From: a virus
IMG/VR virus record: IMGVR_UViG_3300031965_000065
Length of the DNA stretch: 42,962 bases
Direction: 5' to 3' (one strand)
Within the stretch, counting starts at the first letter, position 1, and every line of letters starts with the position of its first letter. The notes beneath the pieces were generated by a model, which saw only the letters and a list, made by a program, of their open reading frames with translations, was not told where the DNA came from and made no database searches. Below, in pieces: positions 1 to 42,962 of the stretch. Both the position numbers and the translations under genes were made by a program.

Positions 1-127
1 TTGACAGGAATATATAAAACAAACTAAACTGAACTAATGGAAAATACATGGAACACAATAATTGTTGCCGCAACTTCTTATGTACTAGGAGTAGCAACAG
101 GATATTACGGTTGCAGTCTTGTTAAGG
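1..127. repeat. 127-bp terminal direct repeat (second copy 42836..42962): circular or terminally redundant genome, probably an assembly overlap
   Basis: Bases 1-127 (ttgacaggaatatataaaac...cagtcttgttaagg) are identical to the last 127 bases of the window. Confidence 0.95.
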
Positions 128-315
128 GTGGAAAAATTTATGTTGACGGTGTTAAATTTGATTACAGGAACGTAGTAATATTAGTTGTAAGTATTGGCTG
201 GCTGGCTTCCGTATTGGTGTCAGTGGCTAACCCTGCCTTCAAGGTTGACATAGCCCTGCACGGACTAATGGGCGCAATCGTGGGATATTTTTTCAAACAA
301 AAACAAAATGAATAA
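37..315 (+). CDS. small membrane protein, holin-like candidate
   Basis: 92 aa with two hydrophobic helices (IIVAATSYVLGVATGYYG; VVILVVSIGWLASVLVSVA). First gene of the cluster containing the CHAP lysin. No homology claimed. Confidence 0.6.
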   Translation: MENTWNTIIVAATSYVLGVATGYYGCSLVKGGKIYVDGVKFDYRNVVILVVSIGWLASVLVSVANPAFKVDIALHGLMGAIVGYFFKQKQNE

Positions 316-748
316 ATATACAACAGCTTTATTTTTCGCAACAGTTTTTAGTTTAGTAGGATATTTTCTTCCGAAAGCATACTTTGAGTTTTCTGATCCA
401 AAGGTGTTTTATGAAATAGAAAGCCCACTATCTGTTCAACCAGAAAGAATAGGGGTTTGTCAAACAATAGTTATGTCCGGAAGGGTAAAATCTAACGTTG
501 TACTTGAAGCCAACGCACAAAGGGAATTGGTACTTGTTGATGTTGACGGAGAAGAAACTGTTGCTAAGTTTGTGCAAAAAGTTGACTTAAATACCACTTC
601 AGGTGAGTGGGTTTTCTTCAAACAGGAAGTGGAAATACCTTGTGATATAGACACAGGAATTTATTTTTTCAGGGGCAGGGTGGACTTCAGGGTTCACGAA
701 TCTTTGAAGTCGGTTGAGTTTTATACCGAAACATTTGAAGTAATATGA
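308..748 (+). CDS. N-terminally membrane-anchored hypothetical protein
   Basis: 146 aa with an N-terminal hydrophobic segment (ALFFATVFSLVGYFL). Overlaps its neighbours by 8 and 4 nt (translational coupling). Confidence 0.6.
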   Translation: MNKYTTALFFATVFSLVGYFLPKAYFEFSDPKVFYEIESPLSVQPERIGVCQTIVMSGRVKSNVVLEANAQRELVLVDVDGEETVAKFVQKVDLNTTSGEWVFFKQEVEIPCDIDTGIYFFRGRVDFRVHESLKSVEFYTETFEVI

Positions 749-1581
749 AAGAAAAAGTACAAAGGTTTATAGACAATATAGGTGGAAACTTCGTTGAGAT
801 TTCATACCGCGACGCCCTGTATCAGTGTATGGATTTGGCTTATGCGTGGGTGTTTGTGTTAGATATACCAAAATCCACAATTCAGCAAAGTCACGCTTAT
901 AAAGTTTGGGATCAACCGCGAGCAATCACAAGGGAATATTTTGACCTTCTTGAAAATACTCCGAGCTTTGTTCCGACCGCCGGCGACGTTGCAGTCTTCA
1001 GAAAATCAATAAACGGAACTGCCGGACATATTGCAATAGTCGCAGACAACAACAGCGACGTAAACGGAATGAATGTTTTTGAACAAAATTTTCCGCTTGG
1101 CGCTAACCCTCGTATCCGCAGAACAAACTACAACCACGTTGCCGGATTTCTTAGACCAAAGACCCAAGTTGTCCCTCAACCCGAACCGATCATTGAAGAC
1201 GATACAGTAATTCCGCAGATCATTGACGACAACGGAAACGCCATGCAAGTCCACGCTATCCGGTCAACAATCAACGACACAAAGCGAGATTTGAAGTCTT
1301 GTCAGGACAGCACCCAAGCGCGGATCAACGAAGAAGTTGAAAAAGAACGCGCAAAACAACTAGCAGATTGCAACAATAGGGTTGAAACAGCCAAAAATGA
1401 GGTTAAAACACAGTATGAGGGCAAATTAGCAGAACATAAGACTGAGTGCCAAGAAGAAATTAAGAACCTTAAATTTGAGCCTGAAAAAATGGTTTGGAAA
1501 AAAGCCAAAGACCTTCCGGCTTCCACGCTATTTGTTTTTGCAATTAAAAACTTGTTAAAACTTAAGAAGGGGGGTGAATAA
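745..1581 (+). CDS. CHAP-domain peptidoglycan hydrolase (endolysin) with coiled-coil/hydrophobic C-terminus
   Basis: Catalytic Cys motif YQCMDLAYAW, then GDVAVF...AGHIAIV (His) and VFEQNF. This is the arrangement seen in CHAP lysins such as staphylococcal phage K LysK (YQCMDLAVDY / GHIAIV / LEQNW). Confidence 0.85.
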   Translation: MKEKVQRFIDNIGGNFVEISYRDALYQCMDLAYAWVFVLDIPKSTIQQSHAYKVWDQPRAITREYFDLLENTPSFVPTAGDVAVFRKSINGTAGHIAIVADNNSDVNGMNVFEQNFPLGANPRIRRTNYNHVAGFLRPKTQVVPQPEPIIEDDTVIPQIIDDNGNAMQVHAIRSTINDTKRDLKSCQDSTQARINEEVEKERAKQLADCNNRVETAKNEVKTQYEGKLAEHKTECQEEIKNLKFEPEKMVWKKAKDLPASTLFVFAIKNLLKLKKGGE

Positions 1582-1584
1582 TTT

Positions 1585-2706
1585 ATGACTACTAGAATGA
1601 TTTCAGCCATGAAATTTTCTAAAGACAGGATGAACAACTTCATGTCCGTTGACGAAATGAATCAACTTCTTGATATTTTCAAAGACGCAGGTGCAACCCA
1701 TGTCGAAGTAGCTTCTGTTATTGGACATCCCAAGTTTGTTGAATATTCAAAACAATGGGCTGATGCAATTCACAACAAAGGAATGAAAGTGACTTGGCGA
1801 TCCGCGCACGCAAACATGGAAGGGCTTTATGGAATGGAAAAGTTTGTCGGTGGAAACAGAAAACCGGCACAGTTTTGGATTGATGAAGCGGTAAAAGCAG
1901 CAACCGATCTAGGAAGCATTGTAAAGTCCGGCGACGAGTGGGCAATTTACCCCGAAAGAACCGAAGGAGTATTTTCAGACGGTTCTGCTTGGATTTATGA
2001 AGGACTACCGTCAAGTTACGGTAAGTTCTTTGTCGATATGCACGAAGCCTGTGAGGCAGTTTTGCCAACAGGAGTAAAGATTGGTTTATCAGCAAATAAC
2101 GCTTCTGAATTATTGAGTGGTTGGATGCCAGCAAGTTTGATTAACCAAAGTGGTTTGGCGGTTGTCGACCATTACAAAGACGGCGATCCAAACGGTTATG
2201 AAGCGGACATTCGAGCTATTAAAAGCAGATACAACAAGCCAGTATATGTTCAGGAAGGTGCACCGCACAGATTTACTAAACCGACAAGAGCACAAGCAGA
2301 TGCCTACTTTGCAGTTAATAAAAAGTTAGCTGATGAAGGAGTGCTTGAAGGATTTGGAAGTTGGTCAGGTTGGTCAGGAACACCTGAAAGCATAGTTGAT
2401 AAGGTTAATGGTGTTTATAAGTTGAATGAAAGCGGAGAATCTTTGAAGGCATGGTGGGGTAACGAACCCACACCTGATCCAGAACCAGAGCCGACACCCG
2501 AACCCGAACCAGAACCTGAGCCAGAACCTGAGCCAACACCTGAACCCACACCCGAACCAGAACCAACGGTTGAAAGAATCGTCTATGCAGAAGGTGTGAA
2601 CGTAATAGTCGCGGTTAGCAATAAGGGCAATCTTTGGAGATATAGTGGAAAGCCTAAGAAATGGAAAAAAATGCCACTACCGGACTTTGAGGGGGGTGAG
2701 GAGTAA
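1585..2706 (+). CDS. glycoside-hydrolase-like (TIM-barrel type) protein with Pro-Glu/Pro-Thr linker and small C-terminal domain
   Basis: 373 aa. Alternating beta/alpha-like pattern with candidate catalytic Glu residues (IYPERTEG, YVQEGAP). Strong SD AAGGGGGGTGA lies 10 nt upstream. Sits in the lysis cluster. Function is inferred only. Confidence 0.5.
   Translation: MTTRMISAMKFSKDRMNNFMSVDEMNQLLDIFKDAGATHVEVASVIGHPKFVEYSKQWADAIHNKGMKVTWRSAHANMEGLYGMEKFVGGNRKPAQFWIDEAVKAATDLGSIVKSGDEWAIYPERTEGVFSDGSAWIYEGLPSSYGKFFVDMHEACEAVLPTGVKIGLSANNASELLSGWMPASLINQSGLAVVDHYKDGDPNGYEADIRAIKSRYNKPVYVQEGAPHRFTKPTRAQADAYFAVNKKLADEGVLEGFGSWSGWSGTPESIVDKVNGVYKLNESGESLKAWWGNEPTPDPEPEPTPEPEPEPEPEPEPTPEPTPEPEPTVERIVYAEGVNVIVAVSNKGNLWRYSGKPKKWKKMPLPDFEGGEE
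2464..2568 (+). repeat. low-complexity (PE/PT)n linker-coding repeat
   Basis: Encodes EPTPDPEPEPTPEPEPEPEPEPEPTPEPTPEPEPT from reiterated gaacc(a/c/t) units. Confidence 0.9.
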
Positions 2707-2885
2707 TGAGTATCTTATCCTTTATATTGGTGCTACTCGTAATAGGAGTAGCCGTTTACGGTGTAAAGCTCGCGATCGCTGGTAACTGGAAACAGTTGCT
2801 TTATTTGGCGTTAGGTTTATTTGTTGCAATAATTATTTTAGGAATGTTAGGAATTAGACTTCCTGACATACCGACAATACAGTAA
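2706..2885 (+). CDS. 59-aa two-helix membrane protein (below the ORF-track length cutoff)
   Basis: The ATG shares one base with the preceding TAA stop, and SD GGGGGGTGAGGAG lies upstream. Translation: MSILSFILVLLVIGVAVYGVKLAIAGNWKQLLYLALGLFVAIIILGMLGIRLPDIPTIQ. Confidence 0.6.
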   Translation: MSILSFILVLLVIGVAVYGVKLAIAGNWKQLLYLALGLFVAIIILGMLGIRLPDIPTIQ

Positions 2886-2980
2886 TGAAATATATTAAAT
2901 ATGTTTTTATTGTGCTTAGTGTGTTGTTAGTTTTGTTTGTTGTTTTCGGCTTTTGGAAAGCCGGAGTAAGGTTGTTTTAA
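2885..2980 (+). CDS. 31-aa single-helix membrane peptide
   Basis: TAATG overlap with the previous ORF. Translation: MKYIKYVFIVLSVLLVLFVVFGFWKAGVRLF. Confidence 0.45.
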   Translation: MKYIKYVFIVLSVLLVLFVVFGFWKAGVRLF

Positions 2981-3001
2981 TTAAATAAGGGGGGTGATTT
3001 T

Positions 3002-3271
3002 ATGAATAAAAGCGGAACACCGATAGTTGAAGCATTTAGGGAAATGGGAAGATATATTCTTCTTGGCATTGTAGCTTGGCTGCTTGCAGGTGGAATTGAG
3101 GTACTTCTCGGCTTCTTTGAAGCCACGTTATCCTTTGAAATTAGAAGCGTGATTATAACCCTGTTGACTATCGCACTAAGAGGGGTTGATAAGTATATGC
3201 ACTTGGAAGGAAAGTCACAATCAACTATTGAGAGAGAATCTATTTTACTTAAGGGTTTAACGAGGTTCTAA
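3002..3271 (+). CDS. small membrane protein, holin-like candidate
   Basis: 89 aa. SD AAGGGGGGTGA lies 7 nt upstream. Hydrophobic helices: YILLGIVAWLLAGGIEVLLGFF and IRSVIITLLTIAL. Confidence 0.65.
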   Translation: MNKSGTPIVEAFREMGRYILLGIVAWLLAGGIEVLLGFFEATLSFEIRSVIITLLTIALRGVDKYMHLEGKSQSTIERESILLKGLTRF

Positions 3272-3371
3272 AAAACACGAAGCAGATACTTAAACGAAGT
3301 ATAAACCGCTTAGAGCTACATTTATATTCGTCATTTCTCCGCTTCGCATGCAACCATATTGAACGATAATT

Positions 3372-3734
3372 ATGAGCAAGTCAAGACAACGCAAGGGCGA
3401 CAAAGCACAAAAACTAATAGCAAAATTTTTTAAGGATTCCGGATATTTGGTTGAAATACCTGTTCGTAGTAAATGGCACAGAGAAGACTTTTTCAACGCT
3501 TGGGATATTATTGCGATCAAAGAAAACGAAATTCGCTTCATTCAGATTTCCACGGTGGCTTTCTATCGCAGGGGTATTGAATACAAAAAGAAACTTGCAG
3601 ACTTTCCTTCCGGACACTGGTCAAAGGAGTATTGGTGGGTTAAAGAAAATGATAATATTCAAACATGGCAAGGGAACGATTTATCAGAGGTAAACAAGAC
3701 GACGCTAAGCACGTTGGCAAATACCACAACGTAA
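3372..3734 (+). CDS. hypothetical protein, weak Hjc/PD-(D/E)XK-nuclease-like pattern
   Basis: GDKAQKLIAKFFKDSGYLVEIPVRS...DFFNAWDIIAIKENEIRFIQIS resembles the G..E...G(Y/F).V.R...DIIA....E.K layout of archaeal-type resolvases. The E-x-K triad reads Q-I-S here, so activity is doubtful. Confidence 0.4.
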   Translation: MSKSRQRKGDKAQKLIAKFFKDSGYLVEIPVRSKWHREDFFNAWDIIAIKENEIRFIQISTVAFYRRGIEYKKKLADFPSGHWSKEYWWVKENDNIQTWQGNDLSEVNKTTLSTLANTTT

Positions 3735-3833
3735 AGGCTGAGCAAGCAGCACAACACCACTTGGACGAAGAATTAAATAAACTTCCCAAACTGCCGGCGA
3801 AGATACCACCCAAAATTAAACAAGAAACTTCTC

Positions 3834-4034
3834 CTACCTTGACTGATTAAACTTCCTATCAAACACCGCCCTTGCTTCTTTAACAGAAACACCAACACTT
3901 AACCGACTGTGTTTTAGCGATTCTTCCCATGCCTCATCAATTTTGTCCTGATACAACCTCATAAGATCGTTAATGAAGGGTTGTCGGGTCGGCATTGAAT
4001 ATTTAATTAGCAATTGTGATATTTTGTTTCTCAT
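3834..4034 (-). CDS. hypothetical protein (last gene of leftward operon)
   Basis: 66-aa ORF with a 4-nt overlap to the upstream RRM gene. Confidence 0.5.
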   Translation of the reverse strand: MRNKISQLLIKYSMPTRQPFINDLMRLYQDKIDEAWEESLKHSRLSVGVSVKEARAVFDRKFNQSR

Positions 4035-4318
4035 TGGTCTAATCGTGGGCGCGGTCTTTCCGGACGCGCTTTTTTAACAACAATGTTTCTTTTGTTAAAA
4101 TCAATTCCGTCAAACTTTTTAATTGCGGTTTCAACTTCTTCTTCAGTTTCAAACTCAACAAAACCAAAACCTCGTGACCTGCCTGTGTCCCTGTCTAGTA
4201 TGACAGCAGCGGAAACAACGTTACCGACTTCACTGAAAAATCCTTTCAAAGCCTCGTCGTTAATCGACCACTCAAGATTACCAACGTAAATTTTATTTTG
4301 GTTATTCATCATGTTCAC
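4031..4318 (-). CDS. RRM-type (RNP-1/RNP-2) RNA-binding protein
   Basis: RNP-2 IYVGNL and RNP-1 RGFGFVEF at canonical spacing. Basic tail ARPERPRPR. About 90 aa, like bacterial single-RRM proteins. Confidence 0.85.
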   Translation of the reverse strand: MNMMNNQNKIYVGNLEWSINDEALKGFFSEVGNVVSAAVILDRDTGRSRGFGFVEFETEEEVETAIKKFDGIDFNKRNIVVKKARPERPRPRLDQ

Positions 4319-4334
4319 AATGTTTCACCTCTTT

Positions 4335-4970
4335 TCATTTTTTACTATATCCAAAGTTGATAAAATCTTCAGAATAAAGCTCACCGACAATTTTCCGTGT
4401 TTCTGGTGTATAGAACCTGTTATATCCAGTAAACGGTGCAGATTTATTGCTTTTGTTCCGGTGGGGCAATTCAAATTTATAGTTAATCATTTCACAAACC
4501 CTTAACCAGTCCTCTTTCAAGTTTTCAAACCGACCAAGAAAATCAACTTCCAATTTGCCATTCCAAAAAAGATATTCACTCATTGTCCAAAGTTGTTGGC
4601 GTTTTGCTTGACCCTTGTTTGTGCTTAAGCGTCCCCCTTTTTCAATGATCTTGCGGTATTTAATCAAATCGTTTTTAACAAACTCATCAAAATTTTCCGG
4701 ATTTGCCCAACCCAAATTCAAAATACAGGAAGCAACCCTATCGTAGGGATCGCGAACAAATGAAAACCTGAAGGGAAGACTTTTGTGAAAATCTGTTGTG
4801 GGTGGACGATCGGGCGTTGCGTTTTTAAGAATAAAAGGCGCTACGCTCATTGAAGCACCGCCGGTTTTGGGAATATGAATAAATAAAGCACGCTTAGCAA
4901 AATCACTGAAGTCCGATATTGTAGAAACTTTTGATTCTTCTGATTCACCTATATAACTGTCCTTTGCCAT
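4335..4970 (-). CDS. sulfotransferase (Sulfotransfer_2-like), paralog B
   Basis: PAPS 5'-PSB loop FIHIPKTGGASM. 3'-PB motif FVRDPYDRVAS. C-terminal VDFLGRFENLKEDWLRVC...LPH...YTPETRKIVGELYSEDFINFGY. Confidence 0.8.
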   Translation of the reverse strand: MAKDSYIGESEESKVSTISDFSDFAKRALFIHIPKTGGASMSVAPFILKNATPDRPPTTDFHKSLPFRFSFVRDPYDRVASCILNLGWANPENFDEFVKNDLIKYRKIIEKGGRLSTNKGQAKRQQLWTMSEYLFWNGKLEVDFLGRFENLKEDWLRVCEMINYKFELPHRNKSNKSAPFTGYNRFYTPETRKIVGELYSEDFINFGYSKK

Positions 4971-4973
4971 AAT

Positions 4974-5594
4974 TTATCTTTGATAACCAAACAACTCAAA
5001 ATCTCTTGCATAAAACTCACTAACAATTTTCTTTGTTTCCGGTATGTAAAAATCCATATAGTCTGTACCATACATTCTACCCCTAACTTGGTGGGGTAAG
5101 TCAAACTTAACCCCAACATGATCGCAAACCTTTCGCCAGTCTTCCTGTAAATTTTCATACCTGCCCACAAAATCCAACGCCGGCGTTTGACCAATACAAA
5201 CAAAATCTGTCATGGGTCTAAGCGGAACAAAATCTCTCAACCGGTCTTTGTGGTTATAAACAAATTCCGTAAACCTATCTTTGATTGGCTTAATTGAAAC
5301 TCGATCCAAGTTCTCATCACCTAATTGCCGCAACAATTCAAACGGCAGGGCTTCGCGAATCGTGTGTCCCAACATTCCTGAAACAAATCGTTCATACGGA
5401 TTTCTTACAAAGGCAAACTTCCAAAGATCGTCCAAAGATAAATCCTGAATTGAAATTAAATACTTTGCAAAATATTCCATTTCCGCGTGTTTATGTCCAT
5501 GACTTTGCAAAAACGGCGCTTGTTCCATTGAACTACCGGCGGTCTTCGGGATATGTATAAAAAGTATTTTATGTTTTGTGTTTATTAAACTCAT
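4974..5594 (-). CDS. sulfotransferase (Sulfotransfer_2-like), paralog A
   Basis: FIHIPKTAGSSM, FVRNPYERFVS, LDFVGRYENLQEDWRKVC...LPH...YIPETKKIVSEFYARDFELFGY. Only 3 nt separate it from paralog B. Confidence 0.8.
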   Translation of the reverse strand: MSLINTKHKILFIHIPKTAGSSMEQAPFLQSHGHKHAEMEYFAKYLISIQDLSLDDLWKFAFVRNPYERFVSGMLGHTIREALPFELLRQLGDENLDRVSIKPIKDRFTEFVYNHKDRLRDFVPLRPMTDFVCIGQTPALDFVGRYENLQEDWRKVCDHVGVKFDLPHQVRGRMYGTDYMDFYIPETKKIVSEFYARDFELFGYQR

Positions 5595-5806
5595 TTTGTT
5601 AGCGCTTCTGCAAACGCTTTAAGTGCTGCGTGAACGGCTTTGCCTATTTGTTTTTGATTGAAATTTCCCTTACCCTCAAACTGAGTAACGTCCCCGAAGG
5701 CGTGTTCTTTCTCCATGTCAGTAAAACTGACCACAACATAATCAGATTTGTAAGCAGACCTGATTAAAAACTGTCGTAGTGTTTCTTCGTGTTTTTTAAC
5801 TTTCAT
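5591..5806 (-). CDS. hypothetical protein
   Basis: 71-aa ORF with 4-nt overlaps to both neighbours. Confidence 0.55.
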
Positions 5807-6120
5807 AAATATTTTGTATTAGTAAACTTGCTTGTATCACCGCCGGCGTCTATATATTCCTGAACTCTTTTGTGAACCTTATTATGTTCTTCAACTGTCA
5901 TTAGTTCCAAGTTTTCAATATCGTTGTTCCCACGATCGCCGTCAATATGGTGAATGATCTCGTCCGATTTCAAATGTCTTCCCAAGTGTTCTTCCATTAC
6001 CAGCCGGTGTTTCAAAACGTATTGATGTTTGGGTTTGAAATGCGCCACCGCAGGGTGATCTGGCGCTTTCACCTTCACATATCCGGTTGATTTGTCTGTA
6101 TATTCACCTTTTACCTTCAT
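5803..6120 (-). CDS. HNH endonuclease
   Basis: [12 protein letters not shown]...[29 protein letters not shown] (H-N-H with the HH.DG..NN..NL pattern). Confidence 0.85.
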
Positions 6121-6346
6121 AAATTCCTTCGCCTATTTTTTCTATTCTTAAAACCTTTTTCCGCGATTGCCATAATAATCCTAAAAACAAGTAAAACAAC
6201 AAGCGCGCAAATCGCAAAAGTTTGATCTTCCATTTGTGTATAAGTCTTCTCATTTTACGTTTTCGTCGGCGTGATTTATACGTTCCCCTTTTTTTATATG
6301 GGTTGTTAGGATCACCACCGAACCCTGTCCAATCAGCTTTCCACAT
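6104..6346 (-). CDS. hypothetical basic protein with one hydrophobic helix
   Basis: 80-aa ORF with an RRRKRKMRR stretch followed by [11 protein letters not shown]. Overlaps the HNH gene by 17 nt. Confidence 0.4.
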
Positions 6347-6372
6347 ATTAATTTCCTTTCTTAACCATAGGG

Positions 6373-6792
6373 TTATAATAAATGTCTAAGGATACCCTGG
6401 GCTTTAAGATAACTAACTGATTTTTCTAATAAGTTAGAGCTATCTCCAAAAAAACCTAAACCCTTATTACAAGATGAACATAACAACCCTCTGATTTTTC
6501 CTGTTTTGTGGTCGTGGTCAACTATCAATGTTTCTTTTTTCATACAAATGGCACATAAATAGTTTTGCTGTTTACAAAGGTTGTCATATTCTTGCAAAGT
6601 GAGTTTATATTCTCTTCTAAGTAATCCCTTCCTGTTAGCCAAAGTTTCAGCCTCTCGGTTAATTGCCCTATACTTGCGTTTATATTCGTTAATCTTTTCT
6701 CTATTTTTGATACGATAGGCTCGTTTCCATTCCTTAATTTTCTCCTTATTACGATAATAGTATTTTGATTGACTTGGGTATTTAGTTTCCAC
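6373..6792 (-). CDS. recombination endonuclease VII family protein
   Basis: CAICMKK..LIVDHDHKTGKIRGLLCSSCNKGLGFF is the Endonuclease_7 zinc/HNH-like signature. The gene looks AT-rich by eye. Confidence 0.85.
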   Translation of the reverse strand: METKYPSQSKYYYRNKEKIKEWKRAYRIKNREKINEYKRKYRAINREAETLANRKGLLRREYKLTLQEYDNLCKQQNYLCAICMKKETLIVDHDHKTGKIRGLLCSSCNKGLGFFGDSSNLLEKSVSYLKAQGILRHLL

Positions 6793-6818
6793 ATATCTAT
6801 TATATCATAATTCCTTAT

Positions 6819-7550
6819 TTAGCCCTGGGAGGAATTAGACGCTCCTTTCGGTTTGTTGGCTTGATAAAATGCAGCTGCAAATCCTGCCGGTGTAATACTT
6901 CTTCGTGCTTGTTTATCCAACTTACCAAACTGCTCTGGGTGAATATCTTTTGAACGCATATAATCAAATTTAGGTAGTGTCTGTGAATTGGTCTTGTGTT
7001 TTTCAATCTGTTCTTTGGTTAAGACATCATCCATATTTGTGATAGTTTTTATCGGCTCATTGAAGTATCCCCATAATGCTGTTCGTTTCTTGTAAGCATC
7101 ACCAAATTCCCAAGGGTCAAAAACAAATTTTGGATTACCTAAAAACCACTTCAATCTTCCATACCAAGGATTTTCTAATGCCCAAAACTTTAACGGTGAA
7201 TACTTTTGTTGGTCTGACTTTGTAGCGTATTGACACATATAAACTACAGCCAAACAACCCAACACTGTTTTCATACCCTCTCTTAAATCTCTCGGTGTTT
7301 TGGCGTTTGTCCTGGCATCTGAAAACATAGTGCAGGGCGGAGCTGCAAGTATCCCGTAAACTTCATCTATATTTACATCCATGTGGGTTTTTCTATTAGG
7401 GTTGTAAAAAACCAATTCGTTATTAAGTCTGCCGGTTAAAGTGACATCCCATTGTGGTAGGGTAATTACCCTCACATCAAAGCCGGCATCTTTCCAGGGC
7501 TTACTCCAAGCTCCTGTTCCACCGCATAAGTCTAAGATTATATTTTGCAT
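6819..7550 (-). CDS. short DNA (cytosine-5)-methyltransferase-like protein
   Basis: Motif I ILDLCGGTGAWS, motif IV AAPPCTMFS, motif VI WALENP, KKRTALWG, and C-terminal RRSITPAGFAAAF. Only 243 aa, so it has a very small or absent target-recognition domain. Confidence 0.7.
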   Translation of the reverse strand: MQNIILDLCGGTGAWSKPWKDAGFDVRVITLPQWDVTLTGRLNNELVFYNPNRKTHMDVNIDEVYGILAAPPCTMFSDARTNAKTPRDLREGMKTVLGCLAVVYMCQYATKSDQQKYSPLKFWALENPWYGRLKWFLGNPKFVFDPWEFGDAYKKRTALWGYFNEPIKTITNMDDVLTKEQIEKHKTNSQTLPKFDYMRSKDIHPEQFGKLDKQARRSITPAGFAAAFYQANKPKGASNSSQG

Positions 7551-7552
7551 AG

Positions 7553-8101
7553 TTAAAATAATTTCTCCTGTGTAAAATCACCAATCTTTTGTTCCTTGTT
7601 GCCATAAACATTGAATTGAAATACATCTTTGCCTTGTTGTTCCATAATGTAGCGTTTGACTGCGTCTTGTGAGACATGACCTGCCGAACCAATGTAGTAA
7701 CCTCTTGCCCAAAGAAACGGAAGCTCTTTGTAGTGAAATTTGTATCCCAAATAAAGTAAATATGAAAATGCTTGTCTTGCTCTCCTTGAAGTGTTGCCTT
7801 TTAATTTTCTAACAATCTCGTAAGGTGTGTGGGTTGGCAATGCTGAAACAAAGAGGTGAATATGGTCAGGCATTACCTCAAGTGCCAACATCTCTAGTCC
7901 TTGCTCAATACATTGCTCTTCAATAATCTGCTTCAAGAACGGAACTAACTTGCCAATTAAAATCTTCTTCCTGTATTTTGGTATCCAAATAATGTGGTAA
8001 TTCAGGTTGTGTTTGGAATGGCTACTGCTTTTGACACCAGAAATCTTGACCTGTATATCGTAGGTCTTTGGGTTGAAATGTGGGTATTCGTTTTTTGCCA
8101 T
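7553..8101 (-). CDS. tnpA: IS200/IS605-family Y1 (HUH) transposase TnpA
   Basis: YHIIWIPKYRKKIL, HUH motif MPDHIHLFV, WARGYYIGSAG and the Tyr helix VKRYIMEQ. Confidence 0.88.
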   Translation of the reverse strand: MAKNEYPHFNPKTYDIQVKISGVKSSSHSKHNLNYHIIWIPKYRKKILIGKLVPFLKQIIEEQCIEQGLEMLALEVMPDHIHLFVSALPTHTPYEIVRKLKGNTSRRARQAFSYLLYLGYKFHYKELPFLWARGYYIGSAGHVSQDAVKRYIMEQQGKDVFQFNVYGNKEQKIGDFTQEKLF

Positions 8102-8132
8102 TGTGTTTAAGAAACTACCAGCTTTAGCTGGT
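7553..8132 (-). mobile_element. possible IS200-like element (tnpA plus upstream hairpin); right end not identifiable
   Basis: Perfect hairpin ACCAGC-TTTA-GCTGGT at 8117..8132, directly upstream of tnpA. No tnpB. The tnpA stop lies 2 nt from the methyltransferase ATG, leaving no room for a downstream end. Confidence 0.35.
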
Positions 8133-9379
8133 TAGAGTGTGTCATTTTCTTTCAACAAAAAGCTAAACAACGGCTTCATATGAAATCCGTCCGGCTGCGC
8201 CGGCGACACCACGTTCCAGCCGTCCTTTTTAACAACCTTAATTTCTTCAAGTTTTCCCAACGATTTAACATTTCCTGCCAAATCCACGATCAGGCAAAAT
8301 TGCTTGTCTTCGTGCAGGCGTGTTCCACGTCCGAGTATTTGAAGGTGCAGTCGCAGGCTTCTTGTCGGTCGGGCAAGAACAATGCAATCAAGTTCCAAAA
8401 AATCAAAACCAACGGTCAGAACGGACACATTGAAAACGACCGGAATCTTGCCGTCTTTGAAGTCTTTTATAATCTTATTGCGTTCACGTTTTCCGGTTTC
8501 CGAAGTGACCACCGCCGACCCTTCAAAAAACTTTTGCAGGGCATTTGCTTGTTTGATTGAGGTGCAGAAAACCAAAACGTGATTCCTTATTTGCTTTGAC
8601 TGGTTCACCGCCTCAACGATCCGGTCAAATTCATTTTTGATTTTGTCTTCGTAATCTTCCAGATCAAACTCGCTTTGGGTTTTATTAAGTTTCAATTGTG
8701 AATGGTCAAGGATAGTTCCGTCGATATACCTTAACGGCGACAAATACCCCTGTTCCATTAGGTGATCGGTGTTTAGAGCATATAGCATACGCGACCAAAA
8801 GCCGTCAGAGTAACGCGTTATCATCTTTGTGGTAGTGACCACTGTTAGCGGTGTGATTAAGCCCTTAGATTTGCGCTCACGATACGCAGCCCACCCCATT
8901 GAGGGTTCTTGATAGTAAGTGTCCTGCCGGTAAGGTGTTCCGGTGAAACCAATAACTTTGTGTATATTTGCAGCCCTAAAAAACTTGCCATACATAGAGT
9001 TCATTTTGTTCATTGGCACAAGATCACATTCATCAACGATCGCCAAATTAAAATTGGCAAAAAGTTCCGGTCTTTTATACATTGACTGGATCGTGCCAAA
9101 AGTGAAATTGTTGATGTCTTTCCGATCCATTGAAGCTGAATAAACCCCGACTTCTGATTTGTCCACATAGGTTAAAAACTTTTCCATATTTTGTTCCAGA
9201 ATTTCGCGTGTGGGATTTAATATAAGCGCCGGTTTCCCTGTCCGGTGAACGAAATCAGCAATCACCAAAGACTTGCCGCCACCTTGCGGAATTACCACAA
9301 CGTCGTTTCCGGACAAGTTCATAGCCCACTCCAATTTATCTATGGCGTCCTGTTGATATGGTCTTAGTGTGTATTTCAT
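8132..9379 (-). CDS. SF2 DEAD/DEAH-type DNA helicase
   Basis: LRPYQQDAI, Walker A PQGGGKS, motif II VDECD, motif III GFTGTP, motif VI ILGRGTR. Confidence 0.85.
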   Translation of the reverse strand: MKYTLRPYQQDAIDKLEWAMNLSGNDVVVIPQGGGKSLVIADFVHRTGKPALILNPTREILEQNMEKFLTYVDKSEVGVYSASMDRKDINNFTFGTIQSMYKRPELFANFNLAIVDECDLVPMNKMNSMYGKFFRAANIHKVIGFTGTPYRQDTYYQEPSMGWAAYRERKSKGLITPLTVVTTTKMITRYSDGFWSRMLYALNTDHLMEQGYLSPLRYIDGTILDHSQLKLNKTQSEFDLEDYEDKIKNEFDRIVEAVNQSKQIRNHVLVFCTSIKQANALQKFFEGSAVVTSETGKRERNKIIKDFKDGKIPVVFNVSVLTVGFDFLELDCIVLARPTRSLRLHLQILGRGTRLHEDKQFCLIVDLAGNVKSLGKLEEIKVVKKDGWNVVSPAQPDGFHMKPLFSFLLKENDTL

Positions 9380-9537
9380 CTTAAAAAGGGGCTTAACGAA
9401 TCAGGTTGTCCGCCGTCTTTCATTCTGTCGGAAACAGCTTTGCAGGTTTCCGGCGACAGCAAAAAGGACAACTTTGTTTGATTAATGATGTCAAACATGG
9501 CAACCATATACATAAAATTAGGTAAGTATCCCCTCAT
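9376..9537 (-). CDS. 53-aa hypothetical protein (below ORF-track cutoff)
   Basis: Translation MRGYLPNFMYMVAMFDIINQTKLSFLLSPETCKAVSDRMKDGGQPDSLSPFLR. Its TGA overlaps the helicase ATG (ATGA). Confidence 0.4.
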   Translation of the reverse strand: MRGYLPNFMYMVAMFDIINQTKLSFLLSPETCKAVSDRMKDGGQPDSLSPFLR

Positions 9538-9546
9538 AGCAGGTAG

Positions 9547-9840
9547 TTACAATTCCCCTTTCTCTTTTAACCACTCTTTTAACCTTTTATCAGTATCCCA
9601 CCGTTCAGGAAATTGAGCGTGTTCTTTCAGCAAGCCTCTTATTTCATCAAAAATAGTGTCAGTAAGCTCTTCTACTGCGTCTTTAAGCATCGTCTCGTAG
9701 TCGGGACTGTTTCCACTCCTCATAACCCGAATATCATCCGCTATTTCTTCTCCATCTTCTCCAAAATGGACTTCGGCTTCCACTAAATCAGCTACAAACT
9801 CATGTATTATTTCTTTTATTTCTTCTTTTGCTTTTGCCAT
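9547..9840 (-). CDS. small highly acidic hypothetical protein
   Basis: 97 aa, rich in Asp/Glu throughout (EEIKEIIHEFVADLVEAEVHFGEDGEEIADD...). Confidence 0.6.
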   Translation of the reverse strand: MAKAKEEIKEIIHEFVADLVEAEVHFGEDGEEIADDIRVMRSGNSPDYETMLKDAVEELTDTIFDEIRGLLKEHAQFPERWDTDKRLKEWLKEKGEL

Positions 9841-9870
9841 TGTTTACCTGTTGTCAAGGGATAGTTACCT

Positions 9871-10794
9871 TTATAATTGTTCCCAACTGTAATTTCTCAA
9901 AAACTCCATTTGCTCGTGCAATTTCAATGCCGCAATAAACCCGACCAGCATTTCCTTATAAACCGCCTGATCCCTTATCACAGCAAACTCAAAGCCGCCT
10001 TCTTTTCCGATCCTAAGAATCATTTGTCCGGAGTAGTCTTCGTCGGGGTATTCTTCTTCACGCGCCTTTCTGTATGCTGCGGTCTGCATTAGGTATTCCG
10101 GATAGATTCCTTTGGAAGTCTTAAGGTCGCCCAAGTAAAGTTTGCCGTCAATTTTGCAGATGAAGTCCAAAGTTCCGGTGTAGTTGTATTTTTTGGAGTA
10201 GCAAACCTGCTCACTTGTCAAAAACTCGACTTCATTATCAATCTTCCAGCCCAAGAACTTTTTGATAGCTTCCTGTAAGTCCACGTTCACCGGCATAGCC
10301 GGTTTTTTGCCTTTGATGTAGTCTTCCACCCAATTGTGAACAAATGATCCTATCGTTCCGGCGTCTGTTTTTTTCTGATAATGGTTTTTACGTCCGGCGT
10401 CCCAAATGGACTCCAACTGAATCTCGTCGTAAAGCTCGCCGGCTTCTATTTGTTTACTTACATAGTCGATCGCGGAGTTTGCAGCCCAAGCCACAAGCGC
10501 AGGTTTGTTGACAATGCCAAGAATCTTTGTAACTGAAGGCACAACCTTGTTGTTGAGGGTGTATTGGTGTCTGAAGCTGTCAAACATTAGCTCAACTTCA
10601 CCACCGTATAATTTGTTTCTTACTTTCATAAAACTATCCAAGAACTTAATTTTGTACCCTGATATTCCGGTCGGGCGCACTGGTGATGACACAAATCCAA
10701 CGACAAATTTGTGATAATTTCCGTCCGACCGGTATATCAAGGTACATTTATATCTTAACCTGTTTCGTTTTAAGCCGGCAAGTGCTGCCCTCAC
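9871..10794 (-). CDS. PD-(D/E)XK (RecB/Cas4-like) phage exonuclease; true start probably internal (10629 or 10587)
   Basis: GTLDFICKIDGKLYLGDLKTSKG...QTAAY gives D...D-x-K plus the QxxxY motif. The GTG start at 10794 adds about 55 non-conserved residues overlapping a 9-bp-stem hairpin at 10771..10806. Confidence 0.75.
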   Translation of the reverse strand: MRAALAGLKRNRLRYKCTLIYRSDGNYHKFVVGFVSSPVRPTGISGYKIKFLDSFMKVRNKLYGGEVELMFDSFRHQYTLNNKVVPSVTKILGIVNKPALVAWAANSAIDYVSKQIEAGELYDEIQLESIWDAGRKNHYQKKTDAGTIGSFVHNWVEDYIKGKKPAMPVNVDLQEAIKKFLGWKIDNEVEFLTSEQVCYSKKYNYTGTLDFICKIDGKLYLGDLKTSKGIYPEYLMQTAAYRKAREEEYPDEDYSGQMILRIGKEGGFEFAVIRDQAVYKEMLVGFIAALKLHEQMEFLRNYSWEQL

Positions 10795-10833
10795 TGTGCC
10801 GGCTTCATAACGCTACGCGTTAAGTACAGTCGG

Positions 10834-11517
10834 TTATGACTTTGCTTTTGCTTTTGCAGCAGCAAGTTCTTTTTCCAACTGTTCAACCGTTTTGGCTTCG
10901 CCGGAATCTTCCGGTTCTGCTTCCTTTTCAGGCGCTTTTTCCTCACGTTCAGCCTCTAAACTTTCTGCGAAATCGTCAACCTCTTTAGTTGATTTCTTTG
11001 CCGGCGCAGTTGCCGGAGTAGAAGTTTTTGTTACTTCTTTGTCGGCTTCTTTCGGCTCATATTCAACCGGCTCAAGTTTTTTGACTGTTTTGTTGAATGA
11101 AACAATATTGTTAAAGATTCTTTTGTCTTTTCCTTCGTTTTGTTCAACCATTACGTCAACTTGTTCGCCAATTATAGATTCCGCGTCAAAACTTTCAGCT
11201 TCTTCTTTGGTGAGGGTTCGACCAACAGCAGCGTTTGCAAGTTTCCCAAGCCAACTTCGATCGTTCAATGCCAAACGACACCTTTTCCACAAATACCTTC
11301 CTCGTGTCGTTTCTGCTTCGTCGCTTCCTTCACTCGTGGGCATTTCTTTGTCGTCTAAGATGATAAACATATAGTTTAAGACACCTTCCTCGACACCTTT
11401 CCACTTGTTGAATTGAGATACTAAATTAACATCTGCGATCTGGACTGTGTAGCGATCCATGGGTACCGGATCAAAGTCCCCACCTGTTTTTATATCTGGT
11501 TTTTGACCTTGTAGCAT
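10834..11517 (-). CDS. DUF669-like putative ssDNA-binding protein with acidic/Lys-Ala C-terminal tail
   Basis: The N-terminus GGDFDPVPMDRYTVQIADVNL resembles the F.P.P.G.Y...I start of DUF669 phage proteins. Low-complexity acidic tail. Sits in the recombination/replication module. Confidence 0.5.
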   Translation of the reverse strand: MLQGQKPDIKTGGDFDPVPMDRYTVQIADVNLVSQFNKWKGVEEGVLNYMFIILDDKEMPTSEGSDEAETTRGRYLWKRCRLALNDRSWLGKLANAAVGRTLTKEEAESFDAESIIGEQVDVMVEQNEGKDKRIFNNIVSFNKTVKKLEPVEYEPKEADKEVTKTSTPATAPAKKSTKEVDDFAESLEAEREEKAPEKEAEPEDSGEAKTVEQLEKELAAAKAKAKS

Positions 11518-11837
11518 TATTCCTCACCCCCTTTCGGTTTACTTACTCGCATAACCGGTGAGTAAGTTTCGCCCTTAACTTTAGCTATACCTTTTGTTTC
11601 TTCGATCTTTTTGGTGAGTTTTAGTTTTTTATCCATTTCATAAACCGCCGGCGAGTATTCATAAGTAGTATAGACCCGAAGGGTAAATGAGGCTTCCGGA
11701 ATCCGCATTTTATGCTCAGGCGCTTTTTGAAGCAGTGCGGTCAGCGCTTCCTTTTTCTCACTCAAGACCTCGTTCGCAGCGTCCACTGCACGTTTTGCCT
11801 CGTAGTATTCTTTTAATAGTTTAGCCTTTTTTTCCAT
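11517..11837 (-). CDS. hypothetical protein
   Basis: 106-aa ORF whose stop shares one base with the downstream start at 11517. Confidence 0.55.
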   Translation of the reverse strand: MEKKAKLLKEYYEAKRAVDAANEVLSEKKEALTALLQKAPEHKMRIPEASFTLRVYTTYEYSPAVYEMDKKLKLTKKIEETKGIAKVKGETYSPVMRVSKPKGGEE

Positions 11838-11953
11838 TATATTTTTTTCCGTGAACTAATTAACTTTCCGTTGAGCATTTGCGGATTGTGATTGCGGCAA
11901 TCTTGGCAGCAATATTCACCTTCACTGCCGTTACCGTCACCACCACACCTCAT
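11837..11953 (-). CDS. 38-aa Cys-rich micro-protein
   Basis: Translation MRCGGDGNGSEGEYCCQDCRNHNPQMLNGKLISSRKKI. Coupled at both ends: ATGA overlap upstream, TAATG overlap downstream. Confidence 0.4.
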   Translation of the reverse strand: MRCGGDGNGSEGEYCCQDCRNHNPQMLNGKLISSRKKI

Positions 11954-12261
11954 ACTTCTTTGAAAATGTTTATTTGATTCTTTGTTTCGTTAACAATTAT
12001 GTGTCTTTTTTTAAACTCATATTGTTCTAACCAACGCCAGACACCCTTGAAATAAGAGATGTCTATTGGTGTGTGACAGGGAAATGCTTTATAGCCAGTT
12101 TTACAAGCTACGAATCTTAAATACCTAGCCAGTGAGTCAAAATCTGATACTGAAATTGCATTGTCGTTTTGTAAAGCCATAAGTAAAACATCAAGCACAA
12201 CTTTATATTTTGGCTTGTAACCTCTGTTTAGCTTTTTAATATGTTCTGTTTTTATAACCAT
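11950..12261 (-). CDS. hypothetical protein
   Basis: 103-aa AT-rich ORF. Confidence 0.55.
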   Translation of the reverse strand: MVIKTEHIKKLNRGYKPKYKVVLDVLLMALQNDNAISVSDFDSLARYLRFVACKTGYKAFPCHTPIDISYFKGVWRWLEQYEFKKRHIIVNETKNQINIFKEV

Positions 12262-12279
12262 AATTTTTAAGTTTCCATT

Positions 12280-12307
12280 CCTGTATTCAAGACTGGTTGA
12301 ATACAGG
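12280..12307. promoter_or_regulatory. 11-bp-stem inverted repeat (attenuator/terminator or operator) after the HTH gene
   Basis: CCTGTATTCAA-gactgg-TTGAATACAGG in the 136-bp intergenic gap. No U-tract follows on the minus strand. Confidence 0.4.
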
Positions 12308-12397
12308 CGTAGAACTCAACTTCCTATAAGCTTTGGTTTGAGTAATCAAAGTGTTGAGTCAACAGTTGTTCCACTTCAGCTACAACATAGATATTTT

Positions 12398-12631
12398 TTA
12401 GATTTCTTTTTCATTTTGTGAACTAACTCTTTTATTAAGAATTTTCAAAACGTCTTCCTCTTTGAATATCCACCTGCGCCCGACTTTATAAGCCCTTATT
12501 TTTCCCTCATCAACCCACCTTCGCACAGTGTATTGGTCGATCTTAAAAAGACTTGCGACTTCTTCTGTTGAATATGTTGTTGGCTTTTTAGCCTCGTCGT
12601 TATTCATTATTGACAATATACTACACGTCAT
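12398..12631 (-). CDS. excisionase/MerR-family helix-turn-helix DNA-binding protein (probable start at 12607)
   Basis: YSTEEVASLFKIDQYTVRRWVDEGKIRAYKVGRRWIFKEEDV is the HTH_17 pattern. The internal start MNNDEAKK fits the predicted promoter. Confidence 0.8.
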   Translation of the reverse strand: MTCSILSIMNNDEAKKPTTYSTEEVASLFKIDQYTVRRWVDEGKIRAYKVGRRWIFKEEDVLKILNKRVSSQNEKEI

Positions 12632-12644
12632 TATATGATGTCAA
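12610..12644. promoter_or_regulatory. fully overlapping divergent sigma70-type promoter pair
   Basis: Plus strand: TTGACA 12610-12615, 18 nt, TATGAT 12634-12639, then ATG at 12649. Minus strand: TTGACA 12644-12639, 18 nt, TATATT 12620-12615, then ATG at 12607. Neither gene has an SD. Confidence 0.55.
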
Positions 12645-12648
12645 GTAG

Positions 12649-12933
12649 ATGTTAAGTTTTGGTCAGAAACAACGAATCTCAAGGTGGAAGAAGTCTTTTT
12701 GGAAGAAAGAATTTCCAAAAGTTGATATGATTAGCTTGTACGAAAAGCACACCGGACTAACATTGAAAAGATCAGGTAAGGCTTGGATAGGCAAATGTCC
12801 GTTCCATTCTCACGAAGACAGGAAACCTTCATTTGCAATTTATCCGGATACTGATAGTTATTATTGTTTTGGTTGTGAAGAAACCGGAACGAGTAATTGG
12901 CTCAAAACAAAATTAGAAAAGCAAGGACTATGA
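12649..12933 (+). CDS. DnaG-type CHC2 zinc-finger protein (stand-alone primase zinc-binding domain)
   Basis: GKCPFHSHEDRKPSFAIYPDTDSYYCFGCEETG. An alternative internal start lies at 12727 (MISLYEK). Confidence 0.8.
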   Translation: MLSFGQKQRISRWKKSFWKKEFPKVDMISLYEKHTGLTLKRSGKAWIGKCPFHSHEDRKPSFAIYPDTDSYYCFGCEETGTSNWLKTKLEKQGL

Positions 12934-14528
12934 CAGCAGAACAATATTTGAAAGATCACGGACTTAATCCCGAATACGTTAAAGAAAGTTTAGGGTGGAA
13001 TTGGGACAAAGACAAAATAACTATTCCTATATACGACAAATCCGGCGACAAACTCTTTGAAAAATACAGACACCTGACCGGCGACGTTAAGTTTACTTTT
13101 GAAAAAGGCGGCAAACCCACACTTTACCCTCACTGGCTTGTCGAAGACGAGCAAACCCTATACCTTTGCGAAGGCGAAACCGACGCCGCAAAACTGTGGC
13201 AGGAAGGCTTGCCGGCAGTTACTTCAATTGGTGGTGTTGAATCCTTTGACGAGCATATGGCGGCTGAGCTTGCCGGAAAGACAATCAAACTTGTGCTTGA
13301 TAACGACGACGCCGGTCAAAGCTCAATACCAAAATATGTATCCCAACTTGAAGCCACAGGCGCAAAAATAGAGATTATCAACCTTCCCCCCGACACAAAG
13401 GACGTGTCAGATTATATAGTCAAATACGGTGTTTCTAGGTTCAAAGACCTGTCTGCCACCGATCCGGAAACTTGGCTTATCAACAAATACTCCACAATTT
13501 ACCCGATCATAGACAACAAAGAGTTCCTATCATATGACTATCCGGCAAAGAAATGGCTCATAAAACCTTTAATGCGCGCGTCCGGAATAGTTTTTGTGGT
13601 CGGTGAAGGCGGCGTCGGAAAGACCCTTATTTCTTACAGTATGGCTAAAGCGATCACCGAAGGGCGCGACTGGCTTGATAAATACGAATCAACACAGGAA
13701 AAAGTGCTTATTTTGGACAAAGAAAACGACGAGATCGACATTAAAGAAAACCTGTATGCACAGCAGGCAACCTCAGAAAACATCTTCCACTATACCGCAG
13801 CCCGAAACTTCTCGTTCTTTGACGATCGCGGCAACCCCTCAGAGGAAGCACTGTACTTGAACGCCTATATTAAAAAAAACAATATCAAGGTGGTCATTAT
13901 GGATTCTATGGTTGATTTTTTCGTAGGTAATGAAAACGACGCCGTTGACGCAGCCAATAACACCTTAGCTTGGAAACTCACGTTCCCCGACACCGCAATT
14001 ATCGTCCTTCAGCACGAAAACAAACCCCAGCAAGGCAACGGCACACGCTACTCCGGACATAGAGTAAGAGGCTCAACCCATATCGTCAACGTGGCGCAAT
14101 CCATTCTCAGTTTTTCTATCCCCGACCGTGAATATCCGGAACAAATACTCGTTGAGCATACCAAAGTCAGAGGCGCAAAAAAGCAAAACCCCTTCCAGAT
14201 CGAAATGAACATTGAACCCAAGCTCGACCAAGACGGCAACGACACCCAAGAAACTATTGTTACCGGCTTCACCTATAAAGGAGAAGTCCAAATGAAGAAG
14301 AAAGCAGAAGACCAAGCCATATCAGCAATCATCAACCTACTTTCCGATCAGCCAAATCGTAAGTTTATTTCAAAAGACATTGAAGTGGAGTTATCAGATC
14401 AAGACATCTCCGTTCGGGCAATTAAGAAGGTTCTACCAAAAATGCGCAGTCAAAGATTATTAGCATATGACGTTGATAGTATGCCCTATAGTTATTGGTA
14501 TTTAAGAGATCAAGAAGAAAATGAATAG
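12897..14528 (+). CDS. Toprim-domain primase fused to RecA/RepA-like (P-loop) replicative helicase; likely start ATG 12930
   Basis: Toprim motifs LYLCEGETDAAKL...VLDNDDAGQ. Walker A VVGEGGVGKT, Walker B VVIMDS, VLQHENK. The ATG at 12930 overlaps the TGA of the zinc-finger ORF (ATGA). Confidence 0.85.
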   Translation: MAQNKIRKARTMTAEQYLKDHGLNPEYVKESLGWNWDKDKITIPIYDKSGDKLFEKYRHLTGDVKFTFEKGGKPTLYPHWLVEDEQTLYLCEGETDAAKLWQEGLPAVTSIGGVESFDEHMAAELAGKTIKLVLDNDDAGQSSIPKYVSQLEATGAKIEIINLPPDTKDVSDYIVKYGVSRFKDLSATDPETWLINKYSTIYPIIDNKEFLSYDYPAKKWLIKPLMRASGIVFVVGEGGVGKTLISYSMAKAITEGRDWLDKYESTQEKVLILDKENDEIDIKENLYAQQATSENIFHYTAARNFSFFDDRGNPSEEALYLNAYIKKNNIKVVIMDSMVDFFVGNENDAVDAANNTLAWKLTFPDTAIIVLQHENKPQQGNGTRYSGHRVRGSTHIVNVAQSILSFSIPDREYPEQILVEHTKVRGAKKQNPFQIEMNIEPKLDQDGNDTQETIVTGFTYKGEVQMKKKAEDQAISAIINLLSDQPNRKFISKDIEVELSDQDISVRAIKKVLPKMRSQRLLAYDVDSMPYSYWYLRDQEENE

Positions 14529-14555
14529 ATTAAAGACGACTAAGTATGAAATGTA

Positions 14556-14740
14556 CCGTTGCACAACGTTGTGCAGGTTGTGCAAATAGGTGTTGCACAA
14601 CTATTTGAGGCTAAATTGACAAGGTTGTGCAATAGGTTGTGCAGTGTCGCCAAGAGGGTTGTGCAGTTGTGCAGGCGTATATATATATACGCCACACAAC
14701 ACAACCCTCATAGCACAACGCACAACGTTGGCGACACTAT
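14556..14740. other. putative replication origin: GTTGTGCA iterons in both orientations around an AT-rich perfect palindrome
   Basis: At least 8 copies of (G)GTTGTGCA(A/G) or its complement. 14-bp palindrome GCACAACGTTGTGC at 14561-14574. 20-bp palindrome GGCGTATATATATATACGCC at 14674-14693. Flanking inverted repeat AGTGTCGCCAA (14643-14653) / TTGGCGACACT (14728-14738). Lies directly downstream of the primase-helicase gene. Confidence 0.6.
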
Positions 14741-14762
14741 AAAACCTGTTACCTATAGTATT

Positions 14763-15233
14763 ATGAACAATAAAGAATTGAATCGTATAAGAGAGATATT
14801 TCAAAAACTGAAGGACGCGTACCCTTTTATTAGATCAGGAGATTCCGACCAACAAAGAAGAATTGTTGACGCGCTGCAACCTTTGATAGACGAGGCAGAA
14901 ACGCTTGGTGTTGCCAAAGGATTTTGCGAAGCAATACTTTTTTGGGGTAAGGAGTTTTTGGACTTTGAGTTTGGTCATAATGATCCACCCAAAGCAAAAA
15001 GAGATGAACCCTCACAAGACGTAATCAACGCTCAGCGGGTTTTCGGAGTGAAAGCAACGCTAATGACGTTCGGCGAACGTGAGGCGGCGGAGATTGCGAA
15101 ACGTAAAGGCGCAATTGCGTATCAGATCAAAGGATACACTCAAAAAGAGAAGGACAAGGACGGACGACCCACCGGAAAATTTACACCCGACGTTGAAATA
15201 TTATTGTCAAAAAAATCTTCAAAAAATTCCTGA
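14763..15233 (+). CDS. hypothetical protein (156 aa; ORF-track start 14559 rejected)
   Basis: The first ATG after the iteron region gives MNNKELNRIREIF.... The upstream 68 codons are a translation of the iterons. Confidence 0.6.
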   Translation: MNNKELNRIREIFQKLKDAYPFIRSGDSDQQRRIVDALQPLIDEAETLGVAKGFCEAILFWGKEFLDFEFGHNDPPKAKRDEPSQDVINAQRVFGVKATLMTFGEREAAEIAKRKGAIAYQIKGYTQKEKDKDGRPTGKFTPDVEILLSKKSSKNS

Positions 15234-15305
15234 CCCACTGGCACTCGGACGGAAAAATAATTTTTCGTGAAAAAATATTTATATTTTGCGTGAAAATGTA
15301 TTGTG

Positions 15306-15428
15306 TTAAAAATGATCCGGAGTAGTTAAAAATGATCCGGAGTATAAAAATATAAAAATAGTCAAAAATGATCCGGAGTATAAAAATATAAAAATAGTCA
15401 AAAATGATCCGTTCAACGTCCGGAGTAA
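15306..15428. repeat. array of four direct repeats AAAAATGATCCGGAGTA (two within a 36-bp tandem unit), probable regulator-binding sites
   Basis: Copies at 15306-15324, 15326-15344 and 15364-15380, plus an interrupted copy at 15400-15428 (GATCCG-ttcaacgt-CCGGAGTA). The 36-bp unit aaaaatgatccggagtataaaaatataaaaatagtc occurs twice, at 15328-15363 and 15364-15399. Confidence 0.8.
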
Positions 15429-15436
15429 TATTGCGC

Positions 15437-15468
15437 TTGACAGATAATGCCCTATACTATAATATAAT
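15437..15468 (+). promoter_or_regulatory. consensus-like sigma70 promoter
   Basis: TTGACA at 15437-15442 followed by overlapping TATAAT/TAATAT boxes at 15458-15468. Located 50-80 nt upstream of the SD-led gene at 15518. Confidence 0.6.
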
Positions 15469-15517
15469 GACATATGATAATTAAAAATTATCAGACAACG
15501 AAAGGGGGTGAAAATTT

Positions 15518-15862
15518 ATGAATATATTATACAACGGTTCAAATTCTTGTGATGACTTCGAGTGGGAAGACGTGGGGTATTTTTTGACTGAGTTAATGAA
15601 TAAGAAAAACCCGTCCGGATTTTGGAAGGCGACTGTTAATAATTTTGGCTGGCGTAATTTAGACGGCTATAAGTTTTTTGAAGCGGCGACGGGTCACGAA
15701 TTGCTACAAAATATTTTGCCGGATACTGAATGTACTTTTAATATAGCAAACTTCCGGAACGGCATTTTAATACAAAATTATCACCACGATTCACCAACGG
15801 GCAACGAAAAATATTATATATTGCCGGTGGCTGAATCGACTTATTATAAGAATAATTATTGA
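15518..15862 (+). CDS. hypothetical protein
   Basis: 114-aa ORF with SD AAAGGGGGTGA 9 nt upstream. Confidence 0.7.
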   Translation: MNILYNGSNSCDDFEWEDVGYFLTELMNKKNPSGFWKATVNNFGWRNLDGYKFFEAATGHELLQNILPDTECTFNIANFRNGILIQNYHHDSPTGNEKYYILPVAESTYYKNNY

Positions 15863-16000
15863 TCGTCCGGATTCTTAAGGGGGTTGACATTATTTTCTAA
15901 CCGTTTTCAACCCTCTGACAGAGCGCGGACGTCCGGAAAAACTCCGAAAGTTCGATCAGAACGCTGAACGCGCTATTTTGGAAAGGGGGTGAAAAAAAAC

Positions 16001-16195
16001 ATGTTAGCTATATATAAAAATTTGAAGAATCAAATACTTACAAGCGATCGGCGCTTTATGTATTGCACAAAATGCGGCGCTGAATATTCAGCGAGCGCCG
16101 GCGACTATTTTATGATTAGTGATCCGGAATATAGGTTCAAATGCTGCCGTCGAGTGATGAAGTTAGCAACGAAACAAACTGTTTATAGTTTCTAA
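16001..16195 (+). CDS. small zinc-ribbon-like protein
   Basis: ATG follows SD AAAGGGGGTGA. The CTKCG...CC pairing suggests a Cys4-type ribbon. The ORF-track GTG at 15989 lies inside the SD. Confidence 0.6.
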   Translation: MLAIYKNLKNQILTSDRRFMYCTKCGAEYSASAGDYFMISDPEYRFKCCRRVMKLATKQTVYSF

Positions 16196-16207
16196 CGCTG
16201 AGCGTCA

Positions 16208-16324
16208 ATGAATGATATATTAAAAGTGGTTTTTGTAATTGTGATATATTTTCTTATACTGCCGGTGATCGTGGTCAAGCTGATCCGGCAAAAACTGTCC
16301 GGAAAGTATAGCGACTGGATATAA
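16208..16324 (+). CDS. 38-aa single-helix membrane peptide
   Basis: Translation MNDILKVVFVIVIYFLILPVIVVKLIRQKLSGKYSDWI. Below the ORF-track cutoff. Confidence 0.4.
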   Translation: MNDILKVVFVIVIYFLILPVIVVKLIRQKLSGKYSDWI

Positions 16325-16325
16325 T

Positions 16326-16406
16326 ATGCTTAAACTAATACTCGCGCTTATATTGATACTGCCGGTTATTTTAGCGATTGCCGGCGCGCTGGACGGTCAA
16401 CGCTGA
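16326..16406 (+). CDS. 26-aa hydrophobic peptide
   Basis: Translation MLKLILALILILPVILAIAGALDGQR. Starts 2 nt after the previous stop. Confidence 0.3.
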   Translation: MLKLILALILILPVILAIAGALDGQR

Positions 16407-16423
16407 ACGTTCAACGGTTGAAG

Positions 16424-16459
16424 GCGTCCGGACGTGTTACAACGTCCGGCGCTTTTTTT
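16424..16459 (+). terminator. rho-independent terminator
   Basis: Stem GCG(T)CCGGACGT / ACGTCCGGCGC, loop gttaca, followed by T7 (16453-16459). Confidence 0.8.
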
Positions 16460-16487
16460 GTTATATATATTTTTTTTGTGCTATTAT
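16458..16487 (+). promoter_or_regulatory. putative late promoter with extended -10, predicting a leaderless terS mRNA
   Basis: TTGTTA at 16458-16463, 18 nt, TGcTATTAT at 16479-16487. The ATG at 16497 has no SD. Confidence 0.4.
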
Positions 16488-16496
16488 TTATTTACT

Positions 16497-17429
16497 ATGA
16501 CTAAAGCGAACAACGCGTCAAATGATACCCCCCGTACCCCCCATATGCCGCCAAAAGCTACTCCGGAGAGTAGAAAGTCAGGTGGGGACTTTAATGAAAA
16601 GAGGGCGAGGGACAAATCTAAAAATAAACCCTCAGAACGTGCAGATATTGGCAAACATGCAGACATTGGCAAACGTGCAGATATTGGCAAACGTGCAAAC
16701 GCAGACAAATCTAAAAAATTCTCCAAAAAACAACGCCGACAGCACTTACAACTCGCCAAGCGTGGACTGAAGGCTAGAAAAAAATACGCAGAAGAAAAAA
16801 AGGAGATTGAAAAAAAACTCAAATCCAAAAAACCCGAACGTGCATACACCGCAAAGGACGACCCCAATCGCCGCCTCGACGGAACGTTCAACAAAGGAAA
16901 CAATGCCAACCCCAACGGGCGCACCCCCAACCGTGAACTACCCCCCCCACGCCAAATTGTTTTGATTAAAAAATTAAAAGACGTAATTCAAAAAATAGAA
17001 AATGGCGAAAAAAACACTGCGATCAATATGAAAGAATTAATGCTTGAATCAGGGTATAGCGAAACTTATGCCGGACACCCAAGCAACCTTGTTGAAACCA
17101 ATACTTTTCAGAAGTTGTTGAATAAACACTTGCCCGACGACACTGTTACTAGGGTTCACGGCGACGCCATTGTTGCTGAAAAAATAGATCATTACGTTTT
17201 TCCGGCAGGTGAAAAGGATTCTGTTATTCGTGATGTTATTGAAAGCGTTGCCGGCTGCCGTGTGGTGAAGATCAGGAAAAAACTTCAGTGGAAGCGTGCT
17301 TATTTTACTGCGCCGGATACTTCAAACAGGCTCAAAGCCATTCAGGAAGCATACAAGGTCAAAGGTCGCTACCCTGCGGAAAAACACGAACATTTTGTTG
17401 CTAAGGTAGAAATTACTAAATATGTCTGA
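16497..17429 (+). CDS. terS: terminase small subunit (start at ATG 16497, not GTG 16434)
   Basis: Lies immediately upstream of, and overlaps, terL. Basic, repeat-containing N-terminus. The MKELMLESGYSETYAGHPSNLVETNTFQKLL segment resembles the AGYS helix-turn-helix of small terminases. Confidence 0.65.
   Translation: MTKANNASNDTPRTPHMPPKATPESRKSGGDFNEKRARDKSKNKPSERADIGKHADIGKRADIGKRANADKSKKFSKKQRRQHLQLAKRGLKARKKYAEEKKEIEKKLKSKKPERAYTAKDDPNRRLDGTFNKGNNANPNGRTPNRELPPPRQIVLIKKLKDVIQKIENGEKNTAINMKELMLESGYSETYAGHPSNLVETNTFQKLLNKHLPDDTVTRVHGDAIVAEKIDHYVFPAGEKDSVIRDVIESVAGCRVVKIRKKLQWKRAYFTAPDTSNRLKAIQEAYKVKGRYPAEKHEHFVAKVEITKYV
16641..16694 (+). repeat. 3 x 18-bp in-frame tandem repeat (ADIGKH/ADIGKR/ADIGKR) in terS
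   Basis: gcagatattggcaaacat / gcagacattggcaaacgt / gcagatattggcaaacgt. Confidence 0.9.
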
Positions 17430-18777
17430 TAATGATACTCCTGATATTGATGAAGGGATAACGTTGTCTTTACCGTATAAGTTTACGCCTCGCGAATATC
17501 AACTTCCGGTATTGAAAGCGCTGGACGGCGGCACTAACCGTGCGGTCTGCGTGTGGCACAGGCGGTCGGGAAAGGATAAGACAATGATTAACTTTGTGGC
17601 GAAGAAAATGTATGAGAGGGTGGGTGCTTATTATTATTTGTTTCCCACGTTCAAGCAGGGAAGAAAAGTTATTTGGGACGGGCGCGATCGTGACGGATTT
17701 AAGTTCACGGATCATATACCTACGGAGTTAAGAGCAGCTACCAGTAATGAGGAGATGAAGATTGAAACTAAAAACGGGTCGATCTTTCAGATAATAGGGA
17801 CTGATGATATTGACAGGATCAGAGGAACAAATCCTTTTGGTATGGTCTTTAGCGAGTGGAGTTTGCAAAACCCTGCGGCGTGGGATATTACACGTCCTAT
17901 TTTGGCAGAAAACGGGGGGTGGGCGGTTTTTATTTACACCCCTATGGGGAAAAATCACGGATACACAACGCTGCAAACGGCGAGGGCTTTTCCTGATGTT
18001 TGGTATTCAGAGGTTTTGACGGCGAAGGACACGAACGTTATACCCTCAGACGTTCTTGAGCAGGAAAGATTGGAGATAATAAGAAAGGACGGCAACGACG
18101 CGGTGTATTTGCAGGAGTATATGTGTGATTTTGATATTCCTATTAAAGGTTCTTATTTTGCGGATCAGCTAAGGCGCGCAGAACAGGAAGGCAGGATTGG
18201 TGGTATTCCACACGATATGGCGGCAGAGGTTCACACCTTTTGGGATTTGGGGGTGGACGATTCTATGAGTATTTGGTTCATGCAAAGAGTGGGAAGGGAA
18301 TTTCGCTTTATTGATTATTATGAAAACTCCGGCGAGGGCATACCCCATTATATAAATGTATTAAAGTCAGAACACCGAAAGGACTATCTATATGGAAGGC
18401 ATTTTGCGCCCCACGACATTGAGGCAAGGGAACTAACCACCGGACGTTCACGCCGCGAAACTGCTAAAAACTTGGGGATTGATTTTGAGGTTGTGCAAAA
18501 AGTGCAGCATAAAGAAGACGCAATTGAGGCTTCAAGGAACATAATGAGCCAGTGCTGGTGGGATCAAAGAACGTGCGAACGCGGACTGGACGGATTAAAG
18601 TCTTTCCATAAGGAGTGGGACGAAGAACGTCAAGTCTTCAAACCCACACCGGTTCATGATTGGGCAAGTCACGCTGCCGACGCTTTTCAGACTTTTGCTT
18701 TGGGGTGGTTTGAGAAAATGCAGGGGGCGGCGACAGTGGAAACGCCCATACAATTTGATCCTTTTGAAAATGCCTAA
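17422..18777 (+). CDS. terL: terminase large subunit
   Basis: 451 aa. N-terminal ATPase (AVCVWHRRSGKDKT Walker-A-like; a Walker-B-like segment). C-terminal RNaseH-like nuclease with FWDLGVDDS...APHD. Confidence 0.85.
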   Translation: MSDNDTPDIDEGITLSLPYKFTPREYQLPVLKALDGGTNRAVCVWHRRSGKDKTMINFVAKKMYERVGAYYYLFPTFKQGRKVIWDGRDRDGFKFTDHIPTELRAATSNEEMKIETKNGSIFQIIGTDDIDRIRGTNPFGMVFSEWSLQNPAAWDITRPILAENGGWAVFIYTPMGKNHGYTTLQTARAFPDVWYSEVLTAKDTNVIPSDVLEQERLEIIRKDGNDAVYLQEYMCDFDIPIKGSYFADQLRRAEQEGRIGGIPHDMAAEVHTFWDLGVDDSMSIWFMQRVGREFRFIDYYENSGEGIPHYINVLKSEHRKDYLYGRHFAPHDIEARELTTGRSRRETAKNLGIDFEVVQKVQHKEDAIEASRNIMSQCWWDQRTCERGLDGLKSFHKEWDEERQVFKPTPVHDWASHAADAFQTFALGWFEKMQGAATVETPIQFDPFENA

Positions 18778-18985
18778 TAACAAATCAGAAACTTTTTCAC
18801 CGCATACGCCGGAAAAGAAAATAAGCGTTCAGATAACAGAACGCGAAGCCGTGCTTCTTACGAAGCTGCGTGCTTTTCCTTTTGGCAAGGTTTTGGTTCA
18901 CAAAGCCGAAGGGTTGATTGTCAGGATCGAACCGACCAATTCTATTTTGATCCAGCCGGACAAGGAGAGTATTGACTTGAAGTAA
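18770..18985 (+). CDS. hypothetical protein (71 aa)
   Basis: ATG at 18770 overlaps the terL end by 8 nt. The longer ORF-track start lies inside terL. Confidence 0.5.
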   Translation: MPNNKSETFSPHTPEKKISVQITEREAVLLTKLRAFPFGKVLVHKAEGLIVRIEPTNSILIQPDKESIDLK

Positions 18986-19011
18986 GTTCTTAGTGCTATA
19001 ATGAACTAATT

Positions 19012-19320
19012 ATGCCATACAACGCAGCAGATATGCCAATGCACGAAGGGCGTATGCTTCCTTCGTTTTCACTCCGAGAAGTTGATCTTCCACAAGTCAG
19101 GCGTTGGGAAGTGGGCGGCAGATACTATCTTATTATTGAAGTTGAAATGCTTGGTAAAAATTCAATGAAAGATTACGAAGCGCCGGAGAGTGGACGGGAC
19201 AAAATTGAAGGGTACTTCAGAATGAATAGTGTAAAAGAACTTCCCCCAAAAGAAGCCAATAAAGAATCAAAAAGAGCTTTTGAGGGCGCGATTGCAAAAG
19301 CAAGAGGTGGTAAACGCTAG
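19012..19320 (+). CDS. hypothetical protein
   Basis: 102-aa ORF. Confidence 0.6.
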   Translation: MPYNAADMPMHEGRMLPSFSLREVDLPQVRRWEVGGRYYLIIEVEMLGKNSMKDYEAPESGRDKIEGYFRMNSVKELPPKEANKESKRAFEGAIAKARGGKR

Positions 19321-19342
19321 ATGAATTAGCTATTATGGAAAT

Positions 19343-20671
19343 ATGGCAGCCGAATATGCAAGACTTCAAATTAGGATTAGTAGCGAAATCGAGGCGTGGG
19401 AAGACGTAAGTTACGAAACTGACGGATACCGCGTTCCTGTCGCATTTAATACCGCAAAAGACGGATCAGGGGACTGGCTAGTCCCACTTCTTGATTCGGA
19501 CGCACACCTTCAAGTTGATGTTTTGAGTGGTGGTGGTGCTGGAACGCAATATACCGAAGACGCGGCAGCAGCAGCCAATCCAACAGGAACAATGCCTGTT
19601 CTGGTTCGTGCCGACAGTCCGGCAGGCGTCACTTCAACCGACGGAGATGTTGTTGCACAAAGGGCAACTGATTATGGTGCAGCATTTGTTCAGATAGTTG
19701 ATTCTTCCGGAAACTTTGTTGATTCGTTTGGCGGCGCAGGCGGAACGGCAGCAGCAGACGACGCAGATTTTGTCGCAGGGACTACTCAAGGAACACCTGT
19801 TCAGGGCGTTTATGAATCTTCACCGTCTTCAGTAACTGACGGGGACTTGGGTATGATCGGTATTACCCAAACAAGAGCCGTTAGGGTAAGTATTGATGAT
19901 GACACTTCGGGCGGAGTTGAAATAGTGCAAGATACCGCAGGAGATTTGAACATGACCGCTGACACAGAACTTCCGGCAGCAGCAGCGCTTGGTGATACTG
20001 ACGGAAATCCAACAGCACCGGCGGTCGGCTCTTTCTTAATGGGCTGGGACACCTCACAATGGACTAGGCTTAGAACAACAATAGGCGACGGTTCGGTGGC
20101 AACGGGAATCTTAAACGTTGTTCCAATGGTCTATAACGGCACAACTTACGATAGGCTTCGGGGTTCAACTGACGGAGTTGACATAGGTGACATTTCCGCA
20201 GGAACACAGACAAATGATGTTAAGGTGTCTTTGGATTCTGAAGACGTTACTTCCGGAACTCACGGAAACTTTTTGGTTAATGCGACTTTGCAATTAGCAG
20301 ACACAGATGTTTCTGCAACCAATCCAGTTCCGGTAAGACCAAATGAATATGAGTTGGCAGGAAACACAACCCACGTTAAAAAATATTACACAGCGTCAAC
20401 CCCGACAGACGGAATTGTCTGGTCGCCGGCGGCAGGTAAAAGGTGGTATATCACAGACATTTTTATCGGAGTAAGCGCCGCCTCAACAGTCACTTTGGAA
20501 GACGATCTTACGGCAGGTGATGACGCCGTTTGGAAACACGAACTTGCTGCAAACTCCGGTTGGGATCACACCTTTGAAACACCCCTGTATTCCGGCGAAG
20601 ACGCAGCAGACCTTATTATTACAGCCAGTGCCGGAACGGTCTATGTAATGATTACAGGGTATGAAATATAA
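19343..20671 (+). CDS. hypothetical Ala/Gly/Asp/Thr-rich protein with internal TDGD-type repeats
   Basis: 442-aa ORF between terL and the portal gene. Recurring segments: TDGDVVAQRATDYGAAFV, TDGDLGMIGITQTRAVRV and STDGVDIGDI. Confidence 0.65.
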   Translation: MAAEYARLQIRISSEIEAWEDVSYETDGYRVPVAFNTAKDGSGDWLVPLLDSDAHLQVDVLSGGGAGTQYTEDAAAAANPTGTMPVLVRADSPAGVTSTDGDVVAQRATDYGAAFVQIVDSSGNFVDSFGGAGGTAAADDADFVAGTTQGTPVQGVYESSPSSVTDGDLGMIGITQTRAVRVSIDDDTSGGVEIVQDTAGDLNMTADTELPAAAALGDTDGNPTAPAVGSFLMGWDTSQWTRLRTTIGDGSVATGILNVVPMVYNGTTYDRLRGSTDGVDIGDISAGTQTNDVKVSLDSEDVTSGTHGNFLVNATLQLADTDVSATNPVPVRPNEYELAGNTTHVKKYYTASTPTDGIVWSPAAGKRWYITDIFIGVSAASTVTLEDDLTAGDDAVWKHELAANSGWDHTFETPLYSGEDAADLIITASAGTVYVMITGYEI

Positions 20672-20679
20672 AGTTTGTT

Positions 20680-21630
20680 ATGAAAGTTAGACACGGTAAA
20701 AAAAAAGACCCTCAAATAAAAATTGATTGCAGTATATCTGTAAAACCTTTGGGTAAATATTTGCTCAAAGTAGTTACTACAAAACACAGACGCGACCAAA
20801 CCATAGAATCTGTAAAAACCGCCTATCCTGTTCAGTGGCAAAACATTAAAGCCGACGCAAAAAACTTTTTCAAAAACCCTTTTGGTGTAGCCCCAAATGT
20901 TGCATTAAGTTTATTAGTGCCTTTGGTTTTTTTGTTTAGTGAAGAAAAAGCCTTTTACCTCTTTTTTATTGGATCATTGACCCTCGACAGCGCAACTGAG
21001 GGGAACAACGTAGATTCTTTTAACGTTACCGTAGCCGTAAACGACGATAGAGTTTTGATATTAGGTATAGGGCATTACCAAAACGGTAACGGTATTTCGG
21101 GTGCTACCTATGACAGTGACGCCCTGAGCGAAATTTTTACACAAGACGGTTCGTTTGGTGAACACGCTGCGTTGTGGGGTTTGATAGCACCCAACACCGG
21201 CACTAACAGCTTGGCTATTTCCGGTCGTGATAGTTGGATGGGCTTTGGCGCTATAAGTGTTTACGACGCCAACCAAAGTGCCTTGCCCACAAACGTTGAC
21301 GGTAATAGTGCTAGTGGTAGTTCAAACTCAATAGCAATAACCACTACGGTAGATAATGCTTGGGTTGTGGCGGCGGCTGGGGGTGAGCCGGCCATAACAA
21401 TGGAAACAACGGACGGCGTAGAAGATATGAACCTAGAGGGTCAAAGTTTCGAGCACGCTGAAATGCACCATGTAGCAAAAGCTACGGCAGGTTCACAAAC
21501 TATGGAAGTGTCGTTGTCGTATGGGGCGAGATCGAATATAGCGGCGTGTGAATTAGAACCGGCTGGTGGCGCACCGGCAACAGCAGTTAAGGATATAATA
21601 GGATCAGGTGTAATTCCTGCACCAAGATAA
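20680..21630 (+). CDS. hypothetical protein with basic N-terminus and one transmembrane segment
   Basis: 316-aa ORF with hydrophobic segment VALSLLVPLVFLF. Confidence 0.6.
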   Translation: MKVRHGKKKDPQIKIDCSISVKPLGKYLLKVVTTKHRRDQTIESVKTAYPVQWQNIKADAKNFFKNPFGVAPNVALSLLVPLVFLFSEEKAFYLFFIGSLTLDSATEGNNVDSFNVTVAVNDDRVLILGIGHYQNGNGISGATYDSDALSEIFTQDGSFGEHAALWGLIAPNTGTNSLAISGRDSWMGFGAISVYDANQSALPTNVDGNSASGSSNSIAITTTVDNAWVVAAAGGEPAITMETTDGVEDMNLEGQSFEHAEMHHVAKATAGSQTMEVSLSYGARSNIAACELEPAGGAPATAVKDIIGSGVIPAPR

Positions 21631-21677
21631 AATCAAGGTCGCTTGTAAGTTGGAGAGAATAGTTGGTAGAATGAATC

Positions 21678-22016
21678 ATGGCGAAAAATAAAAAAGAAAC
21701 AACACCAGAACAAAAAAACAGGAAAACACAGTTGAAACTGAAAAAGTTTAACCTTGAACTTGAGGAACTTCTTGATAAGTATAATTACATTATGGACGTC
21801 AGAATGAAGATTACCTCTAAAGGTATTGTCCCACAACTTGTTGTTGATACTCCGGAGAATATGGCTGGAAAAACACAAACCCAAAAACCGTCACCCTCTG
21901 AAATAGCCAAGATGATTAAAGAGGGTAAAATCAACAAAGAAAATGTCAAAAACAAAAAAGTCGAAACCGACGGAAAACCCGTCGGAAGACCTGAGAAAAA
22001 AGGCAAAAAAAACTAA
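21678..22016 (+). CDS. Lys-rich hypothetical protein
   Basis: 112-aa ORF that ends just after an A8 run (22005-22012). Confidence 0.55.
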   Translation: MAKNKKETTPEQKNRKTQLKLKKFNLELEELLDKYNYIMDVRMKITSKGIVPQLVVDTPENMAGKTQTQKPSPSEIAKMIKEGKINKENVKNKKVETDGKPVGRPEKKGKKN

Positions 22017-22368
22017 AGGCAGAATAAAAGTTCTTAGAGCTTTGCCGTATCGTGGTCATATGATTTACATAAGGATAATTGACGACGATATTTTTGAGTG
22101 GTTGACGGTTTATGAAAGTGAAATCTATGCCGGATATTTGGTTATTAAGCCGGAAAAGGGAAAGAAAAGGTTATCTGTAACACAACAAAACCAGTCGGCA
22201 ACCCTTGCTTTACAGGGGGCGTTGGCAACTCTTGATATGAAACTTGGAATTGAACCCGACGAAGAATCCAAAAAGGTTGTTAAGGCTTTCGAGGAATCAA
22301 GGGGGGTGGTAGAAAATGCCAAAAAAGAAAAAGAAGAAAAAGGGGAAAAAGAAAGGTTATTAAATTAA
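21943..22368 (+). CDS. hypothetical protein (start uncertain; overlaps the previous ORF by 74 nt in the +1 frame)
   Basis: 141-aa ORF. Ends at 22368, with the portal ATG at 22369. Confidence 0.5.
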   Translation: MSKTKKSKPTENPSEDLRKKAKKTKGRIKVLRALPYRGHMIYIRIIDDDIFEWLTVYESEIYAGYLVIKPEKGKKRLSVTQQNQSATLALQGALATLDMKLGIEPDEESKKVVKAFEESRGVVENAKKEKEEKGEKERLLN

Positions 22369-24354
22369 ATGGCAAAACCAATATCTGAATCAATTAAAGA
22401 AACAGGCGCTTCGGCGGTGTCAAAAGACCCATATGAAGATTTAGCCAAACAGTGTGAGGCTGAATATGAAATTGCGTGGAAACATCAAAAACCCAAAAAA
22501 GACGAACAGGAAGTCCGCCTCAAACTTTACAACAATCAACGCCGTGATAAAAAAGCGGTCGGGGATACCACAATGTTTACGATCCACCAAACGATTGTTG
22601 CTTCACTATATATAGACCGGCTTGATTCCGAGTGGGAAGGTAAAGAAGAAGGTGACGAGGGCGTTGCTGAAAATCTTAATGTTTTGTCCAAGAATGATTA
22701 TGACGATATGGAAAAAGACATCTTGGACTATTTCTGGATTTGGGACGCTTCGTTTTTTGGTAGGGGTCTGGTTTCTTTGGAAGAATATATCCGTGAGCCG
22801 GATAAAAATATTTACTTGCCCATGCCATATAATATTGACCCCATTCCGTTTGTTCGCGATCCTTATGCAACTTCAATAAATGGCGATCGTCGAGGGCGCG
22901 GCGGTGCAAGGTTTTTTGGGTGGGAACAAAAAATGACCAAACAGGACACAGAAGAACACCCTCATATTTTTGAAGAAATAACTTGGTCTGAAATAAACAG
23001 ACTTGGTGGAAGTAAGTCGCTTTTACAGGACGCAATTGACGCAAGAACCCTTGCACAAGGTTTACAGTCAATCAACAAAGATGAGGGTCAGGCAAATCTT
23101 GGGGCGAACAAACAATACGACATTACCAAATGGTACACCCGATATGAAATGAACGGTGAGGTTAAGAGGGTTAAGGTTTGGTTGGCAAACGATAGAAGCA
23201 AGGTCATTGGACTTGAGGTTTTGGATCGGGACTACTGGAAGGTAGTTGACAGACCGCTTTATCCACACAGCCACGATTGGGACGGAACTTCAATTCCCGA
23301 TCTTACTGAAGATAAACAGCGAGCAAGGGCGGTTGCTCAAAACTTGGGACTTAACGCCATGAAGGCTGATCTTTACCCAATGTATATCTATGACACCAAC
23401 AAGATCACTAACAAAAAAGACCTCAATTTTGCTTTCAATAAATTCATAGGTGTTGACGCTAAAAATGAAAATATTGCCGGCGCAATAGCACCACTTATCA
23501 AAGCTCGTCCGAACATGGGGCTTTTGGATTTTATATATAATTCTTTGGACGCTTCTGCACAAAAAGCAACGGCTACTCCGGAAATTCAGCAGGGCGCTTT
23601 GTCTGAGGAAAAGCGAACTTTGGGTGAGATAAACATAATTGCTTCCAAAGTTGATACGCGTTATTCATTGTCTGCAAAAGTATTTGGGTGGTCTGAAAAA
23701 AGGTTTTGGCGACAATGGTACTGGTCTTATAAAGAAAACTTTAAGGAAGACATTGATGAAAAAATACTTCGTATTTCCGGCGCATTTGGTGCAAGGTGGC
23801 GAGGTCTTAAAAAAGACGATATTGTTGCAAAGATTGATCCGGACGTTAGGATTGAAAGTCGGATTCTGTCAAGGGCAAAACAGCTTGAGGAAAGACAAAC
23901 GCTTACCGGACTTTTTGCACTTGTTCTTCAAGACCCAACAGCCAACAGGCGCTGGGGTCTTAAAAAACTTTCAAAGGTTCATGGTATGACAAAAGATGAA
24001 ATTGATAGGCTTTTGCCGCCAACGGTTGACGAAAGAATAGCTGAACGCGAAAACGAAAAACTTTCCAAAAACGACCCTGTTCCTGTTCTTCGTGAAGACA
24101 ATCACCAGTTGCATTTGGAAATAAATAACATGGCTTTGGACACGGAAGCAAAAGCAGCGCACATTGAAACGCACGTTAGGGCGCTTGAACTTAAAAAGAC
24201 CAATCCGGAACTGTTCCCACAAGACCCTGAAGTTCAACAAGGCTTTCAACCCAGTGCTGGACAGCCACAAATTTCTGTTCCGTCCGGAGTTTCCGGCGCA
24301 CAACAGGGTGGAATTAGCCCTGCACAACCAACAAGTTCACCGCCAACACAATAA
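22369..24354 (+). CDS. portal protein
   Basis: 661 aa. Located downstream of terL and upstream of the scaffold-like and capsid genes. Call rests on size and synteny. Confidence 0.7.
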   Translation: MAKPISESIKETGASAVSKDPYEDLAKQCEAEYEIAWKHQKPKKDEQEVRLKLYNNQRRDKKAVGDTTMFTIHQTIVASLYIDRLDSEWEGKEEGDEGVAENLNVLSKNDYDDMEKDILDYFWIWDASFFGRGLVSLEEYIREPDKNIYLPMPYNIDPIPFVRDPYATSINGDRRGRGGARFFGWEQKMTKQDTEEHPHIFEEITWSEINRLGGSKSLLQDAIDARTLAQGLQSINKDEGQANLGANKQYDITKWYTRYEMNGEVKRVKVWLANDRSKVIGLEVLDRDYWKVVDRPLYPHSHDWDGTSIPDLTEDKQRARAVAQNLGLNAMKADLYPMYIYDTNKITNKKDLNFAFNKFIGVDAKNENIAGAIAPLIKARPNMGLLDFIYNSLDASAQKATATPEIQQGALSEEKRTLGEINIIASKVDTRYSLSAKVFGWSEKRFWRQWYWSYKENFKEDIDEKILRISGAFGARWRGLKKDDIVAKIDPDVRIESRILSRAKQLEERQTLTGLFALVLQDPTANRRWGLKKLSKVHGMTKDEIDRLLPPTVDERIAERENEKLSKNDPVPVLREDNHQLHLEINNMALDTEAKAAHIETHVRALELKKTNPELFPQDPEVQQGFQPSAGQPQISVPSGVSGAQQGGISPAQPTSSPPTQ

Positions 24355-24355
24355 T

Positions 24356-24697
24356 ATGAAAGAACCCCAAACATCTGAAGAAGTGAATGAAGCAATAAGT
24401 GATTACACCAACCTTTTGAATCATAGTGGCTGGAAACGCGTTGTTGTTCAACTGGATGCAAATATTGAATTTTTGCAGGGTCAGTTGGAAAATGGTTTAG
24501 AAAGTGAAAAATATGACGATGTAAAGAGGCTTCGCGACAAACTAACACTCATGCGTGAAATGCGTGACACTCCGCAAAACATGATTAACCGCCTGCAATC
24601 GCCCGATCCTGAACCCGTAAACACCGATCCTTTTGACACAAAGGAAGATGTCGCAAACAGAAAAAAGCAAGAAGTTGACAAAGAGGCAGAAGAATAG
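24356..24697 (+). CDS. hypothetical acidic protein (113 aa)
   Basis: ATG lies 2 nt after the portal stop. The longer ORF-track start lies inside the portal gene. Confidence 0.55.
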   Translation: MKEPQTSEEVNEAISDYTNLLNHSGWKRVVVQLDANIEFLQGQLENGLESEKYDDVKRLRDKLTLMREMRDTPQNMINRLQSPDPEPVNTDPFDTKEDVANRKKQEVDKEAEE

Positions 24698-24732
24698 GTA
24701 CTATTAGTATGTAGCCTAAAAACGAATAACGT

Positions 24733-25467
24733 ATGGCAAATCAAAACACAAATCCCAACTCCGACAATAATTCCACAAGCACCAGCGGCGAAGACGTTAC
24801 TTTTGATTCTATTGTAGATATTGACGTCGCCGAACTAAACGACAACCAAAAAGCCTTCATTCTTGATAACTCCGGCGAGCTTACAGAAGAACAGCGTGAA
24901 ATGTATGCTGAAGTTTTGGAAGGGGCAGACAATAGCGAAGACGAAGACGAGGACGAGGACACAGAAATAAATCCTGAAGATATTGAAATTAAAACGCGCA
25001 GTAAAAAAACTGAAGAAAAAAAGGTGGAGAGCGAGGGTGAAGATGACGACGACACAGAAATAGACCCTGAAGAAGCCAAAACTATTGGCAAAGTTGTTGA
25101 TAAAAAACTTGGAGATTACAGGGGAACTCAAAGTGAAATTCAAGCAATAAAAGACAAACAGGACGTAAATGATTTTATTTCTGACAATCCAGACTTTAAG
25201 CCGTATCGTGATGTAATGCTTAAATATATGGCGCACCCTGCCTATAAAGATATTCCTGTCGAAAACCTTTCTTTGATAGTTGCCGGAAGCGACCTTCAAA
25301 AACTTGGGGCAAAAAAGGAACGTGAAGCGGCAAGTAAGGCAAAATCTACTCAAGACGGGGGACAGACGGTTCGCGACAGAAAGGGTGGCGGAGAAGATGA
25401 TTGGGCAAAAGTAAGCAGAGAGGCTTTTGAGAAGAAGAAAAATGAGGTTTTAGGAATAAAAGTATAA
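24733..25467 (+). CDS. highly acidic scaffolding-like protein
   Basis: 244 aa with long Asp/Glu runs (SEDEDEDEDTE, EGEDDDDTE). Position between portal and capsid genes. Confidence 0.55.
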   Translation: MANQNTNPNSDNNSTSTSGEDVTFDSIVDIDVAELNDNQKAFILDNSGELTEEQREMYAEVLEGADNSEDEDEDEDTEINPEDIEIKTRSKKTEEKKVESEGEDDDDTEIDPEEAKTIGKVVDKKLGDYRGTQSEIQAIKDKQDVNDFISDNPDFKPYRDVMLKYMAHPAYKDIPVENLSLIVAGSDLQKLGAKKEREAASKAKSTQDGGQTVRDRKGGGEDDWAKVSREAFEKKKNEVLGIKV

Positions 25468-25482
25468 AGGCGGTGAAAAATT

Positions 25483-26166
25483 ATGACAGACGAAGTTAAA
25501 CCAGTAAAAACAGTAAAAGAGTTAAGAGCCGAGTTGGTTGAAATGGGCTTTGATGAATCTGCTGCTATGGGTATCAGGAGTAAGGATTCTTTGGTTGCTA
25601 CTATTTACGTTATGAAGAAGGCAAGTGCTTCCGGACAGCAAACATCTCAAGAAAAAACAGAAGATGATTTAAGGACTGAACTTGTTAGTTTGGGCTTTGA
25701 TGAATCTGCTGCTAAAAACATTCACGGAAAAGAAGCGTTGAGGGCAACAATTGCTATTGTTAAGGAAAAAAGACAGGAAACTAACGTGGATCAAACCACG
25801 CCGGAAGAAGACAGGGAAACCGAGCAGGCTTGGCAAGCAAAAGCAGACAAAATGGCAGAACAGCTACACTCGCAGGAAAAAGTCAGGGTTCTTATTCCAT
25901 TAGAGCCTAACGAAAAAGTAGGTGTGGTTAAGGAAGTTGAAGAACGCGGTGTCGTTCAATATCGGCACGTTTCCGGTGCGGTTTGGAGTAAAACGTTCAA
26001 TGGTTACAAAGTAATTATTCCAAAAGGTGTTTATTATCCTGTTCCACAGCAAATTGCTGACAATATTGCGACAGAATTAAACCAAACTCAATTAGCCGGT
26101 CAACACTTAAAACTTGACAGAATTGATCCTAATACGGGAAAGGCGGTTGCAGAACAATTGAGTTAG
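25483..26166 (+). CDS. protein with two HeH/SAP-like (Rho-N-like) motifs
   Basis: Duplicated VKELRAELVEMGFDESAAMGIRSKDSLVATI and DDLRTELVSLGFDESAAKNIHGKEALRATI. Confidence 0.6.
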   Translation: MTDEVKPVKTVKELRAELVEMGFDESAAMGIRSKDSLVATIYVMKKASASGQQTSQEKTEDDLRTELVSLGFDESAAKNIHGKEALRATIAIVKEKRQETNVDQTTPEEDRETEQAWQAKADKMAEQLHSQEKVRVLIPLEPNEKVGVVKEVEERGVVQYRHVSGAVWSKTFNGYKVIIPKGVYYPVPQQIADNIATELNQTQLAGQHLKLDRIDPNTGKAVAEQLS

Positions 26167-26478
26167 ATGACTTCTTCACAAAAACATTCACAACTTGTTA
26201 TGGAATCTCAAAAAAGATATCCAGAAAAGTATAGTGCAAGAAAAGCTATACTTTGGTTAGTACAAACCAAAAAAATCCCAAAAGCAAGAGAGCTTGATTG
26301 TATAGATTGTGACAACCCTGCTGCTTGTTACGACCACGCAAAGGGATATAAAGGAAAAAATAAGTATTATGTTGAACCAGTTTGTTGGAAGTGTCACATC
26401 AAAAGAGGGAAAAAGAGAAAAGAATATCGTAATGGAAGCATGAAAAGACCAAAAGTGGCTTACTACTTGACAAGTTGA
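26167..26478 (+). CDS. small HNH/His-Me-finger-like endonuclease
   Basis: CIDCDNPAACYDHAKGY...VEPVCWKCHIKRGKKR. The AT-rich gene sits directly before the capsid gene. Confidence 0.55.
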   Translation: MTSSQKHSQLVMESQKRYPEKYSARKAILWLVQTKKIPKARELDCIDCDNPAACYDHAKGYKGKNKYYVEPVCWKCHIKRGKKRKEYRNGSMKRPKVAYYLTS

Positions 26479-26560
26479 TTTAATCTATTCTATTATTAGT
26501 TAGATACGAATTACGGAAAAACCGGCGTACCAAATAGGTGCGCTTTTTTATTGAAAAAAC

Positions 26561-27556
26561 ATGGCAGGAACAAACAACGTTAGATCAGCAACACAAACCG
26601 GCACAGCGTCTGCCGGAAACATACCGCGAGAGGTAAACAACTTCTATGACAGGGCATTACTTGAAAGAGCAGTGCCGGCTTTTGTTCATAATAGGTTTGC
26701 ACAAGTTAGGGACTTACCAAGAAACGCAGGAACAAACACTGTTAAATTCCGAAGATATGGTTCGCTAACCGCAACCACGACCGCACTCACTGAGGGGGTT
26801 ACTCCTTCCGGCTCACAGCTTACAATCACTGATTTGGTTGCGAGTGTTTTACAGTACGGTGATTATGTAACTATCACCGATATTGTGGACATGGAAACTT
26901 ACGATCCAATTTTGACTGAAACTGCTGAAGTTCTTGGTGAGCAAGCAGGAGATTCGCTAGACCAACTTTGTAGAACAGTTTTGATTGCAGGGGCTTCCGC
27001 ACAGTACGCAAGTACAGCAACCACAGTCAACACTGTATCCGCAGCCATGAAACTTGATCGAGCAGAGGTAAAAGAAGCAGTAAGAACTCTTAAGGGAAAC
27101 AACGCAAAACCTGTAACCTCAATGATTAATCCTTCTACTGGTTATAACACCACACCTATTAATAGAGCATTTATCGGTATTGTTCACCCTAACAGCACTT
27201 ATGATTTGGACGACGCAACCGGCTGGATTCCTGTTGAAAAATATCCTAATCAATCTGATGTTATGCCAAACGAGGTTGGATCACTTGCCGGAGTTAGATT
27301 TGTTGAATCTACTAATGCTCATTCAGAGTCCGGTTCACTTACTACGGTTTATGGAACTTTAATTTTTGGTCAGAACGCTTATGCTCAAACAAGAATTTCC
27401 GGTGAAGCACTAATGAATATTGTTAAACCTTTGGGGAGTGCTGGAACAGCCGATCCTTTGAATCAAAGGACAACTTCGGGTTGGAAAGCAACTTATGTTG
27501 CCAAAGTATTGAACGCAAATTACATAATAGTTGTATATCACGGGGTATCAAGCTAA
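26561..27556 (+). CDS. major capsid protein (HK97-fold type)
   Basis: 331 aa. NFYDRALLERAVPAFVHNRFAQVRDLPRNAGTNTVKFRRYGSL...ALTEGVTP...VLQYGDYVTITD matches the conserved N-terminal pattern of podoviral HK97-fold capsid proteins. Confidence 0.8.
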   Translation: MAGTNNVRSATQTGTASAGNIPREVNNFYDRALLERAVPAFVHNRFAQVRDLPRNAGTNTVKFRRYGSLTATTTALTEGVTPSGSQLTITDLVASVLQYGDYVTITDIVDMETYDPILTETAEVLGEQAGDSLDQLCRTVLIAGASAQYASTATTVNTVSAAMKLDRAEVKEAVRTLKGNNAKPVTSMINPSTGYNTTPINRAFIGIVHPNSTYDLDDATGWIPVEKYPNQSDVMPNEVGSLAGVRFVESTNAHSESGSLTTVYGTLIFGQNAYAQTRISGEALMNIVKPLGSAGTADPLNQRTTSGWKATYVAKVLNANYIIVVYHGVSS

Positions 27557-27570
27557 AATAAATAAATAAT

Positions 27571-27909
27571 ATGTCTGTAACAAGCACACAATCACATCAA
27601 CCGGCAAGCGTAGCAAACATAGCAGTAGGAAGCTACATTGACACCGGAACAGCAGCAGCGTTTTCTATAACCTGCGGATTCAAACCCCGATATGTCAGGG
27701 TTGCAAACGAAGACGGTGACGCTTTTGAGGAATGGTTTGAAGGAATGGCGGACGAAGAAGCCATGAAACTGGTCGGTGACACCTCGCCAGTAACCTATTC
27801 CAAGATCACATCAGAAGGAATTACCGTATCTGCTTCCGGATTCACAGTCGGACTTGATACCGATATAAATGTATCTTCACAGCAACTATCTTGGTTAGCA
27901 ATAGGTTAA
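27571..27909 (+). CDS. hypothetical small virion protein
   Basis: 112-aa ORF immediately after the capsid gene. Confidence 0.55.
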   Translation: MSVTSTQSHQPASVANIAVGSYIDTGTAAAFSITCGFKPRYVRVANEDGDAFEEWFEGMADEEAMKLVGDTSPVTYSKITSEGITVSASGFTVGLDTDINVSSQQLSWLAIG

Positions 27910-27937
27910 GGTTAGGTTAGGAGAGGAAACCAATAAC

Positions 27938-28963
27938 ATGAACTTAGCAAAACTAAACTCCGAAGTAACTCATGGGAATTTTCAGTTGGAAAAGTTCCTG
28001 AGAGATATGGTACTGGCTCAAAGCCCTTCTTTTATCCCTGGCAACATTTATGTAGTCTTTAACACTTCAGACGAGGCTTATGTTCAGTATGCAAAGGATT
28101 GGGACAATCTTTATCCTGACGGAACAAGAGTCGTTCAAACAAGCCTACTTGCCGCTTACAATGCAACTACTTCAAATAGGCATGATGTAATTCTTATCAA
28201 CGGACACAATACCCACACTTTGACAGCCATGCTTACCGTTTCCAAGAATAGGATTCACTTTATGGGAATGGACGCGGTTGGCAGAAGGTATGGACAGGGT
28301 GCAAAAGTATCACTCGGAGTAACCACAGCCGCAACGGATATTGCCACAATCCTAGTTACCGGAGTTAGAAATTCATTCCACCACATCAAATTCCTTAACT
28401 CAAACACAGTTACCGAAGGTATTTACTGCTTTGCAGACGGCGGAGAATATACCTTTATGGAAAATTGTGAGATTTACAAATCAACCGATCTTGACCAAAC
28501 CGGTGCGGCAGAGCTTGTCGCAAACGGAGATTCTAGCCACTACAAAAACTGCTACATTGGAACTACGGTTGATGCAATTTCGGGTGCAGTTATCAGACCT
28601 TGTGTAACTTTCTCAAGAGGGTTGGCAGCAGCAAGTGCGGTAGCACGAGATGTAACTTTTGAAAATTGTATCTTTGCAAGGAATTTTGGCAATTCTGCAA
28701 ACAGGTTCGTCTATGGCGCAGAAGCAAACGCGCTTGAAAGACTTGGGCTTTTTGAAAATTGTATCTTTTGGGGTGCAGCCTTATCTTCGGCAGTACCGGC
28801 TCAAAATGTAGCTTTCGGTGCGACACAAACTGACGGCTCGGTATTACTGCATAATTGCAGTTCAGTCGCAGCAGGAACAGCTATGAGTACGACAACCGGA
28901 GTGTTTGTAGATAGTCCAGTACCAACAGCAGCAACATCTGGTATATCAGTACAAGCGTCATAA
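27938..28963 (+). CDS. parallel beta-helix (pectin-lyase-fold-like) protein
   Basis: Periodic rung-like motifs: MENCEIY, YKNCYIG, FENCIFA, FENCIFW, LHNCSSV. Confidence 0.55.
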   Translation: MNLAKLNSEVTHGNFQLEKFLRDMVLAQSPSFIPGNIYVVFNTSDEAYVQYAKDWDNLYPDGTRVVQTSLLAAYNATTSNRHDVILINGHNTHTLTAMLTVSKNRIHFMGMDAVGRRYGQGAKVSLGVTTAATDIATILVTGVRNSFHHIKFLNSNTVTEGIYCFADGGEYTFMENCEIYKSTDLDQTGAAELVANGDSSHYKNCYIGTTVDAISGAVIRPCVTFSRGLAAASAVARDVTFENCIFARNFGNSANRFVYGAEANALERLGLFENCIFWGAALSSAVPAQNVAFGATQTDGSVLLHNCSSVAAGTAMSTTTGVFVDSPVPTAATSGISVQAS

Positions 28964-28964
28964 C

Positions 28965-29084
28965 ATGGCAGCAAAAAAGAAACAACCTAAAAGATCAGTA
29001 GCAGAAGATAGAGCCTCTATGAATGAGGATTGGCTTGAAGCAAACCCTCTTCCCAAAAAGTCTCCGAAAAAGAAAAAGAAATAA
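28965..29084 (+). CDS. 39-aa Lys-rich peptide
   Basis: Translation MAAKKKQPKRSVAEDRASMNEDWLEANPLPKKSPKKKKK. Starts 2 nt after the previous stop. Confidence 0.35.
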   Translation: MAAKKKQPKRSVAEDRASMNEDWLEANPLPKKSPKKKKK

Positions 29085-29125
29085 CTCATATTGACTTCGC
29101 AATCATTCAATAGCTATACTGAATT

Positions 29126-29332
29126 ATGGCTCGTTTGTATAAGTTGGAAGTTCAGAGAGACGGAGTTCAGATAAACCTTTATTACCACGATGACGGAAGT
29201 TTAGAATTGGCTGATGCCGATAGCGGTATGCCAATTGATTACCTCAACGCAAAACTACGGATAATGGAACTCTTGTTTGATTGGTGTTTAAAGTATAAAA
29301 TTAGTTCAATAGAGTGTTCAGTAGTAGAATAA
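29126..29332 (+). CDS. hypothetical protein
   Basis: 68-aa ORF. Confidence 0.5.
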   Translation: MARLYKLEVQRDGVQINLYYHDDGSLELADADSGMPIDYLNAKLRIMELLFDWCLKYKISSIECSVVE

Positions 29333-29333
29333 T

Positions 29334-29843
29334 ATGACAATTTTTGACGCAGTTCAGGATATAGACGGACAAGGTAAGGTTCTTCAAAGTGATTTTGCTT
29401 TCCGGACTAAAAAAAGAATTACCTTTGCAGGTGCTACCACAAATGCTTGGGGTGATGACGGCGGAACGTTAGACGGTGGCGCGATCTTCACAGTTACAGG
29501 ACTTCTCAAGATTCAGGTTTTTGCTGAGGTAATTACCAATTTGGCAGGTGGTGCTACGGCTGAGGTCGGAATTGCCGGTGCAACAGCTATCTTTTTAGCA
29601 CAGGAAACTGACACCAATTTGGACGCAGGCAACATTTGGCTTAACGACGGAACTCCGGCAGCTTATTACATAATCGGAGAAGAACAGGCGGCAATAGACA
29701 ATGCCCCAATTTATATCCTTAACGGACAAGACATTATTTTAACCACAGCAGGTGGTGCAAACACCACTTCAGGGGTAATTGACTTCTTTGCTCTTTGGAC
29801 ACCAGTATCAGACGACGCGGCAGTTGAGGATTCTGGCAATTAA
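29334..29843 (+). CDS. hypothetical Ala/Gly-rich virion protein
   Basis: 169-aa ORF in the structural block. Confidence 0.6.
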   Translation: MTIFDAVQDIDGQGKVLQSDFAFRTKKRITFAGATTNAWGDDGGTLDGGAIFTVTGLLKIQVFAEVITNLAGGATAEVGIAGATAIFLAQETDTNLDAGNIWLNDGTPAAYYIIGEEQAAIDNAPIYILNGQDIILTTAGGANTTSGVIDFFALWTPVSDDAAVEDSGN

Positions 29844-29878
29844 GTTGAAGTAGCTACCTATAAGTAGTATATTGAAAT

Positions 29879-30307
29879 ATGCCATTTCAAAAAGGACACC
29901 TTCAGTATTCTTCTCATAGATTTCCAAAAGGACATTCCCCTTGGAATAAAGGAAAAAAACTACAACCCCTTTCAAAAGAACACAAGAAAAAGATTGGTGA
30001 AGCGTTAAAGGGTAAAAAGCCAAAGAATCTCAAAAAATTACATAGTTTGGGTGGAAGGGCGGTTGTGGGGAAAAAGAATGGAGAGTGGAAGGGTAGTGAT
30101 GTTGGTTACAGAGCATTACATCATTGGGTTGTTAGGCATTTGGGAACTCCTGATATTTGTGAGGATTGCGGTCTTGGTGGTTTGTTTGGTAAAAAGATTC
30201 ATTGGGCAAATAAATCTGGTAAGTATAAAAGGGATTTGAAGGATTGGGTAAGACTATGCAGTAAATGCCATAAATGCTATGATAAAAATATGAAAGGGGG
30301 ACACTAA
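29879..30307 (+). CDS. HNH homing endonuclease with NUMOD3-like DNA-binding repeats
   Basis: GHSPWNKGKKLQPLSKEHKKKIGEALKGK (NUMOD3-like) plus CEDCG...IHWAN...LCSKCHKCYD. Confidence 0.7.
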   Translation: MPFQKGHLQYSSHRFPKGHSPWNKGKKLQPLSKEHKKKIGEALKGKKPKNLKKLHSLGGRAVVGKKNGEWKGSDVGYRALHHWVVRHLGTPDICEDCGLGGLFGKKIHWANKSGKYKRDLKDWVRLCSKCHKCYDKNMKGGH

Positions 30308-30308
30308 A

Positions 30309-31040
30309 ATTACACCAGCAGAGGCAGCAGCATATATCAGGCTTAAAACGCGGACAAACTCAACAACACTTTCTAACGCTGATATCATTACCCTGTTTAA
30401 TGTATCAAAAAATTTTATTTGTCAGAGGGCTTTAGAAACCGACGAAGACATTTGGCTTGTTCCCACAACTTATGACCTTGTTGACGATCAGCGTGAGTAT
30501 CCTTTGAGTTCAAACATTCTTTCGAGAATTGAACGTGTTGAGGCTAAACTCGACGAATCAAATTACATTAAACTTTACTCCATTGACCTTACAGATTTTG
30601 ACGATCCCATTTCCACAGAGGCGGATATTGTAGCCACCTTTGCGAACACTGAGGGTAACGCATATTACGACATTATGCGTAAATCCATTTATATTTATTC
30701 CGGAACGATTGAAGCCGTTACTGACGGACTTAAAATTTGGCAAAACACTTATCCTGCTGATATTTCTGATATGACTTCAACAACAGACATGAGTGTTGAT
30801 CCTTCCACAACAACTCACGGAGTACCTAAAGCGCTTCATAAAGTGATTTGCGACGACGTGGTTATTGAATGGAAGGGTTCAAGGGAAAAACCAATTCCTT
30901 TGTCAGAATCCGAACTTTTACACCAAAGCAGGATCGAGCAGTCTTTCCAAACCCTCAAAAAAGCAAGCTATGACAACGAAGTAACGGGTAAATTGCCTGA
31001 CGGTGTTAGTGGTGTTGGGGAAGACGGAAGTGATTACTAA
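30309..31040 (+). CDS. head-tail adaptor (gp6-like connector) candidate with proposed ATT start
   Basis: The frame is open from 30294, but the first canonical start is TTG at 30504. SD AAGGGGG (30294-30300) lies 8 nt before ATT at 30309. The N-terminus TPAEAAAYIRLKTRTNSTTLSNADIITLF resembles the connector-family N-terminal helix. Confidence 0.5.
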   Translation: MTPAEAAAYIRLKTRTNSTTLSNADIITLFNVSKNFICQRALETDEDIWLVPTTYDLVDDQREYPLSSNILSRIERVEAKLDESNYIKLYSIDLTDFDDPISTEADIVATFANTEGNAYYDIMRKSIYIYSGTIEAVTDGLKIWQNTYPADISDMTSTTDMSVDPSTTTHGVPKALHKVICDDVVIEWKGSREKPIPLSESELLHQSRIEQSFQTLKKASYDNEVTGKLPDGVSGVGEDGSDY

Positions 31041-31042
31041 AT

Positions 31043-31306
31043 ATGTATGATGAACAGATTACAAAGACCGCGAAGCCGACCGGCGCGGCAACGGTAACTG
31101 AAAAACCTTCCGGAACTCCAACAGTCACAGCCAAACCGTCAGCAAGTGCAACAATCACAGCCAAACCGACAGGTGCAGCAACAGTTACGGCTAAACCTAC
31201 CGGCACAGCAACAATAATAGAAGAACCATACAACCCATATCTTTTAGCCGAAGACTTGGGGATTTTAACAGCCGAAGACGGCGTAGCATTACAAATTGAA
31301 GAATGA
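31043..31306 (+). CDS. short repeat protein (5 x TAKPTGAATV-like decapeptide)
   Basis: 87-aa ORF, coupled to the downstream gene by a 4-nt overlap. Confidence 0.6.
   Translation: MYDEQITKTAKPTGAATVTEKPSGTPTVTAKPSASATITAKPTGAATVTAKPTGTATIIEEPYNPYLLAEDLGILTAEDGVALQIEE
31067..31216 (+). repeat. 5 x 30-bp in-frame tandem repeat
   Basis: Encodes TAKPTGAATV / TEKPSGTPTV / TAKPSASATI / TAKPTGAATV / TAKPTGTATI. Confidence 0.9.
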
Positions 31307-31992
31307 GCTATAAAATAACTGACCTATCAACAGGATCAACCGTTGCCAGCGACGACTGGGTTGCTATTGTTGATAAATCAGACACAACACACGCAGCCAC
31401 CGGAACTACTAAAAAATATCCCATTTCAACACTTTCTGCGTATTTGGCGGCGCTGGCTGAAACATTAACAAACAAAACTTTAACCTCACCACTTTTGACT
31501 ACTCCGCAAATAAATGACGCTTCAAGCGATCATCAATATATTTTTGCCGGAAGCGAACTAACAGCCGACCGTACCGTTACCCTTCCACTTCTTACCGGAA
31601 ATGATACTTTTGTGTTTGAAGATCACCCCCAAACTCTTACAAACAAAACAATAGTTCACACAGTAAATGAATATAATCCTTCCGGTGGCGGATTAGCCAC
31701 AGTTGACCTTTCAGACGGAATCCTGCACGTTATTAACTTTCCTGCTGGCAATATTTCAGTAGCAATTTCAAACGAAACTGTCGGTCAATATTTTGTGATT
31801 GAGTTAATTCAGGACGGGACGGGTGGACGCACTGTTTCAGCGTGGTTTTCGGGTGACACAATCAATTGGCAGGACGATACCGAACCCACATTATCAACAG
31901 CAGCAGACACCAAAGACGTGTTTGGTTTCAGGGTTGTTGCCGCAGGTGAGTTTGACGGATACATTGTTGCGCAAGGAATACCAACAGCTTAA
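31303..31992 (+). CDS. putative tail fibre/appendage protein
   Basis: The N-terminus YKITDLSTGSTVASDDWVAIVDKSD...TKKYPISTLSAYL resembles the common phage fibre N-terminal motif. Confidence 0.5.
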   Translation: MSYKITDLSTGSTVASDDWVAIVDKSDTTHAATGTTKKYPISTLSAYLAALAETLTNKTLTSPLLTTPQINDASSDHQYIFAGSELTADRTVTLPLLTGNDTFVFEDHPQTLTNKTIVHTVNEYNPSGGGLATVDLSDGILHVINFPAGNISVAISNETVGQYFVIELIQDGTGGRTVSAWFSGDTINWQDDTEPTLSTAADTKDVFGFRVVAAGEFDGYIVAQGIPTA

Positions 31993-31994
31993 CT

Positions 31995-32180
31995 ATGGAA
32001 AAGAAAATTATTTGGATCGTTCAGTGTTATGAAAGGGAAATGGATAATAATTTCCTTGACATTGTAGTTTGTGAGGTTTATGCCAAAAACGAGGAAGAAG
32101 CCTTAAAACGTGCTGGAAAACTAATCAAAAGAAAGCATTATCGCGTTCAGCGAGTTATAGAAAAATACGAAACAAAGTGA
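31995..32180 (+). CDS. hypothetical protein
   Basis: 61-aa ORF. Confidence 0.45.
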   Translation: MEKKIIWIVQCYEREMDNNFLDIVVCEVYAKNEEEALKRAGKLIKRKHYRVQRVIEKYETK

Positions 32181-32181
32181 T

Positions 32182-33480
32182 ATGGCAACAATACCAGCAG
32201 GTGTAATACTAATATGGACAGGCACACACGCAGGAATACCGACAGTTTGGCAAAGGGAAACCGCGTTTGATGACAAACATTTGAAGGCGTGGGGAACAGA
32301 AGACCCCAACGACACCGGCGGATCAAATGCCCACACACACGCGGCAACATCTCACGGACACACTTTAACGGCTCACACTCACGCCGTAGTTTTGGCTAAT
32401 TATTCTGGTGGAAGTGGAAACGCAGACGACAACGATCCTCGCGCGGTAGCGGATAATCACGGACACAATTCAGCCAATATTGGTGGAACTTCCGGCGGGG
32501 CGCTACAAAACGAAGATGTTACTTGGTCTTCTGTAAACCACGAACCCCCTTACAATGAAGTTATTTTTATTAAACCGTCCGGTGGTGCAGCGCCCATTTC
32601 AGACGATATTATTGTTTTTTGGAACAGCGCAACAGAGCCGGACGACAATTTTGATTTTTGCGACGGCGACAACGGAACGACAGACCTTAGAAATAAATAC
32701 TTAAAAGGTGCAACAACGGACGCTGACGCTGGCGGTTCGGGTGGGGCAACAAGCCACCAGCACTCGATAACTCACGGACACACCGCAAATACTCATACTC
32801 ATTCAGGCACAAGTTCTAATCAAAACAGTGGAAGTAGGCAGGGTAATGCCGGAACGGGTCAGGCTAATATAAATCACACTCATACAATAAGTTTGGCTGC
32901 CGGAACGGCTAATGTTTCGGATTATACAAAAACTGACGCCGGATCGGGTGACACGATTGATCTTGTTCACCACAGACTAGCTTTGGTTCAAAACACTTCC
33001 GGTGCTTCAAAATCCCCCAAATTAGGTATGATCGGCTTGTGGTTGGGAACGGTTGCAAATGTTCCAGTGGGTTGGGACGTTTGCGACGGAAGTAACGACA
33101 CTCCGGACTTGAGAAATAAATATATAAAAGTAATAAACATAACAAGCGAGATAGGTGACACGGGCGGTAGTAATACTCATAGCCATTCAGCAGTAAGTCA
33201 CACCCATGCGGCGACCGGAACTCACACACACACCGGAAGCACAGGTACACCAAGTGCAACTGCGAGCAAGTCAGGACAACAAGATAACGGTTGGACAGAG
33301 GACGATCATACTCACACCCTACAATCCGTATCAAGTCAAACAGCCACCTTTTCAACTGACGACTTGGATTCTGGTTCGGCGGTGAACCACGAACCTGCCT
33401 ACAGGATTGCAGCTTTTATTCAGCTAAATAAAATCTTTGGGGGTGGATTTTTGGCTGCTTTAATGGCAAGTTCAGGCTAA
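32182..33480 (+). CDS. tail fibre protein with three tandem tail-collar-like, His-rich (HxH) repeats
   Basis: Three modules, each with I.(I/F/L)W...(GW.VCDG / FCDGDNG)..(T)(P/T)DLRNKY(L/I)K...GG(S)..H.H...H.H. Modules 1 and 3 end in NHEP.Y...FI. Confidence 0.7.
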   Translation: MATIPAGVILIWTGTHAGIPTVWQRETAFDDKHLKAWGTEDPNDTGGSNAHTHAATSHGHTLTAHTHAVVLANYSGGSGNADDNDPRAVADNHGHNSANIGGTSGGALQNEDVTWSSVNHEPPYNEVIFIKPSGGAAPISDDIIVFWNSATEPDDNFDFCDGDNGTTDLRNKYLKGATTDADAGGSGGATSHQHSITHGHTANTHTHSGTSSNQNSGSRQGNAGTGQANINHTHTISLAAGTANVSDYTKTDAGSGDTIDLVHHRLALVQNTSGASKSPKLGMIGLWLGTVANVPVGWDVCDGSNDTPDLRNKYIKVINITSEIGDTGGSNTHSHSAVSHTHAATGTHTHTGSTGTPSATASKSGQQDNGWTEDDHTHTLQSVSSQTATFSTDDLDSGSAVNHEPAYRIAAFIQLNKIFGGGFLAALMASSG

Positions 33481-33496
33481 AATGTTATAGTTAATT

Positions 33497-35332
33497 ATGG
33501 CACTAAGTAAACCAATACCAATCGAAAAACTAAATCAGGGTGGAATCTCCGATTCTATTTATGCTGGTGCTAGAAACTCGGCAGCAGCCATTGTTGGTTG
33601 GGACTTACACTCAACGGCAGGACTTTTGAAGGTGAGGCAGGCTTTAGCACAGGACGACGGTGACGTTGTTGACGAGTTTTGTAAGGTTGCTTTAGAGTGT
33701 TCAAACGGCGATATTTACTTCTTTTCTTCTGAATCCGGCAAAATCTGGAAAGTGGGATCACCATATACTTTAGTCCACACAACAACACCTAATATGGGAA
33801 GTGCCGCTTGTTTGGGCGCTTGTGAATATGCAGGCTTTATTTACTGGTTTACAGAAGACAGGGGTCACAGGATTCCGGCAAATGACGCAGCTCTTTCAGA
33901 CTGGTCAACAAACGCTCAAGAAGATGTTTTGGAACTAGACTTGGATCAGGCGGCAATAGGGTCAACGGGTGATGTTTATACGCTTACAACCGGAGTGAAC
34001 GAGGGGGCAACACACCAACAGAGCTTTGTTCCATTTGGCTCAAAACTTTCAGCGATTGCGGTTCATATTACTACCGTTGGATCAGGAAATTGGACGGTCG
34101 CCGTTCACGATTCTGACGATACCCTTGTTACTTCAAAAGCCATTTCAAACGGATCACTTTCAACAGGGTTTAATATTTTTGAGTTTGGAACAGTTGCTGA
34201 TGTTTTTTCCGGTGACACTTATCATGTCCACATCTATTCTTCGGTAGCCGACGGTGAGGTAACGGCTTCAGACAACGAAGACCTTGAAACAGGTTATATG
34301 AAAATTCACAGAACGTCCGATTCAGAGTTTCACCCTGCGATTGAACATTTTGGGGTTATGTATATAGGCGACCGGAACTTTATTCATCAAGTCAGAAAAT
34401 CAACAACAGGAAGCCACGTTTTCACCACAGAGGCACTTGACCTTGAAGAACCCTTGCGCGTTAAGTGTTTGGGTAAAGCACCGCTTGATCTTTTAATAGG
34501 AACAATCACAAGCTCAACCCTTGCCAAAACCCAAATGATTAAGTGGAACACTTATTCAGAATCATTTACCTCAACTGACGAGATTCCGGAAGTTGGAATT
34601 AATGCTTTCATTCCTGCGGACAATTTCATTATTGTTCATGCAGGCTTGGGTGGATCACTCTATATATACGACGGTCAGCAACTGCAACCATACAAAAAAA
34701 TTCAGGGGACTTACACTCCGACAGCCAAAGCCACAATTCACCCCAACGCAGTTGGAATGTTGGACGGTATTAGTCTTTTTGGTCTTTCAGACAGTACGGG
34801 CGACCCTGCACTGGAAGGCATATATGCTCTTGGACGATATTCAAGGGACTATCCAATTGTTTACGATCTGAGTTTTCCAGTTTCAGAATATGACGGCGAC
34901 CCTTCCGGAAGCACACTCAAAAACGGAATTGAAATAGGCGCAATTATTGTTTCCGGATACGACGTGTATGTATCTTGGAAGTCGGACAGCAAGTCCGGTG
35001 CGGTTGATAAATTGGATTATTCAACCAAGCTCGACGGTGCTTACATTGATACTATGGTTTTGATTGTTGAACGAAGTGTGCAGCAAAATTACGCCAAGAT
35101 TGCGCTTGGCTATCAAAACAGACCTTCCGGAACTTCGTTTACACTCAAATACGATAAAAACCACGCAGGTAGTTTTACCGAGTTTAATGACGTTCGGGAA
35201 GACACAGACCGTGATATTTACTATGCAGATGACGTTATTCAGGCAAACACTTTACAGGTTAGAATTATTGCAAATACAAGCAGTAATGACGCACCGGACT
35301 TTGAATCGGCTGCGCTATACTTATCTCAATAA
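33497..35332 (+). CDS. large virion (tail/nozzle-type) protein, function unassigned
   Basis: 611-aa ORF in the tail block. Confidence 0.6.
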   Translation: MALSKPIPIEKLNQGGISDSIYAGARNSAAAIVGWDLHSTAGLLKVRQALAQDDGDVVDEFCKVALECSNGDIYFFSSESGKIWKVGSPYTLVHTTTPNMGSAACLGACEYAGFIYWFTEDRGHRIPANDAALSDWSTNAQEDVLELDLDQAAIGSTGDVYTLTTGVNEGATHQQSFVPFGSKLSAIAVHITTVGSGNWTVAVHDSDDTLVTSKAISNGSLSTGFNIFEFGTVADVFSGDTYHVHIYSSVADGEVTASDNEDLETGYMKIHRTSDSEFHPAIEHFGVMYIGDRNFIHQVRKSTTGSHVFTTEALDLEEPLRVKCLGKAPLDLLIGTITSSTLAKTQMIKWNTYSESFTSTDEIPEVGINAFIPADNFIIVHAGLGGSLYIYDGQQLQPYKKIQGTYTPTAKATIHPNAVGMLDGISLFGLSDSTGDPALEGIYALGRYSRDYPIVYDLSFPVSEYDGDPSGSTLKNGIEIGAIIVSGYDVYVSWKSDSKSGAVDKLDYSTKLDGAYIDTMVLIVERSVQQNYAKIALGYQNRPSGTSFTLKYDKNHAGSFTEFNDVREDTDRDIYYADDVIQANTLQVRIIANTSSNDAPDFESAALYLSQ

Positions 35333-35838
35333 TGCCGGCAACAATAGACATACCAACAACAAAAGCCTTTTACGAACAGGAACGTGAACCCTTGCCTGAA
35401 AAGATCGAAAGCGTTGTAACTGCTAACAATTTAAGGATAGGCGCAGGGACAGATGTTTTTGCGGTCGGCGGAAGCGGTTTTGTGTTCAGAAGTTCTTTGT
35501 CGGAATCAACAGTTTCGAGTTTTGGCAACGGAAGTCAGGTCATAAATCAGGTCAAAGTTACCAACAATAATAATAAAAACATTATTGCAATAGTTGAAAG
35601 GACTATTTATGTTGACAACGACGGCGAAGCGGGCGATATTTTGATCGGTGGGGCAAATATTGACGAAAGTGAGTGGCAAATAATCGGAAACAATTTTTCA
35701 ATAATTGACACTTCCGGCAACACAACAGGCTCAAACCAGTTGACTAATCACTTGTATATCAGAAACATATCGGCAGGGACGGTTACTTTATACATTGATG
35801 TTTATGTAAGATATATAATTAACACCAACGCAAGCTAA
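35332..35838 (+). CDS. hypothetical virion protein
   Basis: 168-aa ORF with TAATG-type coupling. Confidence 0.6.
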   Translation: MPATIDIPTTKAFYEQEREPLPEKIESVVTANNLRIGAGTDVFAVGGSGFVFRSSLSESTVSSFGNGSQVINQVKVTNNNNKNIIAIVERTIYVDNDGEAGDILIGGANIDESEWQIIGNNFSIIDTSGNTTGSNQLTNHLYIRNISAGTVTLYIDVYVRYIINTNAS

Positions 35839-36080
35839 TGAAAACAACAGTAATAGTAGGCAAAGACAAGGAGTTTGAAGAAGAAGTGAGGGTGAAAGAA
35901 TACCCTTCAGGAAAGCGTGTCATTGAATCCGGTGACGCACAAAATATTATAAAAGGCGAAAGACCGGCTAAAAATGTTACCACAATGGTCACGGCGTCCG
36001 AACGCAAAAAAATAAGAAAAGAGCCTAACAAGTTCGCCTTGAAGGACAACCGACTTGTTCCGAAAGGGAAAAACAAATAA
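35838..36080 (+). CDS. hypothetical basic protein
   Basis: 80-aa ORF. Confidence 0.5.
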   Translation: MKTTVIVGKDKEFEEEVRVKEYPSGKRVIESGDAQNIIKGERPAKNVTTMVTASERKKIRKEPNKFALKDNRLVPKGKNK

Positions 36081-36089
36081 GATAATACT

Positions 36090-37619
36090 ATGGCAAGCAC
36101 ACAACAATTAATAGATCAAGGGTACGGTGGGTATGCTGGGTGGGGTGACGCCGAGGCTGCTGCCGATTTTGCCGCAACGGGTGGTAGTGGTAAGTTTACG
36201 GGTGGTAGTGGCTCAACTCCAACAGATTCCGGACAAGTAACAGACTTTCTTAATATTTATCAAAAAAATCTCCTCAATAAGTCAACTGACCCTGCGCTTC
36301 AATCTTTAGTTTCAACTTATGCACCAAATTTAACACCTCTTTTGAACGCCCAAACAAGCCAAAGTGGGCAGGGTGGTTATGTTATCAAAGAAGAATATGC
36401 AGGGAAAAGTCTTAATCAAATCAGAAATGAACAAAACCTTGCATTTAGACCTGATGTTTTGGCTAGTCAGCTTGGTATTGATGAAAACAAACCCCTATCT
36501 TCAGAAGATATTATCGGTTTGGGAAGTTTGAATTTGGGCGATTCCGGAAGCGGAGAGGTTCAAAACTTCAATAAACTTTTTGGAACATACACACCACCTG
36601 CGCCCGAAGTTACAGAAACAGGCGCAACCGGCGCAGCCGGACTTCCACAACCTATTAACCGTGTTGAGGAGTTTTTGAAGCTAAGACAGGAAATGGGTGT
36701 TACAGATATGGAAGGTTTTTTGGTTGACCTTAAGGCAGAACAGGAATTTTTGTTTGCAGAAATGCGAGCAAGAACCAACCGTGAACGTGGAGAGATTGTC
36801 CCACAGGGCGTAATTGAGGGGCGTGTCGGCAAGATCGAGCAACAGCAAATGGAACGGATTGATAATGTTCGTAGGCTTATTCAAACCGCCACCGACCAGC
36901 TAAATGTAGCTTACGGGGTTATTTCAACCTATATCAACTATATGGGTCAGGATTACCAAGACGCCGTGAACGCTTACAATGATAATTTTAATCGCGCAAT
37001 TACTATTTATGGCTTGATCTCAGACGCCAAAAAAGCACAGGTTGAGGAAGCAAGGTTTACAACACAACTTCAAATAGATCAGATTCAATATGAGCAAAAC
37101 ATAGCCAGTGCCAATTTGCAGACAATGATTAACGCAGTGACCGCAGGCAACTTGAATTATAACGATCTGCCAAGTGAGCAAAAATCTATGATAATGAAAC
37201 TTGAAGCACAATCGGGATTGCCGGTCGGGTTCACAAGTAGTCTAAAAATGAATCCAAAAGACCAAGTATTATTCCAAAGCTCAAATGAGGGAATTACCCA
37301 AGTTGGATTCATACAACCGGACGGATCGGTTAGGGTTGAAAAATATGGAACAAGAATCTCAAGCGGCGGCAAGTCAGTGACAGAAAAAGCGGCAGAGCAA
37401 AAACAAAGTGCTTTTGTTGACGCGCGAAGTTTCCTCAGCGAAAAGGGTGGTGAAGACGGGTATGTGTCGCCGGACGAGTGGAACGCAGTTAAAAGTGAAT
37501 GGGTGCAGGCAGGTTATGAAGCCACAGACTTTGACAGCGCCTTCAGATACACATATGTCGGGGACAATTACAGAGAAGACGGAACGAATTTTGACCAGTT
37601 CAATTTAACTGAAGAATAA
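36090..37619 (+). CDS. putative internal virion protein (Gly-rich N-terminus, coiled-coil centre)
   Basis: 509-aa ORF. Confidence 0.6.
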   Translation: MASTQQLIDQGYGGYAGWGDAEAAADFAATGGSGKFTGGSGSTPTDSGQVTDFLNIYQKNLLNKSTDPALQSLVSTYAPNLTPLLNAQTSQSGQGGYVIKEEYAGKSLNQIRNEQNLAFRPDVLASQLGIDENKPLSSEDIIGLGSLNLGDSGSGEVQNFNKLFGTYTPPAPEVTETGATGAAGLPQPINRVEEFLKLRQEMGVTDMEGFLVDLKAEQEFLFAEMRARTNRERGEIVPQGVIEGRVGKIEQQQMERIDNVRRLIQTATDQLNVAYGVISTYINYMGQDYQDAVNAYNDNFNRAITIYGLISDAKKAQVEEARFTTQLQIDQIQYEQNIASANLQTMINAVTAGNLNYNDLPSEQKSMIMKLEAQSGLPVGFTSSLKMNPKDQVLFQSSNEGITQVGFIQPDGSVRVEKYGTRISSGGKSVTEKAAEQKQSAFVDARSFLSEKGGEDGYVSPDEWNAVKSEWVQAGYEATDFDSAFRYTYVGDNYREDGTNFDQFNLTEE

Positions 37620-37625
37620 AATGCT

Positions 37626-40277
37626 ATGCCTAGATTTAAGATTCTCACAAGCCTTAACACAGATGAGGACGACGAAAAAGAAAAAACTCCGTCCCAGCGA
37701 GCCGGTGACGTAGAAGAAGAAAAACAGGAAAAACAGCAAGAATATAAAGTCCTCAAAGGACTTAACGACTACAAACCCCGTCAAGAACAACCCAAAGTTG
37801 AAGAACCAGAAGAACAGGAAGACGAACGCTTGTTCACTAAAATCAAAAGAAAAATATCAGAGTTTTTTGGCGGCGACGAGGAAAAAGAAGAAGAACCCGA
37901 AGAAGAATTACCGGAGTTTTCCAGCGTTGAATCCGGTGTTTTGGACGAACTTGTGTTTTCTGATGAAGAAGACGGTCAGGCGATCAGGGTTGTTGACGAC
38001 GCTATCACTTTTCAAAACGCCGACGTTCAAGACCTTTTTGTAAGAGAAATTGAAATTGATAAACAAGACAGTAGGGTTTATGACACCGCAATAGGTGAGG
38101 CAGGCGGCGCTTTTGTTGCCGGAGTTGGTGACGTAACTGCCGGAACGGGGCAAGCGCTTCGTTGGTTGGGCGCTGACGGAATGGCACAAAAATTAATCGA
38201 CAAGGGCGGCGAATGGCAATCTTTCCAGCCCGAACTTGATCCGGAATTAGAGGAGTTTGACTTCAAAGATATGACTAACCCTCGATTTTATACTCAACAG
38301 GTTGCTCGTGGAGTTCCATTTACACTTGCCACAATTCCTATGTTTTTGGCTGGTGCTTATGTAACAACAGCCGGAGTTGCTTATGTTGGTGTTTCGGGAA
38401 CGTCAGCACTTATTCTTCAAACGATCGGCGCTGCCGCCCTGCCAACGGCATTTGAGGCTTCGGTTGAAGCAGGAAATGCTTATGACCGTTCGCTTAATGA
38501 GGGTAAGTCAGCAAAAGAAGCCAATGACGCAGCCAACCAAATTTTCAAAGGGAACGTCAATCTTTTGAGCGTGTCAAATGCTTTACAGTTTTTACCTTTC
38601 CTGCGAAACACAAAAGCAGACGACGCTATTATAAATAGGATCATTTCCGCAAACACCGGCTGGGTTAAAAAAACAGCAACCGGAATTGGTATTGCCGGAT
38701 TTGAAGTAGGACAAGAAGGGACTGAGGAAGTGCTGCAAAGCAAGATTTCAGCAGACGTTTTGGGTGATGATTTCAGCTTTACCAGTTCAGACACACAGAG
38801 GGATTTCGTTTTGGGTGGAGTTCAAGGATTGTTCTTCACAGCCGGCGGAACGGTAATTGACGCCTCAACCGGAAGAAACGTAACCAAAGAATTTGTTGAC
38901 ATTGGAATTGCCGACGCCCAAAACACTGTCCGTGAGATTGAAGACAGTGTGATTATAAAAGCAGACGCAGACACAAGGGTTCAAGAAGAAGGGCGTTCTG
39001 CGGTTTTAACTGATATAGCCAAAAACCAACCGGAGATCGTAAGGGAAGAAACAATCCGGATTGTTGGTGAGAAGATCGCACAGGAAGAAACACAACAGCC
39101 CCAAAAACCAGAACCCAAGAGACGAGAAATAATCAAGGCAGACAAATCAAAATATGAAGGTGTTAATGCTGCACAGGCGGTTATCCGTCCGGACAACACA
39201 GTTGCCTTAGATGTTGATATGGATAAAAGCGCGCAGGGCAAAGGACAGGGAACGGCTATTGTCCGCGAGCTGGAAGAAAAAGCTATTGAAAAAGGCGTAA
39301 CGCGCGCAGTCCTTCCGGCAAAAGAAGAAGCCGTCGGGTTTTGGGTGAATATGGGTTATGATCCGGTCGGCGAGATTAAAAACGGTATTCAGCCAATGAC
39401 CAAGCAGTTGTCAGAGGAAAATCTACCTGTTGTGAGGAGTGTCGCCACAAAAACTGAAACAAACAACGAGGTCTTAAAGTTTATGATCAACCAAGAAAGG
39501 GAAAATGCTTATCAAAAATTCTTGACCGAAGGAAACGAAGACACTTTTGAGGGTTTTGTTAAACAATTTAACGAAAGTGTTTTTAACACAGCCACTGGTG
39601 AAATAGTAGAAACTGGTGGAAACGTAGAAATTACCAAACCATTAAGACAAAAACCTGAAAAAGTCGAGGCTACGAAGCCGTCAGAGCCAACGAGAGAGGC
39701 TAAAAAGAAAAAGACGAAGCCTAGTACCCCGAAAGTTGTAAAGATACCCGAATCTCAACTCCCTGTCGGAGGGGGAAAAGAAAAAGTCAGCCGATTAGAG
39801 GCAAGATACCGGAACGCTTTAAACGCCACGCCACAGGAAATTGAGGCACTTGGACTTCCAACTTATCGCCAACTCACTGAAAAAGACAATATCGCAAAAG
39901 CTGCTGAATATGTGGTCAATAACACAGAAGAAGCGTTCAAGGTTGTTGCCGGTCAGATCGAGCCGCCAAAGGGCGTTTTGAGAAACGCAGTAACCGTAGC
40001 GCTTCATCAGTTGGGGAAGGAAGATTCTAATTTGGCAGTAAGAATCGCAACCCTTCCGGCAACGCGTGCCGGTCAGGAAATTGCCATACTCAGAAACATA
40101 CAGCCGGACGATCCGGTGAAACTCATGGAAGATGTTGTTGATGTCCGGATCGAGGCTTATGAAAGAAAAACCGGTGAGAGGGTAACGGAAAAAGTTAAAA
40201 AGGAATCAGGAAAAATTAAAATAGAAACGCCCAAAAAAGCAGATTGGGATTCGTTTTTATCAGAGATTGCCTGCTAA
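37626..40277 (+). CDS. large internal/ejection-type virion protein with acidic N-terminus, transmembrane segments and an embedded GNAT-like acetyltransferase motif
   Basis: 883 aa. Hydrophobic segments: VPFTLATIPMFLAGAYVTTAGVAYVGV and ALILQTIGAAALPTAF. GNAT motif-A-like AQGKGQGTAIVRELEEKAIEKGVTRAVL...AVGFWVNMGY at about nt 39118-39400. Confidence 0.6.
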   Translation: MPRFKILTSLNTDEDDEKEKTPSQRAGDVEEEKQEKQQEYKVLKGLNDYKPRQEQPKVEEPEEQEDERLFTKIKRKISEFFGGDEEKEEEPEEELPEFSSVESGVLDELVFSDEEDGQAIRVVDDAITFQNADVQDLFVREIEIDKQDSRVYDTAIGEAGGAFVAGVGDVTAGTGQALRWLGADGMAQKLIDKGGEWQSFQPELDPELEEFDFKDMTNPRFYTQQVARGVPFTLATIPMFLAGAYVTTAGVAYVGVSGTSALILQTIGAAALPTAFEASVEAGNAYDRSLNEGKSAKEANDAANQIFKGNVNLLSVSNALQFLPFLRNTKADDAIINRIISANTGWVKKTATGIGIAGFEVGQEGTEEVLQSKISADVLGDDFSFTSSDTQRDFVLGGVQGLFFTAGGTVIDASTGRNVTKEFVDIGIADAQNTVREIEDSVIIKADADTRVQEEGRSAVLTDIAKNQPEIVREETIRIVGEKIAQEETQQPQKPEPKRREIIKADKSKYEGVNAAQAVIRPDNTVALDVDMDKSAQGKGQGTAIVRELEEKAIEKGVTRAVLPAKEEAVGFWVNMGYDPVGEIKNGIQPMTKQLSEENLPVVRSVATKTETNNEVLKFMINQERENAYQKFLTEGNEDTFEGFVKQFNESVFNTATGEIVETGGNVEITKPLRQKPEKVEATKPSEPTREAKKKKTKPSTPKVVKIPESQLPVGGGKEKVSRLEARYRNALNATPQEIEALGLPTYRQLTEKDNIAKAAEYVVNNTEEAFKVVAGQIEPPKGVLRNAVTVALHQLGKEDSNLAVRIATLPATRAGQEIAILRNIQPDDPVKLMEDVVDVRIEAYERKTGERVTEKVKKESGKIKIETPKKADWDSFLSEIAC

Positions 40278-40280
40278 CAG

Positions 40281-40715
40281 ATGAAAAAAATTAAATTAAC
40301 AAAAGGAAAATTTGCAGTTGTTGACGAGAAAGATTTTGTCTGGCTTAATCAGTGGAGATGGTGTTTGGGTAACGGTTATGCCGTGAGGAGAGATAATAAA
40401 AACAAAAAAACAATTTATATGCACAGAATAATAAACAAAACAATAAAAGGAATGGAAACAGATCATGTCAACAGAAATAAATTGGACAATCGAAGATTTA
40501 ACTTGAGAACCGTATCAATGTCTAAAAACAAACTTAATACTGGTCTATGGAAACACAACACTAATGGGTATAAAGGAGTTTCAAAAAACAAAAGGGACAA
40601 CAACTGGACTGCTAGAATACAAATAAATAATAAGTTTATTTTTCTTGGCAACTATAAAACGCCAGAACTTGCATACACAGCAAGACTGGCTTATGAAAGG
40701 GGAATTTTGGGGTGA
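40281..40715 (+). CDS. HNH endonuclease with C-terminal AP2 DNA-binding domain
   Basis: METDHVNRNKLDNRRFNLR (HNH_3 pattern) plus GYKGVSKNKRDNNWTARIQINNKFIFLGNYKTPELAYTARLAY (AP2). AT-rich. Confidence 0.8.
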   Translation: MKKIKLTKGKFAVVDEKDFVWLNQWRWCLGNGYAVRRDNKNKKTIYMHRIINKTIKGMETDHVNRNKLDNRRFNLRTVSMSKNKLNTGLWKHNTNGYKGVSKNKRDNNWTARIQINNKFIFLGNYKTPELAYTARLAYERGILG

Positions 40716-42832
40716 GCTGGTGTTTAATTAAATCAGAACAAGACGCTTTCCGCGAAGCGTTGGTTAGCAGAAAACTTGATCCTTTCAAGTTAGCAAACAT
40801 GACCAGTGAACAGCGCCGTGCGGAATTTGAAAAATATGTTGACGGTGAAAACGCGGTCAACATAAATTCTTTGTATGAAAGCAAACTTCTTTTGAAAAAT
40901 CAGGTGCAAGGCTTCAAAACTTGGGTAAAACGTGCGCTTCAGGACGGCAACGCTAAACAATATAAACGCGACATACTCACTAAAATTGAAAGGCTTAGCG
41001 AAGACAAAATATTAGCGCCGAATGAAGTTGAACTTTTCAAGGAAGACCTGATCCGGACACGTTTGGGTTTGGGCATTTCCTATGAAGAAGCCAAAACCAT
41101 TAACGACCTATCACAAGCAAAAACTGACGCGCGTGAGAAGTGGGAAGACGAAATGAAAGCCCACCCAAACTGGCAGGAAGACCCCAAAGGAACTCGCGAT
41201 CAGTGGGTCAACAGCGACAAAAGAATTGAATATGGTCTTCATCAAGTTGCCCTGCAAAACTATGTCAACGGACTAAAAAGCGAAGCCAAAAAGATTCCGT
41301 TCAAACAATATCCACTGCTTGCCACAAAAGAAGCCATTAAGTCTGTCCCTAACGTAGCTAAGTCTTTAATATCTTCGCTTGACGACAGCTTCTTTGGACG
41401 ACAAGGAATCAAAAACCTGTATGGTTCGCGTGAGCAAAAAAGAGTGTGGGTGCGTGATTTTGCCAAATCATTCAGGGATATTAACAACGAACTTCTGGCA
41501 AAAAAAATTGACGGATTTGAAACTATGGACTTGATCCGCGCAGACATCTTCTCACGACCAAACGCGATTGACGGTAAATATAAAGCAGGAAACTTTGGTC
41601 TTGATATAGCCTTTGAAGAACCGTTCCCAACCTCACTTCCGGAAAGAATACCGGCTTTGGGAAGATTATACAAGGCGTCAGAAACCGCTTTTTCCGGTGG
41701 TGCGCTTCGTATGCGCGCAGACCTTGCAGACATTTATATCTCAATGGCTGAAAAGAACAAGATTAATATGCTTGATCCGGATAATGCCCGACCGCTTGGA
41801 CACTTGGTTGGATCACTTACCGGACGCGGAAGTTTGGGAAGACTTACTCCTTTTTCAAGGGGATTAAACCTTGTGCTTTGGTCGGCAAGGTTCTTTGCAG
41901 CCAATCTTCAAACACTAACCTCGCCAGTAACATACACAGCTTCCAAAATCGGAATAATTGAAAAAGGATCAAAAGGTCAACAGCTTGCAAGAAAAGAAGC
42001 GGCTAAAAATATGCTGAGTATTGCAGCACACGTTGCCGGACTCTATATGATCGCCGGATTCCTTGATCCGGAAAGCGTTGACAAAGACCCACGCAGTACA
42101 AACTTCGGAAGAATAAAAGTGTTTGACAAATGGGTTGATGTAACGGGCGGCATGCGAACAATCGCCACACTTGCGGCAAGAACAGTCCCAACAAAACGAA
42201 ACGGAGAGTGGGGTTTTTGGTATAAATCTTCGACCGGAAACTGGACGAACTTATATAAGCCCGAATACGGGCAAGCAGACGCGGTTGATGTTATCGTTGA
42301 CACAATTGCACTAAACAGGCTTGCACCAATTGGCGCGGTAATTCGTGATATGTATAGAGGCGAAATGTTTGGCGGCGATCCTTTTAATATTCAACAATTA
42401 ATTATCAATTCCACAATTCCACTTTCAATACAAAATTTGTATGAGCTTCGGGAAGAAAGCTGGACAGCGATATTGGCACTAAGTCTTGCAGAGCTTTCCG
42501 GATTCGGCGTTTCGGCTTACGAGTATAAATCTAATTGGGAACAACGAACAAGCAAAACAATGACTGAGTTCAGGGAACAAGTAGGGCAAGATAAGTTTAA
42601 GCAGGCAAATGAAGACTACAACCGAGCATATAACGTTTGGTTGGAAGAAGTTGAAAAGGATTCAAAATATAAAAACCTAACAGACGAAGGAAGGAAAGAT
42701 TTGAAATCAAAAGCACGTTCTGCGATCGAAGACAAAATACTGGACGAGTACGGGTATAAAGAGCCAAAGAAGGAAAGTGAAACCAGAGAAGAAAAAAAGG
42801 AAAAAAAGACTATTAAGAAATTGCTACCTTGA
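40712..42832 (+). CDS. large internal/ejection-type virion protein
   Basis: 706-aa ORF. The GTG start overlaps the HNH stop by 4 nt. Hydrophobic segments in the centre (MLSIAAHVAGLYMIAGFL). Confidence 0.6.
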   Translation: MSWCLIKSEQDAFREALVSRKLDPFKLANMTSEQRRAEFEKYVDGENAVNINSLYESKLLLKNQVQGFKTWVKRALQDGNAKQYKRDILTKIERLSEDKILAPNEVELFKEDLIRTRLGLGISYEEAKTINDLSQAKTDAREKWEDEMKAHPNWQEDPKGTRDQWVNSDKRIEYGLHQVALQNYVNGLKSEAKKIPFKQYPLLATKEAIKSVPNVAKSLISSLDDSFFGRQGIKNLYGSREQKRVWVRDFAKSFRDINNELLAKKIDGFETMDLIRADIFSRPNAIDGKYKAGNFGLDIAFEEPFPTSLPERIPALGRLYKASETAFSGGALRMRADLADIYISMAEKNKINMLDPDNARPLGHLVGSLTGRGSLGRLTPFSRGLNLVLWSARFFAANLQTLTSPVTYTASKIGIIEKGSKGQQLARKEAAKNMLSIAAHVAGLYMIAGFLDPESVDKDPRSTNFGRIKVFDKWVDVTGGMRTIATLAARTVPTKRNGEWGFWYKSSTGNWTNLYKPEYGQADAVDVIVDTIALNRLAPIGAVIRDMYRGEMFGGDPFNIQQLIINSTIPLSIQNLYELREESWTAILALSLAELSGFGVSAYEYKSNWEQRTSKTMTEFREQVGQDKFKQANEDYNRAYNVWLEEVEKDSKYKNLTDEGRKDLKSKARSAIEDKILDEYGYKEPKKESETREEKKEKKTIKKLLP

Positions 42833-42835
42833 CCT

Positions 42836-42962
42836 TTGACAGGAATATATAAAACAAACTAAACTGAACTAATGGAAAATACATGGAACACAATAATTGT
42901 TGCCGCAACTTCTTATGTACTAGGAGTAGCAACAGGATATTACGGTTGCAGTCTTGTTAAGG
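42836..42962. repeat. second copy of the 127-bp terminal repeat
   Basis: Identical to 1..127. Contains the 5' part of the gene at 37..315 (ATG at 42872). Confidence 0.95.

What the first reader, a model, noticed from the sequence alone, without database searches (positions are those of the whole stretch)
4031..4318. Eukaryote/bacterial-type RRM RNA-binding protein in a phage early operon
The 95-aa ORF has textbook RNP-2 (IYVGNL) and RNP-1 (RGFGFVEF) motifs and an Arg/Pro tail. Single-RRM proteins occur in some bacterial lineages but are unusual cargo for a phage. The gene is translationally linked to the sulfotransferase pair upstream and to a 66-aa ORF downstream. It could remodel host or phage RNA stability or translation. 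That is relevant because at least three phage transcripts here are predicted to be leaderless.
Basis: partly seen in the sequence, partly recalled or inferred. Interest (0 to 1): 0.6.

Follow-up and report, generated by a model that had tools for sequence, protein, structure and literature searches.

The report
Phage-encoded single-RRM RNA-binding protein
A complete 43-kb uncultured phage carries a genuine, selectively maintained gene for a small RNA-recognition-motif protein, a type almost absent from known phages; it belongs to a phage-only branch of the family and its target RNA is still unknown.

Summary
The ORF at 4031-4318 (minus strand, 95 aa) matches Pfam RRM_1 at 79.6 bits (cut-off 20.7). 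RNP2 (IYVGNL) and RNP1 (RGFGFVEF) are intact, and the AlphaFold model has the b1-a1-b2-b3-a2-b4 fold.

The window is a complete phage genome with a 127-bp terminal repeat. The gene is the second-to-last cistron of the roughly 9-kb leftward early operon. It sits 16 nt behind two sulfotransferase genes, and its stop overlaps (ATGA) the start of a 66-aa ORF that relatives lack.

RRM genes are rare in phages:
- 1 weak hit in 50,697 phage records
- no PHROG family
- only eukaryotic viruses among viral fold matches

This one is not a recent host capture. About 22 metagenomic proteins (60-83% identical) form a clade with no cellular member. They lie on related phage contigs, always at the end of the early module. 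Synonymous sites are saturated (omega 0.06-0.13). The best cellular match is 58% identical. The gene is accessory: 1 of 10 near-complete relatives has it.

It is most likely a small ssRNA-binding chaperone or regulator. The target, the expression and the host are untested.

One unexpected lead: viral RRM genes are recurrently flanked by glycan-modifying enzymes.

The scan had not flagged a stand-alone phage RRM before.

The parts
4031..4318 (-). RRM protein gene (95 aa, GTG start; stop at 4031-4033)
   Evidence: ORF. Pfam RRM_1 79.6 bits. NF058537 98.9 bits. AF2 pLDDT 83.9 with RRM topology. Foldseek TM 0.83, rmsd 0.8 A to HuR RRM1.
4274..4291 (-). RNP2 hexamer IYVGNL (residues 10-15)
   Evidence: Translation. 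N14 is invariant, and Y11 and L15 are at least 90% conserved in the phage clade.
4151..4174 (-). RNP1 octamer RGFGFVEF (residues 49-56)
   Evidence: Translation. R49 to E55 are invariant in 22 phage-clade sequences and in 29 sequences that include cellular ones.
4034..4069 (-). Short basic Arg/Pro tail ARPERPRPRLDQ (residues 84-95); no Gly-rich RGG extension
   Evidence: Alignment A1. The tail has low pLDDT, block means 76 and 63. Cellular relatives have either no tail or RGG/Gly-rich tails.
4326..4332 (-). Shine-Dalgarno AGAGGTG, 7 nt before the GTG, inside the 16-nt spacer after the sulfotransferase stop
   Evidence: Read directly from the sequence.
3834..4034 (-). 66-aa ORF whose ATG overlaps the RRM stop (ATGA); last gene of the leftward operon; not conserved
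   Evidence: No Pfam, PHROG or NCBIfam hit. No homologue next to the RRM in relatives or in any fetched locus.
4335..5594 (-). Two tandem Sulfotransfer_2 genes (4335-4970, 4974-5594) directly upstream in the same operon
   Evidence: Pfam PF03567 and PHROG 3347. Sulfotransferases also lie 1-3 genes upstream of the RRM in L001/L002 and L251.
12615..12644 (-). Predicted sigma-70-type promoter (TTGACA-18-TATATT) heading the leftward operon that ends with the RRM gene
   Evidence: Consensus scan, 11 of 12 matches. A prediction only.

Best explanation
The gene encodes a stand-alone, bacterial-type RNA-recognition-motif protein that the phage makes from the far end of its early (replication, recombination and accessory) operon.

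The proposed mechanism is inferred from the family. The four-stranded sheet exposes Y11 (RNP2) and F51/F53 (RNP1). These stack on 2-4 bases of single-stranded RNA, and the short Arg/Pro tail adds charge. As a small, abundant ssRNA binder it would act as an RNA chaperone or post-transcriptional regulator of phage and/or host transcripts around the early-to-late switch.

It is an accessory gene, not a core gene. It has been kept for a long time within one lineage of about 35-45-kb SU10-portal-type phages.

Shown here: family membership, fold, an intact RNA-binding face, purifying selection, a phage-only clade, and a conserved position in the genome.

Inferred: RNA (not DNA) as the ligand, timing of expression, and any effect on translation or RNA stability.
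For: Identity and fold:
- RRM_1 at 79.6 bits; NF058537 'RNA-binding regulator' at 98.9 bits.
- 49% identity to the solved P. gingivalis RNA-binding protein 7jly and 44% to chloroplast cS22.
- Confident RRM fold. All RNP aromatic residues are invariant or nearly so.

Selection and phylogeny:
- Synonymous sites are saturated while dN is 0.15-0.29; omega is 0.06-0.13 where it can be computed.
- A 22-member clade without cellular sequences has SH-aLRT 89.

Phage context and position:
- The members lie on phage contigs that share TerL (63-77% identical) and portal (56-63% identical) with the window.
- The RRM is always the last or near-last early gene, just before terS/terL.

Family precedent:
- Bacterial single-RRM proteins bind ssRNA and act as global regulators or chaperones (B. 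thetaiotaomicron RbpB: bioRxiv 10.1101/2021.04.27.441718; PMC11697453 and PMC13370968).
Against: - There is no expression or binding data.
- The host is unknown, so no target can be named.
- No conserved RNA element was found next to the gene or in Rfam.
- RRMs can also bind ssDNA (PDB 2ki2 is named an ssDNA-binding protein; 6jvy is a complex with ssDNA). The gene shares an operon with DNA-metabolism genes, and no SSB was recognised there.
- The clade support is moderate (not starred), from only 89 alignment columns.
Confidence: 0.6

Rival explanations
1. Host-mimic takeover factor. The host uses Rbp-type RRM proteins as global RNA regulators. The phage copy competes with or replaces them, redirecting host sRNA/mRNA networks such as stress or polysaccharide regulons. 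This is a special case of RNA binding in which the targets are host transcripts.
For: - It scores 98.9 bits on the bacterial Rbp_regulator model, 1.1 bits under the cut-off.
- It is 50-58% identical to cellular Rbp proteins of many phyla.
- Bacteroides RbpB controls polysaccharide loci (PMC11697453).
- Viral RRM genes sit beside glycan-modifying genes.
Against: - The host is unknown, so it is not known whether it has an Rbp at all.
- Consensus sigma-70 promoters and strong SD sites argue, from general knowledge, against a Bacteroidota host.
- No specific host lineage is sister to the phage clade.
Confidence: 0.18
2. Single-stranded DNA-binding accessory protein. It would act in recombination, replication or the hand-over to packaging, not on RNA.
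For: - It shares an operon with an exonuclease, a helicase, an endonuclease VII and a replication-initiator-like gene.
- No OB-fold SSB was recognised in that operon.
- In relatives the gene lies directly upstream of terS/terL.
- Some RRMs bind ssDNA (2ki2; 6jvy).
Against: - 9 of 10 near-complete relatives lack any RRM, so it cannot be the lineage's essential SSB.
- The best profile and structure matches are RNA-binding proteins.
Confidence: 0.1
3. Counter-defence RNA sponge. The protein would sequester an RNA component of a host defence, such as a retron ncRNA, a crRNA or an antitoxin RNA.
For: - It is a patchy accessory gene in a low-GC variable region, next to homing endonucleases, a methylase and an IS200. 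Such regions often hold counter-defence genes (general knowledge).
Against: - There is no similarity to any known anti-defence or defence protein (PADLOC none).
- Very strong conservation of a generic RNP surface is unlike fast-evolving anti-defence genes.
Confidence: 0.07
4. A recently captured host gene with no role for the phage (a neutral passenger).
For: Accessory and patchy distribution.
Against: - A phage-only clade with saturated dS and omega of about 0.1.
- A conserved position across at least 9 independent phage contigs.
- No cellular sequence above 58% identity in 185,579 species genomes.
Confidence: 0.03

Closest known systems
Bacterial single-RRM 'Rbp' regulators (NCBIfam NF058537; B. 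thetaiotaomicron RbpA/B/C; P. gingivalis RBP, PDB 7jly; cyanobacterial Rbp proteins)
   Same: A single domain of about 80-100 aa, identical RNP1/RNP2 logic, and 49% identity to 7jly. It covers 78 of 79 positions of NF058537 at 98.9 bits. Family members bind ssRNA and act globally.
   Different: It is encoded by a phage and falls in a clade with no cellular member. It scores 1.1 bits under the NF058537 cut-off. It has a short Arg/Pro tail in place of no tail or a Gly/Arg-rich tail. Its neighbours are phage accessory genes, not housekeeping genes.
RRM proteins of eukaryotic large DNA viruses (pithovirus, mimivirids, marseillevirus; baculovirus BJDP)
   Same: They are virus-encoded RRM folds, and they are the only viral structural matches (TM 0.7-0.8).
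   Different: They are multi-domain or longer proteins of eukaryote-infecting viruses, 14-31% identical, and presumably taken from eukaryotic hosts. The present protein is of the bacterial type and lies in a tailed phage.
Microcystis phage MaAM05 hypothetical protein (MW495066.1, 176687-177340)
   Same: It is the only record among 50,697 deposited phage genomes with a detectable RRM match.
   Different: It is 35% identical (E=1e-3), lies within a longer 217-aa ORF of a 274-kb jumbo cyanophage, is unannotated and is unrelated to the window's phage.
Phage-encoded RNA chaperones or regulators of other folds (cold-shock-domain, Hfq-like and ProQ/FinO-like proteins; T4 RegA). Named from general knowledge, not tested here.
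   Same: The presumed job is the same: a small phage-made protein that binds RNA and alters translation or RNA stability.
   Different: The fold is different. None of these is an RRM_1.

Membership tests
RRM_1 (Pfam PF00076) RNA recognition motif | Profile match above the curated gathering score over the whole domain | tested here: met
   79.6 bits against a cut-off of 20.7; profile positions 1-69 of 70.
RRM_1 (Pfam PF00076) RNA recognition motif | RNP2 hexamer (I/V/L)-(F/Y)-(I/V/L)-x-N-L and RNP1 octamer (K/R)-G-(F/Y)-(G/A)-(F/Y)-(I/V/L)-x-(F/Y) | tested here: met
   IYVGNL (residues 10-15) and RGFGFVEF (residues 49-56). The consensus definitions come from general knowledge of the family.
RRM_1 (Pfam PF00076) RNA recognition motif | b1-a1-b2-b3-a2-b4 sandwich fold | tested here: met
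   AF2 elements E9-13, H21-28, E34-41, E48-56, H59-69 and E80-83, with pLDDT 83.9. Foldseek gives TM 0.83 and rmsd 0.8 A to HuR RRM1.
RRM_1 (Pfam PF00076) RNA recognition motif | Binds single-stranded RNA | not testable with these tools
   Needs EMSA or CLIP.
Bacterial Rbp regulators (NCBIfam NF058537, equivalog_domain) | Score at or above the curated cut-off of 100 bits | tested here: inconclusive
   98.9 bits, E=1.5e-28, positions 1-78 of 79. This is just under the cut-off.
Bacterial Rbp regulators (NCBIfam NF058537, equivalog_domain) | Chromosomal gene of a bacterium that acts on cellular transcripts | tested here: not met
   The gene is encoded on a complete phage genome. Its clade holds no cellular sequence.
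Recent host-derived moron (horizontal capture) | Near-identical cellular homologue, or nesting inside a cellular clade | tested here: not met
   The best of the cellular loci returned from 185,579 species genomes is 58% identical. The phage clade is separate in the tree.
Core gene of this phage lineage | Present in most complete relatives | tested here: not met
   0 of 80 TerL-related loci have it in flanks of up to 10 kb. 1 of 10 near-complete related records has an RRM.

The most novel reading that the evidence does not exclude
The RRM protein is the regulatory half of a recurrent viral accessory cassette of the form 'glycan-modifying enzymes + RRM'. In the window's sub-clade it travels with sulfotransferases. 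In the nearest other viral RRM lineages it sits among GT2/GT1 glycosyltransferases, sugar epimerases and methyltransferases. Under this reading it controls, after transcription, either these enzymes or the host's surface-polysaccharide regulon, much as Bacteroides RbpB controls polysaccharide loci. That would be a phage-borne RNA regulator of cell-surface remodelling.
Probability: 0.12. Interest if true: 0.7.

Novelty: new member of a known kind. Interest (0 to 1): 0.48.

Why it matters
Canonical RRM proteins are the main RNA binders of eukaryotes. In bacteria they have only recently been recognised as global regulators (Bacteroides RbpB, cyanobacterial Rbp). In phages they are essentially undescribed:
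- none in PHROGs
- one weak hit in about 50,000 phage genomes
- no paper found in the searched library

A phage-only RRM clade under strong purifying selection means that some phages have long relied on this fold. It gives a compact 95-aa candidate for studying phage control of RNA. The recurrent neighbourhood with sulfo- and glycosyl-transferases suggests a testable functional link.

The practical limits are that the host is unknown and nothing is known about the target RNA.

Tried and rejected
- Close phage relatives by DNA: none in the phage collection. The portal protein has no tblastn match in cultured phages. The major head protein is only about 35% identical to Bacillus podophages.
- Host identification:
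  - no tRNAs
  - the IS200 transposase search gave only unnamed metagenomic hits
  - the cluster look-up gave no names
  - a literature look-up of sample accessions showed only that one relative (SDBU01) comes from deep-sea sediment metagenomes
- Conserved RNA target: Rfam found nothing in the window. Intergenic regions beside the RRM in relatives share nothing with the window. No terminator-like or unusually stable structure follows the operon (z = -0.24).
- Conserved protein partner: the ATGA-coupled 66-aa ORF has no homologue in any fetched locus, so no complex prediction was run.
- Defence or anti-defence labels: PADLOC gave nothing meaningful.
It returned only relatives at or below 56% identity and was not used.
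- The single-protein TerL scan found only 5 loci, so it was repeated with an alignment.

Full report
**1. Observation**

The ORF lies on the minus strand at 4031-4318. It is 95 aa from a GTG start. An AGAGGTG ribosome-binding site at 4326-4332 sits 7 nt upstream. The orthologue on locus L001 begins with ATG at the same codon and has the same MNMMNN start. This supports the 95-aa reading over the 92-aa public gene call.

The protein carries IYVGNL (RNP2, residues 10-15), RGFGFVEF (RNP1, residues 49-56) and the tail ARPERPRPRLDQ.
- Pfam RRM_1 matches at E=1.6e-22 and 79.6 bits, against a cut-off of 20.7, over 69 of 70 profile positions.
- NCBIfam's bacterial 'Rbp_regulator' model NF058537 gives 98.9 bits, just under its 100-bit cut-off.
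- An AlphaFold2 model (pLDDT 83.9) has the b1-a1-b2-b3-a2-b4 order.
- The model superposes on HuR RRM1 at TM 0.83 and rmsd 0.8 A.
- The most sequence-similar solved chains are the P. gingivalis RNA-binding protein 7jly (49%) and chloroplast ribosomal protein cS22 (44%).

**2. Genomic setting**

The window starts and ends with the same 127 bases, so it is a complete genome of 42,835 unique bp. GC is about 41% and there are no tRNAs.

It encodes a large terminase (17422-18777), an SU10-type portal (22369-24354) and a major head protein (26561-27556). It has no DNA relative among 50,697 deposited phages. The head protein is about 35% identical to those of Bacillus podophages.

Two back-to-back consensus promoters at about 12,610-12,644 divide the genome.
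- The rightward unit carries primase, packaging, virion and lysis genes.
- The leftward unit carries, in order: an Xis/HTH-like regulator, a replication-initiator-like protein, an exonuclease, a helicase, an IS200 transposase, a DNA methylase, endonuclease VII, an HNH endonuclease, two sulfotransferases, the RRM gene and a 66-aa ORF.

The RRM gene is therefore the second-to-last cistron of the presumed early operon. It lies in its lower-GC (37-38%) accessory part.

The sulfotransferase stop and the RRM start are 16 nt apart. The RRM stop overlaps the next ATG as ATGA. That the operon is 'early' is an inference from gene content and promoter position. It has not been shown.

**3. How unusual it is in a phage**

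- tblastn of the protein against the 50,697-record phage collection finds one place: an unannotated ORF of the 274-kb Microcystis phage MaAM05, at 35% identity and E=1e-3.
- None of 38,880 PHROG families matches.
- Structural matches among predicted viral proteins are all from eukaryotic giant viruses and baculoviruses.
- A pattern scan of 2.9 million IMG/VR contigs confirms 144 with an RRM relative. All are at or below 58% identical.
- Full-text searches found papers on bacterial RRM regulators but none on a phage-encoded RRM.

**4. Relatives and evolution**

The large protein search returns a tight group, P0002-P0023. These are about 90 aa long and 64-83% identical. After them the score drops to cellular proteins at about 50-58% identity.

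In a tree of 156 RRM proteins, the window and 21 of these form a clade with no cellular member (SH-aLRT 89). P0022 falls outside it. The nearest outsiders are again viral contigs, and no phylum is identifiable as donor. The alignment has only 89 columns, so deep branches are unresolved.

Among the loci returned from one genome for each of 185,579 species, the best match is 58% identical. The best matches are spread over Planctomycetota, Patescibacteria, Ignavibacteriota/Bacteroidota, Acidobacteriota and others.

The clade members lie on phage contigs:
- Gene tables show RecT, YopX, HNH, terminase and an SU10 portal.
- IMG/VR loci L006, L009, L016-L018 and L028 share TerL (63-70% identical), portal (56-63%) or tail proteins with the window.
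- In all of them the RRM gene is the last or near-last gene before terS/terL. In the window the early operon is inverted relative to the late operon, but the gene keeps its end-of-early position.

Between five orthologues dN is 0.15-0.29 while dS is saturated. Where it can be computed, omega is 0.06-0.13. This is strong purifying selection.

The gene is nevertheless accessory:
- None of 80 further TerL-related loci (46-65% identical) has an RRM within 10 kb.
- Only 1 of 10 near-complete related records has one anywhere.

**5. Mechanism**

All residues that define the RNA-binding face are invariant or nearly so in the phage clade: Y11, N14, L15, R49, G50, F51, G52, F53, V54, E55 and F56.

The best-supported reading is a small ssRNA-binding protein that acts as a chaperone or post-transcriptional regulator. 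It would be made as the last product of the early operon, around the switch to late expression. Family precedent is B. thetaiotaomicron RbpB, which binds ssRNA probes with some specificity and whose loss reshapes the transcriptome (PMC11697453 and PMC13370968).

No target can be named:
- no Rfam family in the window
- no conserved non-coding element beside the gene
- no conserved protein partner

The rivals are host-Rbp mimicry, ssDNA binding, an anti-defence sponge and a neutral passenger.
- The ssDNA role cannot be excluded from sequence, because no SSB was recognised. It is unlikely to be essential, because most relatives lack the gene.
- The passenger idea is contradicted by the selection and synteny data.

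**6. An unexpected neighbourhood**

Seven other viral RRM contigs were examined: L003, L004, L005, L007, L008, L021 and L024. They are fragments of larger viruses, with CheckV completeness of 10-55%. In all seven the gene is embedded among GT2/GT1 glycosyltransferases, a sugar epimerase/dehydratase and methyltransferases.

Tallies of neighbouring genes:

| Measure | Viral RRM loci | Cellular or background loci |
|---|---|---|
| Nearest-neighbour ORFs: top Pfam families | Glycos_transf_2 in 8 of 129, GT1 in 3 of 129 | No GT family in the 25 listed, of 149 |
| Loci with a GT2 within 3 kb of the RRM (home-made GT2 profile) | 11 of 73 | 1 of 80 genome loci; 0 of 80 metagenome loci |
| GT2 hits per kb scanned | 24 per 761 kb | 3 per 845 kb in RRM-less phages of the same TerL lineage |

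Fisher's exact test for 11/73 against 1/80 gives p=0.0016.

In the window's own sub-clade the neighbours are sulfotransferases instead (window, L001/L002, L251).

Caveats: the GT2 profile was seeded from viral sequences, the loci are not phylogenetically independent, and accessory regions collect such genes anyway. I report this as a lead, not a result.

**7. Comparison and novelty**

As a protein it is a new, phage-borne member of the known bacterial-type single-RRM family. No new fold or chemistry is implied. What is new is the setting: a phage-resident clade that is conserved in position and sequence. Neither the searched literature nor the phage family libraries describe it.

Earlier notes of this scan covered the neighbouring sulfotransferases and the promoter switch on this same genome.

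**8. Verdict**

The corrections are that this is not a recent host capture, that there is no conserved 66-aa partner, and that the function remains untested. Interest is moderate.

Noticed in passing
window 1-127 and 42836-42962: An exact 127-bp direct terminal repeat. The window is a complete (circularly assembled or DTR) phage genome of 42,835 unique bp.
   Followed up: yes
L003, L004, L005, L007, L008, L021, L024 (IMG/VR), around the RRM match: Viral RRM genes are embedded in clusters of GT2/GT1 glycosyltransferases, a sugar epimerase/dehydratase, methyltransferases and, in L004, an RtcB RNA ligase. GT2 lies within 3 kb of the RRM in 11 of 73 viral loci against 1 of 80 cellular loci.
   Followed up: partly
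L125 (Deltaproteobacteria MAG contig WGCQ01000018.1): This is the only 'cellular' locus with a GT2 next to its RRM, and the only named cellular sequence inside the mostly viral RRM group in the tree. It may be a prophage or a misbinned viral contig.
   Followed up: no
L006:1504-1900; proteins P0022 and P0025: Some related phage RRM proteins carry an extra C-terminal extension of about 35 aa, ending ...F(T/I)(I/V)(S/T)RD. It is absent from the window's protein.
   Followed up: no
L006:2465-3127 and 4100-4729: The large terminase of this relative matches in two pieces separated by about 1 kb. This suggests an intein, an intron or a homing-endonuclease insertion.
   Followed up: no
window 7553-8101 (-): An intact IS200-type Y1 transposase sits inside the early operon. 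A 97%-identical copy lies on a 38-kb metagenomic contig, and dozens of copies 60-90% identical lie on short contigs. None is named, so it gave no clue to the host.
   Followed up: partly
window 10834-11517 (-): This 227-aa protein has no Pfam or PHROG hit. It weakly matches NCBIfam NF046043 'phage replication initiation protein, NGO0469 family' (41 bits, cut-off 75).
   Followed up: no
L001:11120-11190, L251:2530-2590, L252:2068-2095 (upstream of terS): A short DNA segment of 27-60 nt, 77-93% identical, is conserved just upstream of the small-terminase gene in three RRM-bearing relatives. It was not found in the window. It may be a late promoter or a pac-related site.
   Followed up: no
window 4001-8000: The accessory part of the leftward operon (sulfotransferases, HNH, endonuclease VII, methylase, IS200) has lower GC (0.37-0.38) than the rest of the genome (0.40-0.47).
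   Followed up: no

Follow-up and report, generated by a model that had tools for sequence, protein, structure and literature searches.

Two adjacent genes in the window (the whole stretch of DNA analysed, 42,962 nucleotides) encode proteins that profile-HMM, motif and predicted-fold evidence together support as PAPS-dependent enzymes of the Sulfotransfer_2 type. By sequence the two are not equivalent, as the downstream protein, stA, belongs to a clade without a histidine that is nearly invariant across the family. The explanation we favour, to which as a whole we give a little less than an even chance of being right, is that the pair forms an optional accessory cassette fed by host PAPS, that stB and stA would each act through the chemistry proposed below, and that the acceptor is a host envelope glycan.

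The window represents the complete genome of a 42.8-kb tailed phage, as indicated by an exact 127-bp terminal repeat. The upstream sulfotransferase of the pair, stB (206 aa), lies at 4974..5594(-) and its downstream paralog, stA (211 aa), at 4335..4970(-), confirming the first-pass annotation of two same-strand frames 3 nt apart (TAA att ATG). That annotation had also placed the pair between an HNH endonuclease gene and an RRM gene, which holds on the downstream side, where the gene for a 95-aa RRM_1 RNA-binding protein directly follows stA (4031..4318(-); Pfam RRM_1, 1.6e-22), but needs amending on the upstream side, where the HNH_3 endonuclease gene (5803..6120(-); Pfam HNH_3, 8.9e-16) is parted from stB by a listed ORF of 71 aa (5591..5806(-)) that overlaps stB by 4 nt. 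This ORF had no match in Pfam, PHROG or PADLOC scans and is not kept in relatives, in which unrelated small ORFs occupy the position. The HNH and RRM genes are the upstream and downstream boundaries of a variable island that holds the pair and is located at the end of a leftward string of DNA-metabolism genes, with HNH, endonuclease VII, methyltransferase, helicase and exonuclease genes in the surroundings together with the adjoining RNA-binding protein. The gene content of this string suggests that it is transcribed early. Its final gene, a listed ORF of 66 aa (3834..4034(-)) with no significant family match in Pfam and PADLOC scans, converges on the end of the rightward late genes.

The two proteins are clear paralogs, as had been proposed, sharing 34% identity over 202 columns (BLASTP E 3e-32), far above chance expectation. 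Both pass the profile-HMM searches. For example, against Pfam Sulfotransfer_2 (PF03567; curated gathering cut-off 22 bits) stB gave a full-length match (67.9 bits, 1.9e-18, model positions 4-252) and stA a match to model positions 81-252 (38.2 bits, 2.2e-9) limited to its residues 66-209, and against PHROG 3347 stB scored 1.1e-21 (model positions 5-216 of 219) and stA 3.7e-19 (positions 74-216). PHROG 3347 carries the label ‘Galactose-3-O-sulfotransferase’ in the category moron/AMG, a label that is an annotation rather than a tested specificity. A search of NCBIfam gave no match. The motifs quoted in the first-pass annotation were all found, namely FIHIPKTGGASM and FIHIPKTAGSSM in the two proteins, FVRDPYDRVAS and FVRNPYERFVS, DFLGRFENLKEDWLRVC and DFVGRYENLQEDWRKVC, LPH and a C-terminal FGY, and on alignment the PAPS-binding Lys, Arg and Ser residues are kept in both stB and stA. 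Across an alignment of 131 sequences, the 5'-PSB Lys position is occupied by K in 122 and by R in 7, with gaps in the remaining 2, while the 3'-PB Arg is invariant (131/131) and the Ser nearly so (129/131). Neither protein has a transmembrane or signal segment, and both are therefore predicted to be cytoplasmic; they should be small (about 24 kDa), soluble proteins. Bootstrap support for the stA and stB clades as sisters arising from a single duplication varied with the alignment (121/200 versus 41/200).

Structure prediction is consistent with this assignment and with the sulfotransferase alpha/beta fold in both proteins. The AF2 models of stB and stA are confident (pLDDT 92.3 and 89.3, respectively), and the best Foldseek matches of stB were sulfotransferases, as were the top PDB matches of stA (SULT2A1, SULT1C2 and Teg12). 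The top PDB matches were all sulfotransferases but scored poorly (E about 1e-2, TM 0.47 or lower), which leaves no solved enzyme as a template for the acceptor site, whereas stB matched predicted viral sulfotransferases in BFVD strongly (E 2e-9, TM 0.66).

In stB, the 5'-PSB loop HIPKTAGSS contains Lys17 and the 3'-PB motif FVRNPYERFVS contains Arg64 and Ser72, and these residues would hold the 5'-phosphosulfate and 3'-phosphate of PAPS. Between them lies His36, a position occupied by His in 120/131 sequences of the same alignment. In a profile-to-PDB alignment, His36 falls in the same column as the His of HS2ST ‘YHGHVSY’ and of HS6ST ‘CGLHADW’ (presumably His142 and His158, respectively), which we take to be the catalytic base of both enzymes. 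By homology to HS2ST and HS6ST, we infer that stB His36 would deprotonate an acceptor hydroxyl, leading to in-line sulfuryl transfer.

The PAPS-binding positions are likewise kept in stA (5'-PSB loop HIPKTGGAS with Lys35, and also Ser40; 3'-PB residues Arg73 and Ser81), which carries a 26-aa N-terminal extension, but neither stA nor the alignment of its clade (A4, 15 members) has a conserved His between the two PAPS motifs. It is possible that stA is not catalytic, a point that counts against our explanation as a whole. On that reading, which we consider unlikely but credible, stB is the only enzyme and stA a PAPS- or PAP-binding subunit with a regulatory, scaffolding or specificity role. The loss of a near-universal His alongside retention of the nucleotide-binding Lys, Arg and Ser would fit such a role, as would the lower Pfam score of stA and its partial coverage of the model, the fixed order of stB-like and stA-like genes in four lineages, and the near-contiguous or overlapping frames in the window and in L005, a related phage locus. 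However, the stA-like gene of locus L010 stands alone, having no companion copy in the 10 kb to its left or right, which makes a mere subunit role for stA alongside stB less convincing. Furthermore, a separate bacterial subgroup (199/200 bootstraps) has also lost the His, suggesting that His-less members may use another base, and the stA clade keeps invariant residues of its own, including His170 (of LPH) and Asn172. A subunit role for stA would be compatible with any acceptor. Most likely, stA is itself an enzyme that would act on a further position or a further acceptor by means of another base, for which the candidates are the acidic residue of the clade motif PPT[TS][ED]F (present in 13/15 members) and the clade-invariant His170. 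It may be the weaker enzyme of the two.

The ordered pair, stB-like followed by stA-like, recurs in three other phage lineages (L005/6/7, L008 and L180/181), with identities of 35-75% for the stB-like and 39-60% for the stA-like members. Single genes of either type also exist (stA-like in L010, stB-like in L094), suggesting that the two can act independently, and 29/88 loci of the wider family hold 2 to 6 copies. The first-pass suggestion that two diverged copies point to two acceptors or two sequential sulfations is plausible on these grounds, being in line with the conservation of the pair in four lineages and with the common multi-copy arrays. A survey of related phages for co-occurring genes, also proposed there, found that the flanking genes recur. 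In L008 and L180, too, an HNH gene lies ahead of the sulfotransferases, and the same RRM protein is encoded downstream of sulfotransferases in L009, L010 and L180, lying within three genes 3' of the stA-like gene in these three loci as in the window. The RRM gene is present in L182 without any sulfotransferase, which weakens the case for the RRM protein as a functional partner of the pair. As a related phage keeps the flanking HNH and RRM genes without a sulfotransferase, the pair is an optional accessory cassette. A megablast search of GenBank phages with the region found nothing, and with tblastn only three GenBank phage records matched, the phages being phiRSL1 and DLP_6. Scans of IMG/VR, JGI metagenomes and GTDB genomes returned relatives at 35% identity or less and no host or prophage assignment, and the best matches in species-representative genomes were 34% identical or less; closer relatives were confined to short contigs from ENA, Logan and JGI.

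The sulfate donor would have to come from outside the phage. As the first-pass annotation had stated, the genome has no PAPS-synthesis gene: tblastn for an APS-kinase homolog found none in the window, and no sulfur-activation family was detected among the scanned ORFs, which included every ORF of 300 aa or more and, in the structural module, only some of the small ones. The window therefore has no linked APS kinase or sulfate-activating enzyme and is not a self-sufficient sulfation module. In L005, the same survey found a CTP_transf_like and APS_kinase (nucleotidyltransferase–APS-kinase) fusion gene directly upstream of the pair, and in phiRSL1 an APS kinase and a sulfotransferase are encoded in one cluster. 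The retention of the ordered pair, together with the APS kinases encoded next to the pair in L005 and in the sulfotransferase cluster of phiRSL1, supports PAPS dependence and a genuine function. Since the phage has no PAPS synthesis of its own, we infer that both enzymes must draw on the host PAPS pool, which would feed stB and stA alike.

Our best guess for the acceptor is a host envelope glycan, namely a sugar hydroxyl of LPS, capsule or exopolysaccharide, or of a cytoplasmic precursor. Among 150 neighbours of distant relatives in metagenome loci, the commonest Pfam families were other sulfotransferases, GT25, GT1, GT2 and GT61, along with UDP-galactopyranose mutase, epimerases, Wzx-type flippases and Wzy_C. 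Similarly, the viral loci L003 and L004 place the sulfotransferase gene inside sugar-modifying clusters, and the bacterial relative P0013 adjoins GT9 and GT4 genes and another sulfotransferase. The loci with 2 to 6 copies of the family (29/88) count towards a glycan acceptor as well. Against this, the relatives with a glycan context are only about 30% identical to the window proteins, a distance over which specificity is not conserved, and the pair sits among DNA-metabolism genes and beside an RNA-binding protein. Among the ORFs scanned with Pfam and PHROG, no glycosyltransferase, sugar-nucleotide or export gene was found in the window genome. If a glycan is sulfated, infected cells would display a sulfated surface, which might, speculatively, prevent superinfection or keep progeny from being lost by adsorption to debris and to cells already infected.

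Other acceptors can also be considered. One is a nucleic-acid moiety, such as a modified base or sugar on phage DNA or RNA, with sulfation as the end step of a hypermodification acting against host nucleases. The phiRSL1 sulfotransferase (ORF232) lies inside an apparent thymidine-hypermodification cluster that includes a 5-hmdU DNA kinase (ORF231; PF18723, 2.5e-39), a thymidylate-synthase-like protein (ORF230; 3.9e-22), three glycosyltransferases, two nucleotidyltransferases and the APS kinase. Moreover, the sulfotransferase genes lie among replication genes in the window, in L001 and in Stenotrophomonas phage DLP_6, stA is basic (pI 9.2), and an RRM gene lies near the stA-like gene in four loci. 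However, we consider such an acceptor very unlikely. The partners expected for DNA hypermodification are missing from the window, as tblastn with phiRSL1 ORF231, ORF230, ORF233 and ORF235 (the latter two being one of its glycosyltransferases and one of its nucleotidyltransferases) found no homolog either in the window or in any of the phage-clade loci, and Pfam and PHROG scans found no hydroxymethylase-like or 5-hmdU-kinase family in the window. The RRM gene persists in L182 without a sulfotransferase, neither sulfotransferases nor phiRSL1 come up in the two main papers dealing with thymidine hypermodification, and we know of no sulfated nucleic-acid base. Less probable still is a two-component version, drawn from the phiRSL1 cluster and the repeated RRM synteny, in which the pair would sulfate phage DNA, RNA or a nucleotide-derived molecule, with stA providing specificity or a non-canonical chemistry. 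Were it true, a nucleic-acid acceptor would represent the first sulfated nucleic-acid modification.

A small molecule could also be the target, such as a host metabolite, a signal or a defence messenger to be inactivated, or the reaction could serve to drain PAPS and make PAP; this cofactor variant would redirect host sulfur metabolism or inhibit PAP-sensitive host nucleases. At about 200 aa, the proteins are minimal, and they have none of the large acceptor-binding insertions seen in glycosaminoglycan enzymes (roughly 40 residues between the two PAPS motifs in HS2ST and HS6ST, relative to the family profile), and their genes lie in a string devoted mostly to DNA metabolism. In addition, L009 encodes a kinase-like 255-aa protein and a weak HIT-domain protein between its sulfotransferase and RRM genes, and in L005 the pair is followed by a HAD-type DxDGV protein that could be a PAP phosphatase. 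We nonetheless regard this reading as quite unlikely, since the cellular context of the family is overwhelmingly glycan biosynthesis and the draining of PAPS would need no two diverged enzymes. Furthermore, a PADLOC scan of both sulfotransferases and three adjoining small ORFs gave no match and no defence-system link, and no known anti-defence family adjoins the pair in the window. A host envelope glycan remains our preferred acceptor.

Cyanophages, roseophages, jumbo phages and giant viruses repeatedly carry sulfotransferase genes, and an acceptor has been assigned for none of these genes. The locus described here offers a compact experimental system, comprising two small soluble enzymes, one canonical and one without the conserved His, with natural variants among relatives that have a linked PAPS-synthesis gene, one copy only or none. 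The identity of the acceptor would tell whether such genes serve host-surface sulfation, the diversion of activated sulfate or a novel nucleic-acid chemistry.

The first-pass annotation had set sulfotransferases apart from the usual phage toolkit, but they are not exotic in viruses, and the pair is a correct annotation rather than a surprise. In Foldseek searches of BFVD, the stB model matched annotated viral sulfotransferases, those of phiRSL1, Prochlorococcus and Synechococcus phages, roseophage SIO1 (gp5.1) and pitho- and mimiviruses. Phage sulfotransferases have been described as auxiliary genes whose role in phages is unclear (PMC10580990). The viral PHROG 3347 set, comprising phiRSL1 ORF232, DLP_6 gp051, SIO1 gp5.1, homologs from the Prochlorococcus phage P-SSM7 and the Synechococcus phages S-T4 and ACG-2014f, and those of pitho- and mimiviruses, shares the fold and PAPS motifs of the window proteins (BFVD top 13, E 2e-9 to 1e-6, TM 0.52-0.67), but at 35% identity or less. 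Unlike this set, the window encodes an ordered pair from two diverged clades, one of them His-less, and it lacks the glycosyltransferase, APS-kinase and 5-hmdU-kinase genes that are linked in phiRSL1.

HS2ST (PDB 3f5f/4ndz) and HS6ST (PDB 5t03), which are structurally characterised members of Pfam Sulfotransfer_2 and appear among the Foldseek matches of the window proteins, share with them the 5'-PSB Lys loop, the 3'-PB Arg/Ser motif and, in stB but not stA, the aligned His. A phmmer search of stB against PDB sequences returned nothing useful, HS2ST and HS6ST matched the family profile only marginally (E about 7e-3) and TM was 0.47 or lower; the phage proteins, at about 200 aa, also lack the long insertions and the membrane or lumenal context of the animal enzymes. 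Small bacterial Sulfotransfer_2 proteins from polysaccharide and LPS clusters, annotated as ‘sulfotransferase family 2 domain-containing proteins’, are 27-40% identical with the same length and motifs and are often encoded in tandem arrays of 2 to 6 copies. Their genes have glycosyltransferases, epimerases, flippases and other sulfotransferase families as neighbours, partners that the phage pair lacks, and the substrates of the pair would therefore have to be made by the host.

O-antigen acetyl- and glucosyltransferases of temperate phages, which are expressed in lysogens, modify surface glycans and serve in serotype conversion or superinfection exclusion. The likeness proposed here is one of purpose only, in that a phage enzyme would decorate a host-made envelope glycan, whereas the chemistry and protein family differ and those phages are temperate, while no integrase was found in the window genome. 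Many phages and giant viruses already had annotated sulfotransferases; what is new here is the recurring ordered pair, the APS-kinase fusion of L005, the His-less stA clade, the optional nature of the cassette and the glycan context of its relatives.

The two sulfotransferase genes lie in tandem on the minus strand, with stB (4974-5594, 206 aa) upstream and stA (4335-4970, 211 aa) starting 3 nt after it. The first-pass annotation had read them as same-strand paralogs of the sulfotransferase family, and this reading was supported overall: the proteins share 34% identity (E 3e-32), contain all of the sulfotransferase motifs quoted for them, exceed the 22-bit cut-off of Pfam Sulfotransfer_2 in the proposed profile-HMM search (stB 67.9 bits, stA 38.2 bits) and both match PHROG 3347, a viral sulfotransferase family. 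The pair had also been placed between HNH and RRM genes, which holds for the RRM_1 gene directly downstream of stA, while the upstream HNH gene is separated from stB by a 71-aa ORF. Hydrophobic segments are absent from stB and stA, so both are predicted to be cytoplasmic.

An exact 127-bp direct repeat at both ends of the window (1-127 and 42836-42962), whether a true terminal repeat or the overlap of a circular assembly, indicates that this phage genome is complete, at about 42.8 kb. Its genes encode packaging, structural and lysis proteins (large terminase, portal, major head protein, tail fibres and endolysin) and proteins of DNA metabolism (primase/helicase, exonuclease, helicase, endonuclease VII, HNH endonuclease and DNA methyltransferase), with no tRNA genes. 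No GenBank phage has a terminase more than 47% identical to that of this genome. For the sulfotransferases, scans of metagenomes and species-representative genomes returned only relatives at no more than 34% identity and gave no host for the phage. Within the DNA-metabolism gene string, an IS200-type Y1 transposase (7553-8101, minus strand; Pfam Y1_Tnp, 3.5e-33) lies between the helicase and methyltransferase genes with no TnpB-like gene adjacent. The neighbouring 243-aa protein (6819-7550, minus strand) carries the C5-methyltransferase motifs DLCGGTG, PPC and ENP and matches PHROG 757 'DNA methyltransferase' (2.7e-33) and, faintly, Pfam DNA_methylase (E 0.033); C5 methyltransferases are usually longer, and this one may lack a target-recognition domain. 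Adjoining the endolysin, a 373-aa protein (1585-2706, plus strand) has an extended (PE)n/(PT)n linker and matched no real Pfam or PHROG family. By eye alone, its N-terminal 290 residues resemble a glycoside-hydrolase barrel, and the protein may be a polysaccharide depolymerase.

The order of an stB-like gene followed by an stA-like gene recurs in three further phage lineages. In L008 (75% and 60% identity to stB and stA, respectively) the pair comes after an HNH gene and then a small ORF, while in L005/6/7 (48% and 39%) it is found immediately before the small terminase. In L180/L181 (35% and 54%) the order is HNH, small ORF, first sulfotransferase, two small ORFs, second sulfotransferase, a secreted 372-aa Cys-rich protein and RRM. 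Single copies also occur, with a lone stA-like gene adjoining an RRM gene in contig L010 and a lone stB-like gene in L094. The related phage L182 resembles the window in the layout of its head genes and in its RRM protein (65% identity), and has no Sulfotransfer_2 match between its HNH and RRM genes; the sulfotransferase genes are thus optional cargo of a variable island, and adjacency to RRM is best read as shared synteny rather than proof of a functional link. The RRM_1 RNA-binding protein itself (4031-4318, minus strand, 95 aa; Pfam 1.6e-22) matched no PHROG family at E ≤0.001 and belongs to a tight family of about 90 aa (63-99% identical) on contigs of up to 43 kb; those inspected were phage-like, and in L010 and L182 the gene is just upstream of the terminase genes. 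A Cys-rich protein, either secreted or anchored in the membrane and carrying a PTPTPTPEP linker (L180:8821-9939 and L182:7614-8372; C-terminal domains 69% identical), is encoded upstream of RRM in the same island, with sulfotransferases in L180 and without them in L182. In L009 (594-1837; Logan SRR23851194), two genes absent from the window separate the stA-like gene from RRM. The product of one (255 aa) carries a protein-kinase-like DFKPAN...IDMF signature, seen by eye; that of the other (159 aa) has an HxHxH motif and matches the HIT domain weakly (E 0.011).

L005 provides good circumstantial evidence for PAPS consumption by the pair: the immediate upstream neighbour of its pair (L005:3781-4518; ENA ERZ24794647 NODE_24773) encodes an HxGH nucleotidyltransferase domain fused to an APS kinase (245 aa in all; CTP_transf_like 5.8e-8, APS_kinase 2.3e-20), and next after the pair comes a small protein containing a HAD-type DxDGV motif. 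As the first-pass annotation had stated, the window has no PAPS-synthesis gene: it lacks an APS-kinase homolog, and none of the ORFs scanned belongs to a sulfate-activation family. The phage would therefore rely on host PAPS. The small, NMNAT-like HxGH domain recurs as a stand-alone 120-aa protein (L003:10554-10916; phmmer 5e-18) directly after a sulfotransferase in an unrelated viral glycan cluster. It may be a minimal sulfate-adenylylating enzyme, in which case nucleotidyltransferase and APS kinase would together form a compact PAPS synthase.

Among more distant relatives, multi-copy arrays are normal for the family, with two to six copies in 29 of 88 sulfotransferase-bearing loci. Among 150 proteins whose genes lie at most two genes away from these sulfotransferases, the commonest Pfam families were Sulfotransfer_1 and Sulfotransfer_3, glycosyltransferase families 25, 1, 2 and 61, UDP-galactopyranose mutase, epimerases, Polysacc_synt and Wzy_C. 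The same glycan-type neighbourhood is seen at viral loci L003 and L004 and at one marine bacterial locus, suggesting by association that the family works on glycans. The most likely target of the window pair would be a host envelope glycan or its precursor, with a small-molecule or cofactor-directed role as a rival. We propose that stB and stA draw on the host's PAPS and sulfate two positions or two acceptors, and that glycan sulfation would alter the surface of the infected cell.

In principle, the acceptor could instead be a nucleic acid, as the homologous sulfotransferase ORF232 of Ralstonia phage phiRSL1 lies in a hypermodification-like cluster (L096, NC_010811, 4968-7982). On one flank are three glycosyltransferases, two nucleotidyltransferases and an APS kinase; on the other are ORF231, directly downstream, annotated as hypothetical and matching the 5-hmdU DNA kinase helical domain (PF18723, 2.5e-39), and the thymidylate-synthase-like ORF230 (3.9e-22). 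From these matches the surroundings of ORF230-232 look like a thymidine-hypermodification cluster, hinting at an undescribed and possibly sulfated modification; two key papers on these pathways mention neither sulfotransferases nor phiRSL1. However, homologs of the phiRSL1 kinase, the thymidylate-synthase-like protein, ORF233 and ORF235 are all missing from the window and its close relatives, so this lead does not transfer to the window.

The two copies are not equivalent. Across 131 aligned relatives, the Lys of PKTxGxS and the Arg and Ser of FVRNPxxRxxS vary little or not at all, and both proteins keep them, bearing out the claim that the PAPS-binding signatures are intact. The canonical His between the two PAPS motifs is present in stB only. 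The stA clade (alignment A4, 15 sequences) is distinct and retains the PAPS-binding residues and an invariant LPHxN, with a clade-specific APFILK...PPT[TS][ED]F segment in place of the His, which was found in none of its members. Although stA might accordingly be non-catalytic, a second, unrelated bacterial subgroup also lacks this His (monophyletic in 199 of 200 bootstraps, never grouping with the stA clade), indicating that the His was lost at least twice and that His-less members may still be enzymes using another base. This subgroup (P0140, P0142, P0147, P0152, P0153, P0155, P0159, P0162, P0166, P0173 and P0186) has the signature KTGGASIRRGFF...G.IP..W. Support for the two phage clades being sisters that arose by a single duplication differed between alignments, at 121 of 200 bootstraps with one and 41 of 200 with the second.

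Sulfotransferases of phages and giant viruses are already widely annotated and have been discussed as auxiliary genes without an assigned role, so the window pair joins a known, uncharacterised kind. AlphaFold2 models, made in line with the proposed structural check, were confident (pLDDT 92.3 for stB, 89.3 for stA), and their top-ranked PDB matches were almost all sulfotransferases (3rnl, SULT2A1, SULT1C2, Teg12, NDST1, HS6ST and TPST2), though weak (E about 1e-2, TM ≤0.47); among predicted viral structures, stB strongly matched annotated sulfotransferase-family proteins (from E 2e-9, TM 0.66-0.67). The family profile also aligns with the heparan-sulfate sulfotransferases HS2ST and HS6ST, marginally (E about 7e-3), placing the near-invariant His36 of stB on the His of HS2ST 'YHGHVSY' and HS6ST 'CGLHADW', the catalytic bases of these two enzymes. 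Given the conserved PAPS residues, the fold matches and this likeness at His36, stB is treated as a predicted canonical PAPS-dependent O-sulfotransferase.
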